NCBI GenBank assembly: GCA_937873145.1
Contig: CALMVK010000007.1
Coordinates: 853-64,852 of the forward strand
Direction of reading: 5' to 3'
Length of the DNA: 64,000 nt
Source of the DNA: an uncultured Granulicella sp.
GTDB lineage: Bacteria; Acidobacteriota; Terriglobia; Terriglobales; Acidobacteriaceae
Part shown: one piece after another, positions 1-64,000 of the stretch
Position numbering within the stretch: position 1 is the first letter of the stretch
Layout: each line of letters starts with the position of its first letter
Made by a program: the position numbers and the translations under genes
The notes under the pieces: generated by a model
What the model was told of the DNA's origin: nothing
The model's input: only the letters and a program-made list of their open reading frames with translations
Database searches by the model: none

Positions 1-687
1 GTCCTCTGGTTCTGAGGCGCGGCCGTTCGAGTTGAGGGCGCGGCGCATGGCCTGGACGCAGTACTCCTGCCAGAGAAAGCTGTGGCGGCGGCGGGTGCCG
101 AAGTCGGAGAGGCTGAGGCCGTGCAGAGACGGGTCGCGGAGCAGCTCGATCTTGTCCCAGAGGCGGGTCTTGGCGCGGGCGTAGAGGACGTCGAGCTCTA
201 GCTCGGAGAGTTCGGCGAGGGCGGCGCGGGTCTTGAGCTCGCTGACGATGGCGAGGGCGTAGACCTCCCACAACGTGACGGCGGACCAGAGGCCGGAAAA
301 GCGGAGGACGAGCTGGCCGTCGTGCTCGGAGACGGTGTAGGCGCTGAGGCGGAACTCGTGCTCGAGCCAGTCCAGGAAGGCGGGCTCGAAGATCCAGCGG
401 GTGCCATAGAAGGTATTGCCGGCGAGCCAGACGAGTTCGCTGCGGCGGAAGCGGAGCTGGCGGACATGCTCCATCTGCTCGATGAGGGCGGGGGCGCCGA
501 CGCGCTCGGCCAGCCGCACGCGAACGGTCCGGTTGGTGACCTCGCTGGTGACCTGGACCTGCGAAAAGTTCTTCCAGATGAACTGCAGCATCAGCAGCTT
601 GTAGAAGTCGGTGTCGAGCAAGGAGCGCACGATGGGGTCGAGCTTCCAGTTATGGTTGTGGGCTCGCTCGGCAAAATTGACGTTCAT
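1..687 (-). CDS. pncB: nicotinate phosphoribosyltransferase, 5' part (runs off window start)
   Basis: Manual translation from ATG at 687: MNVNFAERAHNHNWKLDPIVRSLLDTDFYKLLMLQFIW; LLDTDFYK is the NAPRTase N-terminal motif. Not listed in the ORF track. Confidence 0.9.
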   Translation of the reverse strand, partial: MNVNFAERAHNHNWKLDPIVRSLLDTDFYKLLMLQFIWKNFSQVQVTSEVTNRTVRVRLAERVGAPALIEQMEHVRQLRFRRSELVWLAGNTFYGTRWIFEPAFLDWLEHEFRLSAYTVSEHDGQLVLRFSGLWSAVTLWEVYALAIVSELKTRAALAELSELELDVLYARAKTRLWDKIELLRDPSLHGLSLSDFGTRRRHSFLWQEYCVQAMRRALNSNGRASEPED

Positions 688-815
688 GCAGACGATTTTC
701 TCGTGTGCAAGCGCGAGGCACAACTGGAAGATCGGAGCAAAGGCTGCTCAAGGATGAGCAACAATTCATAAAGCAAGGTGTGGCTCGGGCGTGGGACTGG
801 TATTCTTAAGATGCC

Positions 816-1895
816 ATGACCTCTTCTTCGCCCAGCAAACAGGACCTTCTCCAAGCCCCCATTCAGCACATCGACATCAAGCAGCACGATGTGGTGGCGC
901 TCGTCGACGCCATGCAGCACCTGGCCTACAGCTCGCGCGATACCTACCGGGCGGCGTCGATCTACGAGCGCATGCTGCGGGATACCGAGTGCGCGGTCAT
1001 CCTGTGCATCGGCGGGTCGATGGTCTCGGCGGGGATGAAGCAGATCTTCATCGATCTGATCCGGAACAACATGGTCGATGCGATCGTCTCGACGGGCGCG
1101 AACATCGTCGACCAGGACTTCTTTGAGGCGCTCGGCTTCAAGCACTACATTGCGACCGACCAGTACAAGTACGGCAACGAAGACGCGGTGCTGCGTGAGC
1201 TGAAGATCGATCGGATTTACGACACGTTCATCGACGAGGACGAGCTGCGCATCTGCGACGACACGATCGAGGAGATCACCAACTCGCTTGAGCCGCGGCC
1301 GTACAGCTCGCGCGAGTTTATCCGGGAGATGGGTGCGTGGCTTGAGCGCAACGGCAAAACGCCCAAGCAGGGTGGGGTCGATTCGGTCGTGTACGCGGCG
1401 TACGAGTGCCAGGTGCCGATCTTCGTTCCGGCCTTCTCGGATTGCTCGGCGGGCTTTGGGCTGGTTGCGCATCAGCACGCACGGCAGGGTAAGCCCGTGG
1501 TCTCGATCGATTCAGCCAAGGACTTCTACGAGCTGACCCGACTCAAGATTGTTAACCCGGTCACGGGTCTGCTGATGGTGGGCGGAGGCACGCCGAAGAA
1601 CTTCGCGCAGGACATTGTGGTTTCGGCGGAAATTTTGGGTGCCGAGGCCCCGATGCACAAGTACGCCATCCAGGTGACGGTGGCGGACGCCCGTGATGGC
1701 GCGCTCTCCGGCTCGACGTTGAAGGAAGCTTCGAGCTGGGGCAAGGTCGACCTGACGTGGGAGCAGATGGTGTTTGCGGAAGCGACCATGGCTCTGCCGT
1801 TGATTGCGGGATATGGGTATCACACGCGGGCGTATGTTGACCGTACGGCAAAAAAGTTTGCAGAAGTTCTCGACGCCGTGCCTGTCACAGCGTAA
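816..1895 (+). CDS. deoxyhypusine synthase-like protein (homospermidine synthase-like, NAD-dependent)
   Basis: 359 aa; STGANIVDQD, GGGTPKN and EASSWGK (catalytic Lys) motifs of the DHS family. Confidence 0.88.
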   Translation: MTSSSPSKQDLLQAPIQHIDIKQHDVVALVDAMQHLAYSSRDTYRAASIYERMLRDTECAVILCIGGSMVSAGMKQIFIDLIRNNMVDAIVSTGANIVDQDFFEALGFKHYIATDQYKYGNEDAVLRELKIDRIYDTFIDEDELRICDDTIEEITNSLEPRPYSSREFIREMGAWLERNGKTPKQGGVDSVVYAAYECQVPIFVPAFSDCSAGFGLVAHQHARQGKPVVSIDSAKDFYELTRLKIVNPVTGLLMVGGGTPKNFAQDIVVSAEILGAEAPMHKYAIQVTVADARDGALSGSTLKEASSWGKVDLTWEQMVFAEATMALPLIAGYGYHTRAYVDRTAKKFAEVLDAVPVTA

Positions 1896-1911
1896 GCTGA
1901 TTTGCAATAGG

Positions 1912-1934
1912 AGGGCGCAATGTACGCCCTTTCT
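1912..1934 (+). terminator. putative intrinsic terminator
   Basis: AGGGCG-loop-CGCCCT hairpin followed by TTCT after the DHS-like stop. Confidence 0.5.
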
Positions 1935-2074
1935 GAATTGTTTTCTTTTCGCTGCGACGTTTCTGCCCTCTCCTCTACTCCTGGACCCGATCCACCGACA
2001 CGGCTGATCGCTTGCCGAAGGTGTGTCTCAGCCTTTTTGAAGACCCTGCTTAGGCCCCGGAGATAGACGCGCTG

Positions 2075-3793
2075 ATGCTTCGGCATCGGGCGAACGAACG
2101 CATGGTTCCTCTACTGATTTTTCTTGCCTTGATGAACTTCGGTTTCGGGCTTGCCTGGTGGCGTGTGCGCGCCAGGACTCGTAAGCTGCGCAGCGAACTT
2201 ATAGAGGCCCGTCAGGCCAGTGAGTCGCGGGAGTCTCTGCTGTTGCAGCGGTCGCAGCTGGACAGCCTCAAAGACGAGTTCATCTCTACCGTTTCGCATG
2301 AGCTGCGCACGCCGCTGACCAGCATTCGGGGCGCCTTGGGATTACTCTCGGCCGGGCGGATGGGCAACGTGGATGCCAAGGCACAGAATCTGCTGCGCAT
2401 CGCCGTGAACAATACGGACCGGTTGATCCGGTTGATCAACGACATTCTGGATCTGGAACGCATGCAGTCAGGCCGGGTGTCGCTGCAAATTCGCCGCTGC
2501 TCTTTACGTGAGCTGGCGCAACAGGCGATGGAAACTATGACGCCGCTGGCCGACTCCGCCGAGGTGCGGATCGAGCTGATTCTGAGGGCGTTGCCGGAGG
2601 CGATGTTCTTCGACGGCGATCCAGACCGGATGCTGCAGGTGCTGACGAATCTGCTCTCGAACGCGATTAAATTTTCGCCTCCGGAGACACGGATTGAGGT
2701 GCGCGTAGAGGCTGATGCTACGTCGATCGTGCTGCGTATCTCCGATCAGGGCCGCGGCATTCCTCTAGGATCGCTCGACCAGGTCTTCGATCGCTTTCAA
2801 CAGGTTGAGCTGGCGGACGCTCGCCAGAAAGGCGGCACGGGATTGGGGCTGGCCATCTGCCGAGCGATCATTCAGCAGCACAACGGCGCGATCTGGGCGG
2901 AATCGAACGAGCATGAAGGGCGCGGCGCGGGCACATCTCTCATTTTTACCCTGCCGCGCGTCAGCCGTGTGGAGGACATGACGGCGGCGCTGCCGGTCAG
3001 CATGCTGCCTCCCGGCAAGGCAACCATCCTGATCTGCGACGACGATGCCAGCATTCGTGCGGTGGTAGCGGAGAGTCTGACCGCGCAAGGGTACAGGGTG
3101 CTTGAGGCTGAGGACGGACAGCAGGCGCTGGCGCTGGCCAGAACAAACGACGTTCAGGCCATTCTGCTCGATCTATATATGCCCGGACTGACGGGGTGGG
3201 AGACGTTGCAGCAGCTCAAGGGGTCGCCTAGCACGGCGGAGATCCCGGTCGTCATCCTGTCGGTGCTGCCCCCCTCGTCGAGCTCGCGGGACAGCACTGC
3301 GCTCAGCCCGGCGCCCGAGGGTTGGGTGCAGAAGCCGTTTCATGAGCGTCTGCTGCTGATGGAGCTCTCGCGGGTGCTGCATACAGGCGAGGGACCGGCG
3401 TACGTGCTGCTCGTCGAGGACGACGCCGATCTCGCACAAGTGATTGTCGCCAGTTTTGAAGAGGCCGAAGTGCGCGTAGATCATGCCCAGACTCGTCAGC
3501 GTGCGATTGAGCTGTGCCTGATTGCGCGGCCCAATTTACTGATTCTGGATCTTGGGCTGGCGGAGGGAGACGGATTTTCCCTGGTGGATTGGCTGCGGCA
3601 GCAACCGGATCTGCGCAGCCTGCCGCTGGTGGTCTTTTCAGGCCGAGAGGTCTCCGAGGAAGAGATGTCGAAGCTGCGGCTGGGGCCGACGCAGTTCCTG
3701 ACCAAGGCCAAGGTCGAGGCGCAGGATGTGGAGGCATTGGTGCTGAAGATCGTGCGGAAACTGCACGCGCCTGCGGCTTCGTCAGCAGGATAA
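2075..3793 (+). CDS. hybrid histidine kinase (one TM, HisKA, HATPase, two receiver domains)
   Basis: H-box VSHELRTPL, N-box NLLSNAIKF, G-box GGTGLGL, receivers ICDDD..LLDLYMP and VEDD..ILDLGL. Confidence 0.92.
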   Translation: MLRHRANERMVPLLIFLALMNFGFGLAWWRVRARTRKLRSELIEARQASESRESLLLQRSQLDSLKDEFISTVSHELRTPLTSIRGALGLLSAGRMGNVDAKAQNLLRIAVNNTDRLIRLINDILDLERMQSGRVSLQIRRCSLRELAQQAMETMTPLADSAEVRIELILRALPEAMFFDGDPDRMLQVLTNLLSNAIKFSPPETRIEVRVEADATSIVLRISDQGRGIPLGSLDQVFDRFQQVELADARQKGGTGLGLAICRAIIQQHNGAIWAESNEHEGRGAGTSLIFTLPRVSRVEDMTAALPVSMLPPGKATILICDDDASIRAVVAESLTAQGYRVLEAEDGQQALALARTNDVQAILLDLYMPGLTGWETLQQLKGSPSTAEIPVVILSVLPPSSSSRDSTALSPAPEGWVQKPFHERLLLMELSRVLHTGEGPAYVLLVEDDADLAQVIVASFEEAEVRVDHAQTRQRAIELCLIARPNLLILDLGLAEGDGFSLVDWLRQQPDLRSLPLVVFSGREVSEEEMSKLRLGPTQFLTKAKVEAQDVEALVLKIVRKLHAPAASSAG

Positions 3794-3855
3794 GCGTTCG
3801 CCTGTTGCACTTTCGGGGGATGGGCGCAAGCTGAAGGAGCGGGAGAAGATGGATC

Positions 3856-4230
3856 GTGCGAAGTGTTCTGATCATTGACGACGAAGACGACATACGGGAA
3901 GTAGCTGCATTGTCTCTTGAGGCAACCTCGGATTGGGTCATCCACACGGCGGGTTCCGGCAGGGAGGGCATTGCCACTGCCGCGGCGGAGCAGCCGGACG
4001 CAATCCTGATGGATGTGATGATGCCTGGTATGGATGGTCCTACGGCCTTCCGCCAGATGCAGGAGAATATCCGCGTGTCGCACATTCCTGTAGTGCTGCT
4101 GACGGCCAAGGTTCAGGGTGTGGATCAACGGCGGTTTGCGGGTTTGGGGGTTGCCGGCGTGTTGTTTAAACCGTTTGATCCGATTACGTTGGCTGCGCAG
4201 CTTTCTCAAGTGCTGGGCTGGAACGACTAG
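3856..4230 (+). CDS. single-domain response regulator
   Basis: IIDDEDD, LMDVMMP, LLTA, KPF receiver motifs; GTG start. Confidence 0.9.
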   Translation: MRSVLIIDDEDDIREVAALSLEATSDWVIHTAGSGREGIATAAAEQPDAILMDVMMPGMDGPTAFRQMQENIRVSHIPVVLLTAKVQGVDQRRFAGLGVAGVLFKPFDPITLAAQLSQVLGWND

Positions 4231-4348
4231 TTTGCGGTTTTCCAACAAAATTTGAAGCGCAGGATACGTCAGGTTCCCTTGAGAGGGGGGGTCTTGCGGC
4301 TTCGTGCATCCGACTACGGATCGCCTGCGTTCTTTATGCAGAATTAAC

Positions 4349-4375
4349 TAAAGTTTTTTCTCAGAATGCCGATAA
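4349..4375 (+). promoter_or_regulatory. sigma28 (FliA) promoter upstream of Hpt gene
   Basis: TAAA-GTTTTTTCTCAGAAT(15 nt)-GCCGATAA, perfect consensus and spacing. Confidence 0.8.
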
Positions 4376-4424
4376 GAAACTAGAGATTGGAATTGAATGC
4401 GGCCGCCGGAATTTCGGACCGGTT

Positions 4425-4844
4425 ATGAACATTTTTCTTGCAAATCTGGAAAACTTTACTACTCTGGTGGAACCCCACATGTCACCTCACACCGTTAGTC
4501 TCGCGCAAGCCGAAACGACGAAGAATCTTATTGCTGGCATTTGGCGGCGTAATCGAACTCAGGTGCTCGCCCGCTTGGAACTCCTGGAGTGCACTGCGAC
4601 TGCTGTGGCTGCGGAGAGCCTAACCCTTCCGCTGCTTGAAGAAGCACTCTCCACTTCACATAAGCTGGCCGGTTCGCTGGGTATGTTCGGGTTTGGGGAA
4701 GGTACGCAGTTGGCCCGTGTGCTTGAACAGCAGCTTGAGAGCGCATTGCCCAATGCCGGGGTGATGCTGGTCACGATCGCTCGTCTGCGCGAAGTTCTCT
4801 TCCCGGACTCCCTGGGCGTACCCAGCCTAGTTACAAGCCACTAA
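4425..4844 (+). CDS. stand-alone Hpt phosphotransfer protein
   Basis: SHKLAGSLGMFG Hpt motif; start could be the later ATG near 4479. Confidence 0.82.
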   Translation: MNIFLANLENFTTLVEPHMSPHTVSLAQAETTKNLIAGIWRRNRTQVLARLELLECTATAVAAESLTLPLLEEALSTSHKLAGSLGMFGFGEGTQLARVLEQQLESALPNAGVMLVTIARLREVLFPDSLGVPSLVTSH

Positions 4845-7800
4845 GCTCCAAACTCCAGATGGATTGGAGTTGGACTGCGTGATCGAGAGATCGAGAAAGC
4901 TGCCGGCCGAAACTGTCACTGGACTGGATGCTGTGCAGCTTTGATTTTGTGAGACTTGGCAAGTGAGTGCCGAGTTCACCATGGACCCTGGAGTTCCTAC
5001 GCGCATCGTGACGGTGATGGTTGCCGCCTGCTGGGAGTACACCGTGAGCTGCGTAGCCGTGCAGCCCGTAGGGACCCAGGTAAGCACCGAGGCGACCTCA
5101 TTGGAGCTCTGATTGGTGTTGTTGATCGAGTAGTAGGTGGCGGCATAGGAGACCGAGTGGTACATCGAGGCAAACGGAATGCCGCTAGTCCCGGAACTGC
5201 TTGAAGTGCCTCCGCCGGAGCCTGTTCCAGCCGTTCCATTCGCTCCCTGAGGAATCGTAAAGTTCAGGATTGCCGAAGAAGCGCTGCCCACGTTTACCAC
5301 AGACGCGTTTGAGCCTGGTGCGCCCGTGGTGACGGATCCTATCTGCACCGAGGCAGGCGCGCCGGCCGGACCAGTCGGACCTGCTACCCCGGCGGCTCCG
5401 GTCGCTCCAGGGGTCCCGGCCGCGCCGGCGGCTCCGGCTGTGGCCAGCGTGCTCCAGAAGCTGGGGGAGTTGCCGGGTGCGTTGCCTGCATTGTTTGCCT
5501 GGGTCGAGATGTAGCTTGAGCCCTGAAACGTGACGGCTGCATTGAGTCCGTAGTTGGTGCTGGAGCTGTACGTTCCCTGGTAGATCAACCCGGGGGAGCC
5601 AGCCGGACCTGCAACTCCGGCTGGGCCTGCCGGGCCATTTGGGCCAGATGGACCAATAGGACCTGCAGGACCTGCACTCCCTGCCGGACCTGCGGGCCCG
5701 GTGGCGCCTGCCGGCCCCGGATACCCGGTAGGCCCTTGCAATCCCGTTGCTCCCTGGGGGCCAGCGGGTCCAGCTGCGCCAGATTGCACGAGCACACCCC
5801 AATAGATCGGGCTCAGATCAGGCTCGCGGCCAGAGTTTGCAGCCAAGGCAATATAGCCGCTTCCGCTATAGTTGACGGTATCTCCGACGGCATAGGAACT
5901 GCCGGTCAACCAGCCACCGCGAAAAGTGATCGGCGGGCCTTGTGGACCTGCGGGACCTTGGATTCCGTTGGCCCCGGTTGCCCCGGCGGCTCCCTGCTGG
6001 CCCGCCGGACCCGCAGCTCCCGCTGGGCCGATTGGTCCAACGGATCCAGTTGATCCGGTAGGCCCGACTGGGCCGGCAACGCCGGCGGGACCTGCTGGAC
6101 CTTGCGTGCCTGGGTACCCGGTGGGGCCTTGCAGTCCGGTTGCTCCCTGGGGGCCGGCGGATCCGGCGGAGCCTGCCTGTGCAAGAACTGCCCAGTAGAC
6201 CGGGCTGACATCGGGCTCCCGGCCGGAGTTTGCGACAAGCGCGATGTAACTGCCTCCGCTGTAGCTTACGGTGTCTCCGAGTAAGTAGGTAGAGCCGGTC
6301 AACCAGCCTCCGCGGAAGGTTACGGGAGGGCCTTGAGGGCCGGTTGGACCTTGCGCACCGTTGGTTCCGGGAGCGCCGGACGGCCCTTGCGGTCCCGCGG
6401 CTCCGGCTACGCCTGCCTGACCCTGAGCGACCAGCACAGCCCAGCTTGCGGAATTTTGGTCGGGAGTATTGCCGTGGTTACTCGCGACAAGGGAGACGTA
6501 CGTGGATCCGCCGTAGCCGACCGCATCCGCGACGGCGTAGTTTGTAGCTGAGCTGTAATTTCCTTTGTAGTTCACGACCGCCGGTCCTTGTGCACCTTGC
6601 GGTCCGGCATTGCCGGTAGGGCCGGGCAGGCCTTGCGCGCCTTGTGGGCCGGCTGGGCCAATGGATCCCGGAGAGCCAGTTGCTCCCGCTGCGCCGGGTG
6701 TGCCGGCGACCGCGAACAACGCCCAGGCCGCCGGGCTCTGGTCGGGAGTATTGCCGTGATTGCCGGCGATGAGCGAGACGTAGCCTGCGCCGTTGTACTG
6801 GACGCCGTCGGCCAGGGCGTAGTTTGCGCTGGACTGATAGGCCCCCTGGAAGGCTAGTCCTACTGGGCCTGCCGGTCCTTGCGGTCCCATGGGGCCACTC
6901 AGGCCCGTGGCTCCAGCGGTGCCCGGAATGCCTTGCGCGCCGGCCTGCCCTGGAATGCCTTGCAGGCCTTGATCGCCGCGCTCGCCGGGTGGTCCGACCG
7001 GTCCGAGGGCACCGGGAATGCCTTGCGGCCCGGGTGCTCCGGTGGTGCCGGTCGTTCCTTGCGGCCCTTGTGCGGTCAGGATGCCCCAGAAAGCGGGGCT
7101 TTGATCGGGCGTATTGCCATGATTGCCACCGGCCAGGGACGCCCAGCTTGAACCTTGCCACAAGACCACATCGCCGAGAACATAGTTGTGCACGGACTGA
7201 TAGACACCCTGATAGACGAGACCCGGAAGGCCTGGCGCACCATCGCGGCCGGCAGGCCCGGGATCGCCGGGAGTGCCGGCTGGACCCTGGATGCCGGCGG
7301 CACCTGCGGTTCCCTGAATGCCGGCTGGACCCGCGGGTCCAGAGTCGCCCATGGCGGCGAGCAGAATCCAATTCCCCGAGCCAAATCCGGGAGTGTTGCC
7401 GTGGTTGGAGGACGCGGTGGAAACGTAGCTGGAGCCGGCAAAGGCGACAACATCGTTCAAACCATAGTTGGTGATGGAGTTGTAGGTGCCTTCAAAGCCC
7501 AGACCCGGCAATCCTTTGATTCCCTGCGGTCCTGGTAAACCGATGGGACCGGCGGGACCGGTGGCTCCTGCAGGACCGGTAGCTCCGGCCACACCTGGTG
7601 GACCGGCCGCTCCGGCGACCCCTGCCAGCCCCGCGGGTCCGGTAATCCCTGGCGGTCCCGCTGGTCCCTGCGAGACGATCTGGAGATCGAGCGTTGGCTG
7701 GTGCCCGGTCAGGTCGTTCTCCTTACTATCGAACTGTACGGACGCGCTCCCTGCAGTCAGGGTGAAGCCAAAGTTGGTTGCAGGCGTGGTGATCCATCCC

Positions 7801-8195
7801 TGGACCAAGGCCGTGACATCGACGGAGACGTACTGGCCTGCCTGGCTGACGGAAAAGACCTGCGCCACGCTGCCGGTTGCCGGAAGAGTCTGATAGGTAA
7901 CACCGTACTCGCTCCAGGCTCCGTTCAGCGGCTGCAGACTGACCAGACCGGCGGTGTCGGCGCGATTGATGTAGAGACGCAGCGTAGCATGGGCGATCTG
8001 GGTGGACGTCGTTCCGGCGGGAAGGACGCCGAGATCGAACTGCAGCAGTCCGGTATAGCCTGCGCCGACGTTGATATTTGAGATCGCACCACTATTAACA
8101 GTAGGCCGGGCGGAGTTGACGTGAGCGTCGGCGACGAGGGTAGCCTCGACCGCTCGCGCGCGAGGGCACAACGCCGCGAGCAGCCCGAAGAGCAA
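4827..8195 (-). CDS. secreted collagen-like protein: N-terminal DNRLRE-like domain, Gly-X-Y tracts, seven CBM5/12-like modules
   Basis: 1122 aa ORF; GPAGP/GAQG triplets alternate with ~50 aa aromatic-rich modules; start uncertain (frame open to 8243). Confidence 0.85.
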   Translation of the reverse strand: MLFGLLAALCPRARAVEATLVADAHVNSARPTVNSGAISNINVGAGYTGLLQFDLGVLPAGTTSTQIAHATLRLYINRADTAGLVSLQPLNGAWSEYGVTYQTLPATGSVAQVFSVSQAGQYVSVDVTALVQGWITTPATNFGFTLTAGSASVQFDSKENDLTGHQPTLDLQIVSQGPAGPPGITGPAGLAGVAGAAGPPGVAGATGPAGATGPAGPIGLPGPQGIKGLPGLGFEGTYNSITNYGLNDVVAFAGSSYVSTASSNHGNTPGFGSGNWILLAAMGDSGPAGPAGIQGTAGAAGIQGPAGTPGDPGPAGRDGAPGLPGLVYQGVYQSVHNYVLGDVVLWQGSSWASLAGGNHGNTPDQSPAFWGILTAQGPQGTTGTTGAPGPQGIPGALGPVGPPGERGDQGLQGIPGQAGAQGIPGTAGATGLSGPMGPQGPAGPVGLAFQGAYQSSANYALADGVQYNGAGYVSLIAGNHGNTPDQSPAAWALFAVAGTPGAAGATGSPGSIGPAGPQGAQGLPGPTGNAGPQGAQGPAVVNYKGNYSSATNYAVADAVGYGGSTYVSLVASNHGNTPDQNSASWAVLVAQGQAGVAGAAGPQGPSGAPGTNGAQGPTGPQGPPVTFRGGWLTGSTYLLGDTVSYSGGSYIALVANSGREPDVSPVYWAVLAQAGSAGSAGPQGATGLQGPTGYPGTQGPAGPAGVAGPVGPTGSTGSVGPIGPAGAAGPAGQQGAAGATGANGIQGPAGPQGPPITFRGGWLTGSSYAVGDTVNYSGSGYIALAANSGREPDLSPIYWGVLVQSGAAGPAGPQGATGLQGPTGYPGPAGATGPAGPAGSAGPAGPIGPSGPNGPAGPAGVAGPAGSPGLIYQGTYSSSTNYGLNAAVTFQGSSYISTQANNAGNAPGNSPSFWSTLATAGAAGAAGTPGATGAAGVAGPTGPAGAPASVQIGSVTTGAPGSNASVVNVGSASSAILNFTIPQGANGTAGTGSGGGTSSSSGTSGIPFASMYHSVSYAATYYSINNTNQSSNEVASVLTWVPTGCTATQLTVYSQQAATITVTMRVGTPGSMVNSALTCQVSQNQSCTASSPVTVSAGSFLDLSITQSNSNPSGVWSLVACN

Positions 8196-8422
8196 AAGTG
8201 TTTTGCCGAGGATCGACTTGTGGTCAGGACGTTTCGTCGTCGTTCTCCGCTCTGTGAAAATTCTCCTGCGCCGTCAGCAAGCTGCCGCAAATCTCATTCG
8301 AGTCCAGAGCTCGTCAAGAGGCAATGCATCGAGGCGTGGTGTCGACTACCACCTCCGTTTCGGACTCTGCCGCTTCCGCGCCGCAGGCCGGGTGGATGGG
8401 GCACTTTGCGTGATCGGCTATT

Positions 8423-9394
8423 ATGGCGGAAGCGATGGACGTATCCGTAAAAGAGCTTCTGCAAGCCGGCGCTGCCCTGACGGACAAGGCACTCGAGCGC
8501 CTGCTTCCCTCCCCCGACACGCCTCCGCACTCGATTCATCGCGCCATGCGGCACAGCACGTTCGCCGGCGGCAAGCGGCTGCGGCCGATTCTGTGCAGGG
8601 AGGCGGCGCGCATGGTGGCAGAAGGCGCGCTGCCGGAGGCGGTTGAGGACCTGGGTGCGGCGCTCGAGATGATTCATACGTATTCGTTGATCCACGACGA
8701 TCTTCCCGCGCTCGACAATGACGATCTTCGCCGGGGACAGCCGACCTGCCACGTTGTGTTTGGAGAGGCAACGGCGATCCTGGCTGGCGACGCTCTACAG
8801 ACGCTTGCGTTCCAAACATTGGGCGGGATCGACTGCCCGGCGCCGGCGCTTGTGGCGATCCTGCAGGAGCTCACCGGATCGATCGCAACGGGGGTAGGCG
8901 CGGATCTTCCGGGAGGCTTGCCGCCGGGCATGATTGGCGGCCAGGTGATGGATCTTGAGTCCGAAAAGACTCGGCCGACCGCGGAGCTCGTGGAACGGAT
9001 TCACCGGGCTAAAACCGGTGCGCTGTTTACGGCATCGGTGGTAACTGGTGGCCTGCTGGCGCGAGGACTGGTGCAATCGGAGCCCGGGCATTCCCGTCCT
9101 GCCGAGCACGATACGATTGCGCGGCTCAGAATTTTTGGGGAGAAGGCCGGGTTGGCGTTCCAGATTGTGGACGATGTGCTCGACCGCACGCAGGACTCGG
9201 CGCAATTAGGCAAGACGGCGGGCAAGGACACTGCGACGGACAAGGCTACCTGGCCGGCGGTTTATGGTATAGAGACCTCCGTGCAGCACGCGCAGGCGCT
9301 CATCGACGATGCGTTTGCCGCGCTCGCTCCGTTCGGCGAGGCGGCTGAGCCGTTGAAAGCTTTGGCGCTGTCGTTGACGGCGCGGACCAGTTGA
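8423..9394 (+). CDS. ispA: polyprenyl (farnesyl/geranylgeranyl) diphosphate synthase
   Basis: GGKRLRP, HDDLPALDNDDLRRG, FQIVDDVLD, GKTAGKD. Confidence 0.9.
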   Translation: MAEAMDVSVKELLQAGAALTDKALERLLPSPDTPPHSIHRAMRHSTFAGGKRLRPILCREAARMVAEGALPEAVEDLGAALEMIHTYSLIHDDLPALDNDDLRRGQPTCHVVFGEATAILAGDALQTLAFQTLGGIDCPAPALVAILQELTGSIATGVGADLPGGLPPGMIGGQVMDLESEKTRPTAELVERIHRAKTGALFTASVVTGGLLARGLVQSEPGHSRPAEHDTIARLRIFGEKAGLAFQIVDDVLDRTQDSAQLGKTAGKDTATDKATWPAVYGIETSVQHAQALIDDAFAALAPFGEAAEPLKALALSLTARTS

Positions 9395-9482
9395 GTTGTG
9401 CTTGGCTGTTGAATTAAGAATGGAACGAAAGTCGTCTATTTCGCGTCAAGGTAGACGAGAAGGCAGAAACGGGAGAGTTTTG

Positions 9483-9623
9483 ATGAGTACCTTTGCCACC
9501 GCATCACGACCCCTTCGCCCAGAAGTCAGCCAAGCTCTTCAAGAGCAGATTCGCCGACAGGAAGAACAGGATCGCCTGGAAAAGTTGAATAAGCAGACTG
9601 GGCCTTGCAGCTCCAGCCATTAG
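9483..9623 (+). CDS. small hypothetical protein, 46 aa
   Basis: GGGAGAG RBS-like site then MSTFATASRPLRPEVSQALQEQIRRQEEQDRLEK; no recognised family. Confidence 0.35.
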   Translation: MSTFATASRPLRPEVSQALQEQIRRQEEQDRLEKLNKQTGPCSSSH

Positions 9624-9640
9624 AGCGGATTTTCTCGTGG

Positions 9641-9695
9641 TAGAGAGACAAACAACGGCAAGTGCAACCGCAGATTCCCTTCGGGAATGACAACA
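9641..9695 (+). repeat. REP-like element, family B
   Basis: TAGAGAGACAAACAACGGCAAGTGCAACCGCAGATTCCCTTCGGGAATGACAACA with ATTCCC/GGGAAT hairpin; near-copy at 31506-31558. Confidence 0.75.
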
Positions 9696-9732
9696 GAATG
9701 CGAAAGTTGCCTCTACACCAAAATCAAAATGG

Positions 9733-10161
9733 TTAGTGCTTAGGGTTCATCGTCGGCGCACCGTATTCCTGATCCGAAACCTGTCTGCCCCACGTTACAG
9801 CGATCCCAGCGTTGTCGTTTTCCTGCATGGCGAGGTGAACAAGCGTGTGGGCAGCGTCGGCACCGTGCCAGTGGTTCTCACCGGCTGGAATGACGACCAC
9901 ATCGCCAGCTTGAATGACGCGGGCCGACTCCCCTTCCTTTTGCGCCCAGCCGATGCCGGAGACAATATAGAGTGTCTGTCCCCGCGGGTGGGTGTGCCAG
10001 GCCGTGCGCGCGCCGGGTGCAAAGGTGACCAGCGCGGCCTGGAGGCGCGCTTCCGGACCGATCTCCGCGGTGCTCACGACGGGGTCGATCCAGACCGATC
10101 CGGTGAACCATGCTTCGGGTCCCGCCTTGCACTCACGCTCCGCGCTCGCCTGAATCTTCAT
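9733..10161 (-). CDS. cupin domain protein
   Basis: RTAWHTHPRGQTL and IPAGENHWHGA cupin motifs. Confidence 0.85.
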   Translation of the reverse strand: MKIQASAERECKAGPEAWFTGSVWIDPVVSTAEIGPEARLQAALVTFAPGARTAWHTHPRGQTLYIVSGIGWAQKEGESARVIQAGDVVVIPAGENHWHGADAAHTLVHLAMQENDNAGIAVTWGRQVSDQEYGAPTMNPKH

Positions 10162-10197
10162 TGAGTTTCACTCTACGCCGTAGACTGGGAAGAGCCA

Positions 10198-10581
10198 ATG
10201 TTTACCGAAACCCAGGTGCGAGAGGCGTTGCGCGACTGTTACGACACGACCAATCCCTATCGGCAGCCAGTCAATGTCGTCGATCTCGGCTTGGTGGAGA
10301 AGATCTCGCTCACCCTCGATGAAGAAGCTCCGGGTGCGGGCATTGCCGGCGTGCCGCCAAGATATAAGTTGAGCCTAACGTTGATCGCGTGCACGGCGGA
10401 GGAGGATGCCCGCACGTTGCTCGCCGCGCAGATTGCCAACCGTCTGGCGGGACTGCCTGAGCTCTCCGGCATCGATCTTCGGTTTGCCGATACGCCTGGG
10501 TGGACTGCTTCCCGGATCACTCTTGCAGGACGCCGGCTACTGAAGCTGGATCGCGCCTTTCCCATTCTGAACAACCGGTAG
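10198..10581 (+). CDS. DUF59/MIP18-like metal-sulfur cluster biogenesis protein
   Basis: VREALRDCYD..VNVVDLGLV N-terminus and C-terminal PGWTASRIT typical of the family. Confidence 0.65.
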   Translation: MFTETQVREALRDCYDTTNPYRQPVNVVDLGLVEKISLTLDEEAPGAGIAGVPPRYKLSLTLIACTAEEDARTLLAAQIANRLAGLPELSGIDLRFADTPGWTASRITLAGRRLLKLDRAFPILNNR

Positions 10582-10822
10582 CTGGCTGTGTCTCTAGGCA
10601 AGGACATGGCGTTTGGCTGAAAAGCCCTGCCAACGATGTGCTTGCTATGAAGTTTTTTTGCAGTGTCTTTCGATGGCAACAAATTTCTCGCGATCCGACA
10701 TGCGAGGGCCGGCGGTGGTTCCCAAGACGTAGACCATCTTATCGCCTAGTCTGCCGAGTGCCACGCTGCACGCTTTGCGTCTTCGGTTCATTGTCTACGC
10801 ACGCTAACCTCGAGGGACTTCC

Positions 10823-11725
10823 ATGTATTACACCGACAAAAAACTTCAAATTCCAATCACGGTTGAGAAGCCAAACCCCGTCTTTGCCCGCATGCTGCAG
10901 CAAGCCATTGGCGGCGTGGAAGGCGAGATTCGTGTTTGTATGCAGTACTTCTTCCAGGCCTGGGGCTCGCGCGGTCCGGCCAAGTATCGCGACATGCTGC
11001 TGAATACGGCGACTGAAGAGATCTCTCACATTGAGTTTCTCTCGACTGCCGTTGCTCTCAATCTTGAGAAGGCTCCCGTCAAGCTGCAGGAAGAGATCTC
11101 GGCGGATCCGATTGCCGGTGCGGTGTTGAACGGTATGGACATGCGGCACATTCTCTCGACCGGCCTTAGTGCCTACCCGGGCGATGCGAACGGCGTGCCA
11201 TTCGACATGAGCCACATCTATGCCAGCGGAAATATCGCCGGTGACATGTATTGCAATGTGGCTGCTGAAGCGACCGGCCGCACCCTTGCCTGCCGCCTCT
11301 ACAACGCTACCGACGACCCAGGCATGAAGCGTATGCTGGCGTTCAATATCGCGCGAGATACGATGCATCAGCAGCAGTGGCTGGCGGTGCTCGAAGAGTT
11401 GGGTCCGACGCATCTGCCGGTTCCGAACAGCTTCCCGCAGTCGAAGGAGAACGAGGAGTACAGCTATAAGTTCTTTATTCAGACGGTAGACAAGCAGGTA
11501 GGCAATCAGGAAGGGCAGGCCTGGACCTCCGGCACGGCACCCGATGGTCACGGCAAGTTTGAGCCGTTTATCGCCGGTCCGCTTGAAGGTGCGGGAGAAC
11601 CGAATCTGGGGCCAGGACGGCCGGATACGTTTGGCCAGAAGGAGCAGGCGATGGTGTCTCCAAATGGGACAGCTGCCGCGAACGGCAGTGGCAAGTACAC
11701 CTACGTGGAGACGGTGAAGGCGTAG
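10823..11725 (+). CDS. manganese catalase family protein
   Basis: GGVEGEIRVCMQY, TEEISHIE, ARDTMHQQQW ligand motifs. Confidence 0.9.
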   Translation: MYYTDKKLQIPITVEKPNPVFARMLQQAIGGVEGEIRVCMQYFFQAWGSRGPAKYRDMLLNTATEEISHIEFLSTAVALNLEKAPVKLQEEISADPIAGAVLNGMDMRHILSTGLSAYPGDANGVPFDMSHIYASGNIAGDMYCNVAAEATGRTLACRLYNATDDPGMKRMLAFNIARDTMHQQQWLAVLEELGPTHLPVPNSFPQSKENEEYSYKFFIQTVDKQVGNQEGQAWTSGTAPDGHGKFEPFIAGPLEGAGEPNLGPGRPDTFGQKEQAMVSPNGTAAANGSGKYTYVETVKA

Positions 11726-11765
11726 AGCGCGCCGTTTCAATGCTGTGTAGCAGGAAGAAAACCGC

Positions 11766-11795
11766 TACGGGAATTCTGGCTTCGCCAGAATGACG
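11766..11795 (+). repeat. REP element, family A (CGTC-tagged type)
   Basis: TACGGGAATTCTGGCTTCGCCAGAATGACG; ATTCTGGC/GCCAGAAT palindrome; five copies in window. Confidence 0.85.
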
Positions 11796-11846
11796 ACGGA
11801 ATGCTGTTGCATCACAAAGTCTGTTTTACTTTCCCAGGTCAAGAAC

Positions 11847-11877
11847 AAGGGAGCGCCGCTGTAAAGGGCGCTCCTTT
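11847..11877. terminator. bidirectional terminator between Mn catalase and nfo
   Basis: AAGGGAGCGCC / GGGCGCTCCTTT inverted repeat between convergent genes. Confidence 0.65.
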
Positions 11878-11901
11878 GTGCGTTGACACTCGATCGCAAG
11901 C

Positions 11902-12777
11902 TTACCTGGCTGACAAGGTACGTAACGTCATGACGTTTCGCCGTTCGTCTCCGGGTTCTTCAACAGGAGTTTCGGCGATGAAGACAGCCGAGGCGAAGCG
12001 GGCATCGTGAAGCAGACGACGGAAGGTTCCCGCGCCGATCGTGCCTTCACCGATGTGCTCGTGGCGGTCTAGTTTCGAGCCCATGGCTGCCTTGGCGTCG
12101 TTGCAGTGCCAGACGCGAACCGCCTCAAAGCCGATGGTCTCTCCAATCTGTTGCATCGTTTCCGCATAGCCTTCGGGCGAGACAAGATCGTAGCCAGCGA
12201 CGTGGACATGGCAGGTATCCAGGCAAACGGCCACGGGCGCGCAGGCACGCAGGCAGTCGACCAGTTCGGCGACCTGCTCCAGCTTGCTGCCGAGCGAAAA
12301 CTCGGCTCCGGCGGTGTTTTCAATCAAGATACGGAAGTCAGGAGCGGAGGTGAAGTCGAGGCCATCGATGGCGCGTTCGATAGACTGGGCAGCAAGGCGC
12401 AGGCCATCTTCCCGGGTAAGGCCTTTCCAGCTTCCGGGATGGAGAACCAGGTTTTCGGCCCCCAGCGCGAGGGCGCGCTCAACCTCTCCGCGGAACGCAA
12501 GGGTGGAGTTGGCACGCACGGCTTCGGTCTGGCTGCACAGGTTAATAAGGTAGCTCGCGTGGATGGAGATGGGGCCGATGTCGTGGGCGGCACGAAGCTC
12601 GCGCATGCGTGCTGCGTCCTCGGGCTTGACGGCAGCGGCGCGCCACTGGCGAGGACTCGCGCTGAAGATTTGGAAGGTGTTGGCACCGGCGTCGACTGCG
12701 CGCTGGACTGCGGTCCAGCAGCCTCCGGCGGTGCCGACATGGACACCGATACGTTTCTTGTCTGGAAGAACCTGCAT
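11902..12777 (-). CDS. nfo: endonuclease IV (AP endonuclease 2)
   Basis: HASYLINL, HPG, ENTAG, DTCH, HCND, RHEH, ETP zinc ligands. Confidence 0.93.
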   Translation of the reverse strand: MQVLPDKKRIGVHVGTAGGCWTAVQRAVDAGANTFQIFSASPRQWRAAAVKPEDAARMRELRAAHDIGPISIHASYLINLCSQTEAVRANSTLAFRGEVERALALGAENLVLHPGSWKGLTREDGLRLAAQSIERAIDGLDFTSAPDFRILIENTAGAEFSLGSKLEQVAELVDCLRACAPVAVCLDTCHVHVAGYDLVSPEGYAETMQQIGETIGFEAVRVWHCNDAKAAMGSKLDRHEHIGEGTIGAGTFRRLLHDARFASAVFIAETPVEEPGDERRNVMTLRTLSAR

Positions 12778-12831
12778 CGTTCCAAGTTAAACCCAGGCTC
12801 AAGGAAAAGCCGGGTGCAGTAGGATGGCTGC

Positions 12832-13263
12832 ATGCCGAAAGCTCAGAGTGCCGCAAATCATGCGATGTACGATCCTGTGACGCATTTTGTGTTGATGCCG
12901 ATCTTCACGATCAACTTGGGTGTGGCGATCTACTGGGCGATTCATGACCCGCAGCATCGGCTGGGACTGGATCTATGGCTGGTGGTGCTGGCGTTTGCGC
13001 TGATTTTGGTGAACACGAAGATGCGGAATTATTCACTGCGAGTGCAGGATCGGCTGATTCAGTTGGAGGAACGTCTGCGGGTGTCTGCGCTAGTCTCGCC
13101 GGCGGAGGCTCTGCGGCTGACGATGCGGCAGTTGGTTGCGCTGCGTTTCGCTTCGGATCAGGAGTTGCCAATGCTGGTGGCGCATACCCTGGGAGAAAGT
13201 CTGACGTCGCGGCAGATCAAGGAACGCATCGCCCAGTGGCGTCCGGACCCGATCCGCCTCTGA
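12832..13263 (+). CDS. conserved membrane protein (DUF6526-like)
   Basis: Two TM segments; QDRLIQLEERLR, QLVALRFASDQEL, W-RPD-R C-terminus. Confidence 0.65.
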   Translation: MPKAQSAANHAMYDPVTHFVLMPIFTINLGVAIYWAIHDPQHRLGLDLWLVVLAFALILVNTKMRNYSLRVQDRLIQLEERLRVSALVSPAEALRLTMRQLVALRFASDQELPMLVAHTLGESLTSRQIKERIAQWRPDPIRL

Positions 13264-13426
13264 GGTTTGCGTCGGCAGCTCCGAGACCAGGAGTTCCGGA
13301 GAATGCAGGGACATGGACTTACGTCGTGTGCCTCTGCACTGGGTGGGGCATCAGGACCGCCGCAGGTGCTATGGCGTGACCCGGTAGGGCACCTTATGCT
13401 TCTCATGGAACCACGGAGGCTCCCCC

Positions 13427-13729
13427 ATGAGTAACTATGACAGCAATCAGGGCCCGCTCCACGTCACAAACTTTCGTACTGCTTCCCTTCTGGCTGCTAT
13501 CCTGATCGCCGCCGCGGCTGGCGTGAGTTGCAATTTGAGCGAGAACGCAAACGGCTTGAACGAAGACGGAGGAGGCGGATCGATGCTCGCTCCGATTGCG
13601 GGACAAGCCAATGGCGATCTGCATTCAACCTTGCCTGACCTGCACGATCTGCGCCGACGATACCGGGACCATCACTGGACGAGCGCGCTGGTGGTGGAGA
13701 CGGCGCACCACCAGCCGCGGAGTTCTTAG
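13427..13729 (+). CDS. hypothetical protein, possibly exported
   Basis: GGAGG RBS 7 nt before ATG; hydrophobic stretch ending in GVSC; fills an intergenic gap. Confidence 0.4.
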   Translation: MSNYDSNQGPLHVTNFRTASLLAAILIAAAAGVSCNLSENANGLNEDGGGGSMLAPIAGQANGDLHSTLPDLHDLRRRYRDHHWTSALVVETAHHQPRSS

Positions 13730-13742
13730 CCGGGCGCAACTC

Positions 13743-14918
13743 CTAGTAGACGTCGCGCTGGTAACGCTTGTCCTTTTTCATCCGGCTGAGGTACTCAGAT
13801 GCGTGGTCGAGCGTACCGTTCGAACCTTTGGCGATAGCGTCGAGCAGGGCCATCTCCACGTCTTTGGCCATGCGGGTTGCGTCGCCACAGACGTAGAAGA
13901 AGGCTCCACGTTCAAGCCATGCGTAGAGTTCGGCGGCGCGCTCCTGCATGCGGTCCTGGACATAGATCTTTTTGGCCTGGTCGCGAGAGAAGGCGGTGTC
14001 GAGATGGGTGAGCACACCGTCTTTATGCATCGCCTCAAGCTCATGCTGGTAGAGGAAGTCGAGCGAGCGGCGCTGTTCGCCGAAGAAGAGCCAATTTTCC
14101 CCGGGGGCGCCGGTAGCCTGGCGTTCTTCCAGAAAGGCGCGGAAAGGAGCAATGCCGGTGCCGGGACCGACCATGATGACCGGAGCGGAGGAGTCTGCGG
14201 GAAGGCGGAAGTTGCCGTTGGCATGCAGAAAGATAGGCATCGTCTCGCCCACGGGCGCGCGATCGCCAAGGTGTCCGCTGGCCAAGCCTTGCCGGGTGCG
14301 TCCATGAGCATCGTAGCGGACGACGCGGACCGTGGTCTGCACATTGTCGGCGTGGAGTGCCTGGCTGGAAGCGATGGAGTACATCCGTGGCGTTAGGCGG
14401 GCAAGCACCTGGAAGAGCTGTTGCGGGGAGGTAATCACACCTGGAAATTCATGAAGTAAGTCGATAAACTCGCGGCCGTAACAGTATTCTTCAGCGCGCG
14501 CCTTGTTTTCGGCACCCGCAAGCGCCTTCAGGCCTTCGTTTTCGGGAGCAAGCTTGTGCATCTGGGTGATGCGGCCGCGCTCCAGCTTGCCGATGGCAAG
14601 CCGGGTACGCAGAGCTTCGTCCAGGTCAATGTCGACCTTGTAGTGGTCGAGAACGCGTTCGTCTCCGCGCATGTGGAGCGCTTCGAGGACCTCATCGACG
14701 ACCTCGCGGCGGTTCTCAGGCAGGATGCCGACAGCGTCGCCGGGGGTATAGGTCATGCCATCTTCGAGCGTGAGTTCGATGTGGCGCGTCTCCTTCTCGG
14801 AGCCGGGAGCGGTCAGCAGATCATTGATGCGCACAGAGGACTGGTAGGGGTTGTTGCGAGTGTATGTGGATGTGTGCCCGCTTGCCAGGGTCTCGGTTGC
14901 TTCCAGCGTTTCGCTCAT
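13743..14918 (-). CDS. CysJ-like FAD/NADPH-binding reductase lacking the flavodoxin domain
   Basis: RMYSIAS, GLASGHL, GPGTGIAP, YVCGD, terminal DVY; 391 aa. Confidence 0.88.
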   Translation of the reverse strand: MSETLEATETLASGHTSTYTRNNPYQSSVRINDLLTAPGSEKETRHIELTLEDGMTYTPGDAVGILPENRREVVDEVLEALHMRGDERVLDHYKVDIDLDEALRTRLAIGKLERGRITQMHKLAPENEGLKALAGAENKARAEEYCYGREFIDLLHEFPGVITSPQQLFQVLARLTPRMYSIASSQALHADNVQTTVRVVRYDAHGRTRQGLASGHLGDRAPVGETMPIFLHANGNFRLPADSSAPVIMVGPGTGIAPFRAFLEERQATGAPGENWLFFGEQRRSLDFLYQHELEAMHKDGVLTHLDTAFSRDQAKKIYVQDRMQERAAELYAWLERGAFFYVCGDATRMAKDVEMALLDAIAKGSNGTLDHASEYLSRMKKDKRYQRDVY

Positions 14919-14927
14919 ACCGTTATG

Positions 14928-16352
14928 TTAGGCGATTTTGTGTCTGCCGGACAGCCAGCGCCGAAGCAGCCAGGCAAGCACGCCGAGCAGGACGACGAGG
15001 GCGGCCAGCCGGATCTCGTGGCCGAAGTTGGGCCGGCCAAGGAGGATATAGAGGAAGCCGCCCAAGGCAAGCAGAGGCGGAAGCGGATAGAGCCAGAGGC
15101 GGAATGGCCGGGGGAGATCGGGCTGGCTTCGCCGCAGGTAAAGGACACCGATGTGTTGAAGGAGAAATTGCACCAGAATGCGCAGAATGACGAGGGCGGC
15201 GATGACCTCGGCGAGCGAGAAGAAACAAAAGAGAGCGGCGACTCCGCCGAGATAAAGGAGCGAGAGATAAGGGAAGCCTCCGGTGGGATGCAGGCGGCCG
15301 AAAGGAGCGAAAAAGTTGCCGTCGCGGGCCGCGGCGTACGGAATGCGGGAGTAGCCGAGCAGCAAGGAGAAGATGCTGGCAAAGGCGGTGACCATGATGA
15401 GCATGGCAACCAGGCGTCCAGCAAAGAGGCCGAGGACGGGACCGAAGCGGGTACCGTAGGCAGTCTGCATGAAAAATGAGAGGAGGGCCTGGCGCGCGCC
15501 CAGGTCGTGGACCAAGAGCAGCGGACGCCACGGAACGACGCTGAGCACGGCGACATTGATAGCGAGATAGAGGATAGCGACCAGAAAGATCGAGAGAAGA
15601 ATGGCGCGTGGGATGGTGCGGGAGGGATCTCTGACCTCCGCGCCGAGGAAGGTGACGTTGTAGTAGCCCCAGAAGTCATAGGTGGCGATCAGCATCGCGG
15701 AGGCCAGGCCGGAGAAGAAGGCAGGCGTGAGATGGAAGGCGCCGGGAGGGAGGTCGAAGGCTTGCCTCGGGTGCCCGAACACGACGGCGGTTATCAGCAC
15801 CCAGGCGATGGTGCCGAGCACGGTGATCCACAAGAGATAGCTGATAACGCGCAAATGGACGAGATTGCGGTAGAGCAGCAGGATGGCAAGGAGGATAGCT
15901 GCAATGGCGATGGCGGTTCCGGGGCTGGCGACGAGGCGCCCCCAGGATGCGGTGTGCGTGCGAAGAACGGGAGCCAGATAGCCGGCGTACTGAGCAAGGC
16001 CGATCGATCCGCTGGCGACCGACAGGGGCGCGGAGAAGATGAGCTGAAAGACAAAGAGGAAAGCCAGAAAGCGGCCGAACGCGCCAGGGTAGATGGTGCG
16101 CAGGAAGCGGTAGGTGCCGCCGGCTTCGGGCATGGCCGCGCCGAGTTCCGCCCAGACCAGGCCGTCACACACGGCCAGCAGGGCACCAAGAATCCAGCCA
16201 AGCATGGCTTGCGGGCCGCCCATCGTAGAGAGGAGCAGAGGCAAGGTGATGAAGGGGCCAACGCCGATCATGTCGAGCATGTTGATGGCGATGGCGCCAG
16301 GGAGGGTGAGCGAGCGAGTGAGATGGCTTCCGGATTGGGGGCTGGAGGCGAT
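14928..16352 (-). CDS. APC family amino acid permease
   Basis: Multi-TM; MIGVGPF, ATYDFWGYYNV, GAEVRDP. First ATG 16280, but the frame is open to ATC at 16352 and adds LTRSLTLPGAIAIN. Confidence 0.88.
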   Translation of the reverse strand: MASSPQSGSHLTRSLTLPGAIAINMLDMIGVGPFITLPLLLSTMGGPQAMLGWILGALLAVCDGLVWAELGAAMPEAGGTYRFLRTIYPGAFGRFLAFLFVFQLIFSAPLSVASGSIGLAQYAGYLAPVLRTHTASWGRLVASPGTAIAIAAILLAILLLYRNLVHLRVISYLLWITVLGTIAWVLITAVVFGHPRQAFDLPPGAFHLTPAFFSGLASAMLIATYDFWGYYNVTFLGAEVRDPSRTIPRAILLSIFLVAILYLAINVAVLSVVPWRPLLLVHDLGARQALLSFFMQTAYGTRFGPVLGLFAGRLVAMLIMVTAFASIFSLLLGYSRIPYAAARDGNFFAPFGRLHPTGGFPYLSLLYLGGVAALFCFFSLAEVIAALVILRILVQFLLQHIGVLYLRRSQPDLPRPFRLWLYPLPPLLALGGFLYILLGRPNFGHEIRLAALVVLLGVLAWLLRRWLSGRHKIA

Positions 16353-16433
16353 CCCTCGAGTCTATCGTTCCATCCTTACTCCCAGGCTGCCGCGTCATAA
16401 CCAACGGCTTTAGACAATATTTGTGAAAGAGGC

Positions 16434-16460
16434 TAAAGTTTTGGCCAGGTTTGCCGATAT
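16434..16460 (+). promoter_or_regulatory. sigma28 (FliA) promoter upstream of PIG-L gene
   Basis: TAAA-GTTTTGGCCAGGTTT(15 nt)-GCCGATAT. Confidence 0.7.
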
Positions 16461-16475
16461 GAGAGAGTAAGCCTT

Positions 16476-19307
16476 ATGAACGCTCGCTCCTTTTCTTTGG
16501 CCATGATCCTGCTTCTTCTCGCGGCGTGTGTACCCGTTGCGTGTGGGGCACAATCTGCGCCTGGTCCCCGGCTGGTCGACGATCCGGCAAACCTGACGGG
16601 AGAGCGGGTCTCGCCTCCCTCCCCTGCGGACCGGCTGCCGATCAACCACGGAGCGCCCGCGCTCCAGCAGTTGCTTTTAAAGCTGCGGACGCGCGCCTCG
16701 CTGATGATGATTGTGGCGCATCCGGATGACGAGGACGGCGGATTTCTGACGTATGAGTCGCGCGGCATGGGAGCGCGGGTGGCCATGCTGACGCTGAACC
16801 GTGGCGAAGGCGGACAAAGCCTGATGTCCGGGGATTTCAACGATGCGCTCGGGCTGATCCGGACACAGGAGCTGCTCGAGGAAGACCGCTACACGGGCGT
16901 CGACCAGATGTTTGGGACCGAGGTGGACTTCGGTTTTTCAAAGACCAAGGAAGAGAGCTATGCCAAGTGGACGCATGAGCGTGTGCTTTACGACGCGGTG
17001 CGCGCGGTGCGGCTCTATCGGCCGCTAGTGCTGGCGAGCGTCTTTGTGGGAGGACCGACGGACGGGCATGGACACCACCAGGTCTCAGGCGAGATTACGC
17101 AGGAGGTGTTTACCGCGGCGGGAGACCCGAAGGTTTTTCCTGAGATGATTCGCGAAGGTCTGCTGCCATGGACTCCGCTGAAGGTGTACGCGCGGGTTCC
17201 ATTCTCGCGCATGACGAAAGACGGAATGTTCGATTATGCGACAGGAAAGACGATTCCGACGCGCTTTGAGAATTATGTGACGGGAAAAGTAACGAACGCC
17301 GAACCGAGCGCCACGGTAAAGATTCCGGAAGGCGATCCGGCAACGATAGCGTTTGCGGGAAGACAGGCGGCTCCCTCCTTGGGAATGGACGGACTGACCT
17401 ATGTACAGTTTGCAAGGAACGGATTGGCACTGCAAAAGACGCAAGTCGGGCCTGGTGTACGGCTGGCTCCGCCGGGGAAGTCGGAGACGGGCTATACATT
17501 GATGGGATCGCGGGTGGGAACGCCGCCGACTGAGGCCAGCATCTTCACGGGCATCAATATCGGTCTCGTGGGGATTGCCGACCTGGACCCAAACGCGCCC
17601 GGGCTGCGGGAAGTTCTTACGGCCGTCGATATGCGGATCGGCGAGGCGCAGCAACTGTTTACGGCGGATCATCCCGAGGCAACTGCGCCTCCGCTGCGTC
17701 GCGCGCTGGCTGCCATCGATGGGCTGCTCACGGCCTACGCAACGAGCACTGGTCTCGAGGAGCAACAGCGCTTTAACCTGGTGCATGAACTGCGAGTTAA
17801 GAGAGTGCAGTTGAACGATGCTTTGGTTCTGGCGGATGGCTTGCGCATGACGGCGACACTCGATGCTTCGAGTAAGCCGCTGCTCAGTACGCTTCAGAAG
17901 GCCACGATCAATGTCCGATTGGAAAATCGAGGCGGACTGACCCCGCTGCTGCTGGCGGAGAACAGTGCAGTACCGTCGCTGCCGGACGCGAATGCAAAGC
18001 CACTGGCAGGCGGTGTGACGATGCTTTCCCGAACGCTTGCTTTCCCGAAGGGTCTGCCGGTGACACGGCCGTACTTCTCCCGCCCCAATTCGGAGCAGGC
18101 CTTCTACGATGTTTCGCAGGCCGACCTGCGCCTTGCGCCTTCTACGCCGCCGGCACTGGTGATAACGCAACTGTTGGACGACGATGGAGCGCGGCTTGAG
18201 TTGAGGGCGGAGGTAACCGCGACGGATGAATCTTTGGAGGCAGCCCAGGTGGTGCCGCCATTCTCGGTGGCACTTTCGCCGGCTTTGGGCCTTCTCCATG
18301 CAGACGCACATCCATTTTCTGTGGAGTCGTTCATTCGGGAGCAGGGTGCAAATGCAACGTGGAAGGCAGGCTTATCGGTTCCAGAGGGCTGGCAATTCAA
18401 GCTGGATCCGGCTGCTTTGCCACTTGAGGCTGGTTTGAATGGGTCGGGCGATGCTTTGGGCAGACCAGAGGCATGGCAGGTTCAGCCGCACGGCATCGAG
18501 CCAGGATCTGCGTATCTGGTGCATGGCGACGTTTTCTCGCAAGGACATGCCTATAACGAGTCTTATCGGGCCGTTGGGTACCCGGGGCTTGCTTCGACCA
18601 ACTTCTATACACCTGCGGTTTTCAAAGCAGAGGCCATCGATGTGCATACGGCTCCGGGTCTGCGCATCGCGTATTTGCCTGGTACGGGAGATCCCTTGCC
18701 CGAGTTTCTGCCGGATCTTGGTGTGACTCCAACGTTGATTACGCCCCAGGATATAAAGAGCGGCGCGTTGGCAAAGTACGACGCAGTAATTGTGGGGGTG
18801 CGCGCCTATGAGGCACAGTCTGCGCTTCTCGGCCTTGGGTCGAAGCCGCTGATTGAGTATGCGCGTGCAGGCGGCGTGGTGATCCTGGAGTACATGATCG
18901 CCAAATTCGGGAATACGGAGGCTCCTTATGCGGTTGCGGTACCAGGGGATTCGGCGCACAACGTGGTGGAGGAAGCGCAGCCCGTGCGTGTGCTCGCGCC
19001 CGAGAGTCCGCTGCTGAACTGGCCGAACAGGATCAACTCAGCGGACTTCGATGGCTGGGTAGAGGAGCGCGGACATGGATTCGCCGCAACCTGGGCTCCG
19101 CAGTTCCAGGCGCTGCTCGAGACCGAGGACGTGGGACAGGATCCGCAGCGTGGCGGATTGCTGCTGGCTCCAGTGGGCAAAGGAGCCTACGTGTACTGCG
19201 CACTGGCACTCTATCGGCAGTTGCCTGAGGGAGTTCCAGGAGCTTACCGGCTGCTGGCGAACCTGATCAGCTATGCCAAGAATCCAGGACGGACCGCCAT
19301 GAAATGA
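16476..19307 (+). CDS. secreted PIG-L family deacetylase with C-terminal class I GATase-like domain
   Basis: Signal peptide; AHPDDED and HGHH motifs; 943 aa; C-terminal GWVEERG..GKGAYVY..LYRQLP. Confidence 0.88.
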   Translation: MNARSFSLAMILLLLAACVPVACGAQSAPGPRLVDDPANLTGERVSPPSPADRLPINHGAPALQQLLLKLRTRASLMMIVAHPDDEDGGFLTYESRGMGARVAMLTLNRGEGGQSLMSGDFNDALGLIRTQELLEEDRYTGVDQMFGTEVDFGFSKTKEESYAKWTHERVLYDAVRAVRLYRPLVLASVFVGGPTDGHGHHQVSGEITQEVFTAAGDPKVFPEMIREGLLPWTPLKVYARVPFSRMTKDGMFDYATGKTIPTRFENYVTGKVTNAEPSATVKIPEGDPATIAFAGRQAAPSLGMDGLTYVQFARNGLALQKTQVGPGVRLAPPGKSETGYTLMGSRVGTPPTEASIFTGINIGLVGIADLDPNAPGLREVLTAVDMRIGEAQQLFTADHPEATAPPLRRALAAIDGLLTAYATSTGLEEQQRFNLVHELRVKRVQLNDALVLADGLRMTATLDASSKPLLSTLQKATINVRLENRGGLTPLLLAENSAVPSLPDANAKPLAGGVTMLSRTLAFPKGLPVTRPYFSRPNSEQAFYDVSQADLRLAPSTPPALVITQLLDDDGARLELRAEVTATDESLEAAQVVPPFSVALSPALGLLHADAHPFSVESFIREQGANATWKAGLSVPEGWQFKLDPAALPLEAGLNGSGDALGRPEAWQVQPHGIEPGSAYLVHGDVFSQGHAYNESYRAVGYPGLASTNFYTPAVFKAEAIDVHTAPGLRIAYLPGTGDPLPEFLPDLGVTPTLITPQDIKSGALAKYDAVIVGVRAYEAQSALLGLGSKPLIEYARAGGVVILEYMIAKFGNTEAPYAVAVPGDSAHNVVEEAQPVRVLAPESPLLNWPNRINSADFDGWVEERGHGFAATWAPQFQALLETEDVGQDPQRGGLLLAPVGKGAYVYCALALYRQLPEGVPGAYRLLANLISYAKNPGRTAMK

Positions 19308-19351
19308 GACCGGCGCGGGACGATCGCAAGCGAGGCTGCATCCCATGCGAT

Positions 19352-19585
19352 ATGCAGAACATCCAGGCTAAGCCGTTCTCTGTCACTCACACGCGATCCG
19401 ACCTCCGTCGTCCTTCCCTGCTGCGCTGCGCTGGACTCGGGCTGTTCATGCTAAGCCTGTGCAGTCTGTGCTCCGGGTGCATTGTCGCCGGGGTATCGAG
19501 CAGCGGCGGCGCGTTCCTGTGGCCGGGCGGATTTGGTTTGCTCATCCTTGTGGCCATAGTGTTGTGGATGATGCGTCGTAGGTAA
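19352..19585 (+). CDS. small membrane protein
   Basis: 77 aa; SGCIVAG..GGAFLWPGGFGLLILVAIVLWMMRRR TM with basic tail. Confidence 0.55.
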   Translation: MQNIQAKPFSVTHTRSDLRRPSLLRCAGLGLFMLSLCSLCSGCIVAGVSSSGGAFLWPGGFGLLILVAIVLWMMRRR

Positions 19586-19609
19586 AGTTCGTGAGAGAGA
19601 AAGGAAACG

Positions 19610-20371
19610 ATGACCGGATTGCGCGAGTCGCAGTTGCTGGACGCGGTTGACCTGCTGCTGGATGCACGGCGAACGATGACTCCGATCGACGATCTTCCGT
19701 CGGAGCTTCGGCCTGCCTCAATGGATGAGGTCGTCTTTGTGCAGGACCGGATGCAGGAGGCGTACGGCGCGGTCGGGGGTTGGAAGGTAGGTGCTTCTTC
19801 GCGTGACGCTACACCGGCGGCAGCACCGCTTCCTTTGACGATGATCGCGCACAGCGGCGCGGCACGGGGAGGCCGTCTTCGCGGTCTCGAGGCAGAGATT
19901 GCCTTTGTGCTGAAGACCGATCTGCCTGCGCGCGCACAGCCTTACAGCGATGAAGACATTTATGCCGCAATAGGAACGTGCCATCCGGCGATTGAGATTC
20001 TAGAATCCGCACTTGTTGAACCCACGCGCCCGGAGGCAAAGACGACCATGCTGGCGGACTTACAGATGCATGGCGGGCTCGTCCTCGGACCAGGTTGCCC
20101 GTTCTGGCGCGAGGTGGATTTTCAGCGGGAGCATGTGACGTTGGCAATAGACGGGATGATCAGGATAGAAGAGACGGGCTCGCATCCTACGGGCGATTTA
20201 CTGCACCTGCTACGATGGCTGGCGAACGAAGGGGCAGCACGAACGGGAGGACTTCACGCCGGACAGTGGATCACGACGGGAAGCTGGACCGGCATTCTTG
20301 AGGCCCGTACGGGTTCGTCCGTCGATGTGCACTTTTCGACCATTGGAAGGGTCGGTTTCCGTTTCAGTTGA
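19610..20371 (+). CDS. fumarylacetoacetate hydrolase family / 2-keto-4-pentenoate hydratase-like
   Basis: GGWKVG, LEAEIAF, AIEILES, ITTGSWTG; good RBS. Confidence 0.85.
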   Translation: MTGLRESQLLDAVDLLLDARRTMTPIDDLPSELRPASMDEVVFVQDRMQEAYGAVGGWKVGASSRDATPAAAPLPLTMIAHSGAARGGRLRGLEAEIAFVLKTDLPARAQPYSDEDIYAAIGTCHPAIEILESALVEPTRPEAKTTMLADLQMHGGLVLGPGCPFWREVDFQREHVTLAIDGMIRIEETGSHPTGDLLHLLRWLANEGAARTGGLHAGQWITTGSWTGILEARTGSSVDVHFSTIGRVGFRFS

Positions 20372-20389
20372 ACGCGACGGGCGCTAGGC

Positions 20390-21877
20390 TTACTCATTGG
20401 TTTTGCTTGCCGTTCGAAAAGCCTGTTGAAATTCTTGTGCGTCGAAGGGAGCGCGATGCAGATTGGGCTCTTGCTCCCTGGGCTCAAAAGCGATCTCGGT
20501 TTGTTGCACTGCATCGGCGATGACCACCGTTTTTGCATTCAAAAATTCGCGCATTCCGGCGGCAGAGAGTTCGCGGCCGTATCCTGAGCGCTTGATGCCG
20601 CCGAAGGGCAGGCGCGGGTCGCTGGCCACCATGGCGTTGACAAAGACCTGGCCGCACGCAAGTTCAGCGATCAGCTGTTTTTGTTCGTCCACCTCGCGGG
20701 TCCAGACAGAGGCGCCCAAACCAAAGGGCGTGTCGTTGGCGACCTCGATGGCTTCCTCAAGCGAACGTACGCGAAACAGCAGGGCCACGGGACCGAGGAT
20801 CTCTTCGCGATAAACCCCGACGGTGCGTGGAACATCGACCAGCACGGTAGGAGGAAAAAAGCTGCCTGAGCCTTCGCGACGCTCGCCTCCGGTCAGCAGA
20901 CGGGCCCCGGCACGGGTGGCAGAAAGCACCTGCTGCTGCACCTCGGCGACGATCTGCGGGGTAGCGAGCGGACCGATCTCGGTAGTCTCCTCCATTGGAT
21001 TGCCTACTAGAAGCGCTTTCATTGAGGCGACGAAGCGCGACTCGAAGTCAGCAAAGATGTCTTCATGAACGATGAAGCGCTTCGCCGCGATGCTCGACTG
21101 ACCATTGTTGACGATGTGGGCTTTGACCGCCGTGGAGAGCGCAAGATCCAGGTCTGCCGAGGGCAGGACGATGAAGGGATCGGAGCCGCCCAGCTCGAGG
21201 ACGGAGCGCTTGAGCAGCCAGCCGGCTTGCGCGGCGATGGCGCGGCCGGCGGCTTCGGAGCCCGTAACGGTCACAGCGGCGATGCGCTCGTCCGAGAGCA
21301 CAGCTTCTACCTGCCGGGCTTCGATCATCAGGGTCTGGAAGGTGCCTCGCGGGAACCCGGCACGGCGGACCAGAGCCTCAATTGCCAGACCGCACTGCGG
21401 AACGTTCGACGCGTGCTTCAACAGAGCGACGTTGCCAGCCATCAGGGCAGGCGATAGAAAACGGAAGACCTGCCAAAAGGGGAAGTTCCAAGGCATGACG
21501 GCCAGCACGATCCCGAGCGGATCCCAGCGGACGTAGCTGTTGTTCTGCTCGGTCGGTATCGGTTCTTCGGTCAAGATGCGGGCGGCGTTCTCGGCAAAAT
21601 AGCGGCAGCCCAGCGCGCACTTGAGGATCTCCTGGCGGGCGCTGACGAGCGTTTTGCCCATCTCGGCGGTAATCATGGCAGCCAGTTCGTCGACTTCGTG
21701 CTCGAGAATCCCGGCCAGTTTGCGCATGCAGAGAGCGCGATGTTCAAGCGGAATCTCACCATAACTGCGGAAGGCGATATGCGCCGTGGCGATTTTGGCT
21801 TTCACAGCCTCGTCGCTCAAGGGCTCGAACTGGCGAAGCACCTCGCCTGTCGCTGGATTGATAGAGGTAATCGACAT
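20390..21877 (-). CDS. succinate-semialdehyde dehydrogenase-like ALDH with catalytic Cys replaced by Ser
   Basis: PWNFPFWQ, LKHA, TGSEAAG, LELGGSDP, EEILGP, PFGGIKRSGYGREL; NNGQSSIAAKR where the family has NNGQSCIAAKR. Confidence 0.88.
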   Translation of the reverse strand: MSITSINPATGEVLRQFEPLSDEAVKAKIATAHIAFRSYGEIPLEHRALCMRKLAGILEHEVDELAAMITAEMGKTLVSARQEILKCALGCRYFAENAARILTEEPIPTEQNNSYVRWDPLGIVLAVMPWNFPFWQVFRFLSPALMAGNVALLKHASNVPQCGLAIEALVRRAGFPRGTFQTLMIEARQVEAVLSDERIAAVTVTGSEAAGRAIAAQAGWLLKRSVLELGGSDPFIVLPSADLDLALSTAVKAHIVNNGQSSIAAKRFIVHEDIFADFESRFVASMKALLVGNPMEETTEIGPLATPQIVAEVQQQVLSATRAGARLLTGGERREGSGSFFPPTVLVDVPRTVGVYREEILGPVALLFRVRSLEEAIEVANDTPFGLGASVWTREVDEQKQLIAELACGQVFVNAMVASDPRLPFGGIKRSGYGRELSAAGMREFLNAKTVVIADAVQQTEIAFEPREQEPNLHRAPFDAQEFQQAFRTASKTNE

Positions 21878-21900
21878 AGGGAACAGGGTCCGCAGCCAGT

Positions 21901-24525
21901 TTAGCAAGGAGTGTCCGGCGGCAGTGTGGGGTCCGCGGCGGTATCCAGCAGAAGGCGCAGTTCAGCGTGGAGTGCCGACGCGATCTGCTCCGGAGTGTCC
22001 GCAGGCGAGCAGCGAATCGGGCTGCCGATGCGGATGCCGAGACGCCCGGCGTGGAACCAGTCCTGGGCAACGGCCTTCTGTGCCGAAAAGCCCTGAAGAG
22101 CGATCGGCAGCACCTCCGTCTTCGAAGCCTGGGCGAGCAGGCCGATGCCGGCACGAAAGGGCTGCAGCGCACCTGTCGGAGAGCGGCGGCCCTCAGGAAA
22201 GATCAGCACGTGAAAGTCGCGGTCGAGCGCCTCACCGGCGTGGGCGAAGCTGCGGCGGAACCCGGCCTGGCGTGGAAGCGGAAAGGCGTTCAGCAGAGCC
22301 GTCACCAGGCAATACTGGATGGGAGCAAGCATGTTCGCCCACCAACTGCCCTGGTTGCGACCGTGCCGCCAGTCTTCGAGCATCTCTCCGGCGGTGGCTA
22401 CGGCGAGGCGCCGGCGCACATGCGGCGGAAGCGCGTACAGTACCAGCCCTACGTCGAACCACGTGACGTGGTTGGCAATCAGCAGCATGGGTTGGGTGGA
22501 AAGAGACGTCGCGGGCAGTTCCACCCGGGGCTTGGCGAGGAGCCAGACCAGCGGCCGGACGATGGCTTCGACAAACGCGACGCGGAGAGCTTGTATAGGA
22601 CGCGACCATGGCCAGCGTGGATAGCGGAAAGCGGGCGGCTCGGCGGGGAGTGGCTGAACTCGTGACGACTCCAGGCTTGTGGCCTGCGCAGAGCTGTCAG
22701 ACATTCGGGGAGCCAGCAAAGTACGCAGCTGCCCGAGCGTTTCAATCTTCAGCAAGGTTGCGTCGTCGATCGACGTCCCGAAACGCGTCTCCAGGGCGCT
22801 TTGCAACTGTACGCGTCCGAGGCTATCAAGGTGAAGATCTTCGGTAAGGCGAGCGTCCTCGCCGGTTTGCGTGGCCGGGACGCCGGTCAGCGAAGCAAGC
22901 AGCGTTGTGAGCGAGTCGCTTTCCTCTGTTTGGCTGACGGCCCGGTCCTGCTGCGCAACCCACGCGGCCACCGTGCGGCGCTGGATTTTGCCGGTCGAGG
23001 TGCGGGGCAGATCACCGTCTCGCCACAGGAACCAGTGGCGGATTTGCTGGTAGCCGGCCAGGTCTGTGTTGGCGGCATGCACCGCCGCGGCGGCTGCTGT
23101 GGGTCCGGCGGGTGCGACGAGCACGGCGGCCGGTTCCTGGCTTGTGCCCGCAATCGAAAGCGCCACGACAGCGCAGGCAATCACCTGCGGCTGCCGGAGC
23201 AACGCGGCCTCGACATCCTCGGGATGGATGTTGACCCCTGAAGCGGTGACAATGACCTCGCTGCGGCGGCCGGTGAAGCGAAGATTTCCGGCGTCATCCT
23301 GGGTGGCGAGGTCGCCGGTGGCGAGCCAGGGATCTTCACGCTGGAGCAGTTGGCCATTCTGCCACGTGGCGGTCGAGACCATCTCCCCGCGAACCGAGAT
23401 TTCACCCTCGGCACCAAGGCGCATCTCGCGCCCAGGCAGCGGCTTGCCGATGGAGCCGCGGCTGATGCGGAAGGGATGGTTCAAAGTCACGAGGGCGGCG
23501 GTCTCGGTAAGGCCATAGCCCTGGATGACGGCGAAACCCATGCGGTTCCAGAACTCTTCAAGGTCGCTCGGCAAAGATGCGCCGCCACAGACAAAGGCCC
23601 AAAACTTCCAGCCCAGACGCCGATGCACCCGACGAAAACGCCAGATGCGTCGCCAGACGCTCTCGCCGGGTACGGCTTGCAGATGCCGCGGATCGACAGC
23701 CAGGTAGGACCGCAGCAGATCCAGCAGGCGAGGGACCGCGGCCAGCACTGTAATGCGTTCGCGGCGCAGGGTCCGGACGATTCGTTCGGCTTCCAGACGG
23801 CTCTCAAAGTGGACCTCCGCGGCCAGCAACGGCGGCAGCCACAGACCCATGAACTGGCCGAAGACGTGGCTGAGGGGCAGCGTATGCAGGAACCGCAGGG
23901 GATGGAACCAGCGCTCATAGCGGCGATACCGGCGGATCTCGGCCTCGATCGGCTCGACGCTGGCAAGCACATTGCCGTGGGTGTGCACGATGCCTTTGGG
24001 CTCGGAGGTGGTGCCGGAGGTGAAGAGAATTTGGAGCGGGCTTTGCCGCTGCAGGCCGGGGATCGGCACAGAAGGCGGTGCGGCAGGCAAGCGGCTGAGT
24101 TCGGCGAAGGGCAAAATTGGAATCGGCGTGAGTAGGCTCAGCAAGAGTGGCGCATCCCCCAGGATGAGCTGCGGGGTGGTCTCGGCGAGGACCCGCTCCG
24201 CAAAGACGGCCGTGCCCGCAGCATCGAGCGGAACGACCAAAATGCCGCGCAGGACGCACGCGAAAAACGAGGCGACCCACTCCGCCGAGTTCTCACCCCA
24301 GAGCAGGACGCGCTCACCGGGAGCGATGCCGCGCCGCTCAAGCTCGGCAGCCACGCGGTCGGTCAGGCCGGCGAGAGCGGCGTAGGTGGTTCGTGCGCTG
24401 CGGTTGCCGGTGTAGCGTACAAAAGCAATCTGTGCCTCGGCGTTGCGCCAGTCGGCGACCAGCGTGGCCAGGTGCGGCCGCTTTCCTCGTACGTCGGGAA
24501 ACGAGCCTCGATCGGGAGCTGCCAT
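21901..24525 (-). CDS. acyl-CoA/ACP synthetase + ACP + acyltransferase fusion (Aas-like)
   Basis: FTSGTTSEPKG, QGYGLTET, LDSLG carrier serine, NHVTWFD and FPEGRRS PlsC motifs. Confidence 0.88.
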   Translation of the reverse strand: MAAPDRGSFPDVRGKRPHLATLVADWRNAEAQIAFVRYTGNRSARTTYAALAGLTDRVAAELERRGIAPGERVLLWGENSAEWVASFFACVLRGILVVPLDAAGTAVFAERVLAETTPQLILGDAPLLLSLLTPIPILPFAELSRLPAAPPSVPIPGLQRQSPLQILFTSGTTSEPKGIVHTHGNVLASVEPIEAEIRRYRRYERWFHPLRFLHTLPLSHVFGQFMGLWLPPLLAAEVHFESRLEAERIVRTLRRERITVLAAVPRLLDLLRSYLAVDPRHLQAVPGESVWRRIWRFRRVHRRLGWKFWAFVCGGASLPSDLEEFWNRMGFAVIQGYGLTETAALVTLNHPFRISRGSIGKPLPGREMRLGAEGEISVRGEMVSTATWQNGQLLQREDPWLATGDLATQDDAGNLRFTGRRSEVIVTASGVNIHPEDVEAALLRQPQVIACAVVALSIAGTSQEPAAVLVAPAGPTAAAAAVHAANTDLAGYQQIRHWFLWRDGDLPRTSTGKIQRRTVAAWVAQQDRAVSQTEESDSLTTLLASLTGVPATQTGEDARLTEDLHLDSLGRVQLQSALETRFGTSIDDATLLKIETLGQLRTLLAPRMSDSSAQATSLESSRVQPLPAEPPAFRYPRWPWSRPIQALRVAFVEAIVRPLVWLLAKPRVELPATSLSTQPMLLIANHVTWFDVGLVLYALPPHVRRRLAVATAGEMLEDWRHGRNQGSWWANMLAPIQYCLVTALLNAFPLPRQAGFRRSFAHAGEALDRDFHVLIFPEGRRSPTGALQPFRAGIGLLAQASKTEVLPIALQGFSAQKAVAQDWFHAGRLGIRIGSPIRCSPADTPEQIASALHAELRLLLDTAADPTLPPDTPC

Positions 24526-24589
24526 CGTAGGTTAGAGGCATATGCCATAATCGGGTTTGTTCCAGCCGAAAACGTAGCTGTCGAGAAGG

Positions 24590-25087
24590 ATGACCAAGGG
24601 AGAGTGTGTGCCGACCCAGGACGACGAGCGCTTTATGCGGATGGCGATCGCGCTGGCGACCGAGAACGTCATCTCCGGTCGCGGAGGTCCGTTCGGCGCG
24701 GTGGTGGTACGGGATGGCACGGTGCTCTCTACGGGAGTGAACCAGGTGACGACGACCAACGATCCAACGGCGCACGCGGAGGTCTCGGCGATCCGCAATG
24801 CATGCCGGGAGCTCGGAACGTTTGAACTTACCGGCGCAACGCTCTACTCAAGCTGCGAGCCTTGCCCGATGTGCCTGGCGGCCATCCTGTGGGCGCGCTG
24901 CAGTAGGCTCTTCTTCGGCAACACCGCTCAGGATGCGGCGCAGGCGGGCTTCGACGACTCATACTTTTACGAACAGGTGCGCCAGCCTGCGGATCGGCGC
25001 GATCTCCCCACCACCAATCTGCTGCGTGGGGAAGCCGCGGCCAACTTCTCCGCGTGGCAAACTTTTGCAGGAAGGATTCCTTACTGA
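24590..25087 (+). CDS. guaD: nucleoside/guanine deaminase (cytidine deaminase fold)
   Basis: GGPFGAV, DPTAHAE, CEPCPMC. Confidence 0.8.
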   Translation: MTKGECVPTQDDERFMRMAIALATENVISGRGGPFGAVVVRDGTVLSTGVNQVTTTNDPTAHAEVSAIRNACRELGTFELTGATLYSSCEPCPMCLAAILWARCSRLFFGNTAQDAAQAGFDDSYFYEQVRQPADRRDLPTTNLLRGEAAANFSAWQTFAGRIPY

Positions 25088-26364
25088 TGAAACTGACCAA
25101 AATGGCATTGCTGGGATTTGGAACGGTGGGGCAATCCGTGGTGAAGGGCCTGCGCGGAGATAGCTTTCCCAGTCTCCAGCTGACGCATATCCTCAACCGC
25201 AACATCGCGCGCAAACGCGAGACGGAGGCGGCCGGATATGCCGGGCCGGAAGTGGTCTGGACCGAAGATATTGCCGACGTGCTCGACTCCGACGTAGACG
25301 TGGTGGTGGAGTTGATCGGCGGGTCGGACCCGGCGGCGACGTGGATCGAGCACGCACTACGGTCAGGCAAATCGGTGGTCACGGCGAACAAGCAGCTGAT
25401 CGCCTACCGAGGGCCGGAGCTGGCGCGTCTGGCCGCGGCGCACGGTGTGCAACTGCTGCATGGAGCGGCGGTGGCGGGCGGGGTGCCGGTGATCCCGGGC
25501 ATGCAGCAGGGGCTGGGTGGCGACCAGGTGGTGCGCGTCAGCGGAATCCTGAATGGCACATGTAACTACATCCTGAGCCGCATGGAGACGGGGGATCGCT
25601 ATGCGGATGTGCTCAAGGACGCGCAGGCACTCGGGTATGCCGAAGCTGACCCGACCGCGGATGTGGGTGGCTTCGATGCACGGGCCAAGCTGTGCATCCT
25701 GGCGCGGGTGGCCATGCAGGCGGAGCTCGACCCGGAACAGGTGGCTACACAAAGCATCGCGGAGGTAGATGCGGTGGACTTTGCCTACGCGCGGGAGCTG
25801 GGGTCGACGATCCGGCAGGTCTCGAAGGCGCAGTTGCTGGAGCAGGGCATGTATGCGCGAGTGGCGCCGATGCTGGTGCCGCTGAACTCGCCGCTGGCCT
25901 GGTCGCATGGCACGCAGAATATGGTCGTTTCGACCGGACGCATGGGAGGGGACGTGGTGTTTTCGGGCCACGGAGCGGGAGGCGATGCGACGGCGGTGGC
26001 GGTGCTCTCGGACCTGCTGGCCGTGGCGCAGGGCTCGCGGGCGGTGCATCTGGCGGCGGAGCCAAAGTCGGTGACGGGCGACTCGGTGGCGCCGCATTAT
26101 CTGCGCTTCATTGTGAACGACAAGCCGGGAATCGTTTCGGCAATCTCGGGCGCGCTGGCGGCGGCGGGCGCAAACATTGATTCTCTGCTGCAGCGCAAAG
26201 GTTACCCGAAGCAGCGTCTGGCCTTCGTGGTAACGACGGAGCCTTGCCTGAACTCGGTGATCGCGCGGGCGGTCGACTCGACGGCCACGCTGGACTGCAT
26301 GATCGCGAGGCCGCTGGCACTCGAGATGCTCGTGGTGGATGACAAGGACGAGCCAACGGCTTAG
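25087..26364 (+). CDS. hom: homoserine dehydrogenase with C-terminal ACT domain
   Basis: GFGTVG, VVTANK, GILNGTCNYIL, GYAEADP, GHGAGG; ATG overlaps upstream TGA. Confidence 0.93.
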   Translation: MKLTKMALLGFGTVGQSVVKGLRGDSFPSLQLTHILNRNIARKRETEAAGYAGPEVVWTEDIADVLDSDVDVVVELIGGSDPAATWIEHALRSGKSVVTANKQLIAYRGPELARLAAAHGVQLLHGAAVAGGVPVIPGMQQGLGGDQVVRVSGILNGTCNYILSRMETGDRYADVLKDAQALGYAEADPTADVGGFDARAKLCILARVAMQAELDPEQVATQSIAEVDAVDFAYARELGSTIRQVSKAQLLEQGMYARVAPMLVPLNSPLAWSHGTQNMVVSTGRMGGDVVFSGHGAGGDATAVAVLSDLLAVAQGSRAVHLAAEPKSVTGDSVAPHYLRFIVNDKPGIVSAISGALAAAGANIDSLLQRKGYPKQRLAFVVTTEPCLNSVIARAVDSTATLDCMIARPLALEMLVVDDKDEPTA

Positions 26365-26372
26365 CGCGCAGG

Positions 26373-27383
26373 CTAGGCGGAAAAGGCGGCGACGGGCTCG
26401 CCGGCGAGAGGAACGTGGATGCGCTCGGGCCGGAACTCGGAGCGCAGGGCGGGCTGTGAGTCCGGATGCAAGTCGTGCCGCACACGGGACTGATCTGAGC
26501 GCACGCTGCAGCGAATCCACTGCGGCGGCAGAATATGCGTTGAGATCGACTCGTTGCGCCAGACACTGGGCGCGCAGACGATCTTACTGGAATTCGGATT
26601 GAGCCAGGCTCCCCACCAGGAGAAGCTGCTGTTGGCAATGATGTTGTGCTGACATGCGGCCATCAGGCGCAGATCCTCATGGCAGTTGGAGGTAGTGTTG
26701 TGGTCCACGAAGACCATCTTGACGTGGCTCGGCAGATGCTTCTTGCAGTAGGGCATATCGTCTGAGAAGACGAAAAATGTTGGGTCGGCCACGCGCTGCC
26801 GGATCGCTTCGATAGCGTTGCGCTGATACGTCAGAGGGAGGGCATCCTTGCCGCCGTGCACGCGAGTGTAGTCGCCGCGGCGGACGTGCAGGGAGACTGG
26901 CGTCGCAGCATCCTGAATCTGCTGCAGCAGGGCCAGGTTCCTGCCGGTAGGCGCGTCCCGAAAGGCGAGGTGCTCACGCAACTCCGGCTCGATAGCATCG
27001 GGGATGCGGTGAGTCTGAAGATAGCCGAAGAGGTAGAGCGTGCGGGTTTGTGGAGAGACGCGCAGCGTGGCAGGAAAGGAGTAGTTGAGGAAGTGGTGCT
27101 GAAAGAGCACCTGGTTGCGGGAGAGGGCACGGGCCGGTCTGGCGAGGAGCTGATTGCGCTTGACGCGCGAGAACATGAGCCGATCCCAGCGGGACATGAC
27201 GCGGATGGGGGCTCGGATGACGAAGTGCCCGAGCTGCAGGGGAAAGCCATGCCGAATCCTGGAGATCTCCGGCTCTTCGAGGATTTCGAAGTCGACCCCG
27301 AGTTGCTGGGCGAAGAAGAGAGCGTTGGCGTATTGGAAGAGCTGGTTGCCGATGCCGCCCGACTGCGCTAGCAGAATCTTCAT
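26373..27383 (-). CDS. alpha-1,2-fucosyltransferase (GT11)
   Basis: GGIGNQLFQY, SLHVRRGDY, FFVFSDD, ANSSFSWWGAWL. Confidence 0.9.
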   Translation of the reverse strand: MKILLAQSGGIGNQLFQYANALFFAQQLGVDFEILEEPEISRIRHGFPLQLGHFVIRAPIRVMSRWDRLMFSRVKRNQLLARPARALSRNQVLFQHHFLNYSFPATLRVSPQTRTLYLFGYLQTHRIPDAIEPELREHLAFRDAPTGRNLALLQQIQDAATPVSLHVRRGDYTRVHGGKDALPLTYQRNAIEAIRQRVADPTFFVFSDDMPYCKKHLPSHVKMVFVDHNTTSNCHEDLRLMAACQHNIIANSSFSWWGAWLNPNSSKIVCAPSVWRNESISTHILPPQWIRCSVRSDQSRVRHDLHPDSQPALRSEFRPERIHVPLAGEPVAAFSA

Positions 27384-27460
27384 GATGTCTGTCTTCTCCG
27401 GTACAAACCCGAAGTTAGCAGTCAGCAAAGGCGTGCGCCATAGCTCATTCGTTCTATTCC

Positions 27461-27496
27461 TGACCCCTCTGGGGCATTGCGCTCACGGAGGGGTCA
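27461..27496 (-). terminator. putative terminator after moeB
   Basis: TGACCCCTC / GAGGGGTCA inverted repeat just past the moeB stop. Confidence 0.5.
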
Positions 27497-27499
27497 GAA

Positions 27500-28726
27500 T
27501 TAGTATTTGGCCATGGAAGGATCGATCTTATCCGCCCAAGCCAGGATTCCGCCAGCGAGGTTGGAGACGTGAGTGAAGCCGGCATTTTTGAGCGTGATCG
27601 CAGCTTTTTGGCTGCGCGCCCCGGAGCGGCAGTGGACCACGATCTCTTCTTCCTTGCTGACGGGAATCTCGCCAATGCGGGACTCGAGGGAGCCTACGGG
27701 GATTAGCGGCGCGCCGAGCGAGGCGATGGGGACCTCGTAGGGCTCACGGACATCCAGCAGGAAAAAGGGTTCATGAGCGTCCTGCTTACGTTTTAGGTCT
27801 TCAACGGTAATCTGCGGAATGCCGTCTACCACGGAGCCGGAGACATCTTTGTTCTGTGCGACTTCGAGGGGCCCGGTCAGGTCCACGGGCTTCTCGATGC
27901 CGCAGAACTGGTCGTAGTCGATCAGGTGCTGGATCTCGTGCGTTCCGCAGGCGGGGCACTCGGGGTTTTTGCGTAGCTTGAGCTGGCGGAAGTTCATGCC
28001 AAGCGAGTCTACGAGCAGCAGGCGGCCGGCGAGCGAGTCGCCGATGCCCAGAACGTACTTGATAACTTCGGTGGCCTGGATGATGCCGACCAGGCCGGGC
28101 AGGATGCCGAGGACGCCGCCTTCGGCGCAGCTAGGGACCAAGCCCGGGGGGGGCGGCTCAGGGTAGAGGCAGCGGTAGCAGGGGCCGGCTTCGGTGGCAA
28201 AGAGCGACGCTTGGCCTTCGAAGCGGAAGATGGAGCCGTAGGCGTTCGGTTTCCCGGTCAGGACGCAGGCGTCGTTGACCAGGTAGCGGGTCTGGAAGTT
28301 GTCGGTGCCGTCGGCGATGATGTCGAAGTCTTTGAAGATCTCGAGCGCGTTGGCGGAAGTCAGCATGGTGTTGTACTTGACCACGCTGAGGTTGGGGTTG
28401 AGCCCCTTGAGCATGATTTCAGCGGAATCGACCTTGAGCCTGCCCACGGTCGAGGTGGAGTGGATGACCTGGCGCTGCAGGTTCGAGGCGTCGACGGTGT
28501 CGAAGTCGACCAGGCCGAGGGTGCCGACGCCGGCGGCTGCAAGATAGAGGGCCAGGGGCGCGCCCAGGCCTCCGGTGCCGACGCAGAGGACGCGCGCGGC
28601 TTTGAGCTTTTGCTGGCCTTCGTAGCCGACCTCGGGAAGGATGAGGTGGCGCGAGTAGCGGGCGATCTCTTCGTTGGTGAGCTTGGGCAGTCCGACGGTG
28701 GTGTCTTCGAGAACGGCACTGGTCAT
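27500..28726 (-). CDS. moeB: MoeB/MoeZ-type adenylyltransferase with rhodanese domain
   Basis: RYSRH, GTGGLG, SNLQRQ, CYRC/CPAC, HCRSGARS; ATG 28726 has an RBS. Confidence 0.92.
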   Translation of the reverse strand: MTSAVLEDTTVGLPKLTNEEIARYSRHLILPEVGYEGQQKLKAARVLCVGTGGLGAPLALYLAAAGVGTLGLVDFDTVDASNLQRQVIHSTSTVGRLKVDSAEIMLKGLNPNLSVVKYNTMLTSANALEIFKDFDIIADGTDNFQTRYLVNDACVLTGKPNAYGSIFRFEGQASLFATEAGPCYRCLYPEPPPPGLVPSCAEGGVLGILPGLVGIIQATEVIKYVLGIGDSLAGRLLLVDSLGMNFRQLKLRKNPECPACGTHEIQHLIDYDQFCGIEKPVDLTGPLEVAQNKDVSGSVVDGIPQITVEDLKRKQDAHEPFFLLDVREPYEVPIASLGAPLIPVGSLESRIGEIPVSKEEEIVVHCRSGARSQKAAITLKNAGFTHVSNLAGGILAWADKIDPSMAKY

Positions 28727-28896
28727 AGATTCCTCTTGTACATCTTTAGATGATGCCGGGAAGGAATGCGGTGCAAACCGCTCCAGGGGTATCCCCGCCT
28801 TCCCCCGAAAAGTACCCAAAGTCTTCAAAAGAGACGGGTTAGGTCTGGACTTCGAGGGTGTGTCGTCCGGACTTTCGTGGAGGGTTGGTCTAAAGA

Positions 28897-28930
28897 CAAA
28901 TACGGGAATTCTGGCTTCGCCAGAATGACG
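28897..28930 (+). repeat. REP element, family A
   Basis: CAAATACGGGAATTCTGGCTTCGCCAGAATGACG. Confidence 0.85.
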
Positions 28931-29046
28931 CTCTACAGGCAACGTAGTTCTAGATTGGCAGAACAACGCTCTGTGGGAGGGAGTGGTTTGTCGCTTGGAA
29001 CTGAGTTTTGGAACTCTACTTAATGATAGCTCGTGGACAGGGGTAC

Positions 29047-29400
29047 TTATGCCAGCTGTCTTCGCTTTGCGATGAATGACTTAGCGGAAAGTTGGCTTGA
29101 TAGATCGAGCTTGCGGTCAGCGGACAGACATCCGCCGGCAATCGATGGAATGATGGTCAGTTCGTCTGAAGGCGAAACCGGCGAATCCTCCTTCAGGTTC
29201 AGGTAGCGGATGTCTTCCTCGTTCAGGTAGACGTTGACGAAGGAGCGGAGCTTGCCGTCGGTGCCGAAGAGGTTGCCGCGCAGGCCGGGGTAGGCCTCAA
29301 CGAGGGATGCAAGCGCGTCTTTTACAGTGCCGGCGATGATGGAAACCGACTCGTTGCCTTCGGTATAGGCGCGTAGCGGCGTGGGGATGTGGATCGTCAT
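29047..29400 (-). CDS. ThiS/MoaD/CysO-like sulfur carrier with C-terminal extension after GG
   Basis: IHIPTPLR..FVNVYLNEEDIRY..IIPSIAGG, then CLSADRKLDLSSQLSAKSFIAKRRQLA. Confidence 0.88.
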   Translation of the reverse strand: MTIHIPTPLRAYTEGNESVSIIAGTVKDALASLVEAYPGLRGNLFGTDGKLRSFVNVYLNEEDIRYLNLKEDSPVSPSDELTIIPSIAGGCLSADRKLDLSSQLSAKSFIAKRRQLA

Positions 29401-29882
29401 AGGACCTCGGTAGGTAAAGGTGCGCTGGGTTCGTCGATCAGGATTTCAAGGGCTTCCCCGGCAAAGTGTTTGTCTTCTTCGCTAGTGCCGAGCAATAGAA
29501 AGGAGTTGGTTACGTCGGCCTTCCCCTGGCCCTCCGGTCGACCGGCGATGCGGGTGATGATGTAGGAGCAGCCGAGCCAGTGGGCTTCGGCGATGTCGGT
29601 CGAGGACCATTGGGCAGGGTGGTCGGGGTGTGAGTGGTAGAAGCCGACGATGTCGAGGGAGGCGGTACGAGCCTGGCGTTGAATGCGGATCAGCTCGACG
29701 GGCGAGATTTGGTAGCGGTTATGCGCGGAGTCGGTCCGGGTGTTGCCGGCCCGGACGATCTGGTGCACCGCGTTGGTTCCGTCCGAGGCACGTCCCAGCA
29801 GGACTCCACAGCACTCGTGCGGATAGGTTTCTTCGCCGTGGGCGCGAAGGGCTTCGTAGTCTCTGAACTGGATCCTGAGCAT
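29397..29882 (-). CDS. JAMM/MPN+ (Mec-like) metallopeptidase
   Basis: YPHECCG and YHSHPDHPAQWSSTD JAMM motif. Confidence 0.9.
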   Translation of the reverse strand: MLRIQFRDYEALRAHGEETYPHECCGVLLGRASDGTNAVHQIVRAGNTRTDSAHNRYQISPVELIRIQRQARTASLDIVGFYHSHPDHPAQWSSTDIAEAHWLGCSYIITRIAGRPEGQGKADVTNSFLLLGTSEEDKHFAGEALEILIDEPSAPLPTEVL

Positions 29883-29906
29883 GCGTCGTGCGGAGACGCT
29901 CCGTGA

Positions 29907-30854
29907 TTAGGAGCGTGCCTCGCCCTCCTGCCAAAAGCGTTCCGACATGTACTTTTCAGCCGAATCGCAGAGGATGGTGACGATAACAGCTTCGCGCCCA
30001 GCGGCGTGCTCACGCTCGGCAATTTGCAAAGCGGAAGCTGCGGCACCTGCGGCCGAGACACCGACCAAAAGGCCAGAATGCCGGGCGAGGCGGAGACACA
30101 TGGCATAGGCGCTCTCCGTGGGAAGATCGATGTTTTCGTCGGCGAGCGTGGGATCGTAGATGGGTGGGACGATGGCGGTGGCCATGTGTTTGAGGCCTTC
30201 CAGGCCGTTGAAGGCTGAGTCGGGCTGCATGGAGATGCACTGGATCGCGGCGTTCAACTCGCGCAGGCGGCGGGTAGTGCCCATGAAGGTACCGGAGGTG
30301 CCGAGGCCGGCGACAAAGTGGGTTACCTGGCCCTCAGTTTGCTGCCAGATCTCATTGGCGGTATGAAGGTAGTGGCTCATCCAGTTGTTTTCGTTGCCGT
30401 ATTGATCGGCATAAAAGTAGCGCTCAGGATGCGCTGCTGCCAGTTCCCTTGCCTTGCGGATGGCTCCATCCGAGCCCTCCGCCGGATTGGTCCAGACGAT
30501 CTGCGCGCCGTAAGCGGCGAGGTATTTTTTACGTTCGGGGGAGACGTTTGAAGGCATGCAAAGCGTGACGGTGAAGCCCATGGCAGAGCCAAGCATGGCG
30601 TACGCGATGCCGGTGTTTCCGCTCGTAGCGTCGAGGAGAGACTGCCCGTGACCAAGCAGATTACGATTCAGAGCGTCGGTGACGATGGCGGAGGCGGCGC
30701 GATCCTTGACCGAACCTCCCGGATTGGCCCACTCGGCTTTACCGAGGATCTGGATTCCGGGGAGCGTGCGGGTCAGCTCGTCCAAGCGTAGCAAGGGAGT
30801 GTTCCCGATCCGCTCTAGGAGTGTGGAGCCTGCGAGTTTGGTGGCGGTGATCAT
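29907..30854 (-). CDS. cysM: cysteine synthase (CysM-like, PLP)
   Basis: IGNTPL, NPGGSVKDR, ATSGNTG, GLGTSGT; start taken as ATG 30854. Confidence 0.9.
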   Translation of the reverse strand: MITATKLAGSTLLERIGNTPLLRLDELTRTLPGIQILGKAEWANPGGSVKDRAASAIVTDALNRNLLGHGQSLLDATSGNTGIAYAMLGSAMGFTVTLCMPSNVSPERKKYLAAYGAQIVWTNPAEGSDGAIRKARELAAAHPERYFYADQYGNENNWMSHYLHTANEIWQQTEGQVTHFVAGLGTSGTFMGTTRRLRELNAAIQCISMQPDSAFNGLEGLKHMATAIVPPIYDPTLADENIDLPTESAYAMCLRLARHSGLLVGVSAAGAAASALQIAEREHAAGREAVIVTILCDSAEKYMSERFWQEGEARS

Positions 30855-30926
30855 CTTCTTTTGAACGCCCGCTTTCCTTTGTAGCGAAAAATGTGCGACA
30901 GTGAACTCTGAGTTTAGCCTAAACCT

Positions 30927-31367
30927 ATGGCCAAAAAGACACCGAAACTGACGTACGACGAGATGCTGGCAGCGCTTGGCAATCAACGGTTTGATGTTGC
31001 CGGAGCGCCCGAAGGTGCAAGCCGCCGGCCTGGTGCGGTGCGAGTCACCAAGCATGGCTGTGCGGCGGTGATTGCGGCCGGCACGGCGGCTCCGGTGATG
31101 ATGCTGCAGAAGGCGGGCTGGGTGCTCGGAGGCGAGATCAGCCGGCTGGTCGATCGCGGGTACCAGAAATTTTTGAAGAGCACGAAGCTGGAAATTCCGG
31201 CGACGGCGGAGCATCTGCGCGCGATCCACGAGTTCCAGCTAGAGCTCGATGCGATTACCGGAGAACGCGAGCTGTACAACGAGGCGCTCGGAACGACAAG
31301 CGATGTGTATCTGTATGACCGGGTCGCTGGAAGACCGGACGCGAACAAACCTGTGAAGGCGAAGTGA
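30927..31367 (+). CDS. conserved hypothetical protein
   Basis: 146 aa with plausible codon use and a leaderless-type promoter; no function recognised. Confidence 0.7.
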   Translation: MAKKTPKLTYDEMLAALGNQRFDVAGAPEGASRRPGAVRVTKHGCAAVIAAGTAAPVMMLQKAGWVLGGEISRLVDRGYQKFLKSTKLEIPATAEHLRAIHEFQLELDAITGERELYNEALGTTSDVYLYDRVAGRPDANKPVKAK

Positions 31368-31505
31368 GTCTCTGCCTTGGACCCTCTTCCTACAACTGTT
31401 GCTCCAAATGAATAGGCGTGATTGTCTTGCAGGAAATACCCGTTATGAACCCGTCTGCAAGCTATCTCTGCAAGTCTATCGTCCAGAGCGGATCTGCTGA
31501 GGATG

Positions 31506-31558
31506 TAGAGACAAACAATGGCACGTGCAGCCGCAAATTCCCGTCGGGAATGACAACA
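31506..31558 (+). repeat. REP-like element, family B
   Basis: TAGAGACAAACAATGGCACGTGCAGCCGCAAATTCCCGTCGGGAATGACAACA, near-identical to 9641-9695. Confidence 0.75.
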
Positions 31559-31596
31559 AAATCGAAAGCCGCCTCTATATCAACGATGAAGTAGCT

Positions 31597-31794
31597 TTAA
31601 GCCGCTTGTTCCAAGTCCTTCCTGAGCGATTGCTCGGTTTTGGGTGTGGCAGCGATGCGAGCGATGTACACACGTTGACGACAGAAGACGCAACGGTGCG
31701 GGTAACGGCCAAACAAACCAGGGATCCAGTCGAGCAAGCGACGCTTACCCTCGCGAAATTCAGTACCACTACATTTGGTGCATTGAGTTTGCAT
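31597..31794 (-). CDS. small zinc-ribbon protein, 65 aa
   Basis: MQTQCTKC..RYPHRCVFCRQR, two CxxC pairs. Confidence 0.6.
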   Translation of the reverse strand: MQTQCTKCSGTEFREGKRRLLDWIPGLFGRYPHRCVFCRQRVYIARIAATPKTEQSLRKDLEQAA

Positions 31795-31914
31795 ACTCGC
31801 TATCTTTGACCAGCCTGGAAGACTTGACAAGATACCTTAAGTCACCTTACTTAAGTTTGCACTCTTCCCTTTCTTTCTTCTGTGTGCACAAAGGGAAGTC
31901 CGGCTAAGGAAAGA

Positions 31915-31953
31915 AGAAAGGCTGGATGAGCTTTTCGCTCATCCAGCCTTTCT
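31915..31953 (-). terminator. terminator of OmpA-family gene
   Basis: 17 bp inverted repeat AGAAAGGCTGGATGAGC / GCTCATCCAGCCTTTCT just past the stop. Confidence 0.75.
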
Positions 31954-31974
31954 GTGTAGCTCCCCAGACCAGGA

Positions 31975-33687
31975 TTACTGGTTTGAAGCAGCTTTCTTCT
32001 TTTTGTGATGACGCTTGGCGGTGGTGGCTGCCGTGCGTGGTTGCGGCTTGACCGAGCCCTCATTGATTGGGGTTGCGGTCATGGAGGAGGTATCGGCTCC
32101 GGCCGGGATCAGCGTGGAGGTTACCGTCTTGGCGTCGTCGGTTCCGGTGTAGACCATGATGCGGGAAGCATCGATGCCCTTCTCGGTGACAAGGTAGTTC
32201 TTGGTGTTGACGGCGCGCTCGGCGGCCAGGCGTTCAGACGTTGCCGCAGCCTTGCGTCCCTTGCGGGTCTTCGGCCCAGACTTCTCACTGTTCGTCTCAT
32301 TGCCGACGAGGGCGAGCTTGGAGTCTGTGGTGCGCTGCAGGTTGAGTGCGAGGTCATCGAGGCAAGCCTTGCCTTCGTTGTCGACGCGTGCCGGACGACG
32401 TGTATCGCGGTTGAAGCTGATGGAGCAAAGGTTCTGCGTGGCAGTCTTCGGCGGCGGCGGCGGTGCAGGCGAGAGAACCGTAACCGAGGTATTGGCGGTC
32501 GCAGTCTGGCCCTTGTCGTCGACCACATTACAGGTGACGGTAATCGTTCCCGGTGCAGCACCGGTGGTAGACAGGGTAGCGGTGCTCGTCGTGCCGCTGA
32601 TGGTGCCAGCCGTGCTGCTATAGCTATAGGTCAGAGGACGATTTTGCGGGCTGACGCCGGTGGAGGTGATGGTGGACGAATCACCAGGGTTGACGGTCGA
32701 CGGATTGGCCGAGCAGGTCAGGGTTGGCGGCTCAAATTGCTTGACGGTGAAGTCGACCGAGCAATCGGCCATCTGGCCTGGTTTGTTGCCTTCAGAGACA
32801 TGACCTTTGACGGTGTAGGTTCCGGGCGAGGCGCTCTTGGTGTCGACGTTGGCGACATTGCTGGTTCCGGAGATGGTTCCGCCGGTGGAGGTCCAGTTAT
32901 AGGTAGCGGTCTTCTTCGGGTTCAAGTTGAGCGCGGTACCGGTCACCGTGAGAGGATCGCCCGGGAACGCGGTCGTTGGCGAGATGACGCAGGAGTAGGT
33001 AATGGGCGGCGGCGGAATGATGTGACCGAAGTGCGTCACGATGCCTGAGCTGAGATCAACGCCGGAGAGATTGGCGCGGCCTCCGAGAACGCCTCCGGTG
33101 GGAACCGTGGCGTTGGTGGGACCGAAGTCGGCGTGGATGTAGCGATAGTCGGCTTCAAAGAGGCGAATCGAGAAGCGATTGTTGAGGAACGGCAGATCGT
33201 AGTCCATGCCGCCGCCGGCGGTGAGATTCGGGCCCCAGGTATAGGGCTCGTGCTCAAGGGTCGTCGGGGCTTCGCTGTTCGGTCCGGCAAGTTTGCCGCC
33301 GCCGGCCAGGCCGTGGGCGAACAAGGTGTAGTTCTGCATGGGAACGCGGAAGATGATACCGCCGCCTGCGTTGTAGAGGCCGTCGTTGACGCCGTTCGGG
33401 TGAGCGACGAAGTCGATCTCAGCGCCGACGTACTTGCTGAAGAAGAAGGCTCCGCTCCCCATGGCGCCTATGTTGACGGAGGAGTAGTTGATGTCTGCCG
33501 GCTTTACCTCTCCGTGAGCTCCGAAGTAGGAGTAGCCGGTAAAAATATCGACGCGCGAAGGGTTAGGCCCCACCACCGGGGCGGTAGTGCTGGATGCGGT
33601 CTGCGCACTCAGGCTCGCGGCTGCAAGGCTGACTGCGCATGCAGCCAGTCCAAACCGGCCAATAAGATGAAACGGGCGATAAACCAT
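31975..33687 (-). CDS. OmpA-family outer membrane protein (beta-barrel, two Ig/PKD-like repeats, OmpA-C-like domain)
   Basis: Signal peptide, barrel-like strands, repeated TCxxxPxT..PGDxxT modules, LAAERAVNTKNYL. Confidence 0.85.
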   Translation of the reverse strand: MVYRPFHLIGRFGLAACAVSLAAASLSAQTASSTTAPVVGPNPSRVDIFTGYSYFGAHGEVKPADINYSSVNIGAMGSGAFFFSKYVGAEIDFVAHPNGVNDGLYNAGGGIIFRVPMQNYTLFAHGLAGGGKLAGPNSEAPTTLEHEPYTWGPNLTAGGGMDYDLPFLNNRFSIRLFEADYRYIHADFGPTNATVPTGGVLGGRANLSGVDLSSGIVTHFGHIIPPPPITYSCVISPTTAFPGDPLTVTGTALNLNPKKTATYNWTSTGGTISGTSNVANVDTKSASPGTYTVKGHVSEGNKPGQMADCSVDFTVKQFEPPTLTCSANPSTVNPGDSSTITSTGVSPQNRPLTYSYSSTAGTISGTTSTATLSTTGAAPGTITVTCNVVDDKGQTATANTSVTVLSPAPPPPPKTATQNLCSISFNRDTRRPARVDNEGKACLDDLALNLQRTTDSKLALVGNETNSEKSGPKTRKGRKAAATSERLAAERAVNTKNYLVTEKGIDASRIMVYTGTDDAKTVTSTLIPAGADTSSMTATPINEGSVKPQPRTAATTAKRHHKKKKAASNQ

Positions 33688-33897
33688 TCGACTTCCTCCA
33701 CTAGTAATGAAACTTTTAGTCTTTACAATCTACGAACGCATGCGCTCTGGTTAAGGTCCAACAAAGTTTACAGCAGTTAATTCTTTCAGTTACAACAAAA
33801 TACATCCCATTCGGGCATGGGAACACCTTATCAGGGAAAGCTTTCCATCCCGGGAATTGAGTGAAGAAAGGTAACCTCCCCAGTAATCCTTTCGAAC

Positions 33898-34512
33898 CTA
33901 AGTCAAATTCAAGGTGCGGCGAACACTTCCTCGCTCGCTCTGGATTTTTTCCTGGAGCAAGGTGATGGCATAGAGCAATTGCTCGGGACGTGGTGGGCAC
34001 CCAGGCACATAGATGTCGACGGGGATAATCTGGTTGACCCCTTGCAACAACGCGTAGTTGTTGAAGACGCCTCCTGAGGTTGCGCAAGCACCCATGGAGA
34101 TAACCCATTTGGGTTCGGGCATCTGCTCGTAGAGGCGGCGGATAACGGGAGCCATCTTCTGCGAGACCCGTCCGGCGATGATCATCAGGTCGCTTTGCCG
34201 GGGCGAGGGGCGAAAGACCTCTGCGCCGAAGCGGGCGATGTCATAGCGGGAGCCGCCCATGGACATCATCTCAATGGCGCAGCAGGCCAGGCCGAAGGTC
34301 ATGGGCCAGACGGAATTTTTTCGCACCCAATTGATTGCCGCGTCGAGTGAGGCTAGAACGATGCCTTCGGGCTGGTCATAGCCCCAGTTGACTTCCTGAA
34401 TCTTTTCGCGGTTTTGCGTAAAGCTGTCGAGCGTGCCGAAGAAGTAACGGTCTTTGCCGTTGCCTTCCACCGGGCGGCCGCTGCTGGTGGTCTCTTCTGG
34501 GGGAGTGTTCAT
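33898..34512 (-). CDS. nuoB: NADH-quinone oxidoreductase subunit B
   Basis: [32 protein letters not shown]. Confidence 0.95.
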
Positions 34513-34593
34513 GATCAGATGCTATGCCTATATGCGGAAAAAGTTTCTCAGTTTTTTGATCCTACATGTACCGGGTTCATGCAAATGGATGCC

Positions 34594-35358
34594 CTACTGC
34601 CTTTGCAGGTTGGTTGATTGTGCGCTGCATGCGGTGGAAAGCACGGACAAAGTGGAGCTTCGCAGGAAGCCGGGCGGCAGGTCGAGATCGACCCGGAAGC
34701 GTATCCAGAGCAGTTTTCCAAGTTGGGTGGCCGGGGTGTCGGGCGCCTGGACGACGGTGTGCGCGGTTTGACTGAAGTGGGAGGCGACGGCGGCGGCGCT
34801 GCGGCTTTGGTCGGCGGTGCCGGGCAGCAGGCGGACGTCGAGCAGGGTGAGAGAACCCTCGGAGGCTTGGGCGATCTCGGTCGCGAGATCGAGCTGGAGC
34901 GGCGCGGGGGGCGTGGCGCCGGCCTGCTCAAAGCGCTGGTAGACGGCGGAGAGACGGTCGAAGGAGGCCTTGGAGGTGGCGAAGCGGAAGCGGCGGGGGT
35001 TCCAGCCGACGGCATCCTGGGCGCGGAAGCTGAAGTCGGTGGAGATCGAGAGCGGGGTGACGGATTGGTAAGGCGGCGTGGCGAGCTCGGCGTAGTCGTG
35101 GTCGCCGATGGGGCCGGAGGCGGGAAGCACGCGGAGGATCCAGCCGGAGTGGATGGGCTGGAGAAAGAGGACGAGGCCGTTGCCGAGGGGGTGGGTGTAG
35201 GGTTGGCCGGCGGTGACTTCGCCCTCGAAGGTGGCGTGGCGGCAGAATGATTGTGCTGGTGCCTGAGGGAACGCTGGCGGGAAGGAGCAGGCGACGGCAA
35301 CGGAGGTGACCAGAGCGGATACCGAGCTGGCGAAGAGTGTGCAACCCCACCTCAGCAG
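34594..35358 (-). CDS. hypothetical exported protein, start uncertain
   Basis: C-ending codon bias from the hydrophobic FASSVSALVTSVAVAC segment onward; the ORF-track start at 35475 overlaps the glnD stop and runs through a REP. Confidence 0.6.
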   Translation of the reverse strand: MLRWGCTLFASSVSALVTSVAVACSFPPAFPQAPAQSFCRHATFEGEVTAGQPYTHPLGNGLVLFLQPIHSGWILRVLPASGPIGDHDYAELATPPYQSVTPLSISTDFSFRAQDAVGWNPRRFRFATSKASFDRLSAVYQRFEQAGATPPAPLQLDLATEIAQASEGSLTLLDVRLLPGTADQSRSAAAVASHFSQTAHTVVQAPDTPATQLGKLLWIRFRVDLDLPPGFLRSSTLSVLSTACSAQSTNLQRQ

Positions 35359-35383
35359 TGTTGATTGGGGAGACTTGGAAGGG

Positions 35384-35417
35384 CAAATACGGGGATTCTC
35401 GCTTCGCCAGCAGGACG
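35384..35417 (+). repeat. REP element, family A (degenerate)
   Basis: CAAATACGGGGATTCTCGCTTCGCCAGCAGGACG. Confidence 0.7.
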
Positions 35418-35464
35418 ACGTTGGCCGCAGGGGATGGGTTCGCCGGAAGGACGACATGTGTGAG

Positions 35465-38100
35465 TTAGCGGGCATTGGCTTCGATAGCTTTGAGGAGGGT
35501 TTGGTGGAGGACGGCTTCGAGGGCTGGGTTGAGTTTGGCGCCTCGATGGGTGAGGTAGAAGACGTCGATGGCCATCTCGCCTTCGGTGTCGATCAGGGCG
35601 ACCTCGATGTTGCAGCCGTGCTGGGCGAGGGTGGCGGAGAGCGCGCGCAGGAGGCCGGGGGTGTCCTGGGCGACGATCTGCAGGAGCGTGCTGTGGGTGG
35701 AGGCAGCCGCGTCGAAGTCCAGGCGCGTGTCGACGAGGACCTTGGGGTGTTTGCGGGGGGCGCGCTGACGGGCGGCGAGCAGAACGTCGAGGCTGGTCGC
35801 GCCGGACATGACGCCGCGCACGCTTTCGACGAAGCGGGTGCGCTCGACCTCGTTGAGCTCGAGGGTGCGGAAGGTGTCGGTGAAGCGGAAGCTGTCGACG
35901 ACGAAGCCTTGGGCGTTTGAGAAGGCATCGGCGGTGACGATGTTCATGCCCCAGGCGGCGAGCGCGCCGGCCATGGAGGCGAAGAGGCTGGGGCGGTCGC
36001 GGGTGACGAGGGTGAGCTCGCTGAAGGCGGGGGCGTAGCGGAAGTCGAGCTGGTTGGCTTCGGCCGGGACCGGTTCGGTAAGATGCGCGGCCATCTCGAA
36101 GTGGGCGCGGATGGCGTCGGGGGTGCGGGTCTGGAGGTAGCGCCGGGGAAACCCCTCAAGAAAGGCGGTGAGCTCGCCGCCACGGTTGGGCAGGAGCGCG
36201 TGGATGCGGTGCACGATGTCGCCGAGCTCGGTTTCGGCGGAGGAGGCGATGCGCTCGTCGTCGACGTTGCGGTCGAGGAAGTTGGAGGTGGCGATGAAGA
36301 GGCGCCACAGATTTTCGGCCTTCCAGGGGGTGAGCGCGTCGGGGTGAACGGCGGTGATGTCGGCGTAGGTGAAGAGGGTGAGCATGCGCAGGGCTTCGGG
36401 CGTGGAGACGTGGGCGGCGAAGAGGCGGATGGTTTCGGCGTCGAAGATATCGCGGCGCAGGGCGCGAGACATCTCGAGGTGGTTGGCGATGAGATCGAGG
36501 ACGAGCGAGGATTCGTAGGGGTCGAGCTCGAGGCGGTCGAGGACGCTGCGAGCGAGACGAGCGGATTCGCTGGTGTGGTCTGGCGCTTGCTGGGGGGTGG
36601 AGTGGCCTTTGCCGGTGTCGTGCAGCAGGGCGGCGAGGAAGAGCAGCTCGGGGTGGGGCAGCTCCTGGAGGATGGGAGTGAAGCGGGCGGCCCAAGGCTC
36701 AAGGGCGGCGACGGTTTTGGATTGGCCCGGCTTTGCGGTGGAGGTGAGGCCGTGGAGCGTGTCGATGAGGACGAAGGTGTGTTCGTCGACGGTGTAGCGG
36801 TGGTAGGCGTCGCGGATGACCAGGGCGTCGATGCCGTGAAACTCGGGCAGGACGAGCTCCAGGATGCCGAGGGTGTGCATGGCGCGGAGTGCCTGGCCGG
36901 CGAAAGGTCCGGTGAGGATCGCGCGGAGATGCCGCCACAGGCCGGGGCCGTCCTCAAGGTGGGCGGAGAGCAGCGGCAGCGCGTCTTCGAGGCGGCGCTC
37001 GCTGGCGGGGGTGAGCGATGCCCCGGTGCGGGCGAGGGTGGCGAAGAGGGAGAGGGTGATTTCGGGGTCGTGTTCGGGCTGAGGCTCGCCGGGGAGAATG
37101 GGCGTGAGCTCGATGCGGTGGTTGCGGAGCTCGAAGCCGGAGTGCGTGGGAGCAGAGCGGCGGAGTCCGGCGAGCGCGCCGAGACGGGCGAGGGTGCCTG
37201 GGGTAAGGGAGGCGGCGTCGATGGCCTGGGCGGTGTGGCGCTCGATCTCGCGGGCGTGACGGAAGTAGAAGCGCATCCAGTAGGAGGCGTCGGCGCTTTC
37301 CGATGGGCTGCGACCAAGCGAGGCAGAGGCGGCCTCGTCCTGGCTGTGCCAGTCGAGCGTGTTGTCGTCGCGGCCGTGGCGGAAGTGCAGGAAGGCGCGG
37401 ACCAGGATAAGGAACTCGCGAGCTTCCTGAAATTCGTCCGTCGGCGGCGGACCGGAAGCTTCGGCGAGGCGGGCGAGCCAGGCGCAAACATGGGCGTCGC
37501 GCAGGCCGCCGAGGCACTCCTTGACGTTGGGTTCGAGGTGGAAGAGGGTGTCGCCGAAGCGGGCGTGGCGGGTGCGGGTGACCTCGAGCAGACGGCTGAC
37601 GACGCGTTTGCGGTCGCGCTCGATGAGCTTGGGAAGGATTTTTTCGAGGAGCTGGGTGCTGACGGCGGAGTCCCCGGCGAGTGGGCGGGCGTCGAGCAGA
37701 GAGAGAGTGAACTCGACGTTTTCAGGCTGGAAGCGGCCGCACTCGGCCAGCGTGCGGGTCATGGGCGAGACGCGGAGGCCGGCGTCCCAAAGCTTCTGGT
37801 TCAGCAGGCGCAGGGGCTGTTTGACGGCGGCCTCGGAGAGGCGCGGGTCAAGAAGGAAGAGGAGGTCGACGTCGGAGTTGGGAAACAGCTCGCTGCGGCC
37901 GAAGCCTCCGACGGCGAGGACGGCGACTCCGGTGTGGAGGGTGGGGCTGGACCAGAGTTCGCGGACGAGCTGGTCGACGGCTGCGGAGCGGGTGGATAAG
38001 GCTACGGTGCCGGCGGAGGGCTGATGCAGGGTTTGATCGAAGAGGGTGCGAAGGGAGTGCGTCTGCTCGGCGTAGTGATGGAGAGCAGGGTCGGCAGGAG
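35465..38100 (-). CDS. glnD: [protein-PII] uridylyltransferase/uridylyl-removing enzyme; 5' end approximate
   Basis: NTase motif AVGGFGRSELFPNSDVDLLFL lies upstream of first ATG 37762; HRYTVDEHT, LLHDTGKG HD domain; two ACT domains. Confidence 0.9.
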
Positions 38101-38175
38101 TTCCGGGCTGATCGCTCCTGCGGAGCTTCCTTCGGGTTGGGGTTGGTTGGAGGGCTTGGGTGGTGGTGGGAAAAG

Positions 38176-38209
38176 CAAATACGGGGATTCTGGCTTCGCC
38201 AGAATGACG
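38176..38209 (+). repeat. REP element, family A
   Basis: CAAATACGGGGATTCTGGCTTCGCCAGAATGACG between PII gene and glnD. Confidence 0.85.
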
Positions 38210-38260
38210 GCCAGAACAAACAACGGCGAAAAAAGAGGCAACGAAGGCTGATGCGAAAGC

Positions 38261-38599
38261 TTAGAGGGCGATCTCTCCGCGTTCGTCGTTGCGGATGCGG
38301 ATGGCTTCGTCGATGCGCGAGACGAAGATTTTTCCGTCGCCGATTTTGCCGGTGCGGGCGGAGGTGATGATGGCGTGGATGGCGCGCTCGGCGAGGGTGT
38401 CGGGGACGACGAGCTCGATTTTGACCTTCGGCAGGAGGTCGACGGCGTACTCGCGGCCGCGGTAGAACTCGGTGTGGCCCTTTTGGCGTCCGTGGCCGCG
38501 GGCCTCTAGCACGGTGATGCCCTCGACGCCGATCTCGATGAGCGCGTCTTTCACCTCTTCGAGCTTGGACGGCTGGAGGATGGCTTCAATCTTTTGCAT
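38261..38599 (-). CDS. glnB: PII nitrogen regulatory protein (GlnK/GlnB family)
   Basis: 112 aa; GHGRQKG, YRGREY (Tyr51), TGKIGDGKIF; amtB linkage makes it GlnK-like. Confidence 0.95.
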   Translation of the reverse strand: MQKIEAILQPSKLEEVKDALIEIGVEGITVLEARGHGRQKGHTEFYRGREYAVDLLPKVKIELVVPDTLAERAIHAIITSARTGKIGDGKIFVSRIDEAIRIRNDERGEIAL

Positions 38600-38659
38600 G
38601 GAGCTCCCTTCTTCCAAATTGCAAGACGTTCGTACTCGGATGTCACCCTAAGAGTATTC

Positions 38660-40111
38660 CTATGCGGCGAAGTCGTAGCCTTCTTCTCCGTGCAGGGCAA
38701 TGTCCATGCCTTCGGTTTCATCTTCCGCGCTCATGCGCAGACCGAGGGTTTTGTCGACCAGGACGAGGATGATAAGCGTGCCGCAGATGGATAAGGTCCA
38801 GGCGATGGCGATGCCGGTGAGCTGGTTGACGAGCTGGTGCGGATTGCCCTCGAAGACGCCGGTGGCTTTGCCGGCGCCAAAGATGGGATTGATGGCCGAG
38901 TTGGCGAAGAGCCCGGTGAGGATGGCGCCGATGGTGCCGCCGGCTCCGTGAACGCCGAAGGCATCGAGGGAGTCGTCATAGCCGAAGCGGGCTTTGACGG
39001 TGACAACCATGAAGAAGCAGAAGATACCGGTGATGAGGCCGATCCAGAGGGCGGAGATGGGGTTGACGAAGCCGGCGGCGGGGGTGATGCCGACCAGGCC
39101 GGCGACGGCTCCGGAGATAGCGCCGAGCGCGGAGGGCTTGCCGTTGCGGAACCACTCTGCGGCGGACCAGCCGCAGGCCGCGGCGGCGGCGGCGAAGTGG
39201 GTGGCGACGAAGGCGGAGGTGGCGAGGGTTCCGGAGCCGAGCGCGGAGCCGGCGTTGAAGCCGAACCAGCCCACCCAAAGTAGAGCCGCGCCGATGAAGC
39301 TGAACACGACCGAGTGCGGCGGCATGGCGACCTTGGGATAGCCGATGCGCTTGCCGAGATAGAGCGCGGTGACCAGCGCGGAGACACCCGAGGTGACGTG
39401 GACGACGGTGCCCCCGGCGAAGTCGAGCGTGGGGAAACGGCCGCCGAGTGAGGCGTTGAGCAGGCCGCCTTTGCCCCAGACCATGTGCGCCATGGGGCTG
39501 TAGACGAAGAGCGCCCAAAGGATCATGAAGACCAGCATGGCGGAGAACTTGACGCGCTCGGCGAAGGCTCCGGTAATGAGCGCGGGGGTGATGATGGCGA
39601 ACATGAGCTGGTAGACCATGAAGGTCTGGAGAGGGAGGGTGGCGGCATAGTCCTTGTCCGGGGTGAGGCCGACGCCGTGCAGCAGGACGTTATGGAAGCC
39701 GCCGATGAAGGCGTTGCCCGGGCCGAAGGCGAGCGAGTAGGTGACGAGCGCCCAAAGCACGGTGACCACGCCCATCAGTGCGAAGGTCTGCATCATGGTG
39801 CCGAGGACGTTTTTGCGGCGCACGAGGCCGCCGTAGAAGAGCGTGAGGCCGGGGGCGCTCATCATCAGCACCAGGGCGGAGGAGACGAGCATCCAGCCGT
39901 TGTCGGCGCCCATCTGTGCGGCGGCGGCGGCGGCGGTGTTGTCGGCGACCTGTTTTTCTAGGATTGCGATGCGGTCGGCCTGGCTTGGGGGCTGGCTTTG
40001 GATTTGGGGTGCGGAGACAGCCGGAACAGACGTTTGTGCGTAGGCAGGTGCAAGGCCCGGCAGAAGACAGCACAGGCAGGCCAGCAGCAGCTTTAATGCG
40101 GAAGAACGCAT
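38660..40111 (-). CDS. amtB: ammonium transporter
   Basis: FQ-like MFAIITPAL, DFAGGTVVH, WFGFNAGS, DDSLDAFGVHG; start ATG 40111 with RBS. Confidence 0.95.
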   Translation of the reverse strand: MRSSALKLLLACLCCLLPGLAPAYAQTSVPAVSAPQIQSQPPSQADRIAILEKQVADNTAAAAAAQMGADNGWMLVSSALVLMMSAPGLTLFYGGLVRRKNVLGTMMQTFALMGVVTVLWALVTYSLAFGPGNAFIGGFHNVLLHGVGLTPDKDYAATLPLQTFMVYQLMFAIITPALITGAFAERVKFSAMLVFMILWALFVYSPMAHMVWGKGGLLNASLGGRFPTLDFAGGTVVHVTSGVSALVTALYLGKRIGYPKVAMPPHSVVFSFIGAALLWVGWFGFNAGSALGSGTLATSAFVATHFAAAAAACGWSAAEWFRNGKPSALGAISGAVAGLVGITPAAGFVNPISALWIGLITGIFCFFMVVTVKARFGYDDSLDAFGVHGAGGTIGAILTGLFANSAINPIFGAGKATGVFEGNPHQLVNQLTGIAIAWTLSICGTLIILVLVDKTLGLRMSAEDETEGMDIALHGEEGYDFAA

Positions 40112-40287
40112 CGATCCCCCTTGAGCTTTCGAGACAAAGAGATACGGCGAGAAGGTCGCCGAGTTTACCGGTGATGCATGTTTCTTCTGCGAAGGTGAGC
40201 AGAAAGCCAAATCTGGAAGCGTTTCGCTTACTCTACACAAGCAGGCTGCGCAATACAAAAGAAGTTCTGCAGGCGAGGGAGTTGAAG

Positions 40288-40659
40288 ATGGCAAAGGCAA
40301 CGGAGATAGGTGCGGCGAAGCTTTTCCGGTGGGCGGAGATGGAGCCTGAACAGATGAATCCGCTGCTGACGCGGCAGTTTTGCTCGGGCGAGCAGGCGAT
40401 GATTGGGCGCGTAATGCTGAAGAAGGGATGCGTGGTGCCGGAGCACAGCCATCCCAACGAGCAGCTGGCGTATATCGTCACGGGTGCGCTGGAGTTTGTG
40501 ATCGGCGGCGTGACGCAGGTGGTGCGGGCGGGCGAGGTGCTGGTGATCCCGGCGAACGTGCCGCATGCGGCCACGGCGCTGGAAGATACCGAGGACCTGG
40601 ATCTGTTTGCTCCGCCGCGGCAGGACTGGATCGACCAGAACGACAGCTATCTGCGCTAA
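40288..40659 (+). CDS. cupin domain protein
   Basis: VPEHSHPNEQ, IPANVPHAA, DLFAPPRQDW. Confidence 0.85.
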   Translation: MAKATEIGAAKLFRWAEMEPEQMNPLLTRQFCSGEQAMIGRVMLKKGCVVPEHSHPNEQLAYIVTGALEFVIGGVTQVVRAGEVLVIPANVPHAATALEDTEDLDLFAPPRQDWIDQNDSYLR

Positions 40660-40669
40660 GCGGTTGGCG

Positions 40670-40940
40670 AGACCATTTTACCTTCAGGTGTAGTTGCCGA
40701 ATCGCAGTCTGAGCCATGCTGTTGCCTCTTGAGCGGTAATGGTGTTGATTGCGTGTGCGGTGGCAGTTCGAGCTGCGGCATGGCTCTGGCGGCGAGGGCG
40801 CGCAGCCTGGCCTTGAGCTTGGACCAGGCTTTTTCGATCGGGTTGAGGTCGGGCGAATAGGGCGCGAGCCATCCCTCCATGCTCAACCTCAACTCAGAGC
40901 CTGCAAGAATCGAGGCCTGTACCCCACGGTAAATTGGTCT
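40670..40940 (-). mobile_element. internally deleted IS630-family element (MITE-like) with both terminal inverted repeats
   Basis: TIRs AGACCATTTTACC (40670-82) and rc AGACCAATTTACC (40928-40); frameshifted transposase tail PYSPDLNPIEKAWSKLK / ITAQEATAWLRLRFG. Confidence 0.82.
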
Positions 40941-41856
40941 AGCGCTTCTGCTTTCCAACCTTTGCAGCTGTGTTCGGCTTCTGCGACGACAGATCAGCCA
41001 TGGCCGCGCGGAGACGTAGCACGGCTGACGTATGAACTTGCGAAACACGGGACTCAACCACTCCAAGCGTCAGTCCGATCTCCTTCATCGTCAGCTCTTC
41101 GAAGTAGTAGAGAGTAAGCACCATTCTCTCCTTCTCTGGCAATTCTTCTATGGCTTCTGCGAGCCGCTGCTTCATCTCTCCCTTGAGACATCTAAAAAGG
41201 GGTTCGTCTTCCACTGAGGTAGGAATGTAAGCCAGTTCCTCATCACCAGAATCTTCCGAGCGCTCCAGGTGGAGTGTACCGATCTCCAAACCTTTAAGAT
41301 CACCCAGCAGCACCTGATACTCCGACAGAGAGACTTCGAGCTCCGTAGCAATCTCCTGCTCTACAGGTACCCGGCCTAGCCGCTTCGTCGTGCTCCGAAT
41401 CGCTTCTTCTACGGCCCGACCCTTGCGACGGAGCTCACGCGGACCCCAATCTACGCTTCGCAGGGAATCAAGGATTGCGCCACGGATGCGGAACTGCGCG
41501 TAGCTCTTGAACTGAACTTGTTTGGTGTAATCGAACTTGGCAAGCGCGTCGATCAAACCTACAATTCCTGCCGAAACGAGCTCTTCGAGCTCCACGTGCT
41601 GCGGAAGGCGTTCATGGATGTTTCTCGCAACGTAACGCACCGTCGGAAGATGCTCCATCAGCAATTGCTCGTGTTCTGCGGCAGTGAGTGCACTAGCAAC
41701 GGTCTCTGCTGGCTTGCGCCGCGACTGTTTGGCAGCAGAGAAACCAGAGACTGTCGGAAGCGCCGTTACTGCCTCTTCGAAAACCAGCCCGCACATGGCT
41801 GCATTCTGATCCTGCATCCCCAACATGGCTACCGGCAGTACGTTTCCCATTTCCAT
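40939..41856 (-). CDS. fliA: FliA/WhiG family sigma factor (sigma28)
   Basis: HERLPQHVELEELVSAG, YAQFRIRGAILDSLR, LTMKEIGLTLGVVESRVSQVH. Confidence 0.92.
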   Translation of the reverse strand: MEMGNVLPVAMLGMQDQNAAMCGLVFEEAVTALPTVSGFSAAKQSRRKPAETVASALTAAEHEQLLMEHLPTVRYVARNIHERLPQHVELEELVSAGIVGLIDALAKFDYTKQVQFKSYAQFRIRGAILDSLRSVDWGPRELRRKGRAVEEAIRSTTKRLGRVPVEQEIATELEVSLSEYQVLLGDLKGLEIGTLHLERSEDSGDEELAYIPTSVEDEPLFRCLKGEMKQRLAEAIEELPEKERMVLTLYYFEELTMKEIGLTLGVVESRVSQVHTSAVLRLRAAMADLSSQKPNTAAKVGKQKR

Positions 41857-41927
41857 TGCTTTTCTCCTCACAGGTGTGTCCTGTATGTGGTTTGCGCTTG
41901 ACCGCGCATCTGAACACTTAGGAGAAG

Positions 41928-41943
41928 AGCAAGCGAAGGGCCA
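41928..41943 (-). promoter_or_regulatory. sigma54 -24/-12 promoter of fliA
   Basis: TGGCCC-TTCGC-TTGCT (GG-N10-GC) ~70 nt before fliA, with an AT-rich tract upstream. Confidence 0.65.
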
Positions 41944-42251
41944 TGGTTTCGCTTTTTCTTCTTAATGTTTTCTTAGATGTTTCGCTTTTCAGCTTTGCCA
42001 TTCATACTCACCCGCAACTCCCATCGTGACGCACCAGCGATCAAGTGACACTAAGTCCCTTCATAGACTAGAAGACCGGCTCGCGGGAGCTTTCGGAGCA
42101 ACCGCCGCTTCCTCGCGCATCGTCAACTCAGTAAAGCTAATCGGGCCATCGATATTGAGTCGTCGGTCTATCCGGAGAGATTGCACCCATGTCAGAAAGC
42201 TCGCAGGGCCCAGTGCCGAGCGGCACCAGAGTCTAGAAACGGCCGCCGATT

Positions 42252-43448
42252 TTACCTCCGGCGCAGGACAATCTCTGCAGGCCCGATCTCCGGCCGATCC
42301 TCAGCCAGGATTGAACCTCGCTCGAGAACATGCATCAGCTCTCTGACATTTCCTGGCCACGAATAAGCAGTGAGAAGATCCAAGGCTGCAGAAGCTACCC
42401 TCTTTCTCGGCATCTGTTTTGCCAGCTCATCCAAGAAGAAGTCGACCAGGCTGGGCAGATCCTCAATTCGCTCGCGAAGAGCTGGTACAGTCAGCGGAAA
42501 CACTGCCAGACGGTGATACAGATCTAAGCGGAACGCTTTCTCTTCGGCCCGCTGCTCAAGCGGCTGGTGCGTGGCCGCGATAACTCGCACATCGACGCGA
42601 GCCGTTTCATTGTCCCCAACACGCTGAAGTTCGCCGCACTCCAGGAAGCGCAGCATTTTGGCCTGCAACGCCAGCGGCATCTCACCGATCTCGTCTAAGA
42701 ACAGAGTTCCACCATGAGCGGCCTCGATTCGACCTACGCGTGACTGAACAGCCCCTGTAAAAGCTCCTCGCGTGTGTCCGAAGAGCTCGGCTTCTAACAG
42801 AGACTCCGGGATAGCGGCGCAGTTCAGAACCACAAGGGGCTTCGTCGAGCGGGAACTCAATCGATGCAGCGCCTTCGCCACTACCTCTTTTCCAGTGCCA
42901 GTCTCGCCTTCAATTAAGACGCTCGTCGAGCGTGGCGCAACCAGGCGAATCATTCTCGATAGCTCGAGCATGGGAGCACTCTCGCCGATCATCTCCGGTA
43001 GACCGACGCGGACGGGTGTGGGAGCGAGCCGTGCAATGGAAGTTGAACCATGTCGCTGCGCCTTCGCTACCGTCGGTGCCATCTGCTGAGCTTCGCGCAG
43101 TGCATGCAGCAGCTCATGACGACGCGGACTCTTCGCCTGGCAACGAATGCGGTCTGCGTTGCCGTCCGCCGAGAGAACCTCCATCCCCGGGTACATCAGA
43201 CACATTTGCTGGGCGAACTCACCAGCCTCCAGGTCCGGAAGCCACTCGTCTAGAAGCAGCACCTCTGGCTGTTCGGCTTCCACCAAGGCCATGGCTTCCG
43301 CACCCCCGCCAGCTTCTCGCACTCTCCAACGAAGGGTAGTTAAGGCAGCGGTGACGCGATGTCTCAGAGCAAGATCGGCTCCTGCTATGACAGCGCTCCG
43401 TGTCGCCACAGAATCTTCATGGGTTGCCAAAGCGCTTGAAGTCTCCAT
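42252..43448 (-). CDS. sigma54 activator (receiver + AAA+) without C-terminal HTH
   Basis: LLDEWLPD, GETGTGKE, GAFTGA, LFLDEIG, WPGNVREL; ends about 20 aa later. Confidence 0.9.
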   Translation of the reverse strand: METSSALATHEDSVATRSAVIAGADLALRHRVTAALTTLRWRVREAGGGAEAMALVEAEQPEVLLLDEWLPDLEAGEFAQQMCLMYPGMEVLSADGNADRIRCQAKSPRRHELLHALREAQQMAPTVAKAQRHGSTSIARLAPTPVRVGLPEMIGESAPMLELSRMIRLVAPRSTSVLIEGETGTGKEVVAKALHRLSSRSTKPLVVLNCAAIPESLLEAELFGHTRGAFTGAVQSRVGRIEAAHGGTLFLDEIGEMPLALQAKMLRFLECGELQRVGDNETARVDVRVIAATHQPLEQRAEEKAFRLDLYHRLAVFPLTVPALRERIEDLPSLVDFFLDELAKQMPRKRVASAALDLLTAYSWPGNVRELMHVLERGSILAEDRPEIGPAEIVLRRR

Positions 43449-43460
43449 ATTTTCCTGCCA

Positions 43461-43709
43461 TCATCCGTCTTCGTCCAAATACTGCTGCATTGATCGAATG
43501 TGGACGATCATCCGCTCACACTGCTGCAATCCCTCCTCAACAGCGCGCCGCATCTCTACCTGCTCCCACACGCCGCCCGGAGTATGCTGCGCGGCCAGAA
43601 AGAGTCTGCACTGTAAAGCTGTTAGCGGCTGACTCAGATCGTGTAGGGCATCCTGCATCCAGTCTTGCAGGGTTTTGTCCGGCGTCGATTGCCCAAAAGT
43701 GCTATGCAT
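43461..43709 (-). CDS. stand-alone HisKA/DHp-like protein, 82 aa
   Basis: DALHDLSQPLTALQ H-box, helical, no ATPase domain; ATG overlaps upstream stop. Confidence 0.7.
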   Translation of the reverse strand: MHSTFGQSTPDKTLQDWMQDALHDLSQPLTALQCRLFLAAQHTPGGVWEQVEMRRAVEEGLQQCERMIVHIRSMQQYLDEDG

Positions 43710-44508
43710 AGGCACTCGTCTCGGCACGATCGCGCGCCTTTGCCAATCCATTCGCACCGGTTGCCTGCAGGTGAAGCGGGGCTGGCAGAAAACTCTGAAA
43801 GGACTCATGGGGATGGAGGGAGATTGCGTAGCCCTCTCCACGCACTGTTTCGATCACCCGGTCTGCTGGTTCAGACGAAACAGGCTTATTATCTATAACT
43901 TGCGCGAGCTTTTTCCGAAGATAGTTGATGTACACGTCCACCACGTTCGTTCCGGATGGAGGTGCCGACTGCCAGACCTCGCGGAGCAGTTCGCTGCGTC
44001 CACAAGGCCGGCCGCGCGCGAGGACAAGATATTCGAGCAGCGAAAACTCCTTGGACGTTAACTCGACGGCTCGGCCTTGCCGCTTCACGGTTCGCTGGAT
44101 ACGATCCATTTCGAGGTCACCGACACAAAGAGTCGAGGCAGCCGATTGATGACTTCGCCGAAGCAGCGCGCGGCAACGTGCCGTCAGTTCACTAAAGCTG
44201 AAAGGCTTAGGAAGACAATCGTCGGCACCTAGATTCAGGCAATGTACACGAGACTCCACGCCATTTCTTCCAGTCAGCACGAGCACAGAGGTTCCAGGAC
44301 ATTGTCCCTGCATGCGCTGCAGTATTTCAAGCCCATCCATTTCAGGTAAACCCAAATCCAAAACGAGCAGATCCGGTGCGTGTAACAACAAAGACGCCAG
44401 CCCCGTGCGGCCGTTACTCTCCAGCTCTACCTGATGCTTCTCTAAAGTCAGACCTTTCGCAATGAAATGTCCAAGAGCAAGGTCGTCCTCAAGAATCAGT
44501 ATGCGCAT
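43702..44508 (-). CDS. OmpR-family response regulator
   Basis: ILEDD, LVLDLGLP, GADDCLPKPF, LTSKEFSLL, NVVDVYINYLRKK, TVRGEGY. Confidence 0.92.
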   Translation of the reverse strand: MRILILEDDLALGHFIAKGLTLEKHQVELESNGRTGLASLLLHAPDLLVLDLGLPEMDGLEILQRMQGQCPGTSVLVLTGRNGVESRVHCLNLGADDCLPKPFSFSELTARCRALLRRSHQSAASTLCVGDLEMDRIQRTVKRQGRAVELTSKEFSLLEYLVLARGRPCGRSELLREVWQSAPPSGTNVVDVYINYLRKKLAQVIDNKPVSSEPADRVIETVRGEGYAISLHPHESFQSFLPAPLHLQATGANGLAKARDRAETSAYA

Positions 44509-44733
44509 GCTTTCCTCCATCAGTCCAACAGTTCGGGGTAATGACGGTCCGCGTTTTTGCTGTCAACGTGGCCTGTCATAACCATCAGGCTTCCAAACCT
44601 GCGGAACAAGCAGAAACGTCTCACTTTCCTCATAGCCATTCCAAAATGGAACCAACCGAGCCGAAACGACTCGCTTCTAGCTGTTTCTTCTCCAACTTCT
44701 GTGGGAGAAGGTGCAAAAAGCCCGAACTTTTTC

Positions 44734-44761
44734 TTGCTTTTCGCTTTCTATTCGCTACAAT
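44734..44761 (+). promoter_or_regulatory. lexA promoter with candidate LexA direct-repeat operator
   Basis: TTGCTT-N16-TACAAT-N6-ATG; TTCGC at 44740 and 44751 (11 bp period) in the spacer. Confidence 0.55.
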
Positions 44762-44767
44762 TGCCGC

Positions 44768-45373
44768 ATGGCCATCACACGTCGGCAAAAAGAAGTGATT
44801 GACTTCCTCTCCAGCTTCACGCAGAAGAACGGATACTCCCCTTCCTATGAGGAAATTGCCTCGGGCCTGGGACTGGCTTCACTGGCGACGGTGCATAAAC
44901 ACATCACCAATCTTCAGAACAAAGGTCTGCTGCAGCGCGCGCACAATCGCAGCCGGTCGATTGACGTTCTACCTGCACGTACCTCGAAGAAGGGTGCCGA
45001 TCGGCTCCCACTGCTGGGCCGTATCGCTGCAGGCCGTCCAGTCGAGGCCATCGAATCTGCTGAATCCATCTCCCTGGGAGATATTATCGGGAACCGAGAG
45101 GTGTTCGCATTGGAAGTTCGGGGGGATTCCATGCGAGACGAACACATTGTTTCTGGAGATTATGTGCTCGTAGAGCGGACGCGGACAGCCCGCGAAGGAG
45201 AGATTATCGTCGCGCTGATCGACGGATCGGATGCAACTCTGAAGCGGTTTTATCGTGAAGGCGCAATGATTCGCCTTCAACCTTCGAATGCCACCATGGA
45301 CCCCATCTATGCGCCGGCGGCGAGTGTCACCATTCAGGGCAAGGTTCTCGGGATGCTACGAAAATATGCATAA
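44768..45373 (+). CDS. lexA: SOS repressor LexA
   Basis: PSYEEIA HTH, IAAG cleavage site, GDSM Ser, TLKR Lys. Confidence 0.96.
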   Translation: MAITRRQKEVIDFLSSFTQKNGYSPSYEEIASGLGLASLATVHKHITNLQNKGLLQRAHNRSRSIDVLPARTSKKGADRLPLLGRIAAGRPVEAIESAESISLGDIIGNREVFALEVRGDSMRDEHIVSGDYVLVERTRTAREGEIIVALIDGSDATLKRFYREGAMIRLQPSNATMDPIYAPAASVTIQGKVLGMLRKYA

Positions 45374-45403
45374 TTCTGCTTGTCCTTTGTCGAGGATGAC
45401 CGG

Positions 45404-46108
45404 ATGAATGCTTCACCACCCAAACTCCTGGTCTTCGATCTTGACGGCACACTCATCGACTCCCGCCTCGATTTGGCGCATTCCATCAACGCCACCCTGG
45501 AACACTTCGGGAAGCCGGCACTTCCGCACACTACGATCGCCAGCTATATAGGAGATGGAGCCTCCACACTCGTCCGCAAGTCTCTTGAGCATGACGGAAT
45601 CGATGTGACCTCAGGCACACTCGGTCGAGACATCCTTGACGAAGCTCTGTCATGGTTTCTTGCTTACTATCGTGTGCACAAGCTCGACTTTACTCATGCA
45701 TACCCAGGAGTTCTGGATGCGCTGGGGGAGATCCGAGCACGTCATCCACTGCTCCCAATGGCTGTACTCACGAACAAGCCGGTCGGTCCTTCACGTGGCA
45801 TCTGCGCAGGTCTCGGTTTGGAACGCTTTTTCTTCGCGAACTATGGCGGTGACTCCTTTGCCGCCAAAAAGCCGCACCCCGAAGGATTGTTGCGTCTGGT
45901 CGCAGAAGCAGCAGAAATCAATTCTGCTGTTAATCCACAAAACACGGTAATGATTGGAGATTCCCATGTGGATATCGAGACAGCGCGCGCGGCAGGCACA
46001 CGATCTCTTGGATGTACCTACGGTCTTTCGCCCGATACCCTGGCGGAAGCCCACGCTGATGGCACGGTCGATCACTCCTCGGAGTGGCCTGCCGCGCTGC
46101 AGCTCTGA
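45404..46108 (+). CDS. HAD hydrolase (phosphoglycolate phosphatase-like)
   Basis: FDLDGTLIDS, VLTNK, KKPHP, MIGDS. Confidence 0.88.
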   Translation: MNASPPKLLVFDLDGTLIDSRLDLAHSINATLEHFGKPALPHTTIASYIGDGASTLVRKSLEHDGIDVTSGTLGRDILDEALSWFLAYYRVHKLDFTHAYPGVLDALGEIRARHPLLPMAVLTNKPVGPSRGICAGLGLERFFFANYGGDSFAAKKPHPEGLLRLVAEAAEINSAVNPQNTVMIGDSHVDIETARAAGTRSLGCTYGLSPDTLAEAHADGTVDHSSEWPAALQL

Positions 46109-46126
46109 ACATGCGAGAGGTCAACG

Positions 46127-46714
46127 CTACGCTTCGAAGCCCCGGTTCCAGTGGGTGATCACGGCATTCTCCCGTTCCCAGCCCAGAACACTGACGGTTC
46201 CGGTGCCGAGCGCAAAACGCTTTCCTGCCAACGCCTCAAGACCGACCCATCGCGCTGCGAGGATACGTAGGATATGGGCGTGGGCGAACAGTGCTACTTT
46301 GTCTCCATCTTTTGTGCCTTCGCTGGCCTGCTGAATCACGTGATCCGCTCGTCGGCCGACTTCTTGAACCGTCTCACCGCCTAGAAGTTGGTTATTCCAG
46401 ACGCTCCAGGTCGGTCCATACTGAGCGCGCATCTCTTTAGTCGTCTTGCCCTCAGCCTCTCCATAGTTCCATTCGCGCAGGTCGTTCGCAGGAGTCGCCT
46501 GTGCTCCAAAACCGGCAATCTGGCACGTCTCCCGCGCTCTTTGTGCCGGGCTTACGAACACCTTGGCAAAGGAAGTATCTTTCAGGTACTCCCGTAGCTC
46601 TTCGGCCCGCTTGCGTCCATGATCCGTCAAGGCAATGTCGGTGGTACTGGTATGTGCTCCGCTCAAGCTCCACTCAGTTTCTCCGTGCCGCACCAGCCAA
46701 AGCTCCACTCCCAT
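46127..46714 (-). CDS. histidine phosphatase family protein
   Basis: VRHGETEWS, LREWNYG, FAHAH. Confidence 0.9.
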   Translation of the reverse strand: MGVELWLVRHGETEWSLSGAHTSTTDIALTDHGRKRAEELREYLKDTSFAKVFVSPAQRARETCQIAGFGAQATPANDLREWNYGEAEGKTTKEMRAQYGPTWSVWNNQLLGGETVQEVGRRADHVIQQASEGTKDGDKVALFAHAHILRILAARWVGLEALAGKRFALGTGTVSVLGWERENAVITHWNRGFEA

Positions 46715-46799
46715 TCGATCCTCCTGTCTCAGTATAAGAGCCGGAAGAAGGGTCGTTTGAAAATAGATGGAGTCCGTCCATCCGGGTTACCCTAGAGAG

Positions 46800-48788
46800 A
46801 TGGAGTTCCAGCTTATAACGCCGTACAAGCCTCAGGGCGATCAGCCGCGTGCCATTGGGGAGCTGGTCAGCGGGCTGGCCGCAGGCGAGAAGGACCAGGT
46901 ACTGCTCGGTGTAACCGGATCCGGAAAGACCTTTACGATGGCAAAGGTGATCGAATCCGTGCAGCGACCGGCGCTCATCCTCGCCCATAATAAAACGTTA
47001 GCAGCGCAGCTTTATCACGAATTTAAACAGTTCTTTCCGCAAAATGCAGTTGAGTATTTCGTCTCTTACTATGATTACTACCAGCCTGAGGCATATATTC
47101 CTTCAGGCGATCTGTTTATTGAAAAAGAAGCGACTATAAATGAAGAACTCGATAAGCTACGACTTTCTGCAACTCGCAGTCTCTTTGAGCGTCGTGACGC
47201 CATCATCGTTAGTTCCGTCAGCTGTATCTATGGACTAGGTTCACCGGAAGCGTACTACGGCATGTTACTGCTTCTCGAGCGTGGCCAGAAGATACGGCGC
47301 GAAGACATTACGAGACGCCTGGTGGAGATTCTATATGAGCGAAACGACGTTGACTTCCGTCGCGGCACCTTTCGCGTTCGCGGCGATATTATCGAGGTCT
47401 ATCCTACCTACGATGAAAATGCCTACCGCATTGAATTATTTGGCGATGAAATCGATGCACTCTCGCAGATCGATCCGCTCTTTGGCACGGTACGTCAAAA
47501 ATATTCGCGCCTACCGATCTACCCTAAATCTCACTATGTCGTACAACCGGAGCGGAAGAAGTCGGCCAGCGACTCGATCCTGACCGAAATGGAGTGGTGG
47601 GAGAAGGAGCTAGAGCAGCAGGGTCGTCTCGTCGAGTCGCAAAGAATTCATCAGCGCACGCGCTTCGATCTCGAAATGATTAAATCTGTAGGATATTGCC
47701 ACGGAATTGAAAACTATTCCCGGCATTTCTCCGGCCGGCTTCCTGGGGAACCACCTCCCACGCTGCTCGATTATTTTCCTCGAGACTATATTTTGTTTAT
47801 CGATGAGTCTCATGTCACGGTTCCGCAGTTACACGGCATGTGGCATGGCGACCGTTCCCGCAAGCAAAACCTGGTCGACTACGGCTTTCGTCTTCCCAGT
47901 GCCATGGATAATCGTCCTCTTAAATTCGATGAGTTTGAGGGCCGTACCGGGCAGATTATCTATGTTTCGGCAACGCCTGGTCCTTACGAACTAACTAAGT
48001 CTTCGGGCGTAGTCGTGGAACAGATTATTCGGCCTACAGGCTTGGTCGATCCACAGATCGAGATCCGTCCAATCAAGGGCCAGATTGATGATCTTCTCGC
48101 AGAGATCCGCGAACGCGTGAAGCTGAATCAGCGCGTTCTGGTCACGACTCTTACCAAACGGATGTCCGAGGACCTGGCAAATTATTACACCGAGGTCGGC
48201 GTACGCTGCCGCTATATGCACTCGGAGATCGAAACTCTGGAACGGATCAAGCTGTTGCGGGACCTTCGCCGCGGAGAGTACGACGTGCTCATCGGCATCA
48301 ACCTGCTGCGGGAGGGACTCGATCTTCCCGAGGTAAGCCTGGTGGCTATCCTGGATGCCGACAAGGAAGGTTTTCTGCGTTCGCAAGGCTCACTGATCCA
48401 GACGATTGGCCGCGCCGCCAGACATCTTGAAGGACGCGCCCTGCTCTATGCAGACAAGATGACCGATTCGATGCAGCGCGCCATCGACGAAACCAATCGG
48501 CGCCGCGAGAAGCAGGAGCTATACAACGAGGAGAACGGCATCACGCCTGCCACGATCATCCGCGAGATCGACATGGGCCTGGCCGGCATTCTGAAAGCGG
48601 ATTATGCCGACCTGACCGACGCCGCCGAAGGCGTTCCCGACTTTGTGTCCCAGGCAGACCTCGATGTCTACATTGCGAAACTGGAGTCCGATATGCGGGA
48701 ATCGGCAAAGAAATTCGAGTTCGAAAAGGCTGCCCGGCTACGCGATACCGTGAAGGAACTACGCACCAAGGAGTTTTTGTTTAGCTAA
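46800..48788 (+). CDS. uvrB: excinuclease ABC subunit B
   Basis: [34 protein letters not shown] tail [11 protein letters not shown]. Confidence 0.97.
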
Positions 48789-48890
48789 GCGACCCGCTCT
48801 GCACACAAGCCTGTGAACCGATCGTGTCTTTCAAACGTCTATTCCTTTATTGTTCCAGGAGAGGTCCTTCGGGTCGGATAAACTTAGAAC

Positions 48891-49850
48891 GTGAAGCTAT
48901 CACCGTCTTGCCTCTATCCCTTGGCACCCCTAGCCATTGCGTGCATTTTCTGCAGACCCTGTTTTGCACAGGTGCCTGCAGAAACGGCAGCTCTGACTGG
49001 TTCTGAGCAAGGGGCAGATCTCCCGGACGCACCTTCTTTTTCAAGTTCGCAGCTACAGTCAACTGCACCCTCCCAGTCAAACCCAAACGAAACAGACGCG
49101 CAACGGAAGGCGCGCGAGGAACGTGAAGAAGCAAAACGCGAAGTCAAAGCTGAAAAGAAACAGCGAGTCGTAGGAGTTTTGCCGCTATTCAACGTAGTCC
49201 TCAATGGCCAGGCAGTGCCGCTTACTCCTGGACAAAAATTCGATCTTTCGTTTCACACCATTATCGATCCATACACCGTCGGCCTCGCATTTATCGTAGG
49301 TGGTGGCTTTGGCGAACTGACGGACTCCCACACAGGATATGGGCACGGTCCTGAGGGTTTTTTCAAGCGAGTGGGAGCGAGTTATCTCGATAACATCGAC
49401 GGAAATTTAATCGGCAACGCTCTCTTACCCGTAGTTCTTCACCAGGATCCTCGCTACTACCGAAAAGGAAGCGGCTCCGTTAAGTCCCGTATCGTCTACT
49501 CTGCGCTAACCACGTTTATCTGCCATGGAGACAACGGAAGGCTGCAGTTCAACACGTCGAACGTGGCTGGCAACTTCATTGCAGGCGCCATCTCCAATGC
49601 TTATTATCCTGCCAATGAACGTGGAGTCGGTCTAACGCTTCAAAACGGAGTAACGGTCACCTTGGAAGGAATGGCCGGGGCACAGATCCTGGAGTTCTCT
49701 CCAGATCTGACAGCGTATCTGCGCCGCCGGCGGGAGCGCAAACAGGCGCTTCGGGATGCAGCGGCACAATCCGATGCCACCCCACCTACTCCTGCCGCAC
49801 GCAATCCTTTACCTGCCTCGCCGGCACCTGCAGCAAACCCGCCGCACTAA
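48891..49850 (+). CDS. exported/membrane hypothetical protein, paralog 1
   Basis: Signal peptide, LPDAPS motif, EKKQRVVGVLPLFN, VLHQDPRYYRKG. Confidence 0.8.
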   Translation: MKLSPSCLYPLAPLAIACIFCRPCFAQVPAETAALTGSEQGADLPDAPSFSSSQLQSTAPSQSNPNETDAQRKAREEREEAKREVKAEKKQRVVGVLPLFNVVLNGQAVPLTPGQKFDLSFHTIIDPYTVGLAFIVGGGFGELTDSHTGYGHGPEGFFKRVGASYLDNIDGNLIGNALLPVVLHQDPRYYRKGSGSVKSRIVYSALTTFICHGDNGRLQFNTSNVAGNFIAGAISNAYYPANERGVGLTLQNGVTVTLEGMAGAQILEFSPDLTAYLRRRRERKQALRDAAAQSDATPPTPAARNPLPASPAPAANPPH

Positions 49851-49934
49851 CGATCGTCGCTAAGCCTTCGCTTCCCTTCCCTCTTCTGCATCGTACCCAT
49901 CGATCGGTACACTTTGTCTCGGGAGAACTTTCCT

Positions 49935-50816
49935 GTGCCTCGTTTCAGATGTTTCATCGTGTGCTTGCTGATCGTACCGGCTGGATGGTCCCGGTCTGCA
50001 CAAGCACAATCCCCGGCTGCCCCCGTGGTCAAACCTCCTGCCGCATCCCTGCCGGACGCTCCCTCTGTCTCCGTTCCGTCGCCCGGGGCGGACCAGGAAG
50101 GAGAGACGAAGTCTCAAGCCAAGGCACGCCAGCACGCCGAAGCAGAAAAGGAGGTCAAACAGGAGGAAACGCAGCGCCTTCTGGTAGTCGTGCCAAACTT
50201 CAACACCGTTCTGAGTGGACGGGCGGTGCCTCTGGATAAAAGCCAGAAGACCGAACTTGCCGTCCACGCGACCTTCGATCCGTTCAACTTCGTCTCCGCG
50301 GTCCTGCTTGCCGGCTTGAGTGAATATGAGGCGACCAACCGTGGGTACGGCTGGGGTCCGCAAGGGTATCTCAAGCGTGTCGGCGCTAATCTGGCAGATG
50401 TCTTCGACTCGACCATGTTGGCCGGAGCCGTCTATCCGATTCTGCTCCGCCAAGACCCGCGTTTCTTTAGAAAAGCGACCGGACCGATCAAGGCCCGCAT
50501 TCGTCACGCCTTGCTCGCCCCCTTTGTGTGCCTCGGCGATAACGGCGAATCGCAGCCAAACTACTCAAACATCCTCGGCAACTTCACAGCCGGCGCCATC
50601 TCCAATGTCTATTACCCTGCGCAGAATCGCGGACCTTCGCTTTGGTTGATCAACTCCTCCGTAGTCATGGTCGAAGGATCGCTCGGCAATATCGGCCTCG
50701 AGTTCGCTCCCGACGTCGAGGCCTACTGGAAACGAAGACATCCTAAGCACCCGCCTGCCAACAGCACTCCCGACAGTGGCGCCGCGGCTGCAGTGCCGGC
50801 CCAATCCGTACCCTAG
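49935..50816 (+). CDS. exported/membrane hypothetical protein, paralog 2
   Basis: LPDAPS, EETQRLLVVVPNFN, LLRQDPRFFRKA; GTG 49935 has an RBS (ORF track starts 49914). Confidence 0.8.
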   Translation: MPRFRCFIVCLLIVPAGWSRSAQAQSPAAPVVKPPAASLPDAPSVSVPSPGADQEGETKSQAKARQHAEAEKEVKQEETQRLLVVVPNFNTVLSGRAVPLDKSQKTELAVHATFDPFNFVSAVLLAGLSEYEATNRGYGWGPQGYLKRVGANLADVFDSTMLAGAVYPILLRQDPRFFRKATGPIKARIRHALLAPFVCLGDNGESQPNYSNILGNFTAGAISNVYYPAQNRGPSLWLINSSVVMVEGSLGNIGLEFAPDVEAYWKRRHPKHPPANSTPDSGAAAAVPAQSVP

Positions 50817-50838
50817 CCTGATAGCATGAGAGTTCTCC

Positions 50839-51597
50839 ATGGTCATTCTCAGCGACGAACACGTAGACCTTTCCACACCCTCTGGCTTGATGCGCACCCA
50901 TTTACTGCGGCCTGCTGCGCGCGGCAGCTATCCGGCCATCGTCTTCTACTCTGAGATCTTCCAGGTCACCGCGCCGATCCGCCGCACCGCCGCCATGCTC
51001 GCCGGCCATGGATACATCGTTGCGGTGCCTGAGGTGTACCACGAGTATGAGGCTCCAGGAACCGCGCTGGCCTATGATCAGGCCGGCTCGGATCGCGGAA
51101 ACTTCCTGAAGACACATAAGCCGCTCGCCGCGTACGACGCCGATGCGCGCACTGCGATCCAGTACCTGCTCGCCCGCCCCGATTGCACCGGAAAAGTCGG
51201 AGCCATGGGCATCTGCATGGGTGGACACCTCGCCTTTCGCGCGGCGATGGAGCCCGAGCTAGCCGCTACCGTCTGCTTCTACGCCACAGATATTCATAGC
51301 GGAACCCTCGGCGAAGGAAAGCACGACGACTCGCTGGCCAGAGCCGGTGAGATTCAGGGCGAGCTCTTCATGGCATGGGGGAGACAAGATCCACATGTTC
51401 CTACGGAAGGTCGCATGAAGCTGCTTACTCGTCTAAATGACCTGAATACGCGCCTCAATTGGCACGAAGTCAACGGTGCGCATGCCTTTCTGCGCGACGA
51501 AGGCGTCCGCTACGATCCGGAGCACGCGCACACCATGATGACCCTGGTCTTCGACTTCTTCCACCGCACCCTTGGTCAAGGCAATCGTTTGGACTAA
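50839..51597 (+). CDS. dienelactone hydrolase family protein
   Basis: EIFQV, GICMGG nucleophile, HAF. Confidence 0.9.
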   Translation: MVILSDEHVDLSTPSGLMRTHLLRPAARGSYPAIVFYSEIFQVTAPIRRTAAMLAGHGYIVAVPEVYHEYEAPGTALAYDQAGSDRGNFLKTHKPLAAYDADARTAIQYLLARPDCTGKVGAMGICMGGHLAFRAAMEPELAATVCFYATDIHSGTLGEGKHDDSLARAGEIQGELFMAWGRQDPHVPTEGRMKLLTRLNDLNTRLNWHEVNGAHAFLRDEGVRYDPEHAHTMMTLVFDFFHRTLGQGNRLD

Positions 51598-51625
51598 TTC
51601 CAAGGTGCTCGGCAGCTCTTTCTAA

Positions 51626-51807
51626 CGCCGTCATTCTTGGCACGAACGCCGTCATTTCTGGCTCTAGCGCCGTCATTCCTGGCACGAACCGCCGTCATTT
51701 AGCGCCGTCATTCCTGGCACGAACGCCGTCTTTTAGCGCCGTCATTCCTGGCACGAACGCCGTCTTTTAGCGCCGTCATTCTGGCGAAGCCAGAATCCCC
51801 GTATTTG
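51626..51807 (-). repeat. tandem array of truncated REP arms ending in one intact family A REP
   Basis: Nine CGCCGTC(A/T)TT starts at 51626, 51647, 51668, 51690, 51703, 51724, 51737, 51758, 51771; 21+13 nt alternation. Confidence 0.9.
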
Positions 51808-51843
51808 TTCTCCTTCAAGCCACCCAGCACCAGGAACCTGCTT

Positions 51844-52254
51844 CTAACGCCAACTTACGGCAAGGTGCCACCGCAGTCCACGGGCATCCGTCTTGGTCAG
51901 CACACGCGCGTAATCCTCCAGCTCCTCCAAAACCTGAGGACCCTCGGTCCCCAGCTTATGAGGCTCATCGTGGAGCGCTTCGACCAGCGCTTTAACCGTA
52001 TCCAGCCCTTCAGCGCCAAAATACCACTGCGTGGGAGGCAGCTTCTTGATCAACTCGTGGTTCCCTGCACCCTCTTCAATCAAGAGCGACATCGAGTTCT
52101 CGTCAGCAGAGAAGAAGTCGATCAAGGGTCGCACGTTGAGCGACAACGCAAGTTTCTCCAACGCATCTTCATGACGAGCCAGTGCTCGTCCGTTGACAAA
52201 GATGTCAAAGCCCGGGTCCTCGCCTTCGACCACGATGTACATCGAAGCTGCCAT
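51844..52254 (-). CDS. conserved hypothetical protein
   Basis: 136 aa acidic protein with a TACACT-N6-ATG leaderless signature. Confidence 0.7.
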   Translation of the reverse strand: MAASMYIVVEGEDPGFDIFVNGRALARHEDALEKLALSLNVRPLIDFFSADENSMSLLIEEGAGNHELIKKLPPTQWYFGAEGLDTVKALVEALHDEPHKLGTEGPQVLEELEDYARVLTKTDARGLRWHLAVSWR

Positions 52255-52302
52255 CTTTCCAGTGTACGTGCGGTCTAGAGCGGGAAAAAGAGGTGGTCCA
52301 TT

Positions 52303-53196
52303 TCAAGACACCTCCCGGGAGCCAGCGACCAGCAGCCAGGCTCCCGAAGCAAGCAGCAGCAGCAAGCCTAAACTGGTCGTCCAGGTCGTCTCCGGCCGAA
52401 GCAGAACATAGCCCTCGGCGATGGTGAGCGCCACGGTAAGCGGATAGCGGGAGGAAAAAGCGACTGGCGGCAATTTACCGAGCAGCCACACGGTCACAAG
52501 CATCATCGGGCCATCCAAAAGCAACGTGCGCAGCACTTCCATCTCCACCGTCGGGAAGCTCCATGAGGAGATCCGTCCTGCCTGCGTGAAGCAGCCAGGA
52601 GCGGCAAGCACAAAGGTAGAAGCTGAAAAGATAGCTGTCGCGGGTAGAACAGGCACGTTCCCCAGCCGCTTGTGCAATTGAAGAGCAGCCCAGGCAGACA
52701 AAGCTGCCGTCACGAGCAAAAGAATCAGCCACATCCGAGAGGTGGCTGACGAAGGAAGACTGAAAGGAAGCAGCAGTGCCGCTCCGCCGAAGCCGGCAAG
52801 TGCCGGGACCAGCAGGCCTAAAGGACTCTCCCTAAGACCGAAATCGGCGGTACTCTGTGACACAAAGAAAACGACGAGAGCCGGGATCAACGCAAAGACA
52901 AGCGTCTCGGTCCACACGGAAAGAGAACCCTTTGCATACTCCACAACGAGGATAGGCAAACCCGTCATTAGGATCGAGTAGCCCAGGATAGTGAAGCAAA
53001 CTTTCGCCGAAATAGATTCGCTGCTTGAGCGTCTCTGTACGCGGCAGAACGTACCCAGCATGACAACGAGCAGTCCGCTCCGAAGAGCGATTGCCAGTAG
53101 ACCAGGGATCGTCTCAGGCTTCCACTCTGTCAAAAGCCAGCTTGAGCCTGACAGAAGGCAAAGAGACGAAAATGCCAGCCAGATGCGGAGGCTCAC
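52303..53196 (-). CDS. integral membrane protein, EamA/DMT-like
   Basis: About ten hydrophobic segments; family assignment weak. Confidence 0.6.
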   Translation of the reverse strand: MSLRIWLAFSSLCLLSGSSWLLTEWKPETIPGLLAIALRSGLLVVMLGTFCRVQRRSSSESISAKVCFTILGYSILMTGLPILVVEYAKGSLSVWTETLVFALIPALVVFFVSQSTADFGLRESPLGLLVPALAGFGGAALLLPFSLPSSATSRMWLILLLVTAALSAWAALQLHKRLGNVPVLPATAIFSASTFVLAAPGCFTQAGRISSWSFPTVEMEVLRTLLLDGPMMLVTVWLLGKLPPVAFSSRYPLTVALTIAEGYVLLRPETTWTTSLGLLLLLASGAWLLVAGSREVS

Positions 53197-53252
53197 GGTA
53201 TTTCACGGGATGCTTGAATCGAGTTACCTTGAGCAAAGTGCGTGAGCCCAAT

Positions 53253-53286
53253 AGAAAACGAGGGCCACATCCACGGGTGGCCCTCG
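53253..53286 (-). terminator. pnp terminator
   Basis: CGAGGGCCAC / GTGGCCCTCG hairpin followed by TTTTCT on the minus strand. Confidence 0.8.
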
Positions 53287-53304
53287 CAAACGATCAGACT
53301 CAAA

Positions 53305-55761
53305 CTAGTTTTGTGTTGGACGGTTTGGACCGCCTTGTGCTCCGCCACTGCCGCTACCACCCTGTCCTGGCCGGCGTCCACCTCGGCGCCTGCGCCCGCC
53401 CGGACGACGACCGGCCAATCCGCCCGGTCCTCGATCTCCGCCCGGCTGGCGAGGAGCGATCCCCGGTTGACCGACGCCCACCGGCTGGACATCGTCCGCA
53501 CGATTGAAGTTCGGCTCGTCCTCTCCTTCGATTCCCTCGTCGCTTTCGTCATCGTCGAAGCCGCCATCGTCAGAGAGGTTCTCCGGCTCAGGGCTGGCAA
53601 CCGGCTGGGCACGATTCGTTCCCTGCGCTGGCTCGCCTGTCGGAGGAAGCCCAAGTTTTTCCCGCTGTTCGCGCAGCACAGCCTTACGGGAAAGCTTGAT
53701 GCGATTGCCCTCGATCGTAAGCACCTTGACCAGAATCTGGTCGCCTTCGCGCAACTCATCCTTGACTTCCTTAACACGGTGCTCCGCAATCTCCGAGACA
53801 TGCAACAAACCGTCGGTTCCTGGGAAGATCTCGACGAAAGCCCCAAACTCGGCAAGCCGTACCACCTTGCCAAGATACGTCTTTCCCATCTCCGGGGTGG
53901 CCGTTAAATCAGAGATCATCTGGATCGCGCGTGCCAGTCCGTCGGCATCGCTTGAAGCTACATTGACCCGCCCCGAATCGTCCACGTCGATCTTTACGCC
54001 CGTTGCGTCGATGATGCCGCGGATCACCTTGCCGCCTGGCCCAATCAGATCCCGTATCTTGTCCGTCGGAATCATGATGGTGTGGATGCGCGGAGCGAAG
54101 GCACTCTTCTCAGTCTTTGCGCTCGCGATCGTCGCGTCCATCGTATCCAATAGCTGAAGCCGGCCGCGCCGCGCCTGTTCAAGAGCCTCCCGCATGATCT
54201 GTGCGGTGATGCCCATAATCTTGATGTCCATCTGCAGCGCGGTAATGCCTTTCCGCGTGCCGGCCACCTTGAAGTCCATATCGCCGTAATGATCTTCAGC
54301 ACCGGCTATGTCGGTCAGAATGGCGTATTTGTCGCCTTCTTTCACCAGACCCATGGCAACGCCCGCGACCGCGCCCTTCAGCGGAATGCCGGCCTGCATC
54401 AAGGCCAACGATGCTCCGCACACCGATGCCATTGAGGACGATCCATTCGACTCAAGAATGTCTGAAACCACGCGCAACGTGTAAGGAGACTCCTCCTCGG
54501 CCGGTAGCACCGACTCAATCGCGCGCGAGGCGAGGGCACCATGTCCAATCTCGCGCCGTCCCACGCCCGTCATACGGCCAACTTCACCGACCGAAAAAGG
54601 CGGAAAGTTGTAGTGCAGCATAAATCGCCGCTTTTGCTCACCCTCGTAGCTCTCCAGACGCTGCGCGTCATCCGTCGTGCCGAGTGTCGCCGAGACCAGC
54701 GCCTGTGTTTCCCCGCGGGTAAACAACGCCGACCCATGCACGCGAGGCAGCACGCCCACTTCAATCGTTACCTCACGAATCTGATCGAAGGCACGATGGT
54801 CAGGACGGATGCGGTCGTTCAGAACTTGTTCGCGAAAGATGTTCTCGCGTAATAGTTCGTAGTATTTGCTAAGCCGTTTTGAAAGAACCGAATGAACATG
54901 CGCATCGTCGGTTGGAATCTCTTTCTTCAGCTCGTCCTTTAAAGACTTGACCAGCGCGTAACTCTCAAACTTCGGGTGCTTTTGGGTATCCAGAGCATCG
55001 GCGAGACGAGCGCCAATCTTCGTCTTTAGCTCCTCCAGATAAGTATGGTCGGTCTCGACTGCATGAGTCTCACGTTTCGGCTTACCAGCCACTTTGACGA
55101 GTTCTTCAATGGCAGAACAGATCTTCTTGATCTGCTCATGAGCAAACTCGATCGCATTGACGACATTCTCTTCAGAGACCTGGCGAGCACCGGATTCGAC
55201 CATTACGATCCCATCGGCTGTACCGACGACCATAATATTGACTTCACTCTTTTCGCGCTCGGCATAAGTAGGATTGACAATGAAATTGCCGTCCATCAGG
55301 CCGATCCGTACCGCGCCGACCGGCCCGTGAAAGGGAATATCGGAGAGCGCCAAAGCGCAGCTTGCACCGTTGATCCCCAAAACGTCCGGGTCGTTTTCTT
55401 TATCGGCTGAGTAAACAAACGCGACCACCTGCGTCTCATTGCGAAAAGACTCCGGAAAGAGCGGGCGAATGGGACGGTCAATCTGCCGGCTAGTCAACAC
55501 TTCTTTTTCAGAAGGACGCCCCTCACGCTTGATGAAGCCGCCCGGAATTCTCCCTCCGGCATAGGTGAACTCGCGATATTCAACAGTTAGCGGAAAGAAA
55601 TCGATACCTTCTTTCGGATCAGGAGAGGCTACGGCCGTCGCCAAAATTGCGTTGTCCCCAGAGGTCGTAAATGCCGCGCCGGAGGCCTGTTTCGCCATGC
55701 GTCCGGTCTCAAATCGAATCTGCTTGCCGCCGGCAAGCTCTACAGTTACGTCATGTTTCAT
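53305..55761 (-). CDS. pnp: polyribonucleotide nucleotidyltransferase with long C-terminal tail
   Basis: ETGRMAKQA, RVHGSALFTRGETQ, ESNGSSSMASVC, DHYGDMDFKVAG, KH and S1 domains. Confidence 0.97.
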   Translation of the reverse strand: MKHDVTVELAGGKQIRFETGRMAKQASGAAFTTSGDNAILATAVASPDPKEGIDFFPLTVEYREFTYAGGRIPGGFIKREGRPSEKEVLTSRQIDRPIRPLFPESFRNETQVVAFVYSADKENDPDVLGINGASCALALSDIPFHGPVGAVRIGLMDGNFIVNPTYAEREKSEVNIMVVGTADGIVMVESGARQVSEENVVNAIEFAHEQIKKICSAIEELVKVAGKPKRETHAVETDHTYLEELKTKIGARLADALDTQKHPKFESYALVKSLKDELKKEIPTDDAHVHSVLSKRLSKYYELLRENIFREQVLNDRIRPDHRAFDQIREVTIEVGVLPRVHGSALFTRGETQALVSATLGTTDDAQRLESYEGEQKRRFMLHYNFPPFSVGEVGRMTGVGRREIGHGALASRAIESVLPAEEESPYTLRVVSDILESNGSSSMASVCGASLALMQAGIPLKGAVAGVAMGLVKEGDKYAILTDIAGAEDHYGDMDFKVAGTRKGITALQMDIKIMGITAQIMREALEQARRGRLQLLDTMDATIASAKTEKSAFAPRIHTIMIPTDKIRDLIGPGGKVIRGIIDATGVKIDVDDSGRVNVASSDADGLARAIQMISDLTATPEMGKTYLGKVVRLAEFGAFVEIFPGTDGLLHVSEIAEHRVKEVKDELREGDQILVKVLTIEGNRIKLSRKAVLREQREKLGLPPTGEPAQGTNRAQPVASPEPENLSDDGGFDDDESDEGIEGEDEPNFNRADDVQPVGVGQPGIAPRQPGGDRGPGGLAGRRPGGRRRRGGRRPGQGGSGSGGAQGGPNRPTQN

Positions 55762-55857
55762 AGGTGCCTCTTCTCTATCTCACAATGATTAGATCGGTGG
55801 TGCGACCAGAGGCACGAAAAGTGAAAAAGCCTGACATCGCATGAAGTAGTCGACGTA

Positions 55858-55975
55858 GGCGTCTCGTGATGATCGAGCTGAGCCGACAGTTCTGAAGCTG
55901 TGTAGACTGCCTGCGGAGAGACGCTATCTCTAAAGGAGATTGATCCCAATAAGCCAGCCCGATCCCACGAGCGCC
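55858..55975 (-). promoter_or_regulatory. long stem-loop in pnp leader (candidate RNase III site)
   Basis: Minus-strand arms GGCGCTCGTGGGATCGGGCTGG and TCAGCTCGATCATCACGAGACGCC can pair over about 20 bp. Confidence 0.55.
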
Positions 55976-56102
55976 CATCGTCACCACTGGCAGAAACTCT
56001 ACCACCCCACCAAAGAAATTGTTGGGCAATCTAGCCGTGCTGAGCGATTGGGCCGTACACAGATCCATGAAGCGTTTCCTGGCGGGGGAGGGTAGCCTGC
56101 GC

Positions 56103-56369
56103 TTACTTACGGATACCAAGCTTTGCGATCACTTCGCGGTAACGGTCAGCATCAACCTTCTTTAGATAATCCAGGAGCCGGCGGCGCTTGCTTACCAGCA
56201 TCAGCAAACCCCGACGTGATCCGTGATCCTTCTTGTGCATTTTAAAATGCTCGGTAAGCTCTCCAATGCGTTCGCTCAAAATCGCGATCTGCACCTCGGG
56301 AGAACCGGTATCCGAGTCATGCGTACGAAACTTCTCGATAATGTCTGTTTTCTTTGCGGTTGCCAACAC
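56103..56369 (-). CDS. rpsO: 30S ribosomal protein S15
   Basis: [24 protein letters not shown]. Confidence 0.97.
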
Positions 56370-56496
56370 AGCGTCTACGACTCCTGATCTTCTGTTCCAC
56401 TCTCAAAGTATCTACGAAAGTCTACCACTGTTTCTCGCGAGGCCAAGACCCAAGCCTATGCCTTCGTCTTCTCGGCCTGCCAGAACGCTCTATCGA

Positions 56497-57186
56497 CTAG
56501 GCAACGTGTGACTTCAAAAAGGCCAACGTTCGTTCCCAGGCAATCTTTGCTTGCTTTGGATTGAAGCTTGCACGGGCATCGCAGTTGAATCCGTGCTCAG
56601 CCCCTTCATAAACGAAAATTTCAACCTCCGGGTGCGCCTCTCTAACTGCTTGGACTTGCTCCGGCCCGATGTGACTGTCTTCCGCGCCGAAGTGGAGCAG
56701 AACGGGACAGTTAGGCTCCTCTTTTGCTACGCCTCCAATCCCTCCAGCATAGTACCCGACGCAGCAATCCGGGGTCAGCCCTAAAGCCGATCCGCGCGTA
56801 GCGGAAAGCCATGCAAGGAACCCCCCGTAGCAGAAGCCCACCACCGCAACTCCACTGGAACTCTCTTGCTTAAGCCTTGTAAAGGCAGCCGCGACATCCA
56901 TCAGCGCAGTCTCCGGCGAAAGCTTTTGCATCAGGCCGAATGCCTTTTGCATGTCTTCACCCTCATATCTCAGCTCGACCCCACGCTCGGTGCGATCGAA
57001 TAAAGCCGGTGCCAGGGCAAGATAGCCTTCCTGGGCGAATCGGTCCGCCACACTGCGGATGTGGGCATTGACCCCAAAAATCTCCTGCACGACTACGATT
57101 GCGCCTTTTGGATCGCCTTCAGGCCTCGCGATGTATGCACTTAGCGTATGACCATCCTGCGCGGTTACTTGCAATGACTCACCCAT
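56497..57186 (-). CDS. dienelactone hydrolase family protein
   Basis: QEIFGVN, GFCYGG, HFGAED, AEHGF. Confidence 0.92.
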   Translation of the reverse strand: MGESLQVTAQDGHTLSAYIARPEGDPKGAIVVVQEIFGVNAHIRSVADRFAQEGYLALAPALFDRTERGVELRYEGEDMQKAFGLMQKLSPETALMDVAAAFTRLKQESSSGVAVVGFCYGGFLAWLSATRGSALGLTPDCCVGYYAGGIGGVAKEEPNCPVLLHFGAEDSHIGPEQVQAVREAHPEVEIFVYEGAEHGFNCDARASFNPKQAKIAWERTLAFLKSHVA

Positions 57187-57229
57187 GAAGCTCCCTTGAT
57201 TCTCCTAAGATTGTTTGTTGCCTGCCACG

Positions 57230-57469
57230 CTAACTGCCCTTTCCGGTAGCGATCCTGTCCATAGTACCGGTCCAGCGAAGGAATCGCACGATCTGCCTGC
57301 GTTCCTGAAAAGCAAACTGGAGAAAATGCCTCAACCGTACCTTCTCAGCGGAAAGGCCGGTGAACGTCTCGAGTCGCCAACGCAGGTACGAACTGCGCCA
57401 GGGTTGCAGGCGAGTGCCCGCAGTTGCCCGCCAGAAGAATCGTATGGCGCTGGTAAGGGCTTGGAACAC
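57230..57469 (-). CDS. small hypothetical protein
   Basis: 79 aa basic/aromatic (PWRSSYLRWRLET); TATACT-N5-GTG. Confidence 0.6.
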   Translation of the reverse strand: MFQALTSAIRFFWRATAGTRLQPWRSSYLRWRLETFTGLSAEKVRLRHFLQFAFQERRQIVRFLRWTGTMDRIATGKGS

Positions 57470-57528
57470 ACCTTAGTATAAGCATCGAATCGTTTCTGCA
57501 TAAAGGTTGTCATCTGAGCGCGTCTGGC

Positions 57529-57804
57529 TTACTTCGACTCCGTCCGAATTTCCCCCGAGGCAGATTTGACAGGGTTCTGAATCATTCGCTCAACCACCTT
57601 CTCTGCAACTGCCGCCGACGGGACATGATAGGTGCCCGATCGTATGGCGTGCTGCAGCAGCGCAATGCGGGCTAATCTTGCGTGGATGTCTGGAGTTGCA
57701 CGGCTGCCGAGGCTGGAATCGGTGGCGCAGACTTGATCCGGGTCGATCGCGCCCCATACTCCTGGAATCATCTGACGCGAACTCTTGCCGTCTTTTGCTG
57801 ACAT
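57529..57804 (-). CDS. flgM: anti-sigma28 factor FlgM-like
   Basis: C-terminal RIALLQHAIRSGTYHVPSAAVAEKVV matches the FlgM motif; preceded by a sigma28 promoter. Confidence 0.75.
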   Translation of the reverse strand: MSAKDGKSSRQMIPGVWGAIDPDQVCATDSSLGSRATPDIHARLARIALLQHAIRSGTYHVPSAAVAEKVVERMIQNPVKSASGEIRTESK

Positions 57805-57840
57805 GGATGAAACTCCTAGGCAAGCAGTGCCTATAGAGGA

Positions 57841-57867
57841 GTATCGGCTGACATTTGAAAAACTTTA
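57841..57867 (-). promoter_or_regulatory. sigma28 promoter of flgM
   Basis: TAAA-GTTTTTCAAATGTCA(15 nt)-GCCGATAC. Confidence 0.8.
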
Positions 57868-57982
57868 GCCCGAAACTCAATTATTTTTTATCTTGTTTTC
57901 ACTCATGCGACCATGCATCTCTTCTGATCCGAACAACCTGATAGGGAGAAGATGAGGTTTGCAAAATTTTTGAAAAACTTGC

Positions 57983-58009
57983 TCAAGCTTTCGCGAGATC
58001 CGCCGATAA
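57983..58009 (+). promoter_or_regulatory. sigma28 promoter of cheY-cheX
   Basis: TCAA-GCTTTCGCGAGATCC(15 nt)-GCCGATAA. Confidence 0.75.
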
Positions 58010-58039
58010 CACCTTTAGCAGCATCACGGAAGGATTCTC

Positions 58040-58441
58040 ATGCGTACCCTCATCATCGACGACTCAGTCGTCATCCGAAGATTTATCGAGCGTTTGCTCC
58101 GTCAGGCAGGACTCGATATCTCAGAACTTCATCAGGCTGGCGACGGCATAGAAGCCATCGAAATCCTCAAAACCGTTGGCAGCTTCGACTTTATCTTCTC
58201 GGACATCAACATGCCCGGGATGGACGGAATGGAGTTCCTGAAACAGCGCCGGGTTCAGCATCTCGCCCCTACCGTCCCCATCATCATGATTACCGCTGAG
58301 GCCAGCGAGACCCTCGTTGCTCGTATTGAGTCGGCCGGTGCTTCTGGCTATCTCTGCAAGCCGTTTACCCCTGATCAGGTCAAAGCGTGCCTGACACCAC
58401 ACCTAAGCGCTCACGCCCGGCCGTCGCAAGGAGGTCAGTGA
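58040..58441 (+). CDS. CheY-like single-domain response regulator
   Basis: IIDDS, FSDINMP, ITAE, KPF. Confidence 0.9.
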   Translation: MRTLIIDDSVVIRRFIERLLRQAGLDISELHQAGDGIEAIEILKTVGSFDFIFSDINMPGMDGMEFLKQRRVQHLAPTVPIIMITAEASETLVARIESAGASGYLCKPFTPDQVKACLTPHLSAHARPSQGGQ

Positions 58442-58911
58442 TGTGCACCCAACGAGGATTCAGCATGCCACAAGGAACGACGCAAGAACTGGATGACGCA
58501 GTGGAAGAGGTCATGGCCTTGATGTTCGAGCGCAGCTGCACTCCCGCAGCTGGATTACCTTCCATTTTTCCCTCGACCGCCACCCATATCTGCCTCTCCG
58601 ACCCGCTGAACGGGGCGTCCTCCCTCTTCATCGACCTTAACCTGGCACAGCAGCTTACCAGCGATCTGCTTCAAAAACCGATCCCGGAGATTCCAAGCGT
58701 TATGGTGACCGATACGATCGGGGAACTCTGCAACATGATCACCGGAAGCTGGAAGGCGCGTCAGCCACCCGACCTGGCCCTCAGTAAACTCTCTCCGCCG
58801 ATGAAGGAAGCGGCGCAAGGACGATTTAGAGACATCCTGACACGCGCTTACAAGGTAGGCCGCACGACCTTCGTCTTTCAGCTTGGCTTTTGCGACGAAC
58901 GCCCTACTTGA
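58441..58911 (+). CDS. cheX: CheX/CheC-like phosphatase
   Basis: DTIGELCNMITG (E-x2-N) motif; ATG overlaps upstream TGA. Confidence 0.75.
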   Translation: MCTQRGFSMPQGTTQELDDAVEEVMALMFERSCTPAAGLPSIFPSTATHICLSDPLNGASSLFIDLNLAQQLTSDLLQKPIPEIPSVMVTDTIGELCNMITGSWKARQPPDLALSKLSPPMKEAAQGRFRDILTRAYKVGRTTFVFQLGFCDERPT

Positions 58912-59836
58912 CCACAGACTGAAAGAGAGGCGAGCTAAGCAGACTCGAGAATTGATTGTCCGAGGCGGAATAATCGATAGTCAGCGTACCGGAGTTGGAA
59001 TCGATCGTAGTCGAATCCAGTGCAGTTTTTTCAAGCGGCGAGCCAGAGGTCTTTTTCATGATCACCACCCCCTTCATGACAGTAGCAATCGTTGCGGCAG
59101 TAATCGTATCGGACATGATCACTGCCATGTCGAACTTCACGCCATTTTGAAAATCCATCGTGTACCGGGAGCTCTTCATGCGATTCTTCACGGTGTCATA
59201 GTCGGCCAGCTGCGACGCCTCGCCCAAAACACCCTTCATCATGGACTGCGTTCCTTTCTGGTCGAGCAGGCTCCAAATAGCTTTGGTGTCCACCGCATTC
59301 ATCTCACTCACCATGTCAGAGTTCTGCAGAAAATTCTGCGACACCCCATCCCGTGCATCGAGCGACGCCCTCACCGCGTCTTTGTCCCCGAAGACCATCG
59401 TCGTCTGATCGAGAAAGCAGACGCTCATTCCGGCAGAACCTAAAGGATAGATCTGGTTGTTTCGCAGCACCGCCGGCTTAACCTTATTTTTCGTGAAGTT
59501 TGCCATGATGCTTCCCGTATGAAACTGGCCCTGTGCAATGCCGACAATCCGGCTTCCTTCGCCGGCGCGAAAAGAAGCAAACGCCAGCGTATCGGCGTCT
59601 TGATCCACCTTCAACCCGGAGCTCTTTAAGGCTGTCTCCAGCCGCTTCAACTCCGGAGGCAGAACGCGGTCTTTCAAACTCATCGCCGCTGGGGAGTTCT
59701 GCATGGCCCGGTAATCCACCACAATCACCTGAACGACCTCTTTCGGGATGGCGGATTTCGCATCGTTGCCGAGCTCCGCTCCGTGTGCCAGCGTGGTGGC
59801 TACCGCCAAGGTTGCAATCGCAAGATATTTCGTCAT
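58904..59836 (-). CDS. exported conserved hypothetical protein
   Basis: Signal peptide MTKYLAIATLAVATTLAHGA; 310 aa; no recognised motif. Confidence 0.75.
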   Translation of the reverse strand: MTKYLAIATLAVATTLAHGAELGNDAKSAIPKEVVQVIVVDYRAMQNSPAAMSLKDRVLPPELKRLETALKSSGLKVDQDADTLAFASFRAGEGSRIVGIAQGQFHTGSIMANFTKNKVKPAVLRNNQIYPLGSAGMSVCFLDQTTMVFGDKDAVRASLDARDGVSQNFLQNSDMVSEMNAVDTKAIWSLLDQKGTQSMMKGVLGEASQLADYDTVKNRMKSSRYTMDFQNGVKFDMAVIMSDTITAATIATVMKGVVIMKKTSGSPLEKTALDSTTIDSNSGTLTIDYSASDNQFSSLLSSPLFQSVVK

Positions 59837-60016
59837 GTGTGTCAAGATAAGCTCCAAAGTATCTCTCATTCTGCTAAAACCAGGCGCTCTATTCCATGCT
59901 ACTAAAGACGCAAGCCGTCTCATTCTCCCGTTTTTCAGCCGCGCTGGCAAGCGCTTCCACGTCTTTGGACGGGTGCAATGGAGGAAGGTTGGGGCTGTCG
60001 CTTATGCTGAAAGAGA

Positions 60017-61306
60017 ATGTCTAATCAAGTCATCCGTCCCGCACGCACGCTGCAAGGATCTCTGGTCCTCCCTGGCGATAAGTCGATCTCGCACCGCTAT
60101 GCCATGCTGGCCGGGCTCGCCGAGGGCACCTCGCGGCTTTCTAATTTCTCAACCGGTGCCGACCCTCACAGCTCACTTGCCTGCATGAGTGCGTTGGGCG
60201 CAACCGTTCAAAGCACGCCAACGCATCTGGAGATCACGGGTACGGCAGGCCGTCTTCGCCAGCCCGCAGAACCTCTCGATTGCGGCAACTCCGGCTCCAC
60301 CATGCGCATGCTCTCCGGCCTGCTGGCCGCGCATCCCCATTCCTTCACTTTGACCGGCGATGCCTCGCTCACGCTTCGCCCGATGGAGCGGGTGCGCAAG
60401 CCGTTGGCGGCGATGGGGCTCAACATCACCTTGACCGACGGACATGCGCCGATCCGTATCCACGGCGGTCCGCTCACAGCCATCGACTTCGAAACGCCAA
60501 TTCCCAGCGCGCAGGTAAAGACCGCCGTGCTGTTTGCCGGTCTGCAAGCCGAAGGCATCACCAGCCTGTCCGAATCGATTCGCACGCGCGACCACTCCGA
60601 GCATGCTCTACGCGCGTTTGGGGCAACGCTGACCCGCCAAGGGGATCGGCTCTTTATCCCCGGAGGTCAGGCACTCAAAGCGATCGACGCCACGGTTCCC
60701 GGCGATCTCTCCTCGGCCGCGTTTTTCCTGTGCGCGGCACTGTTGTTTCCGGATGCGAACTTGATCCTGGACTCTCTTGGGCTCAATCCGACCCGGTCTG
60801 CACTGCTCGATGTCGTGGCCGCGCTCGGAGCCAAGATCCGCATCCTGAACGTGGAGGAACAGCACGGCGAGCTGATCGGCACGGTTCAGATCAATGCCGC
60901 ACCCTCCACTCTCACCAGTCCCCTAAAAATAGAGGGCGCATTCACCGCTCAGCTCATCGACGAGCTTCCTGTCCTCGCCGCCGTTGCCCCCTACACGCGC
61001 TCCGGGATCTCGATCCGGGATGCCCAGGAGCTGCGCGTCAAGGAGTCGGACCGGATCGCGCTCGTTGCGAAAAATCTGACCGCCATGGGTGCAACCTATA
61101 CCGAGTACGATGACGGCCTCGACATTCCAGGAGGGCAAAATCTGCACGGTGGCATCATCGATTCGGGTTCGGACCATAGGATTGCCATGGCTTTTGCGAT
61201 CGCCGCCCTGCGCGCATCGTCAGAGACCCTGATCGAAGGAGCAGATGCCGCAAAGATCAGCTTCCCGGAGTTCTTCGAGCACCTTGAAATGATGTGTCCC
61301 GCCTAA
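60017..61306 (+). CDS. aroA: 3-phosphoshikimate 1-carboxyvinyltransferase
   Basis: PGDKSISHR, DCGNSGSTMR, SAQVKTA, RDHSE, KESDRI, DHRIAM. Confidence 0.96.
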   Translation: MSNQVIRPARTLQGSLVLPGDKSISHRYAMLAGLAEGTSRLSNFSTGADPHSSLACMSALGATVQSTPTHLEITGTAGRLRQPAEPLDCGNSGSTMRMLSGLLAAHPHSFTLTGDASLTLRPMERVRKPLAAMGLNITLTDGHAPIRIHGGPLTAIDFETPIPSAQVKTAVLFAGLQAEGITSLSESIRTRDHSEHALRAFGATLTRQGDRLFIPGGQALKAIDATVPGDLSSAAFFLCAALLFPDANLILDSLGLNPTRSALLDVVAALGAKIRILNVEEQHGELIGTVQINAAPSTLTSPLKIEGAFTAQLIDELPVLAAVAPYTRSGISIRDAQELRVKESDRIALVAKNLTAMGATYTEYDDGLDIPGGQNLHGGIIDSGSDHRIAMAFAIAALRASSETLIEGADAAKISFPEFFEHLEMMCPA

Positions 61307-61354
61307 ACGGAGGAGTCGTTTACAGCAAAGTGCCGTCGGAGATTGCCGCAGCTT

Positions 61355-61858
61355 CTACATCTTGTACTGTCCGGTATCGTCCTCGTTCAGGTTTTCGAGC
61401 CACTTGCGCAGCTCTTCCGCGTTGACGTTGGCGCCACCGGCCGGATTGCCTTGTTTCGACCGGCCAAAGACTTTGGTCGCCACGAAGATCGGGCAATCGG
61501 ATCGCATGGCAAGCGCGATCGCATCGCTCGGTCGTGCGTCCAGGGTAACGGTCTCACCCTCCTGCTGCATCCAGATAGTCGCGAAGAACGTATCGTTCTG
61601 CAGATCGGAGATGACGACGCGCGACACGGTAGCCCCCAGCCCTTTAGTCAAATTGCGCAGCAGGTCGTGCGTCATGGGACGCGGCGTTGCGGTCTTTTCC
61701 AGCTCAAGCGCGATGGCCTGAGCTTCATAGTGCCCGACCCAAATAGGCAAAACCAGGTCGCTTTCGACATCCTTAAGAACCACAATCGGCATGTTCGTGA
61801 CAGGATCGAGCATGAGTCCGCGAATGTGAACTTCGATTTCAGTGCGCGTGTCGATCAT
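61355..61858 (-). CDS. bifunctional nuclease family protein (DUF151)
   Basis: LPIWVGHYEA, RPMTHDL, DARPSDAIALA. Confidence 0.9.
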   Translation of the reverse strand: MIDTRTEIEVHIRGLMLDPVTNMPIVVLKDVESDLVLPIWVGHYEAQAIALELEKTATPRPMTHDLLRNLTKGLGATVSRVVISDLQNDTFFATIWMQQEGETVTLDARPSDAIALAMRSDCPIFVATKVFGRSKQGNPAGGANVNAEELRKWLENLNEDDTGQYKM

Positions 61859-63171
61859 AGGACGGCCTCGCCCAGCAGGCTGTTGGGAAACGCCTGGGTG
61901 ATTCGAACAGTTTGATAGCTGCCGATCGCCGGCAGAATGGGTTGTGAGGTGGTGAAGTTGACGGTTTTGTTCTGCGTGCTGCGGCCCACCACCTGATTGC
62001 GTTGCGTGTTGTGGCTTTCGATCATCAACTCCATCACCTGATCGCGATGGCGATCGTAGTTCACCCGCTGGATCTCGCGTTGGCGATCCAGCAGTACCTT
62101 CAGACGCGCCGACTTGACCTCGTCCGAGAGCGAGTCGGCCATGCTGATGGCCGGAGTATTGGGGCGGGGCGAATACTTGAAGGCAAAGATAGCGTCGTAG
62201 CCGACCTCGTCGAGCAGCGTAGCCGTCTGCTCCAGGTCGGCGTCGGTCTCGCCGGGGAAGCCGACGATAATGTCGGAGGTGATGGAGATGTCGCGCTGGG
62301 CGGACTTGATCCAGGCGATGCGCTCGAGGTACCAATCGCGGGTGTACTCGCGGTCCATCTTGCGCAGGACATCGCTCGAGCCGGACTGGACGGGAAGGTG
62401 AACGTGGTCGCACAGGCTTGGTGTGGCATCGATCACGTCGACGATATCGCGGGTAAAGTCGCGCGGATGGCTGGTCGTGAAGCGGACGCGCCGGATGCCG
62501 GGCAAAGTGGCGACCGCATGCAACAGTTCAGCAAAGGTCTTTTGGCGGCTTGGATCGCGGTAGCTGTTGACGTTTTGGCCCAGCAACTGGATCTCGGTGT
62601 AGCCGGCGTCCGCCATGCGCCGGGCTTCCTCAAGCACACTGGCGGCCGAACGGCTGCGCTCGTTACCGCGAGTGTACGGCACGACGCAGTAGGCGCAGAA
62701 CTTGTCGCAGCCCTCAATGATGGTGATGTAGCCGCGATGCTGGTTGGTGCGGGCGACGAACGGCGTTTCAAAGGTCTCCGTAGTCTGCTTGTCGTCGAGG
62801 CCGGTGATGCGGGAGTCGCCGCGCTCCAGACGGGCAAGCATCGCCGGCAGATTCCGGTAGCTGGCCGAGCCGGCCACGATCGACACGTAGGGGGCTTTGT
62901 CAAAGATGCGTTCGCCCTCCTGCTGCGCGACACATCCGATGACGGCAAACTTTTTGCCCTCGCCCTGCAGGCGTTTGTACTCGTTCAGCCGATGGAAGAC
63001 CTTCTGCTCGGCCTTGTCGCGGATCGAGCAGGTGTTATAGAGGATAAGGCCGGCTTCGTCTTCGACCTGGGTTTGCACATAGCCCTGCGACTCAAGCGTG
63101 CCGACCACCTTTTCGGAGTCGTGCGCATTCATCTGGCAGCCAAAGGTCTCGATGTAAAAGCTTTTGCTCAC
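61855..63171 (-). CDS. miaB: tRNA i6A37 methylthiotransferase
   Basis: ETFGCQMN, NTCSIR, CDKFCAYC radical SAM, TRAM-like tail; GTG start. Confidence 0.95.
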   Translation of the reverse strand: MSKSFYIETFGCQMNAHDSEKVVGTLESQGYVQTQVEDEAGLILYNTCSIRDKAEQKVFHRLNEYKRLQGEGKKFAVIGCVAQQEGERIFDKAPYVSIVAGSASYRNLPAMLARLERGDSRITGLDDKQTTETFETPFVARTNQHRGYITIIEGCDKFCAYCVVPYTRGNERSRSAASVLEEARRMADAGYTEIQLLGQNVNSYRDPSRQKTFAELLHAVATLPGIRRVRFTTSHPRDFTRDIVDVIDATPSLCDHVHLPVQSGSSDVLRKMDREYTRDWYLERIAWIKSAQRDISITSDIIVGFPGETDADLEQTATLLDEVGYDAIFAFKYSPRPNTPAISMADSLSDEVKSARLKVLLDRQREIQRVNYDRHRDQVMELMIESHNTQRNQVVGRSTQNKTVNFTTSQPILPAIGSYQTVRITQAFPNSLLGEAVL

Positions 63172-63208
63172 AGCTCTAGTATATCGCCGGGAGCAAGGCT
63201 TGGACGCG

Positions 63209-64000
63209 TCACTGCGCTTTGCCGAGCCGCCGATAGTACTCTGCCACGGAGTCTCCGTAGCCTTGTGGAACGACGGCGGGCCTGGCCGTATGCACCTGGG
63301 CCAGGGCCGGATCGTTCGCAGTGCGGCGCAACTCGAGCTCCAGCTTATCGACATCGTTGAGAACCTGCTGATGCAATTGCTCGACCATTTGCCCGTTGCC
63401 GGGAAGGCGTCCCGGCTCAAGCTGCTGCATCTCCCTGGCGAGCGCATCCACCTCGCGGGAGGCGGCCGGGTCGCCATGGGTAAGCTGGCGAAGACGGCTC
63501 AACTCCTGCATGCCCTGGCGAAGGGTGCGGTCGGAATCGGCGGCGCTGGATTCAGTGCCGGGCTGCTGCGAGGATCTGCTGCCGGACGGCTGACCTTGCG
63601 TTTGCGGACCTCTGCCCTGCCCTGTCTGTCCGGGCTGACCTCCGGAGGCCTGCGAAGTTTTCCCTTGCGAGCCTGAGGCTTGCGAACCGGAAGCTTGCGA
63701 ACCAGAACCCGGCGCCTGCCCTCCCGCTTGGCCGGCCTGACTGCCCGCTGGACCCGGCGGACGGCTTTGTTGCGCCCCGTTCCCCTGAGCTTGACCGGCT
63801 TGGCCAGACTGCGTCCCTCGTGGCGAACCACGGCTTCCAGGCTGGCCGGAAGCTCCCGGAGAGAGGCTTTGCAGGGTGGAACGCAGACGGTCGAGCTGAT
63901 CGAGCGCGGCGGCCTCCTTGCCCCGGCCCTGCTTCTGCGCATCCGACCCACCGGGCGCGGAACCCACGCCCGATTGCGCCTGCTTCAAGCCTTCCTCCAG
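63209..64000 (-). CDS. 3' part of a large protein with Gln/Gly/Ser-rich linker (DUF4175-like), runs off window end
   Basis: Frame open to 64000; GSQAS repeats; C-terminal VPQGYGDSVAEYYRRL. Confidence 0.7.
   Translation of the reverse strand: MEEGLKQAQSGVGSAPGGSDAQKQGRGKEAAALDQLDRLRSTLQSLSPGASGQPGSRGSPRGTQSGQAGQAQGNGAQQSRPPGPAGSQAGQAGGQAPGSGSQASGSQASGSQGKTSQASGGQPGQTGQGRGPQTQGQPSGSRSSQQPGTESSAADSDRTLRQGMQELSRLRQLTHGDPAASREVDALAREMQQLEPGRLPGNGQMVEQLHQQVLNDVDKLELELRRTANDPALAQVHTARPAVVPQGYGDSVAEYYRRLGKAQ

What the first reader, a model, noticed from the sequence alone, without database searches (positions are those of the whole stretch)
20390..21877. Aldehyde dehydrogenase with catalytic Cys replaced by Ser plus an extra tail
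Seen: NNGQSSIAAKR (AGC at 21092-21094) where SSADH/ALDH enzymes have the nucleophile Cys (GQSCIA). The NAD-binding and general-base Glu motifs are intact, and about 40 extra C-terminal residues follow. Known: Cys-to-Ser largely abolishes ALDH dehydrogenase activity. Inference: a pseudoenzyme acting as NAD(P)/aldehyde sensor or scaffold, apparently co-transcribed with an Aas-like acyl-activating fusion. It is one base from TGC.
Basis: partly seen in the sequence, partly recalled or inferred. Interest (0 to 1): 0.55.

Follow-up and report, generated by a model that had tools for sequence, protein, structure and literature searches.

The report
SSADH that lost its catalytic cysteine
One soil acidobacterial species carries an otherwise well-kept succinate-semialdehyde dehydrogenase gene whose reactive cysteine and two other family-invariant active-site residues have been replaced, so the enzyme is probably nearly dead: a young, single-species case of a known kind of event, not shown to have a new function.

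Summary
The gene at window 20390-21877 on the minus strand (495 aa) is a cyanobacterial/GabD1-type NADP-dependent succinate-semialdehyde dehydrogenase. Its codon 262 (AGC, 21092-21094) aligns without gaps to the nucleophile Cys262 of the solved Synechococcus enzyme.

About 290 homologues from several phyla all have Cys at this position. A second strain, whose protein differs at 2 residues, also has Ser, so a one-off assembly error is very unlikely.

Two more positions that are invariant in the family are changed only here: R254H and F361L. F361 corresponds to ALDH2 Phe401, which contacts the nicotinamide. The cofactor motifs are therefore not fully intact.

The 40-residue tail and the position behind an Aas-like gene are not special. 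Cys-bearing orthologues in sister species share both.

Overall dN/dS is low (0.065). It is only mildly higher on this branch (about 0.085 against 0.05).

Best reading: a recent, species-fixed loss or near-loss of catalysis (engineered ALDH2 C302S keeps about 0.3% activity). The gene is either early decay or a newborn pseudoenzyme. I found no evidence for a sensor or scaffold role. The scan has already reported several Cys-less ALDHs on other DNA. Interest is modest.

The parts
20390..21877 (-). SSADH-type aldehyde dehydrogenase CDS (495 aa plus stop); start ATG at 21877
   Evidence: Pfam PF00171 E 1e-131. PDB 4it9/3vz3 E 1e-155, gapless over residues 1-452. Best NCBIfam hit is NF006915 at 647.7 bits, below its 730-bit cut-off.
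21092..21094 (-). Codon 262, AGC = Ser, at the position of the catalytic nucleophile Cys
   Evidence: The closest orthologue G005 has TGC. Cys is found in 119/119, 16/16 and 155/155 homologues.
21116..21118 (-). Codon 254, CAC = His, where the whole family has Arg (CGC in G005)
   Evidence: It is the sole exception among 274 sequences.
20795..20797 (-). Codon 361, CTC = Leu, in EEILGPV, where the family has Phe (EEIFGPV; ALDH2 Phe401, a nicotinamide contact)
   Evidence: The role of Phe401 is taken from PMC12041015.
21194..21196 (-). Codon 228, the general-base Glu of LELGG, intact
   Evidence: Its role is described in PMC7510979.
20393..20521 (-). C-terminal tail, residues 453-495, beyond the ALDH fold; shared with Cys-bearing orthologues
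   Evidence: The model puts a helix at 480-493, but at low confidence.
21878..21900 (-). 23-nt spacer between the stop of the Aas-like gene and the SSADH ATG
   Evidence: It is 91% conserved in G005 even though the upstream gene was deleted there.
21901..24525 (-). Upstream co-directional gene: acyl-AMP ligase, carrier (PP-binding) and PlsC-type acyltransferase fusion, 874 aa
   Evidence: Pfam PF00501, PF13193, PF00550 and PF01553. The same gene order is seen in G079, G080, G060 and G074.

Best explanation
This is the species' single orthologue of the cyanobacterial/GabD1-type NADP-dependent succinate-semialdehyde dehydrogenase. It has recently lost its thiol nucleophile through a one-base change, TGC to AGC (Cys262Ser). 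Two further family-invariant active-site residues have also changed: Arg254His, and Phe361Leu at the nicotinamide contact.

Shown:
- The substitutions are real and shared by two non-identical strains.
- They are unique among about 290 homologues.
- The rest of the protein is intact, including substrate carboxylate binding, the NADP determinants, the general base and the oxyanion Asn.
- The protein has evolved under strong overall constraint.

Inferred:
- The protein still folds and can bind NADP+ and succinate semialdehyde.
- It cannot form the thiohemiacetal and thioester intermediates, nor the Cys-NADP adduct typical of this subfamily. Turnover should therefore fall to roughly 1% of the ancestral enzyme or less.
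- Selection on catalysis has been relaxed in this lineage. The gene is a young loss-of-function or strong hypomorph allele that has not yet picked up stops or frameshifts.
- It is probably still transcribed as the second gene behind the Aas-like gene.
For: - Gapless alignment puts Ser262 on the catalytic Cys262 of 4it9.
- C262A in the Cyanothece orthologue is inactive and loses the Cys-NADP adduct (PMC7510979).
- ALDH2 C302S keeps 0.3% dehydrogenase and 0.36% esterase activity (PMC2740413).
- Cys is present in 119/119 closest database homologues, 16/16 genus orthologues and 155/155 more distant ones.
- The protein of a second assembly (P0002) differs from the window's at 2 residues, and its neighbour differs at 8 residues. 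It still has His254, Ser262, Ser339 and Leu361.
- Among 274 family members the window protein is the sole exception at 3 otherwise invariant columns. 256 sequences have none and 15 have one.
- Omega on this branch is 0.08-0.09 against 0.05 for the sister branch; pairwise omega is 0.065.
- No close SSADH paralogue exists in the genome. The best is 33% identical and of the betaine/aminobutyraldehyde type.
- There is local precedent for gene erosion. The adjacent Aas-like gene is deleted, stopped or frameshifted in three sister species.
Against: - The ORF has no stop or frameshift in either strain.
- Total amino-acid change on this branch is not clearly above the sister branch: 20 against 21 by Tajima counts, 23 against 16 by parsimony.
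- The two strains differ at only 2 conservative residues in this protein, about the average of nine neighbouring genes. This could mean the Ser form is still under purifying selection.
- The gene is nearly universal in the genus.
- No loss of candidate SSA-producing enzymes was detected in this genome, so it is unclear why the activity would be dispensable.
- All three invariant-site hits lie in or next to the catalytic centre. This looks more like a targeted change than random decay, although the numbers are small.
Confidence: 0.5

Rival explanations
1. Newborn pseudoenzyme. After losing catalysis the protein is kept by selection for a non-catalytic role such as binding or buffering NADP(H) or succinate semialdehyde, or partnering another protein.
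For: - The ORF is intact in two strains, with only two conservative differences between them.
- Overall omega is 0.065.
- All ligand-binding residues are kept.
- Changes at invariant sites are confined to the catalytic centre.
- Precedents exist: the second AldDH of GRM1 microcompartment loci has Cys replaced by Ser or Pro (PMC4207490), and vertebrate ALDH16A1 is a pseudoenzyme (PMC12041015).
Against: - Ser is confined to one species. There is no deep conservation of the loss and no active paralogue for it to assist.
- The operon partner and the tail also occur with Cys-bearing orthologues.
- The between-strain test is ambiguous. Genes to the left differ at 1/1637 residues and genes to the right at 10/1039, so 2/495 fits either constraint or relaxation.
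Confidence: 0.25
2. A working serine-nucleophile dehydrogenase. Ser262, activated by Glu228, forms a hemiacetal and an oxyester. R254H, T255I, Y275F and F361L retune the site to give useful activity that is insensitive to thiol oxidation.
For: - Glu228, Asn131 and all substrate and cofactor residues are retained.
- Four of 23 lineage-specific changes fall within residues 254-275 around the catalytic loop.
- The gene is core in the genus and has no backup SSADH.
- C302S ALDH2 has measurable, if tiny, activity.
Against: - Engineered Cys-to-Ser ALDHs lose more than 99% of activity.
- None of about 290 natural homologues uses Ser.
- F361L weakens a nearly universal nicotinamide contact and does not obviously help.
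- By helix geometry, residue 254 probably faces away from the substrate tunnel. This is my inference and was not tested; the model was too poor to measure.
Confidence: 0.12
3. Artefact. The Ser codon is a sequencing or assembly error, or a minority variant fixed by consensus calling in a metagenome-assembled genome.
For: The genome has 344 contigs and is 91% complete, so it looks like a MAG. The change is a single base.
Against: - A second, non-identical assembly carries the same Ser together with His254 and Leu361.
- Three independent single-base changes at invariant sites in one gene are not expected from random error.
- Neighbouring genes show no such excess.
Confidence: 0.04

Closest known systems
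Synechococcus sp. PCC 7002 SSADH (PDB 4it9, 3vz3) and Cyanothece cce4228; NCBIfam NF006915 NADP-dependent succinic semialdehyde dehydrogenase
   Same: The alignment is gapless over residues 1-452 with E 1e-155, and the numbering is the same. Asn131, Trp135, Arg139, Lys154, Ser157, Glu228, Glu359 and Ser419 are all conserved.
   Different: Cys262 is Ser, Arg254 is His and the Phe of EE(I/L)F(G/A)PV is Leu. A 43-residue C-terminal tail, typical of the Acidobacteriaceae orthologues, is added. The NF006915 score of 647.7 is below the 730-bit equivalog cut-off.
Engineered nucleophile mutants: ALDH2 C302S and cce4228 C262A
   Same: The replacement is at the same position. C302S is the same residue change.
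   Different: Those are laboratory mutants, with 0.3% and no activity respectively. This one is a natural allele fixed in at least two strains and comes with two further active-site changes.
Second, Cys-less AldDH of GRM1 microcompartment loci (CutB) and vertebrate ALDH16A1
   Same: These are natural ALDH-fold proteins whose nucleophile Cys is replaced (Ser or Pro in GRM1) while the fold is kept.
   Different: Those are old, lineage-wide paralogues that sit beside an active ALDH or carry extra domains. This is the only SSADH orthologue of its genome, the loss is limited to one species, and selection for the dead form has not been shown.

Membership tests
ALDH superfamily (Pfam PF00171) | Full-length match to the Aldedh profile above the gathering score | tested here: met
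   440 bits against a cut-off of 23; residues 3-451 match profile positions 9-461.
ALDH superfamily (catalytically competent members) | Nucleophile Cys (ALDH2 Cys302) | tested here: not met
   Ser262 (AGC) aligns to Cys262 of 4it9.
ALDH superfamily (catalytically competent members) | General-base Glu (LELGG) and oxyanion Asn | tested here: met
   Glu228 and Asn131 are present.
ALDH superfamily (catalytically competent members) | Nicotinamide contacts Glu399 and Phe401 (EEIFGP motif) | tested here: not met
   Glu359 is present but Phe361 is Leu. Phe is found in 128/128 homologues where the motif was scored, and in 273/273 in the wide alignment. The role is taken from PMC12041015.
Cyanobacterial/GabD1-type NADP-SSADH (NF006915) | Score above the equivalog cut-off | tested here: not met
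   647.7 bits against 730. It is still the best-scoring family.
Cyanobacterial/GabD1-type NADP-SSADH (NF006915) | SSA carboxylate binders (Trp135, Arg139, Ser419) and NADP determinants (Lys154, Ser157) | tested here: met
   All are present at the same numbering. Their roles come from PMC7510979.
Cyanobacterial/GabD1-type NADP-SSADH (NF006915) | Orthology with Cys-bearing SSADHs by sequence and synteny | tested here: met
   87-90% identical to the genes at the same locus in G005, G079, G080, G060 and G074.
Cyanobacterial/GabD1-type NADP-SSADH (NF006915) | SSA-oxidising activity | not testable with these tools
   Needs an enzyme assay.
ALDH pseudoenzymes (CutB/GRM1 second AldDH, ALDH16A1) | Loss of the catalytic Cys with the fold retained | tested here: met
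ALDH pseudoenzymes (CutB/GRM1 second AldDH, ALDH16A1) | The loss is conserved across a lineage, showing maintenance of the dead form | tested here: not met
   Only two strains of one species have Ser. All other homologues examined have Cys.
ALDH pseudoenzymes (CutB/GRM1 second AldDH, ALDH16A1) | Purifying selection after the loss | tested here: inconclusive
   There are 2/495 differences between strains, against 1/1637 in the left neighbours and 10/1039 in the right neighbours. DNA of the second strain could not be fetched.

The most novel reading that the evidence does not exclude
A pseudoenzyme, or a serine-nucleophile ALDH, caught at birth. A core metabolic SSADH has just swapped Cys for Ser and remodelled two invariant active-site residues, yet stays under selection. 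This would give a natural before-and-after pair (G000 against G005, G060 and others, about 89% identical) for studying how a dead or retooled enzyme originates.
Probability: 0.3. Interest if true: 0.6.

Novelty: new member of a known kind. Interest (0 to 1): 0.3.

Why it matters
If the Ser form is only a fresh loss of function, the main value is a warning for annotation. This gene would be called a succinate-semialdehyde dehydrogenase by every homology pipeline, although the species probably lacks that activity. That matters for metabolic models of soil Acidobacteriaceae.

If the Ser form is maintained by selection, it is a rare, very young example of pseudoenzyme birth or of a thiol-free ALDH mechanism. 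Close active orthologues are available for direct comparison.

Tried and rejected
No dN/dS between the two Ser alleles and no sample provenance could be obtained.
- The metagenome and genome-collection scans returned only homologues of 75% identity or less. No further Ser-bearing contigs turned up.
I used distance decomposition instead.
- The AlphaFold model from 33 sequences was poor: pLDDT 69, and low around residues 206-230 and 256-262. I did not use it to place residues 254, 339 and 361.
- I tested whether the Aas-like gene was inserted only in this genome and displaced the SSADH promoter. This is rejected. G005 carries a deletion scar with both ends of that gene, and four other species have the same gene order.
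- I tested whether this genome has lost the source of SSA. No glutamate decarboxylase was found in any of 5 genomes. The GABA-aminotransferase-like and ThDP-enzyme complements are similar to those of relatives. The test is not informative.
- I considered A-to-I editing by the adjacent tadA-like deaminase restoring Cys. This is rejected on the code: AGC would be read as GGC (Gly), not Cys.
- A control for a general excess of odd substitutions found none in the neighbouring genes: HSD 2, deaminase 1.

Full report
**What is there**

The finding lies on the minus strand. The ORF 20390-21907 begins with a TTG. The ATG at 21877 gives a 495-aa protein whose first residues (MSITSINPATGE...) align with residue 1 of orthologues and of solved structures. 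The protein is a full-length aldehyde dehydrogenase (Pfam PF00171, E 1e-131).

Its best solved relative is the NADP-dependent succinate-semialdehyde dehydrogenase (SSADH) of Synechococcus sp. PCC 7002 (4it9, E 7e-155). The two align from residue 1 to 452 without a gap, so the numbering is the same. The wild-type structure reads NNGQSCIAAKR and the window protein reads NNGQSSIAAKR. Ser262 is AGC at 21092-21094. The closest orthologue has TGC there, so this is a one-base change.

**How unusual it is**

- All 119 closest proteins in the 5.8-billion-protein collection have Cys.
- So do all 16 orthologues found in 30 related genomes. This count includes G009, which is flagged as unpublished; without it the count is 15/15.
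- So do 155 of 155 more distant homologues (53-75% identity) from Acidobacteriota, Cyanobacteria, Gemmatimonadota, Verrucomicrobiota and others.
- In a joint alignment of 274 family members there are 47 invariant columns and 39 columns with a single exception. The window protein is that exception three times: R254H (CGC to CAC), C262S and F361L (TTC to CTC). 256 sequences are never the exception, 15 are once, and one is twice at adjacent columns. One further sequence, from a truncated contig, was disregarded.
- F361 is the Phe of the EEIFGPV motif. It corresponds to ALDH2 Phe401, one of the almost universally conserved contacts of the nicotinamide (PMC12041015).

The active site therefore carries three hits, not one, and the cofactor motifs are not fully intact. 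Everything else known to matter in this subfamily is present: Asn131, Trp135, Arg139, Lys154, Ser157, Glu228, Glu359 and Ser419 (roles from PMC7510979).

**Is it real?**

The genome has 344 contigs and is 91% complete, so it looks like a metagenome-assembled genome. Error had to be considered.

The protein collection holds two versions of this protein:
- The window's own (P0122, on a contig of 86,349 nt).
- P0002, on two other contigs, the longest 48,843 nt.

They differ at two residues, V237I and Q468E. Both have His254, Ser262, Ser339 and Leu361. The neighbouring Aas-like proteins of the two assemblies differ at 8 of 874 residues. So a second, non-identical strain carries the same active-site changes, and the changes predate the split of the strains. 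Reads were not available.

**The tail and the neighbour**

The roughly 43 residues beyond the ALDH fold are not peculiar to this protein. Lengths of 495-496 aa are the rule among the closest orthologues. The motif ...EP.L....FD..QF..AFRTA... is shared with Cys-bearing proteins of G005, G008, G012 and many metagenomic relatives.

The upstream gene (21901-24525, minus strand) is an acyl-AMP ligase, carrier and PlsC-type acyltransferase fusion. It ends 23 nt before the SSADH start.

At first this gene looked like an insertion specific to this genome. G005, G008 and most of the genus have SSADH directly divergent from the tadA-like deaminase. That reading is wrong:
- G005's 351-nt spacer keeps both ends of the Aas-like gene. 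Positions 1-58 match window 21878-21933 at 91%, and positions 212-345 match window 24438-24572 at 77%. This is a scar of a deletion of about 2.5 kb.
- Four other species (G079, G080, G060, G074) have the same deaminase / Aas-like / SSADH order, with SSADH 87-90% identical and carrying Arg254, Cys262 and Phe361.

Co-transcription is therefore plausible, but it is an ancestral feature of the subclade and is not tied to the Ser form.

**Selection**

- Against G005 the gene has dN 0.058 and dS 0.89, giving omega 0.065.
- Tajima-type counts show no clear acceleration: 20 against 21 unique changes with G008 as outgroup. Parsimony counts with closer relatives give 23 against 16.
- Splitting pairwise distances over three taxa gives omega 0.08-0.09 for the window's branch and about 0.05 for G005's, with four different outgroups. 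This rise is modest and of marginal weight. It would fit a short terminal phase of relaxed constraint.
- Four of the 23 lineage-specific changes lie in residues 254-275 around the catalytic loop.

The two strains differ at 2/495 residues in SSADH. Nine other proteins looked up in both strains differ at 0 to 8 residues each. Pooled, 2/495 is about average. However, the genes to the left (PIG-L family, FAH family, APC permease) differ at 1/1637 residues and those to the right (Aas-like, deaminase) at 10/1039. The test therefore cannot say whether the Ser-bearing protein is constrained or relaxed. Synonymous divergence between the strains is needed.

**Consequences for function**

- In the Cyanothece orthologue, C262A abolishes activity and the characteristic Cys-NADP adduct (PMC7510979).
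- In human ALDH2, C302S leaves 0.3% dehydrogenase and 0.36% esterase activity (PMC2740413, Table 1).

With F361L on top, the window protein should be a very poor dehydrogenase that can still bind its ligands.

The genome has no other close SSADH. Its five other ALDH genes are at most 33% identical. They look like betaine/aminobutyraldehyde-type, P5C dehydrogenase, lactaldehyde-type and others.

I found no sign that this genome has lost a source of SSA:
- Glutamate decarboxylase was not found in any of five genomes.
- GABA-aminotransferase-like genes are similar to those of G005 and G008.
- ThDP enzymes are not fewer than in relatives.

**Reading**

The best-supported account is a young, species-fixed loss or near-loss of catalysis in an otherwise conserved core enzyme (confidence about 0.5). 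It has not been settled whether the gene is drifting towards a pseudogene or is kept for a residual or non-catalytic role.

For decay:
- Ser is limited to one species.
- Omega is mildly raised on this branch.
- Gene erosion occurs in this neighbourhood and genome. The Aas-like gene is deleted in G005, has an in-frame TAG in G060 and is frameshifted in G074.

For retention:
- The ORF is intact in two strains.
- Overall omega is low.
- All three invariant-site hits sit at the catalytic centre while the other invariant positions are untouched.

A retuned serine-nucleophile enzyme is possible but has no precedent among natural homologues. An artefact is unlikely.

**Comparison with what is known**

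Natural Cys-less ALDHs are known. The second AldDH of GRM1 microcompartment loci has Ser or Pro at this position (PMC4207490), and vertebrate ALDH16A1 is a pseudoenzyme. This scan has already reported several conserved Cys-less ALDHs on other DNA, in Asgard archaea, an alphaproteobacterium, CutB and trypanosomes.

This case differs in three ways. It is the genome's only SSADH orthologue, it is confined to one species, and it is very young. It is a new member of a known kind, and its main practical consequence is a likely misannotation.

**Genomes flagged as unpublished**

G009 contributes one of the 16 genus orthologues with Cys. G023, G028, G029 and G030 appear only in the tally of Aas-like homologues. 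No conclusion depends on them.

Noticed in passing
L183:10675-11025 (G005); L212:1501-4200 (G060); L213:1100-3760 (G074): The Aas-like ligase-carrier-acyltransferase gene upstream of SSADH is eroding in sister species. G005 has a deletion scar of about 2.5 kb that keeps both gene ends. G060 has an in-frame TAG splitting the gene into 394 and 494 codons. G074 has a frameshift near the 5' end. The gene is intact in the window, G079 and G080.
   Followed up: partly
window 21901-24525 (-): The architecture AMP-binding + PP-binding + PlsC acyltransferase (874 aa) is widespread in Acidobacteriaceae and is mostly labelled 'long-chain acyl-CoA synthetase'. The genus holds two classes: about 80% identical copies at this locus, and about 55% identical copies elsewhere in the genome. 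The function is uncharacterised. The protein could acylate a lysolipid directly from a self-loaded carrier domain.
   Followed up: partly
window 20393-20521 (-): The SSADH orthologues of this clade carry a conserved C-terminal extension of about 43 residues (...QTEI.FEP....EP.L....FD..QF..AFRTA...). The model predicts a terminal helix at 480-493 with low confidence. Tail length varies from 0 to about 110 residues within the genus. The role is unknown.
   Followed up: partly
window 13743-25087: Amino-acid divergence between the two strains of this species is very uneven. The PIG-L, FAH-family and APC genes differ at 1/1637 residues. The Aas-like and deaminase genes differ at 10/1039, and glnD at 8/765. 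This suggests a recombination or sweep boundary near the SSADH/Aas-like junction.
   Followed up: no
window 21877-21907: Gene callers disagree on the SSADH start. The window's record uses the TTG at 21907 (505 aa, overlapping the stop of the Aas-like gene). The sister strain's record uses the ATG at 21877 (495 aa). Homology supports the ATG.
   Followed up: yes
window 24590-25087 (+) and 25054-26364 (+): The tadA-like deaminase ORF and the longest homoserine dehydrogenase ORF (GTG start) overlap by 34 nt. This gene pair is conserved next to SSADH across the genus. The true start of the homoserine dehydrogenase gene was not checked.
   Followed up: no

Follow-up and report, generated by a model that had tools for sequence, protein, structure and literature searches.

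Why should three tightly packed regulatory genes and fliA, the gene for sigma-28, stand together at a site that no flagellar structural gene adjoins? The first-pass annotation of the window (the whole 64-kb stretch of DNA analysed here) took them for a candidate master regulator of flagella, in which an 82-aa His-box protein would relay phosphate to two regulators and so switch on fliA, and it remarked that no sensor kinase or structural gene is adjacent. The four ORFs, their overlap and gap and a sigma-54-like motif, as first described, are confirmed: ORF boundaries, Pfam and NCBIfam matches and the GG-N10-GC spacing of the motif all agree. The features needed for the argument are as follows.

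40797..40871, minus: IS630-type transposase fragment (Pfam DDE_3, 29.1 bits, 25 residues)
40939..41856, minus: FliA (sigma-28), 305 aa (TIGR02479; orthologues)
41857..41927, minus: conserved leader with hairpins GCGC..GCGC and CAGG..CCTG and ribosome-binding site GAGGAG (alignment)
41928..41943, minus: predicted sigma-54-type -24/-12 promoter, TGGCCC-TTCGC-TTGCT (spacing, conservation)
41944..41986, minus: four tandem 11-bp units, a 44-bp GAAR array (conservation; genome motif count)
42252..43448, minus: sigma-54 activator, 398 aa, no DNA-binding domain (Pfam, NCBIfam, receiver alignment)
43461..43709, minus: mini-DHp, 82 aa, predicted helical hairpin with an invariant H-box (homologues, dN/dS, AF2)
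43702..44508, minus: response regulator of the OmpR/PhoB family, 268 aa when translated from the probable start (Pfam, CheY alignment, orthologues)
44711..45373, plus: lexA, divergent neighbour of the module, conserved across the family (Pfam; synteny)
57529..57867, minus: flgM (anti-sigma-28), ORF 57529-57804, with a predicted TAAAGTTTT-N10-GCCGATA promoter (profile and motif)

All four ORFs are read from the minus strand, in the order ompR-type gene, 82-aa His-box gene, sigma-54 activator gene and then, after 380 nt, fliA. The first 8 nt of the 82-aa ORF overlap the end of the OmpR ORF, and its own stop is separated from the activator ORF by a 12-nt gap. The spacer between the activator gene and fliA contains no predicted terminator, so that transcriptional read-through from one into the other is possible. 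Neither a kinase nor a structural flagellar gene adjoins the cassette, as had been claimed, and flgM and three predicted sigma-28-type promoters do lie within the window. Also within the window are an Hpt gene and a gene for a hybrid kinase that carries two receivers. The IS630-type fragment marks a synteny break immediately downstream of fliA; in relatives this position is taken by a PG-binding protein and HtrA.

The ompR-type ORF is open from 43702 to 44520, with a probable start at 44508 that has GGAGGA in front of it. Its product is a member of the OmpR/PhoB family. The receiver (Response_reg, 79 bits) is canonical, with its EDD, Asp, Thr and Lys-Pro positions matching CheY in the alignment, and is followed by a winged-helix Trans_reg_C domain (76.8 bits) and a C-terminal tail of about 35 aa. 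Orthologues are 267-268 aa long. The protein reaches no equivalog cut-off in NCBIfam.

The sigma-54 activator has a PF00158 AAA+ domain (Sigma54_activat, 228 bits) with the AAA lid present, and its translation contains the GAFTGA loop and the Walker A/B motifs, as GETGTGKE and LFLDEIGE. The protein stops 9 residues past the lid and has no Pfam match to HTH_8, and it thus lacks the Fis-type HTH of an enhancer-binding protein; its orthologues have similar lengths of 392-402 aa. At the N-terminus a receiver is matched only weakly (E=3e-4, over residues 27-92, 21.3 bits against a cut-off of 30.2). Only the equivalent of Asp57 in CheY is kept, while Asp12/13, Thr87 and Lys109 are unmatched and the domain is truncated beyond beta-4, which is not the make-up of a phosphorylatable receiver. 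Because this receiver is degenerate, the proposed phosphorelay to both regulators is doubtful. FlbD of Caulobacter likewise serves as a sigma-54 activator for flagella and lacks conserved residues in the phospho-pocket of its receiver, and by analogy the shared atypical receiver suggests control by protein contact and not by a kinase. FlbD, however, has an HTH and binds enhancers, whereas the window activator has no HTH and, at 253.6 bits against a cut-off of 750, is not a member of the NCBIfam FlbD family.

Sigma-54 activators without a DNA-binding domain occur also in FlgS/FlgR of Helicobacter pylori and CtcB/CtcC of Chlamydia. The HTH-less FlgR activates sigma-54 promoters independently of enhancers (PMC9696931). 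The window protein resembles FlgR in being a receiver-AAA+ activator with no C-terminal HTH and a link to flagellar genes. It differs in its degenerate and truncated receiver, in having no adjacent kinase, and in being encoded together with an OmpR-type regulator and a mini-DHp, and it scores 212 bits against NCBIfam FlgR (cut-off 750). The genome contains rpoN, flhA and flagellin.

The H-box of the mini-DHp reads LHDLSQPLTAL, within a family pattern L-H-x-L-x-Q-P-L-T-x-L, and His23, Gln27, Pro28 and Thr30 are invariant in the alignments. The match to Pfam HisKA (E=1.7e-3, 18.8 bits) does not reach the gathering cut-off of 26.9. The AF2 model (pLDDT 75) predicts two helices, 14-41 and 47-81, that form a hairpin with the H-box on the first of them, as is typical of a HisKA-type DHp; the closest folds by TM-score are the DHp domains of HK853 and SrrB, with TM of 0.68-0.72 and E-values that are not significant. 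Fourteen homologues have 77-94 aa and 56-82% identity, and a dN/dS of 0.10-0.30, at dS 0.45-1.7, indicates purifying selection. The family is widespread, undescribed and unannotated: it comprises 287 clusters at 50% identity, nearly all of 47-146 aa, and the relatives' genes lie between those of OmpR and activator. In round terms it is a family of about 290 clusters of 70-110-aa proteins.

Longer homologues of 222-252 aa (for example in G050, where HisKA scores 26.8 bits, L060 and P0089) have a DHp and a CA-like domain in which the HATPase motifs (N, G1 and G2 boxes) are absent, and they resemble ChpT. The CckA-ChpT-CtrA/CpdR and Spo0F-Spo0B-Spo0A systems, as here, combine a DHp protein without kinase activity with an OmpR-family regulator and a second receiver protein, and CtrA, an OmpR-family regulator, controls flagellar genes. 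The long forms share with ChpT and Spo0B the DHp plus a CA-like domain without these boxes. The window protein, unlike these, is the DHp hairpin alone, with no second alpha/beta (CA-like) domain and no membership of the ChpT or Spo0B families by sequence; its phosphotransfer is putative. Many loci that have this OmpR-activator pair lack the DHp, which is therefore not essential to the module. Zhu and colleagues reportedly found in 2000 that the EnvZ DHp without its ATP-binding domain still dephosphorylates its cognate OmpR. The H-D-x-x-Q of the mini-DHp sits where the HisKA phosphatase motif E/D-x-x-T/N does, with Gln for Thr/Asn, and a similar activity is putative; the EnvZ DHp, however, is an engineered fragment, and the mini-DHp is a natural free-standing gene.

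The fliA ORF extends from 40939 to 41871, but the real start is at 41856, with GAGGAG in front, and is conserved in relatives. The product belongs to the FliA/WhiG sigma-28 family, at 238 bits against the TIGR02479 cut-off of 189.6. In Pfam, r2 (51.8) and r4 (57.0) are above cut-off and r3 (21.7) is just under its 25.3. There is an N-terminal extension of about 65 aa, common to orthologues, and the protein is 64-87% identical to the 80 closest Acidobacteriaceae FliA.

Upstream of fliA, TGGCCCTTCGCTTGCT at 41943-41928 (minus strand) has the correct GG-N10-GC spacing of a -24/-12 promoter. The bare motif is not beyond chance and is not enriched genome-wide, TGGC-N7-TTGCW being found 114 times against 79-106 times at wrong spacings. 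Its significance lies rather in its invariance in seven related sequences, where a block of about 90 nt around it is nearly invariant within an otherwise unalignable spacer. Synonymous sites are saturated, with dS at 0.45-1.7 in the nearby DHp gene, and the non-coding block is far more conserved than they are. The TGGCCC form of the -24 element also occurs upstream of two operons in the flagellar cluster on another contig, C221. Adjoining the -24 element is the GAAR array, with units AGCGAAAcatc, TAAGAAAacat, TAAGAAGaaaa and AGCGAAAccat. It too is nearly invariant in the seven sequences, and four-unit NNNGAAR-N4 arrays occur only twice in the 4.18-Mb genome. A palindrome, AAGCGAA-N10-TTCGCTT, lies across the -24 element. 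We regard the array as a candidate binding site for the OmpR-type regulator. No homology of this promoter block to any flgB promoter could be shown, and the fliA promoter may therefore be new and not inherited.

A sigma-54-dependent fliA is not in itself new, since fliA is a class II, sigma-54-dependent gene in Vibrio (PMC6504787). There, as predicted here, sigma-54 stands above sigma-28. Vibrio differs in having a DNA-binding activator, FlrA, and in the flhA-flhF-flhG-fliA setting of its fliA; a fliA with its own putative promoter adjoining the gene of an HTH-less activator is found here and not in Vibrio.

Comparison with relatives offers a probable explanation of the arrangement. Most Acidobacteriaceae have the order lexA | ompR-(dhp)-ebp-flgB...flhA-fliA. 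The lexA-linked OmpR-(DHp)-EBP genes head flgB-flgC-fliE-fliF-fliG in more than 17 relatives (those with this ancestral order include G058, of the same genus, and L051-56, L058, L059, L130-132, L134, L135, L138, L139 and L222), and among the 80 closest species representatives 75 have flhA immediately before the gene of the FliA orthologue. In G058, whose FliA is 65% identical to that of the window over its full length, fliA overlaps the flhA stop. These comparisons support a tie of the cassette to flagella. The four-gene order of the window recurs in L046 (on a 4.0-Mb contig), L047/L140, L048, L049, L141 and L142. Related orders are OmpR-DHp-EBP-FliA in L050, OmpR-(long-form DHp)-EBP-FliA in L060, and OmpR-EBP-FliA, with no DHp, in G005 and G079. 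In this clade fliA abuts the activator because flgB to flhA, about 16 kb, is missing, and the lack of structural genes stems from this loss from the ancestral cluster and is not a design feature.

The genome's only structural flagellar cluster is on C221, and is divergent from the lexA-linked type. It has regulators of its own: an OmpR, an HTH-less EBP, a PAS kinase, an NtrC-type EBP (HTH_8, 48.5 bits) and a FliA that is 44% identical to that of the window. Its composition is typical of the genome (GC 0.609, tetranucleotide r = 0.995). The flagellum in this genome is built from the C221 cluster. Because C221 has a full regulator set, the window cassette may have a target other than the flagellum, and the label of master regulator is not borne out. 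Flagellar synteny and a footprinted sigma-54 promoter survive from the original interpretation; the master role and the dual relay are not supported. The cassette is probably a remnant of the lexA-linked flagellar cluster, in which about 16 kb from flgB to flhA was lost, four genes were kept under selection, and the flagellum is supplied by C221.

From the observed gene identities, synteny and conservation of the cassette we infer every regulatory arrow of the following scheme. The ancestral cluster would have begun with its regulators, followed directly by a sigma-54 promoter and flgB, and ended with fliA, and the deletion would have brought fliA to lie after the gene of the activator. The activator would contact the sigma-54 holoenzyme from solution, like H. 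pylori FlgR, and open the conserved -24/-12 promoter of fliA, which the phosphorylated OmpR-type regulator may gate by binding the 44-bp array. The mini-DHp would be produced in parallel with OmpR by translational coupling and would use its invariant His to act on the receiver of OmpR, either passing on phosphate from a kinase encoded elsewhere (compare ChpT and Spo0B) or removing it. FliA would then read many TAAAGTTTT-N..-GCCGATAA promoters, among them those of flgM, MCP and Hpt, with a near-match at the flagellin gene.

Exact TAAAG-N13-15-GCCGATA sites number 34 in the genome, 0 in the control and 0-3 in nine relatives, and the 34 are independent of one another. The FlgM profile match is 28.2 bits against a cut-off of 25, and with two FliA paralogues the genome has the cognate promoters, the FlgM and the flagellar gene link that belong to sigma-28. 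Many sites precede non-flagellar genes (Lon, ClpC-like, TopA, FtsW and a PIG-L deacetylase, by a crude ORF assignment). We suggest, as a tentative possibility, that the His-box proteins of 80 aa form a new two-component class, free-standing minimal DHps by which phosphate is shuttled or removed on an OmpR-type regulator and which perhaps dock on the activator pseudo-receiver, and that the regulators of the lost system were rewired, sigma-54 to FliA, for an enlarged sigma-28 regulon beyond motility. Among natural histidine-box partners of response regulators, such DHp-only proteins would rank as the smallest.

That the sigma-54-to-FliA arm was kept specifically to serve such a regulon (proteases, cell envelope, signalling) after structural loss is unlikely. 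The number and independence of the sites, the non-flagellar genes behind many of them, and the intact cassette without adjoining structural genes in several genera speak for it, but there is no expansion of sites in L050 or L060, which have the EBP-fliA order, or in G058, whose FliA is closely related; the sigma-28-type promoters of flgM, MCP and, as a near-match, flagellin, and the crudeness of the ORF assignment, count against it too. Equally improbable is the master switch originally proposed, running from an unlinked kinase through DHp to OmpR and activator, and on to fliA and the flagellum. The position of the DHp gene between two receiver-bearing genes, its overlap and short gap, its invariant His, the likeness of its long forms to ChpT, which serves two receivers, and the hybrid kinase and Hpt genes of the window would all fit, against which stand the missing receiver residues of the activator, the separate regulators of C221, and the many flagellated relatives that have the OmpR-activator pair and no DHp. 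It is very improbable that the four genes are a decaying relic with no present function, as the lost structural genes, the IS fragment and synteny break beside fliA, and the eroded loci of G055 and G092 might suggest, given four intact ORFs of constant length in at least six independent sequences, the low dN/dS of the DHp and the conservation of the promoter block.

For the preferred reading, a remnant kept under selection, the retention of regulators and fliA beside a second cluster would be a clean case of regulatory modules outliving, and being re-used after, the loss of their target. The literature search turned up no study of how flagella are regulated in Acidobacteriota, for whose flagella this locus and its relatives offer a testable scheme, with OmpR-type regulator and HTH-less activator at the head, sigma-54 promoters next and FliA at the tail. 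Sigma-54-like promoters are indeed predicted directly past the activator gene in ancestral-type loci, in L222 (TGGCGACAGGCTTGCA), L051 (TGGCACTGCGGCTGCT), L053 and G058. As to the eroded loci, G055 keeps OmpR-DHp-EBP-flgB, with flhA and fliA not detected, and in G092 the activator is broken. A C221-type activator is present also in G005, sharing a contig with flhA at a distance of 20 kb, and probably in G079, on a contig different from that of flhA.

Between 40939 and 44520 the window has four open reading frames, all of them on the minus strand. All the features that the first-pass annotation noted there are present, including the sigma-54-type motif. The genes and the elements in front of fliA are as follows.

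Features of the cassette
Probable start 44508, behind GGAGGA, minus strand: OmpR/PhoB-type response regulator (Response_reg 79 bits, Trans_reg_C 76.8 bits)
43461–43709, minus strand: mini-DHp, a free-standing His-box helical hairpin of 82 aa with the motif LHDLSQPLTAL; its start overlaps the OmpR-type stop by 8 nt
42252–43448, minus strand: sigma-54 activator, 12 nt after the mini-DHp (Sigma54_activat 228 bits, GAFTGA, AAA lid)
41944–41986, minus strand: four units of 11 bp, each with GAAR and four further bases at its end, immediately upstream of the -24 element
41943–41928, minus strand: sigma-54-type -24/-12 motif TGGCCC-TTCGC-TTGCT, upstream of fliA
Conserved start ATG at 41856, behind GAGGAG, minus strand: FliA (TIGR02479, 238 bits against 189.6)

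Counted from its outermost ATG, the OmpR-type frame has 272 aa; the probable start at 44508 agrees with the called genes of relatives, which have 267–268 aa. In the NCBIfam search this regulator falls below every equivalog cut-off. The 82-aa frame matches Pfam HisKA weakly (18.8 bits, cut-off 26.9). The receiver match of the activator is weak and partial, and HTH_8 was not found in it with Pfam or NCBIfam. A gap of 380 nt separates the activator gene from fliA. For the activator and FliA alike, every close relative belongs to the Acidobacteriaceae (Granulicella, Edaphobacter, Tunturiibacter, Terracidiphilus and MAGs).

In G058, a genome of the same genus, a divergent lexA is followed by an OmpR-type gene, a His-box frame of about 80 aa, the activator gene, a terminator and flgB-flgC-fliE-fliF-fliG-fliH; at the tail of this cluster, 17 kb downstream, fliA overlaps the stop of flhA. 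The window proteins are 60% (OmpR), 38% (DHp), 65% (activator), 65% (FliA, over its full length with the N-terminal extension) and 90% (LexA) identical to their G058 counterparts. The order lexA, OmpR-(DHp)-activator-flgB-flgC-fliF-fliG is also found at relatives' loci L051–L056, L058, L059, L130–L132, L134, L135, L138, L139 and L222. A context survey of the 80 closest FliA orthologues (species representatives, 64–87% identity) was used in place of a FliA tree across cluster types. flhA lies directly upstream in 75 of the 80, and is of the G058 type (75–93% identical to G058 FlhA); one further locus, L182, has flhA immediately upstream of FliA, with an unrelated activator match. The order LexA-OmpR-DHp-activator-FliA was seen at just the three closest of the 80 loci. 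The simplest reading of these gene orders is that the window clade would have lost flgB through flhA from a lexA-linked cluster, and that the flagellar genes on C221, another contig of the same genome, represent a second, divergent system. The cassette appears to be a flagellum-derived regulatory module, left over from a cluster that lost its structural genes.

In the assembly (G000; 344 contigs, 90.85% complete) rpoN and a flagellin gene are present, and flhA occurs once. On C221 the order is motA-motB, an OmpR-type regulator, an HTH-less activator, a PAS histidine kinase and an NtrC-type activator with HTH_8, then flgB-flgC-fliE-fliF-fliG and so on to flhA and a second FliA. The HTH-less activator and FliA of C221 are 45% and 44% identical to those of the window. 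The C221 proteins are just 38–61% identical to those of the G058 cluster and of every other lexA-linked cluster examined; for FlhA the figure is 61–63%. C221 has a composition typical of the genome (GC 0.609, tetranucleotide r = 0.995). Contamination or a chimera was considered for the second cluster and for the break near 40.7 kb and was rejected, composition being typical in C221 and in both halves of the window's contig.

Two details of the C221 activator (40728–41885) may be added. The stretch homologous to the window activator starts at 40728, ahead of the first possible start codon: no ATG, GTG or TTG occurs before 40842, which would mean either a non-standard start, a truncated N-domain or an assembly error. 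In its receiver, Asn replaces the Asp of the window type.

The derived arrangement is stable and not a one-off. UvrB-PGM-HAD-LexA, divergent from OmpR-DHp-activator-FliA, is found at L046 (a 4.0-Mb contig), L047/L140, L048, L049, L141 and L142, with all genes intact and of constant length. L050 has OmpR-DHp-activator-FliA, and L060 the same order with a long-form DHp. G005 and G079, from other genera, have OmpR-activator-FliA; no DHp gene was found between the OmpR and activator genes in either genome or on C221. Both genomes also hold a C221-type activator, in G079 on a contig other than that of flhA and in G005 on the contig of flhA, about 20 kb away from it, so that G005 at least shares the overall architecture of G000. 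The synteny survey proposed in the first-pass annotation favours a flagellar link: flhA is present in 45 of the 101 genomes of the family sample, and in 21 of the 25 whose match to the window-type activator N-domain is strong (E < 1e-15; cross-tabulation). Two of the four exceptions are 68–70% complete.

Variants and local disturbances were also seen. G055 (L028, L045; 99% complete) keeps lexA-OmpR-DHp-activator-flgB, with no flhA detected and no FliA above the cut-off; its flagellar cluster is possibly decaying. In one MAG (L185, DATCBR010000400.1, 3496–3669) a DHp-like frame (47% identity) immediately precedes fliA, with no flhA or activator gene in between, a further rearranged variant. Just downstream of fliA in the window is a fragment of an IS630-type DDE transposase (40656–41066, minus strand, core 40797–40871). 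Synteny with relatives, which have PG-binding protein, HtrA and racemase genes, breaks off at this point. The G+C content falls from about 0.64–0.68 to 0.54–0.58, and the cumulative GC skew turns near 40–42 kb.

The AAA+ core of the window activator is complete, and the protein ends nine residues past the lid, as do its orthologues (392–402 aa). H. pylori FlgR, an activator that works without an enhancer (PMC9696931), is built in the same way. The N-domain can be aligned with receivers only through beta-4. The equivalent of Asp57 is kept in all orthologues, with no matches to Asp12/13, Thr87 or Lys109; in the same alignment the receiver of the OmpR-type regulator is canonical. We read the N-domain of the activator as a probable atypical receiver or pseudo-receiver, which weakens the case for a DHp that phosphorylates both regulators.

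Fourteen homologues of the mini-DHp were found in a word-index search, all of 77–94 aa and 56–82% identical. His23, Leu25, Gln27, Pro28, Thr30 and Leu32 are invariant, the distant copies in G058, G055, G092 and G050 included, and dN/dS is 0.10–0.30. AlphaFold predicts a two-helix hairpin (pLDDT 75), with the best TM-scores (0.68–0.72) to the DHp domains of HK853 and SrrB, at non-significant Foldseek E-values; a sequence search of the PDB gave weak kinase matches only (E 0.1–0.4). The predicted fold is consistent with a DHp, which falls short of proof. A profile search of 1.84 billion representatives gave 287 clusters at E <= 1e-3, and the best 150 of these are almost all of 47–146 aa, with no ordinary kinases among them. 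Three of five sampled members are on contigs long enough to show their neighbours (the other two contigs are about 1 kb), and all three lie immediately upstream of a sigma-54 activator; two also follow an OmpR-type gene, and one locus, L222, is a complete lexA-linked flagellar cluster. In G050, L060 and P0089 the position is occupied by long forms of 222–252 aa with the same H-box, whose C-terminal domain has kinase-like helices but lacks a HATPase match and the N, G1 and G2 boxes. This is the layout of ChpT and Spo0B.

At many loci the OmpR-activator pair occurs with no DHp, which makes the DHp an accessory part. The phosphatase motif of HisKA domains is E/D-x-x-T/N, and H-D-x-x-Q of the mini-DHp sits at its place. 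The mini-DHp may carry phosphate to the OmpR-type regulator or be its dedicated phosphatase, and we consider the two about equally likely. The first-pass annotation had proposed a flagellar master switch in which a detached DHp links an unlinked kinase to both regulators and turns on fliA. Synteny bears out the flagellar connection; the master-switch role stays putative, and the relay to two receivers is doubtful given the degenerate receiver of the activator.

The hairpin also exists as a tandem repeat, since two giant proteins, P0018 (2608 aa) and P0082 (2487 aa), match the profile in 28 and 5 separate stretches. Members of the family commonly have Cys in both helices (HDLCQPLT, L-x-C-R-L, x-C-x-R-M); the window protein has Cys34 and Cys64, and a redox or metal site is conceivable.

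In the genome, TGGC-N7-TTGCW has 114 matches against 79–106 at wrong spacings, so the count alone gives no support to the sigma-54 motif. Real evidence for the predicted fliA promoter comes from conservation and not from the bare motif: the block from GCGAAA through -24/-12 to CTAAGTG is nearly invariant in seven sequences, with an unalignable distal spacer, while dS of the adjacent DHp gene, the comparison, is 0.45–1.7. Two C221 operons have the same TGGCCC -24 form at the correct spacing, and a TGGCAT variant is found at a motA-like gene adjoining flagellin. Ancestral-type loci have a sigma-54-like promoter directly behind the activator gene, before flgB (L222, TGGCGACAGGCTTGCA; L051, TGGCACTGCGGCTGCT; also L053 and G058), and fliA thus occupies the former place of flgB in the window clade. 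No homology of the fliA block to class I loci, to flgB promoter regions or to other parts of the genome was found. A 10/11 match of window sequence near 42030 (TGGTGCGTCAC) to the G058 flgB promoter was dropped, the chance expectation being an estimated 0.5 or so.

A four-unit array of the kind seen at 41944–41986, the GAAR array, occurs only twice in 4.18 Mb. A 7+4 repeat geometry is typical of PhoB/OmpR-family sites, and the array is for this reason a candidate site for the adjacent OmpR-type regulator. The palindrome AAGCGAA-N10-TTCGCTT spans the -24 element. No sigma-70-like promoter or terminator was predicted on the coding strand of the activator-fliA interval.

Each element has a known counterpart: HTH-less FlgR, the sigma-54-dependent fliA of Vibrio (PMC6504787), and ChpT/Spo0B. 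Literature searches found nothing relevant on DHp proteins that stand alone or on the regulation of flagella in Acidobacteriota. The novelty lies in the combination, in its history and in the unannotated mini-DHp family.

Three exact TAAA-N14-16-GCCGATA sites, as recognised by sigma-28, are present in the window (0.03 expected), and precede an Hpt gene, a 943-aa frame and flgM.

Sigma-28 promoter matches
4349–4374, plus strand
16434–16459, plus strand
57842–57867, minus strand

A hybrid histidine kinase with two receivers lies at 2075–4844, with the separate Hpt gene, which has its own sigma-28 promoter, farther downstream; they are a possible upstream phosphodonor for the cassette. TAAAG-N13-15-GCCGATA occurs at 34 sites in G000, none in the reversed control, 0–3 in nine relatives and 4 in about 2 Mb of relatives' loci. 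The 34 sites have the consensus CTAAAGTTTT-N9-TGCCGATAA and no other shared sequence; a mobile repeat as their source was rejected for this lack of extended similarity. At the flagellin gene, a weaker -35 accompanies a perfect GCCGATAA -10 element. Many of the 34 precede non-flagellar genes, among them those for Lon, a ClpC-like protein, TopA, FtsW, AceE and a Ser/Thr kinase.

Follow-up and report, generated by a model that had tools for sequence, protein, structure and literature searches.

A soil acidobacterium carries next to fliA, the gene of a flagellar sigma factor, a sigma-54 activator that appears to have lost its DNA-binding helix-turn-helix (HTH) in the common ancestor of a family spread across the Acidobacteriaceae. 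This family of activators is real and was previously undescribed. We find it reasonably probable that its member in this genome is a functional activator of the flagellar hierarchy, which would act from solution and be controlled by dosage and/or by partner proteins. The features on which the analysis relies, within the whole stretch of 64,000 nucleotides that was analysed (the window), are the following:

40939..41871, minus strand: fliA (sigma-28) paralogue, probable start ATG 41856 (NCBIfam TIGR02479)
41872..42251, minus strand: intergenic region, activator to fliA (pairwise alignment L001/L002; L093)
41928..41943, minus strand: predicted sigma-54-type promoter, TGGCCCTTCGCTTGCT (sequence; conservation)
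42252..43448, minus strand: sigma-54 activator gene (ORF; Pfam; NCBIfam; PDB sequence matches)
42255..42476, minus strand: AAA+ lid (residues 325-389) and short Arg-rich end IVLRRR (Pfam AAA_lid_14; orthologue C-termini)
42492..42992, minus strand: sigma-54 interaction AAA+ domain (residues 153-319) with Walker A, GAFTGA and Walker B (Pfam PF00158)
42993..43082, minus strand: variable linker (residues 123-152; alignment; AF2 pLDDT)
43083..43400, minus strand: truncated receiver-like N-domain (residues 17-122; alignment; Pfam; AF2; 117 homologues)
43461..43709, minus strand: 82-aa His-box (DHp-like) mini-protein (ORF; Pfam HisKA; profile matches)
43702..44520, minus strand: OmpR-family response regulator with a canonical receiver (Pfam Response_reg 79 bits, Trans_reg_C 77 bits)

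The AAA+ motor and the C-terminus

The activator gene reads from an ATG at 43448 to a TAA at 42252-42254 and encodes a product of 398 aa, in which a truncated receiver is followed by a linker, an AAA+ domain and its lid, without an HTH. The AAA+ domain scored 228 bits with the Pfam model Sigma54_activat (PF00158, residues 153-319, cut-off 20.2 bits) and the lid 62 bits with AAA_lid_14 (residues 325-389), whereas the PDB sequence matches were the AAA+ domains of NifA, ZraR, FleQ and NtrC1 (E values of 1e-66 to 1e-72). As the earlier note had stated, the Walker and GAFTGA motifs are intact: Walker A (GETGTGKE) occupies residues 181-188 (nt 42885-42908), GAFTGA residues 228-233 (nt 42750-42767) and Walker B (LFLDEIGE) residues 249-256, with the DE at 252-253. 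An alignment of 50 homologues shows no variation in any of them, nor in the arginine residues and sensor motifs. Taken together, the domain score, GAFTGA, the Walker motifs, the presence of rpoN in the genome (C146:7118-8848, RpoN-box pattern search) and the -24/-12 promoters described below place the protein, on sequence grounds, among the sigma-54 activators. The AF2 model is poor at residues 206-315, with a shallow alignment of close relatives, and we interpret its N-domain and lid alone. The linker is probably disordered, with pLDDT values below 50 at residues 126-145, and those of the orthologues are Pro/Ala/Ser-rich and range from about 20 to 100 residues.

The protein ends in ...WPGNVRELMHVLERGSILAEDRPEIGPAEIVLRRR, with the stop 27 residues past WPGNVREL, a count that replaces the previous one of about 20. 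The lack of a Fis-type HTH, also claimed before, was borne out both by domain searches and by the C-termini of orthologues. A Pfam scan of the 398 aa gave no HTH_8 match, nor did reading through the stop or translating the other two frames of 41872-42330, even at E<=10; the same kind of scan on the FleR-like activator of this genome, as a positive control, gave 48.5 bits for HTH_8 and 94 bits for Response_reg. The tails of 22 Acidobacteriaceae orthologues (Edaphobacter, Terracidiphilus and related MAGs) extend 24-32 residues past WPGNVREL and those of 117 database homologues (62-100% identity) 27-42 residues, most homologues having 3-5 basic residues among the last 10. HTH_8 was detected in 0/22 of the orthologues and in none of 117-120 database homologues. 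In a phylogenetic tree, the HTH-less proteins formed one clade (support 100/97) nested among HTH-bearing activators with tails of at least 80 aa; its weakly supported sister was an Acidobacteriota protein. The sister family f2 includes matches of HTH-less size.

A recent nonsense or frameshift mutation, cutting off an HTH still present in orthologues, would turn the gene into a truncated copy or pseudogene. The same frame beyond the stop does read ...SGAARHWALRAF..., faintly like the AARxLGxSR part of Fis-type HTHs, but this DNA is unconserved even in an orthologue of 89% identity, the orthologous proteins all stop in the same short interval, and neither orthologues with an HTH nor HTH codons in 41950-42250 were found, which leaves recent truncation with practically no likelihood. 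A hidden or decayed HTH downstream was likewise discarded, as the read-through carries no HTH_8 signal and the AARHWALRAF likeness is not kept in L002, and so was a gene split in two, with the HTH in an ORF of its own, since the 380-nt gap holds no conserved ORF. One of 157 representatives sharing the N-domain of the activator (E<=1e-10) does carry HTH_8, namely P0213 (556 aa), which was considered as an HTH-bearing ancestor. A singleton on a contig of 4.3 kb, it has a FleR-like AAA+-HTH part; being a chimera of adjacent paralogues, whether natural or produced by assembly, it is no evidence for the ancestral form. As judged from these comparisons, the loss of the HTH is native and ancestral, and happened once, in the common ancestor of the Acidobacteriaceae-wide family.

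The pseudo-receiver and its operon

The earlier note had described the receiver Asp as intact, which holds for the residue and not for the domain. Asp67 (codon GAC 43248-43250) is there, with D at this position in 115/117 homologues, but the rest of the receiver is degenerate. Response_reg scored 21.3 bits, under its cut-off of 30.2, and matched just profile positions 9-74 of 111. In an alignment to this genome's canonical receivers, G-A stands in place of the acidic pair that follows beta1, and no conserved Thr/Ser or Lys can be aligned; across the 117 homologues, the position of the acidic pair is S-A or similar, and acidic in none. The AF2 model of residues 17-122 (pLDDT about 88) comprises beta1-alpha1-beta2-alpha2-beta3-alpha3-beta4 and one helix, and alpha4-beta5 is therefore missing. 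The N-domain is thus probably a truncated pseudo-receiver, whose phosphorylation is unlikely, although the conservation of Asp67 may leave room for phosphorylation-like chemistry or for an Asp-dependent contact. In this regard, the protein lacks the canonical phospho-accepting receiver, with its (beta-alpha)5 fold, of the activators without DNA-binding domain (DBD-less bEBPs, group 5 / type Ic), and its domains depart from the REC, AAA+ and Fis HTH of the NtrC family. With its REC under threshold and its HTH absent, the public label of "DNA-binding NtrC family response regulators" is an over-annotation for a protein with no DNA-binding domain and a degenerate receiver that is probably not phosphorylatable.

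The gene of the OmpR-type regulator is the first of an apparent operon, divergent from lexA, and it lies directly upstream of the activator in 20/22 other related loci, those with upstream DNA available. Between both genes there is an 82-aa His-box protein, whose start ATG overlaps the stop of the OmpR-type gene (ATGCATAG) and whose gene ends 13 nt ahead of the activator ATG, and translation of the three genes is coupled, or close to it. This mini-protein occurs in 12 loci of the genus with invariant His23, Gln27 and Pro28; Pfam HisKA matches 6/11 members (best E 3e-6), weak profile matches point to the DHp of FixL, EnvZ and QseC, and it was called independently as a gene in L093 (82 aa) and L094 (78 aa). 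L005, L006 and the loci of Terracidiphilus type lack it. No gene of a cognate histidine kinase is adjacent to the activator, where only this His-box protein, without an ATP-binding domain, was found. Other neighbours in the window (lexA, uvrB, amtB-glnK) are unrelated to motility. AGCGAA repeats near the fliA promoter, with an AGCGAA-N5-AGCGAA upstream of the OmpR-type gene, were considered as an operator of the OmpR-type regulator and rejected, because the 11-bp-spaced pair occurs 5x in the genome in unrelated intergenic regions and looks like a dispersed repeat.

Flagellar context and known counterparts

The gene downstream of the activator scored 238 bits with the FliA_WhiG model TIGR02479 (cut-off 189.6 bits). 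The gap between both genes, without a Pfam match in any frame, has two very different parts: its first ~230 nt are unconserved even with the 89%-identical orthologue, whereas its last ~130 nt, with promoter and leader, are nearly identical in that comparison (L001/L002). About 70 nt upstream of the fliA start there is a predicted sigma-54-type promoter, TGGCCC-N5-TTGCT, kept in L002, with one change in L093 and with equivalents in L005 and L006; the ~60 nt right upstream of its -24 element are strictly conserved in close relatives. A promoter that is conserved while the ~230 nt upstream are not argues against a distal enhancer. The pattern TGGCCC-N5-TTGC[AT] occurs at 10 sites in the 4.18 Mb genome; 2 of these lie ahead of flagellar-cluster operons, the first ORF being flgF in one and unannotated in the other. 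On the other hand, several orthologous loci have no strong sigma-54 promoter directly downstream of the activator.

The order of OmpR-type regulator, activator and fliA was observed in L001, L002, L005, L006, L013, L023 and L093, whereas in Edaphobacter bradus (L094) the regulator and the activator are followed by flgB-flgC-fliE-fliF-fliG-fliH-fliI. ORF patterns suggest the same flagellar arrangement for L015, L016, L019 and L022. Moreover, a paralogous pair of OmpR-type regulator and activator heads the only flagellar cluster of the genome, the activator paralogue being in the position of fleQ, ahead of a kinase/activator pair and flgB-fliE-fliF. Two genes from it lies the HTH-bearing FleR-like activator, with which the full kinase next to the paralogue is paired; in other genera, such a FleR-like gene was not seen beside the activator. 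The cluster also holds a second fliA (C221:60474-61268), and the stretch from flhA to fliA showed no FleN/FlhG gene. A second flagellar system, which would account for the second fliA and the second regulator/activator pair, was rejected because fliF, flhA, fliI and flgE exist as one set only. Since fliA or flgB-fliI follows the activator wherever the flank is long enough, and sigma-54-type promoters accompany them, synteny speaks strongly for the flagellar role that had been proposed for the protein.

DBD-less activators form a recognised class, to which about 4% of activators belong (PMC3162934, PMC7175178). The closest counterpart is FlgR of Helicobacter pylori (FlgS/FlgR; group-5 / type Ic bEBP), which shares the order of receiver-like and AAA+ domains, the absence of any DNA-binding domain at the C-terminus, the flagellar context and a presumed enhancer-free action on the sigma-54 closed complex (PMC3930126, PMC7175178), and which works without binding DNA (PMC3930126). 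The receiver of FlgR, however, is canonical and phosphorylated by the FlgS kinase, whereas the acidobacterial one is truncated and has no adjacent kinase, and the neighbouring target of the acidobacterial activator would be fliA. To our knowledge, FlgR is moreover the only activator of its genome, in contrast to the at least 7 sigma-54 activators of the genome studied here. The likeness to FlgR drawn in the earlier note thus stands for the missing HTH, the flagellar context and the intact AAA+ domain, and falls for the receiver, with its lost acidic pair, Thr/Ser and Lys, and for the kinase. The independence from FlgR that it also put forward agrees with the model scores, as the Campylobacter FlgR model (NF049963) reached 212.5 bits against a cut-off of 750 and was outscored by the generic NorR (345 bits), NtrC (328 bits) and NifA models. 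As far as sequences tell, the activator is not a FlgR orthologue; the tree left out FlgR and CtcC, and this independence rests on the NCBIfam scores and on the nesting of the clade among HTH-bearing proteins.

Other counterparts share some of these characters. Pseudomonas FleQ and Vibrio FlrA have an N-terminal receiver-like domain that is not a phospho-acceptor, the fleQ position is held by the acidobacterial paralogue, and fliA is sigma-54-dependent in Vibrio, where it requires FlrA and RpoN (PMC3930126). The AF2 model superposes on FleQ, NtrX, LuxO and NtrC1. Both FleQ and FlrA nevertheless carry an HTH and bind DNA, and neither the Pfam FleQ domain (PF06490) nor HTH_8 matched the activator at E<=0.1. 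Where FleQ has, after Walker A, R185/N186, which we take to be its c-di-GMP-binding residues, the activator has K and A, and its kinship with FleQ/FlrA is a positional and architectural analogy only. Chlamydia CtcC (CtcB/CtcC) also combines receiver and AAA+ without a DNA-binding domain (PMC3162934, PMC7175178), but with a canonical receiver and an adjacent kinase, and it is non-flagellar and the sole activator of its genome (PMC3162934). FleT of Rhodobacter (Cereibacter) sphaeroides is a DBD-less flagellar bEBP beside an HTH-bearing flagellar activator (PMC3162934); unlike the acidobacterial protein, whose N-domain is conserved and which in most genera has no adjacent HTH-bearing partner, FleT also lacks the N-terminal domain and works with FleQ. 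Finally, Caulobacter FlbD is a flagellar bEBP with a protein partner, FliX, that sets its activity (PMC3930126), but it binds ftr enhancer sites via its HTH, and the NCBIfam FlbD model gave 254 bits over residues 153-394 of the activator, far under its cut-off of 750. We know of no kinase for the receiver-like domain of FlbD.

Proposed mode of action

From the domain content, the ancestry of the truncation, the synteny, the promoters and rpoN, we infer an activity, targets, an action from solution and a mode of control as follows. The activator would be co-transcribed with the OmpR-type regulator and, in this genus, also with the small His-box protein. Its AAA+ ring would remodel sigma-54 RNA polymerase already sitting at flagellar -24/-12 promoters, the targets being the promoter of fliA, 300 nt downstream, and probably those of TGGCCC type that precede flgF and the other operon of the flagellar cluster, and would thereby start a sigma-54 to sigma-28 cascade like that downstream of FlrA in Vibrio. 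Lacking a DNA-binding domain, the activator would most likely engage the closed complex from solution, as does H. pylori FlgR, and be independent of enhancers. Phosphorylation of the pseudo-receiver being unlikely, control would more likely be exerted through the amount of protein, set by the phosphorylation state of the OmpR-type regulator that drives the operon, and/or via partners docking on the pseudo-receiver.

With its invariable OmpR-type neighbour, the activator may instead be targeted to DNA in trans: a DNA-binding partner would bring it to the flagellar promoters, and it would then be enhancer-dependent via that partner. We take this to be possible, if clearly on the doubtful side. 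The partner could be the OmpR-type regulator itself, possibly bridged by a dimeric His-box mini-protein docking both receiver-like domains, or the FleR-like activator in a mixed ring, as FleT with FleQ in Rhodobacter, a precedent for partner-dependent DBD-less activators (PMC3162934). The constant OmpR-type gene, found upstream of the paralogue too, and the conserved ~60 nt ahead of the -24 element would suit a partner bound to DNA, and the coupling of the three operon genes and the proximity of the FleR-like gene to the paralogue point the same way. Specificity is also needed: with at least 7 activators in the genome, one acting freely from solution would run the risk of cross-activating all sigma-54 promoters. 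Against such a targeting, the pseudo-receiver lacks the alpha4-beta5-alpha5 face, by which receivers normally dimerise; the His-box protein is missing from some loci and is therefore not essential; in the other genera, no FleR-like gene was seen next to the activator; and the AGCGAA repeat near the promoter is a dispersed intergenic motif and no flagellar operator. A more elaborate arrangement, which we hold to be rather improbable, is a split enhancer-binding machine, composed of an OmpR-type regulator that can be phosphorylated, a His-box (DHp) mini-protein as a free dimer and the DBD-less activator with its pseudo-receiver. Phospho-sensing and DNA targeting would fall to the winged-helix regulator, which would keep the AAA+ motor tethered at flagellar sigma-54 promoters by contacts between receiver, DHp and pseudo-receiver. 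If true, it would explain the promoter specificity of a tail-less activator among at least 7, and would be an OmpR-family/sigma-54 coupling of a kind that we did not find described in the literature searched.

Two further readings would take the protein out of the flagellar hierarchy or deprive it of activity. Its regulon could be non-flagellar, the gene being merely adjacent to flagellar ones, as the non-motility neighbours in the window and the absence of fliA from the 1.5-kb flank of about half of the same-genus loci might indicate; this is unlikely, since flagellar genes follow wherever the flank sufficed, the fliA promoter shares its -24 variant with those of the flagellar cluster, and the paralogue lies inside that cluster. 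Still less probable is a non-activating modulator, which would act by titrating sigma-54 or by poisoning the rings that other activators form: such a role would suit a protein with no DNA-binding domain, a degenerate receiver and a paralogue beside a complete kinase/activator pair, but the invariance of its catalytic and GAFTGA motifs is the pattern of a working ATPase contacting sigma-54, unlike that of dead paralogues.

Under the preferred reading, a functional HTH-less activator in the flagellar hierarchy, this genome has two activators without a tail beside at least five others, and promoter specificity must come from elsewhere, be it from partners, from variants of the promoter or from dosage. 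Where a genome has a single activator, as we take to be the case in H. pylori with FlgR, this issue does not arise, and the acidobacterial case poses a clear mechanistic question. Nor does it arise in Chlamydia, where CtcC is the single activator (PMC3162934). The uncommon type of DBD-less activator represented by Helicobacter FlgR and Chlamydia CtcC is thus extended to a new phylum. In the literature searched we found no paper on flagellar regulation in the Acidobacteriota, which appears unstudied, and this family of activators offers a concrete candidate for the coupling of sigma-54 to sigma-28 in a dominant phylum of soil.

Domain content of the activator

The sigma-54 activator, whose start codon is preceded by AGGA, has the following neighbours and a counterpart on C221, another contig of the same genome (G000).

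Features around the activator and its paralogue
43702-44520: OmpR-type response regulator (canonical receiver, 79 bits, plus Trans_reg_C), first gene of the apparent operon
43461-43709, reverse strand: stand-alone His-box (DHp-like) mini-protein of 82 aa, second gene of the apparent operon
42252-43448, reverse strand: activator, 398 aa, ATG at 43448, TAA at 42252-42254
41943-41928, reverse strand: sigma-54-type promoter TGGCCCTTCGCTTGCT, exact GG-N10-GC spacing, about 70 nt 5' of fliA
40939-41871, reverse strand: fliA (TIGR02479, 238 bits), separated from the activator by a 380-nt gap
C221, 39750-44609: paralogous module at the flagellar cluster head, from OmpR-type regulator to FleR-like activator, with flgB next

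A Pfam scan of the 398 residues detected Sigma54_activat (residues 153-319, 228 bits) and AAA_lid_14 (residues 325-389), and no HTH_8. When 41872-42330 was translated in three frames, with stops as X and matches accepted to E<=10, the lid domain alone was detected, and the same kind of scan on the FleR-like activator of this genome, our positive control, detected both HTH_8 (48.5 bits) and Response_reg (94 bits). Since both searches were negative and the control positive, the absence of the HTH is real. The earlier note had claimed this absence, together with an intact Walker A (GETGTGKE), Walker B (LFLDEIGE) and GAFTGA (residues 228-233), all of which are present; the early stop past WPGNVREL also stands, although it lies 27 residues from that motif and not about 20.

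The same note regarded the receiver Asp as intact, which holds: the phospho-acceptor position is Asp67, and 115 of 117 homologues have D there, the other two E. The rest of the site is degenerate. Response_reg reaches only 21.3 bits, under the 30.2 cut-off, over profile positions 9-74 of 111. In an alignment against two canonical receivers from the genome, G-A takes the place of the acidic pair that follows beta1 (S-A in most relatives), with no acidic residue there in any of the 91 homologues scored, and nothing aligns with the canonical Thr/Ser and Lys. An AlphaFold2 model built from 50 homologues, with a poorly modelled AAA+ core, is reliable over residues 17-122, at a pLDDT of about 88; these form four strands and four helices, so that alpha4-beta5 is lacking, and lead into a low-confidence linker whose length in orthologues varies between about 20 and about 100 residues. 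The model superposes on the receiver plus AAA+ activators NtrX, LuxO, NtrC4, NtrC1 and FleQ. The surface motifs LRWxVREAxGGAE, D-x-WLPDLE and RSPRRxELLxALR, all strongly conserved, suggest a conserved contact with a partner rather than phosphotransfer. Altogether, the domain is a predicted pseudo-receiver, nearer in spirit to FleQ, FlrA and FlbD than to FlgR.

The missing HTH across the family

The Acidobacteriaceae genome under study (4.18 Mb, 344 contigs, the window being contig C7) was compared through 12 loci of the same genus and 11 from public Acidobacteriaceae/Terriglobales assemblies. Tails past WPGNVREL measure 24-32 residues in all 22 intact orthologues, none of which carries an HTH, and the recent loss that the earlier note had set against its own reading is thus not what the C-termini display. 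Among the 120 best homologues of a 5.8-billion-protein collection (62-100% identity, 356-497 aa) PF02954 was found in none, and in the 117 that contain the motif the tail is 27-42 residues long, against at least 80 residues in each of the 49 activators of other phyla from the same search. In a maximum-likelihood tree of the AAA+ core, built without FlgR and CtcC, all 23 HTH-less proteins, including the paralogue from the same genome, form one clade (support 100/97), whose sister is, with weak support, an HTH-bearing Thermoanaerobaculia protein. From the short tails of these homologues and the single HTH-less clade it follows that the DNA-binding domain was lost once, ahead of the diversification of the family.

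In the genus of the window, the few residues that follow the lid are rich in Arg/Lys (IVLRRR, IRLRMDRRR, IRIRRRPRS; L001-L013), and in most of the 117 homologues the last 10 residues hold 3-5 basic ones, which might confer a weak, non-specific affinity for DNA; Terracidiphilus-type proteins end in IDFGMxVN. In P0213, a database protein of 556 aa, an N-domain of this pseudo-receiver family (45% identity) is fused to an AAA+ domain of FleR-like type that carries HTH_8. This singleton cluster comes from a lone 4,270-bp NCBI/ENA contig, and is either an assembly chimera or the product of natural recombination between the two neighbouring activator genes.

Gene neighbourhood and the flagellar cluster

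The apparent operon lies downstream of a divergent lexA, and the ATG of the mini-protein overlaps the stop of the OmpR-type gene. The latter is found 5' of the activator in 20 of 22 other related loci, namely those with upstream DNA available. In an 81%-identical orthologue (L093, on a 4.0-Mb contig) exactly the same genes were independently called, including the 82-aa ORF, and Edaphobacter bradus (GCA_025685645.1) also has these three genes, with flgB, flgC, fliE, fliF, fliG, fliH and fliI after them. ORF patterns suggest the same flagellar arrangement, minus the mini-protein, for Terracidiphilus-type loci. The mini-protein occurs in most loci of the window's genus and in E. bradus, and is absent from loci L005 and L006 and from other genera; all 11 orthologues share His23, Gln27, Pro28 and Cys34, HisKA is matched by 6 of them (best E 3e-6), and its 82 residues contain no ATP-binding domain.

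The single flagellar cluster of the genome starts on C221 with motB, followed by another OmpR-type regulator and another HTH-less activator, which is 47% identical to that of the window and shares its degenerate receiver. A histidine kinase and the FleR-like activator, with canonical REC and HTH_8, come next. This order is that of Pseudomonas fleQ-fleS-fleR-fliE. Then come flgB, flgC, fliF, fliG and fliI and, farther along, flhB, flhA, a second fliA, flgF and flgG. The genome holds one rpoN, at least seven activators, two of them HTH-less, and one set of flagellar structural genes with two FliA/sigma-28 paralogues: that of C221 (60474-61268), directly after flhA, and that of the window, which has a sigma-54-type promoter and is extended at its N-terminus by about 65 residues. 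Just 3' of the latter lies an IS630/DDE_3 transposase remnant LAPYSPDLNPIEKAWSKLK (40656-41066, reverse strand, mainly 40750-40870; DDE_3 29 bits over 25 residues), which may mark a rearrangement splitting the regulator/fliA block off the flagellar cluster.

Promoters and mode of action

The fliA promoter is unchanged in the 89%-identical orthologue and differs by one base in the 81%-identical one, with equivalents in L005 (TGGCAT-N5-TTGCA) and L006 (TGGCAT-N5-GTGCT). Only 10 TGGCCC-N5-TTGC[AT] sites exist in the whole genome, two further ones being 34 nt 5' of flgF and 62 nt 5' of the operon after flgE, and the chance expectation of such a site in the right orientation in the 380-nt gap is about 5e-4. 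Comparison of the two closest orthologues shows substitutions and indels throughout the first ~230 nt past the activator stop, and almost invariant DNA between about -75 and the fliA start, a pattern that argues against a distal enhancer and leaves room for a factor binding just 5' of the promoter.

Two AAGCGAAAC copies of an AGCGAA motif, 33 nt apart, lie just 5' of the -24 element (41946-41987, reverse strand), and an AGCGAA-N5-AGCGAA pair lies 5' of the OmpR-type gene (44732-44748, reverse strand). The 11-bp-spaced pair occurs 5 times in the genome, four other contigs involved, always intergenic and in unrelated contexts, and it is therefore probably a dispersed repeat and less likely an operator. 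In the activator-flgB gap of E. bradus (L094, 9258-9402) a terminator-like hairpin GCGCCCTC-N6-GAGGGCGC precedes a T-rich tract, after which a weak -24/-12 candidate TGGGCACTTAAGTGCA with correct GG-N10-GC spacing stands about 25 nt 5' of the ribosome-binding site of flgB.

Activators lacking a DNA-binding domain make up about 4% of activators and are recognised as a class (PMC3162934). The lack of this domain is shared with FlgR (PMC3930126, PMC7175178), and the proposed drive of fliA through sigma-54 would be shared with Vibrio FlrA (PMC3930126). In the literature searched, the combination seen across Acidobacteriaceae (truncated pseudo-receiver, no DNA-binding domain, obligate OmpR-type neighbour, position at the head of flagellar genes and, in one genus, the His-box mini-protein) appears undescribed.

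Simple action 'from solution' has to be taken with caution, given the many activators of the genome and the invariably linked OmpR-type partner. Targeting in trans, with a DNA-binding partner bringing the activator to its promoters, seems to us rather unlikely. Judging from sequence, the reading with the best support is that of a flagellar sigma-54 activator which would work without a DNA-binding domain of its own: probably made jointly with the OmpR-type regulator and controlled by it, the activator would turn on fliA and the middle flagellar operons.

Follow-up and report, generated by a model that had tools for sequence, protein, structure and literature searches.

The gene examined here encodes an 82-aa protein and lies in a 64,000-nucleotide stretch of DNA from an uncultured Granulicella sp. 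(hereafter the window), which contains the following features.

43461..43709, minus strand: DHp-only gene, 82 codons plus stop (open reading frame and translation)
43702..43709, minus strand: start/stop overlap of 8 nt, ATGCATAG, putative coupling to the regulator gene
43593..43682, minus strand: predicted helix 1 (residues 10-39), which bears the H-box (AlphaFold2)
43614..43646, minus strand: H-box LHDLSQPLTAL, residues 22-32 (sequence read directly)
43641-43643 and 43629-43631, minus strand: codons of His23 and of Gln27 (position H+4), respectively (sequence read directly)
43467..43571, minus strand: predicted helix 2 (residues 47-81), containing the conserved stretch QQCERM (AlphaFold2)
43702..44520, minus strand: OmpR-type response regulator with Response_reg and Trans_reg_C (Pfam)
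42252..43448, minus strand: sigma54 activator with a degenerate receiver and AAA+, without a DNA-binding domain (Pfam)
41929..41943, minus strand: sigma54-type -24/-12 element TGGCCC-N5-TTGC, ~60-75 nt 5' of fliA
40939..41871, minus strand: fliA, encoding a FliA/WhiG-family sigma factor (NCBIfam TIGR02479, 238 bits against a cut-off of 189.6; synteny)
40659-41066, minus strand: fragment of a DDE_3 (IS630-like) transposase, directly 3' of fliA
2075-4844, plus strand: sensor-less hybrid kinase (HisKA-HATPase_c-REC-REC, 572 aa), single-domain regulator (124 aa) and Hpt protein (139 aa; 4425-4844)
4827-8195, minus strand: 1122-aa protein with nine collagen triple-helix repeat stretches, CBM96 and CBM_5_12

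The ATG of the DHp gene (43707-43709) overlaps the TAG of the regulator gene (43702-43704) by the 8 nt listed above, and the identical overlap was found in the orthologous locus L004. The DHp gene thus appears to be translationally coupled to the upstream OmpR-type regulator gene. The initial annotation had described a coupled start/stop between two flanking genes; the ATG of the sigma54 activator (43448) follows the DHp stop codon after 12 nt. A 126-aa reading from a GTG at 43841 was rejected because orthologues carry in-frame stops 2-22 codons 5' of the conserved start, which bound the protein length to ~81-104 aa. Translation gave the 82-aa product with LHDLSQPLTAL that had been described at the outset, and its lack of an ATP-binding domain was borne out: Pfam revealed no HATPase_c in the protein, and only the 12 nt separate it from the next gene. 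The Hpt profile (PF01627) did not match at E <= 1, nor did the kinase-inhibitor families Sda, KipI and FixT in Pfam and NCBIfam, where HisKA was the sole match.

Searched alone, the window protein matched Pfam HisKA (PF00512) with E 1.7e-3 and 18.8 bits, below the gathering cut-off of 26.9 bits. Most short family members (51/67) matched HisKA singly at E <= 0.01, with a best value of 6.9e-7, several long orthologues exceeded the cut-off, and the family profile aligned with the DHp of two-domain orthologues at an hhalign probability of 98.8% (E 1e-16). Because of the 51 single matches and the hhalign alignment, the likeness to a kinase H-box goes beyond chance, and homology to HisKA is established at the level of sequence. 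AlphaFold2, supplied with an alignment of 67 sequences, predicted a two-helix hairpin (residues 10-39 and 47-81) with a mean pLDDT of 85.9, in agreement with the helical character assigned initially. Foldseek with this 82-aa model returned generic helical hairpins only (best E 0.65), a bare hairpin being unclassifiable in this way. The weak profile matches in the PDB were DHp domains of kinases (VicK-like, FixL chimeras, QseC and EnvZ domain A), and the EnvZ domain A chains 1JOY and 5B1N aligned weakly with the family profile at E about 0.07. The best profile match, PDB 3MAY chain A (E 9e-4), extended over 44 residues only and was judged to reflect chance, not homology. 3MAY is a 101-aa 'possible exported protein' that has the string LHALSQPLTDL in common with the H-box. 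As judged from these comparisons, the 82-aa protein consists solely of the DHp hairpin of a HisKA-type kinase. A DHp hairpin of ~67-80 residues with an H-box also constitutes EnvZ domain A and HK853 deprived of its CA domain. Those are laboratory truncations that act mainly as phosphatases, whereas the DHp-only family is natural and selected.

A word-indexed search detected 14 orthologues of 77-94 aa with 56-82% identity, in all of which His23 was invariant. An exhaustive phmmer search over 1.8 billion representatives yielded 82 matches at E <= 1e-3, which comprised 78 stand-alone proteins (49-146 aa), one two-domain form of 222 aa and the three giant 'multi-stretch' matches P0019, P0081 and P0084, which were discarded as tandem-repeat junk without an H-box. 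A profile search extended the family to 586 clusters of relatives of 45-143 aa, whose source labels were only 'hypothetical protein', 'signal transduction histidine kinase' and 'C4-dicarboxylate-specific signal transduction histidine kinase'. Conservation of the His, proposed in the initial annotation as a check, was found in 196 of 198 distinct small members. Gln at H+4 and Pro at H+5 were kept in 198/198, so that the phosphatase motif H-E/D-x-x-T/N, with Thr or Asn at H+4, is absent throughout. Position H+1 gave a first impression of being relaxed, which was dropped after the larger sample revealed Asp or Glu in 187/198. The docking helix as a whole hardly varies.

The DHp-only clade has three conserved cysteines. 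Cys occupies H+3 in 152/198 (77%) and H+11 in 185/198 (93%) of the small members, and the Cys of the 'EC.R' motif in helix 2 is present in ~90% of the short-family alignment A2. Cys64 and Arg66 of the 82-aa protein are nearly invariant, and Cys34 and Cys64 are the conserved cysteines of the window protein. The long forms described below share only the H+11 Cys, and two of the three cysteines are missing from the closest relatives of the window gene. H+11 matches a receiver-specificity position of HK853. A redox or metal role of these cysteines is conceivable.

Pairwise comparison of the window gene and its six closest orthologues gave dN/dS of 0.10-0.34 with dS up to 1.8, and the short form was present in nine of ten sampled genomes of the window's genus. 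The DHp-only gene is real and under purifying selection. Hundreds of Acidobacteria from soil retain the protein under selection.

The two flanking genes differ in the state of their receivers. The OmpR-type regulator gene lies 5' of the DHp gene in 63/73 short-form and 26/26 long-form loci, and its acid pocket, Asp, Thr/Ser and Lys were all kept in 87/87 orthologues. Since every catalytic receiver residue is retained, the regulator is evidently a working phospho-acceptor and should be phosphorylated by something. The activator gene lies 3' of the DHp gene in 60/73 short-form and 16/26 long-form loci. Its receiver match is weak (E 3e-4), and the receiver carries Ser or Ala at both acid-pocket positions, with Thr replaced by Asp in 56/62 and Lys by Arg in 37/62, while the Asp is kept in 61/62. 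Canonical Mg-dependent phosphorylation of this receiver is unlikely. The initial annotation had placed the gene between two receiver-containing genes; both receiver matches are present, but the downstream one is degenerate. A relay between the two flanking receivers was considered and is unlikely because the activator's receiver has lost both residues of the Mg-binding acid pocket. The same degeneracy makes a Spo0F-Spo0B-Spo0A-type relay between the flanking genes unlikely.

In at least seven loci of one subclade (L046, L047, L051, L053, L065, L066 and L076), both the regulator and the activator are missing, and the DHp gene lies between a divergent MFS transporter gene and fliA. These genomes encode no orthologous regulator elsewhere, only a 52-57% identical paralogue with its own full-length kinase. 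The H-box is nevertheless invariant in this subclade, in which dN/dS reaches 0.2-0.8. Since regulator and activator are absent yet the H-box is invariant, the DHp protein of these genomes must, on this reading of the loci, use partners encoded elsewhere. Four further loci (L038, L042, L048 and L093) place the acidobacterial cassette on contigs filed as Rhodanobacteraceae, Lichenicola and Janthinobacterium metagenome-assembled genomes; these contigs were probably mis-binned rather than horizontally transferred.

The origin of the protein was traced in a set of loci that comprised 80 from a one-genome-per-species scan, nearly all of them in Acidobacteriaceae (Granulicella and Terriglobus), and ~40 more from family- and class-level genome searches; synteny was compared across about 100 loci of Acidobacteriaceae and Terriglobia. 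Two lengths were observed. In ~73 loci, the protein stops 1-23 residues past the hairpin (in a few up to 52), and in 26 loci it continues for 137-178 residues. The additional domain of the long forms in Acidobacteriaceae has no Pfam match or matches HATPase_c at E about 0.02 only, and as a degenerate CA domain it is devoid of the N-box Asn and the G1 glycines, with the G2 box deleted. A model of the long form showed the DHp-CA core fold (pLDDT 82.5), for which Foldseek retrieved DivL, HprS, HK853 and CusS at about E 1e-11, with DivL the best (E 1.2e-11). In other families of the class, regulator-adjacent homologues carry HATPase_c with 74.8, 50.3, 44.2, 38.7 and 29.7 bits; two further regulator-adjacent homologues from these families had no HATPase_c match.

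The distant orthologues are sensor-less kinases with DHp and HATPase_c, most Acidobacteriaceae have a DHp with a degenerate CA domain, and the DHp-only state is found in Granulicella, Terriglobus and their relatives. Because the distant orthologues possess a true HATPase_c, the DHp protein is in this sense kinase-derived, and the orthologues form a living series from a sensor-less kinase through a pseudokinase with a dead CA domain to a bare DHp. In the regulator tree, the short forms fall mostly within one large clade; parsimony gave four changes of length state, at least two of them on well-supported branches. A clear independent loss is seen in L011 (99 aa): its sister is L012 (242 aa), and the two have a distinctive H-box in common. 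A 100-aa form occurs in another family (L125). On this tree, the CA domain was lost at least twice.

The wider context of the cassette is flagellar. The conserved gene order is regulator, DHp gene, activator (in some loci absent) and fliA. A gap of 380 nt separates the activator gene from fliA, and the sigma54-type element of the window, TGGCCC-N5-TTGC, recurs at the equivalent position in all six of the closest orthologous loci, the background rate being 0.05 per 570 nt; window-wide, the number of sigma54-type matches equals chance expectation. Granulicella paludicola (L070) has a near-perfect TGGCAC-N5-TTGCA, and the strict pattern is missing from most loci beyond the closest ones. Downstream of fliA lie fliF in 17 loci, fliG in 14, fliH in seven, rod genes in ten and flgM in seven. 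FlhA and sigma54 are encoded in the window's genome. Among 101 genomes of the family, the DHp gene was present in 29, FlhA in 45 and both in 19, while ten had the gene without FlhA; FlhA thus occurred in 19/29 genomes with the DHp gene against 26/72 without it. In 14 of the 19 co-occurring genomes, the two genes lie 16-24 kb apart on one contig. The association of the DHp gene with flagella is real but loose, and the cassette appears, from gene order, to be a regulatory module heading flagellar genes. In G092 (which contains L011) and in G296, FlhA is split into several frames; these are either error-prone assemblies or genomes with decaying flagellar genes, and calls of absence or truncation in them need care.

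In the window itself, no flagellar structural gene adjoins the cassette. Because fliF-fliG-fliH follow fliA in many relatives and a transposase fragment is found here, a rearrangement probably split the cassette from the flagellar genes in the window's lineage. In architecture and context, the cassette is likened to FlgS/FlgR of Helicobacter and Campylobacter, which also combines a sensor-less soluble kinase lineage with a sigma54 activator devoid of a DNA-binding domain, in a position 5' of flagellar genes and fliA (here often before fliF-fliG-fliH). In contrast to FlgS/FlgR, the CA domain and the activator's acid pocket have been lost here, and an extra OmpR-type regulator is the conserved partner.

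We consider the DHp protein to be best explained, with a probability of roughly 0.4, as a histidine phosphotransfer protein of the ChpT/Spo0B/PhyT kind that has been cut down to its DHp. The ancestor would have been a sensor-less kinase, cognate to the neighbouring OmpR-type regulator, whose CA domain first became degenerate and was later deleted. Two hairpins may dimerise into a four-helix bundle, which would dock on receivers and exchange a phosphoryl group with their Asp through a phosphorylated His23. In this way, the protein could connect a phosphodonor encoded at another site, such as the receiver of a hybrid kinase or a single-domain regulator, with the OmpR-type regulator of the fliA cassette, and the transfer would probably be bidirectional. 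The hybrid kinase, single-domain regulator and Hpt protein at 2075-4844 form a candidate donor system that could supply phosphate to orphan receivers or to the DHp protein.

Several observations bear on the phosphotransfer reading. Autophosphorylation cannot be what the His is needed for, since the protein has no CA domain, and the invariance of the H-box despite the lost regulator fits a hub that serves receivers encoded elsewhere. To our knowledge, all three characterised kinase descendants that retain the His and have a degenerate CA domain (Spo0B, ChpT and PhyT) are phosphotransferases. ChpT, Spo0B and PhyT keep a CA-like domain, and in ChpT this domain helps to bind receivers. Like them, the window protein has the conserved His on a DHp, here a predicted one, and no functional ATP-binding domain, but the CA-like domain that they retain is absent. 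Counted against phosphotransfer is the activator's receiver, which cannot be a canonical acceptor.

The comparison with ChpT and Spo0B in the initial annotation proved apt, because syntenic orthologues in other genera consist of a DHp and a degenerate CA domain. ChpT of Caulobacter and Brucella is likewise a descendant of a HisKA-type kinase with a phosphorylatable His on its DHp and lost ATP binding, and the long-form orthologues have the same architecture of DHp and degenerate CA. The window protein differs from ChpT in the absence of any CA-like domain, no sequence relationship was detected beyond HisKA, and the context is fliA and flagellar genes instead of CtrA. Spo0B of Bacillus likewise carries its His on a helical hairpin and passes phosphate from one receiver to another, a function that is putative here; unlike the window protein, Spo0B retains an alpha/beta domain at its C terminus and lacks a HisKA-like H-box. 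PhyT/PhyP of the Sphingomonas general stress response resembles the present case in its gene position beside the regulator, its degenerate ATPase domain and its conserved His (PMC5898713), but PhyT is anchored in the membrane, is of the HWE/HisKA2 type (HRxxN motif) and retains a CA-like domain.

A rival explanation, which we hold to be unlikely, is that the protein serves the adjacent OmpR-type regulator as a dedicated phosphatase or as a phosphate sink by back-transfer; the DHp bundle would dock on the phosphorylated regulator, with His23 and Gln27 positioning the attacking water. The phosphatase reaction is the sole activity of a bifunctional kinase that does not need the CA domain, so repeated loss of this domain would require no new partner if only the phosphatase function stayed, and the translational coupling with the regulator gene points in the same direction. 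A CA-less EnvZ fragment is said, in work by Zhu et al. from 2000, to act as a phosphatase. HK853 without its CA domain still dephosphorylates its regulator, as cited in PMC7005713, but the CA domain and nucleotide strongly stimulate the phosphatase activity of HK853 and EnvZ (PMC7005713). In HisKA kinases, the acid at H+1 is needed for the kinase reaction only and the Thr or Asn at H+4 for the phosphatase reaction only (PMC3510030), and H+4 is, together with the Pro, the most conserved position of the present family. The residue here is Gln, however, and replacement of Asn by Gln at H+4 of CrdS (N375Q) abolished phosphatase activity to below the measurable level while phosphotransfer was kept (PMC3510030). 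We had read Gln(H+4) at first as a phosphatase signature; the CrdS result contradicts this, and the residue does not discriminate, since alignment revealed Gln as the natural residue at H+4 of FixL-type kinases. Because the Gln is also ancestral in this lineage, it is not an adaptation to phosphotransfer either.

The conservation of the His does not separate phosphotransfer from dephosphorylation, because the phosphorylatable His also aids the phosphatase reaction (PMC7005713). The H-box is invariant even in loci without the regulator, which argues against a phosphatase dedicated to it. PhyP/PhyT, which had been presumed to be a phosphatase on like grounds, proved to be a phosphotransferase and exhibited no phosphatase activity in vitro (PMC5898713).

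It is quite unlikely that the protein is a non-catalytic binder of receivers, that is, a DivL-like pseudokinase reduced to its DHp that sequesters, scaffolds or allosterically controls the regulator, the pseudo-receiver or both; such a binder might couple them to flagellar assembly, as FlgS couples to the export apparatus, or affect the output of FliA. The loss of catalytic residues from both the CA domain and the activator's receiver suggests a shift away from phosphoryl chemistry, and the DHp gene persists beside fliA in the at least seven loci that have neither regulator nor activator. PhyT, besides its transfer activity, forms a complex with the unphosphorylated regulator and restrains it through binding (PMC5898713). 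Among the structural matches to the long form, the best was the pseudokinase DivL of Caulobacter, in which a kinase fold is used without kinase activity. DivL and the DHp-only family are opposites in one respect: DivL has a CA domain but another residue in place of the His, and the DHp-only family has the His but no CA domain. The His in 99% of the members, the near invariance of the whole H-box and the retention of all phospho-chemistry residues in the OmpR-type regulator argue against a purely non-catalytic role.

It is very improbable that the protein is one half of a split kinase, in which a CA domain from another gene would phosphorylate His23 in trans and the protein would then phosphorylate the regulator. 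Separate DHp and CA domains of EnvZ reportedly reconstitute kinase activity in vitro (as attributed to Park et al., 1998), and the acidic residue at H+1 in 187/198 members is the one needed for kinase activity only in HisKA (PMC3510030). On the other side, the neighbourhood of the cassette contains no conserved gene for a partner CA domain, and the ATP-binding motifs disappeared before the CA domain as a whole was deleted, so that kinase activity was given up and not relocated.

Inhibition of a full-length kinase through heterodimerisation of DHp domains, as a dominant-negative microprotein, had been offered as an option in the initial annotation and is highly improbable. The small size and the missing CA domain recall engineered dominant-negative fragments, and the inhibition of GacS by RetS, which involves DHp contacts, is a precedent. 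No close DHp paralogue with which to heterodimerise is encoded in the genome, however (the next best DHp is at E about 0.8), and such an inhibitor would not require the invariant His, Gln and Pro. Least credible of all is a truncated kinase gene that no longer functions and has stayed open by chance, which would accord with the two-domain kinases among the distant orthologues and the dN/dS of 0.2-0.8 in the regulator-less subclade but not with the dN/dS of 0.10-0.34 (dS up to 1.8) in the window's clade, the short form in 9/10 genomes of the genus, the 586 clusters of intact small relatives or the conserved translational coupling. It had been anticipated that full-length kinases among the orthologues would make the gene a remnant; the distant orthologues are indeed HATPase_c kinases, and the consequence drawn from them did not hold, given purifying selection and the nine genomes of ten.

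Among the papers searched, none described natural DHp-only proteins, and no source had a specific name for the family, only hypothetical or generic histidine-kinase labels. We suggest, tentatively and with some doubt, that among the kinase-derived phosphorelay components known so far, this widespread natural family of ~80-residue DHp-only proteins may be the smallest. Such a protein would be a hub for His phosphotransfer, or a phosphate valve, that suffices by itself and serves receivers in the flagellar sigma54/sigma28 cascade of Acidobacteria. In this family, the path from kinase through pseudokinase to DHp is extant, the CA domain was lost repeatedly, and three cysteines (H+3, H+11 and helix 2) were acquired that might permit redox sensing. 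Spo0B, ChpT, PhyT and DivL are known one by one and have kept the dead catalytic domain, whereas here a whole family has dropped the CA domain. The intermediates that survive in related genera amount to a natural experiment on what a lone DHp bundle is able to do and on how two-component proteins change their roles. For annotation, the finding means that domain censuses either overlook DHp-only genes, labelled 'hypothetical protein', or list them among the histidine kinases, a role that is impossible without a CA domain. The cassette of OmpR-type regulator, DHp protein, sigma54 activator and fliA would head the flagellar genes in a major soil phylum that has received little study, and it is open to testing because cultured strains carry it, namely Granulicella rosea DSM 18704, G. 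paludicola DSM 22464 and Terriglobus albidus DSM 26559.
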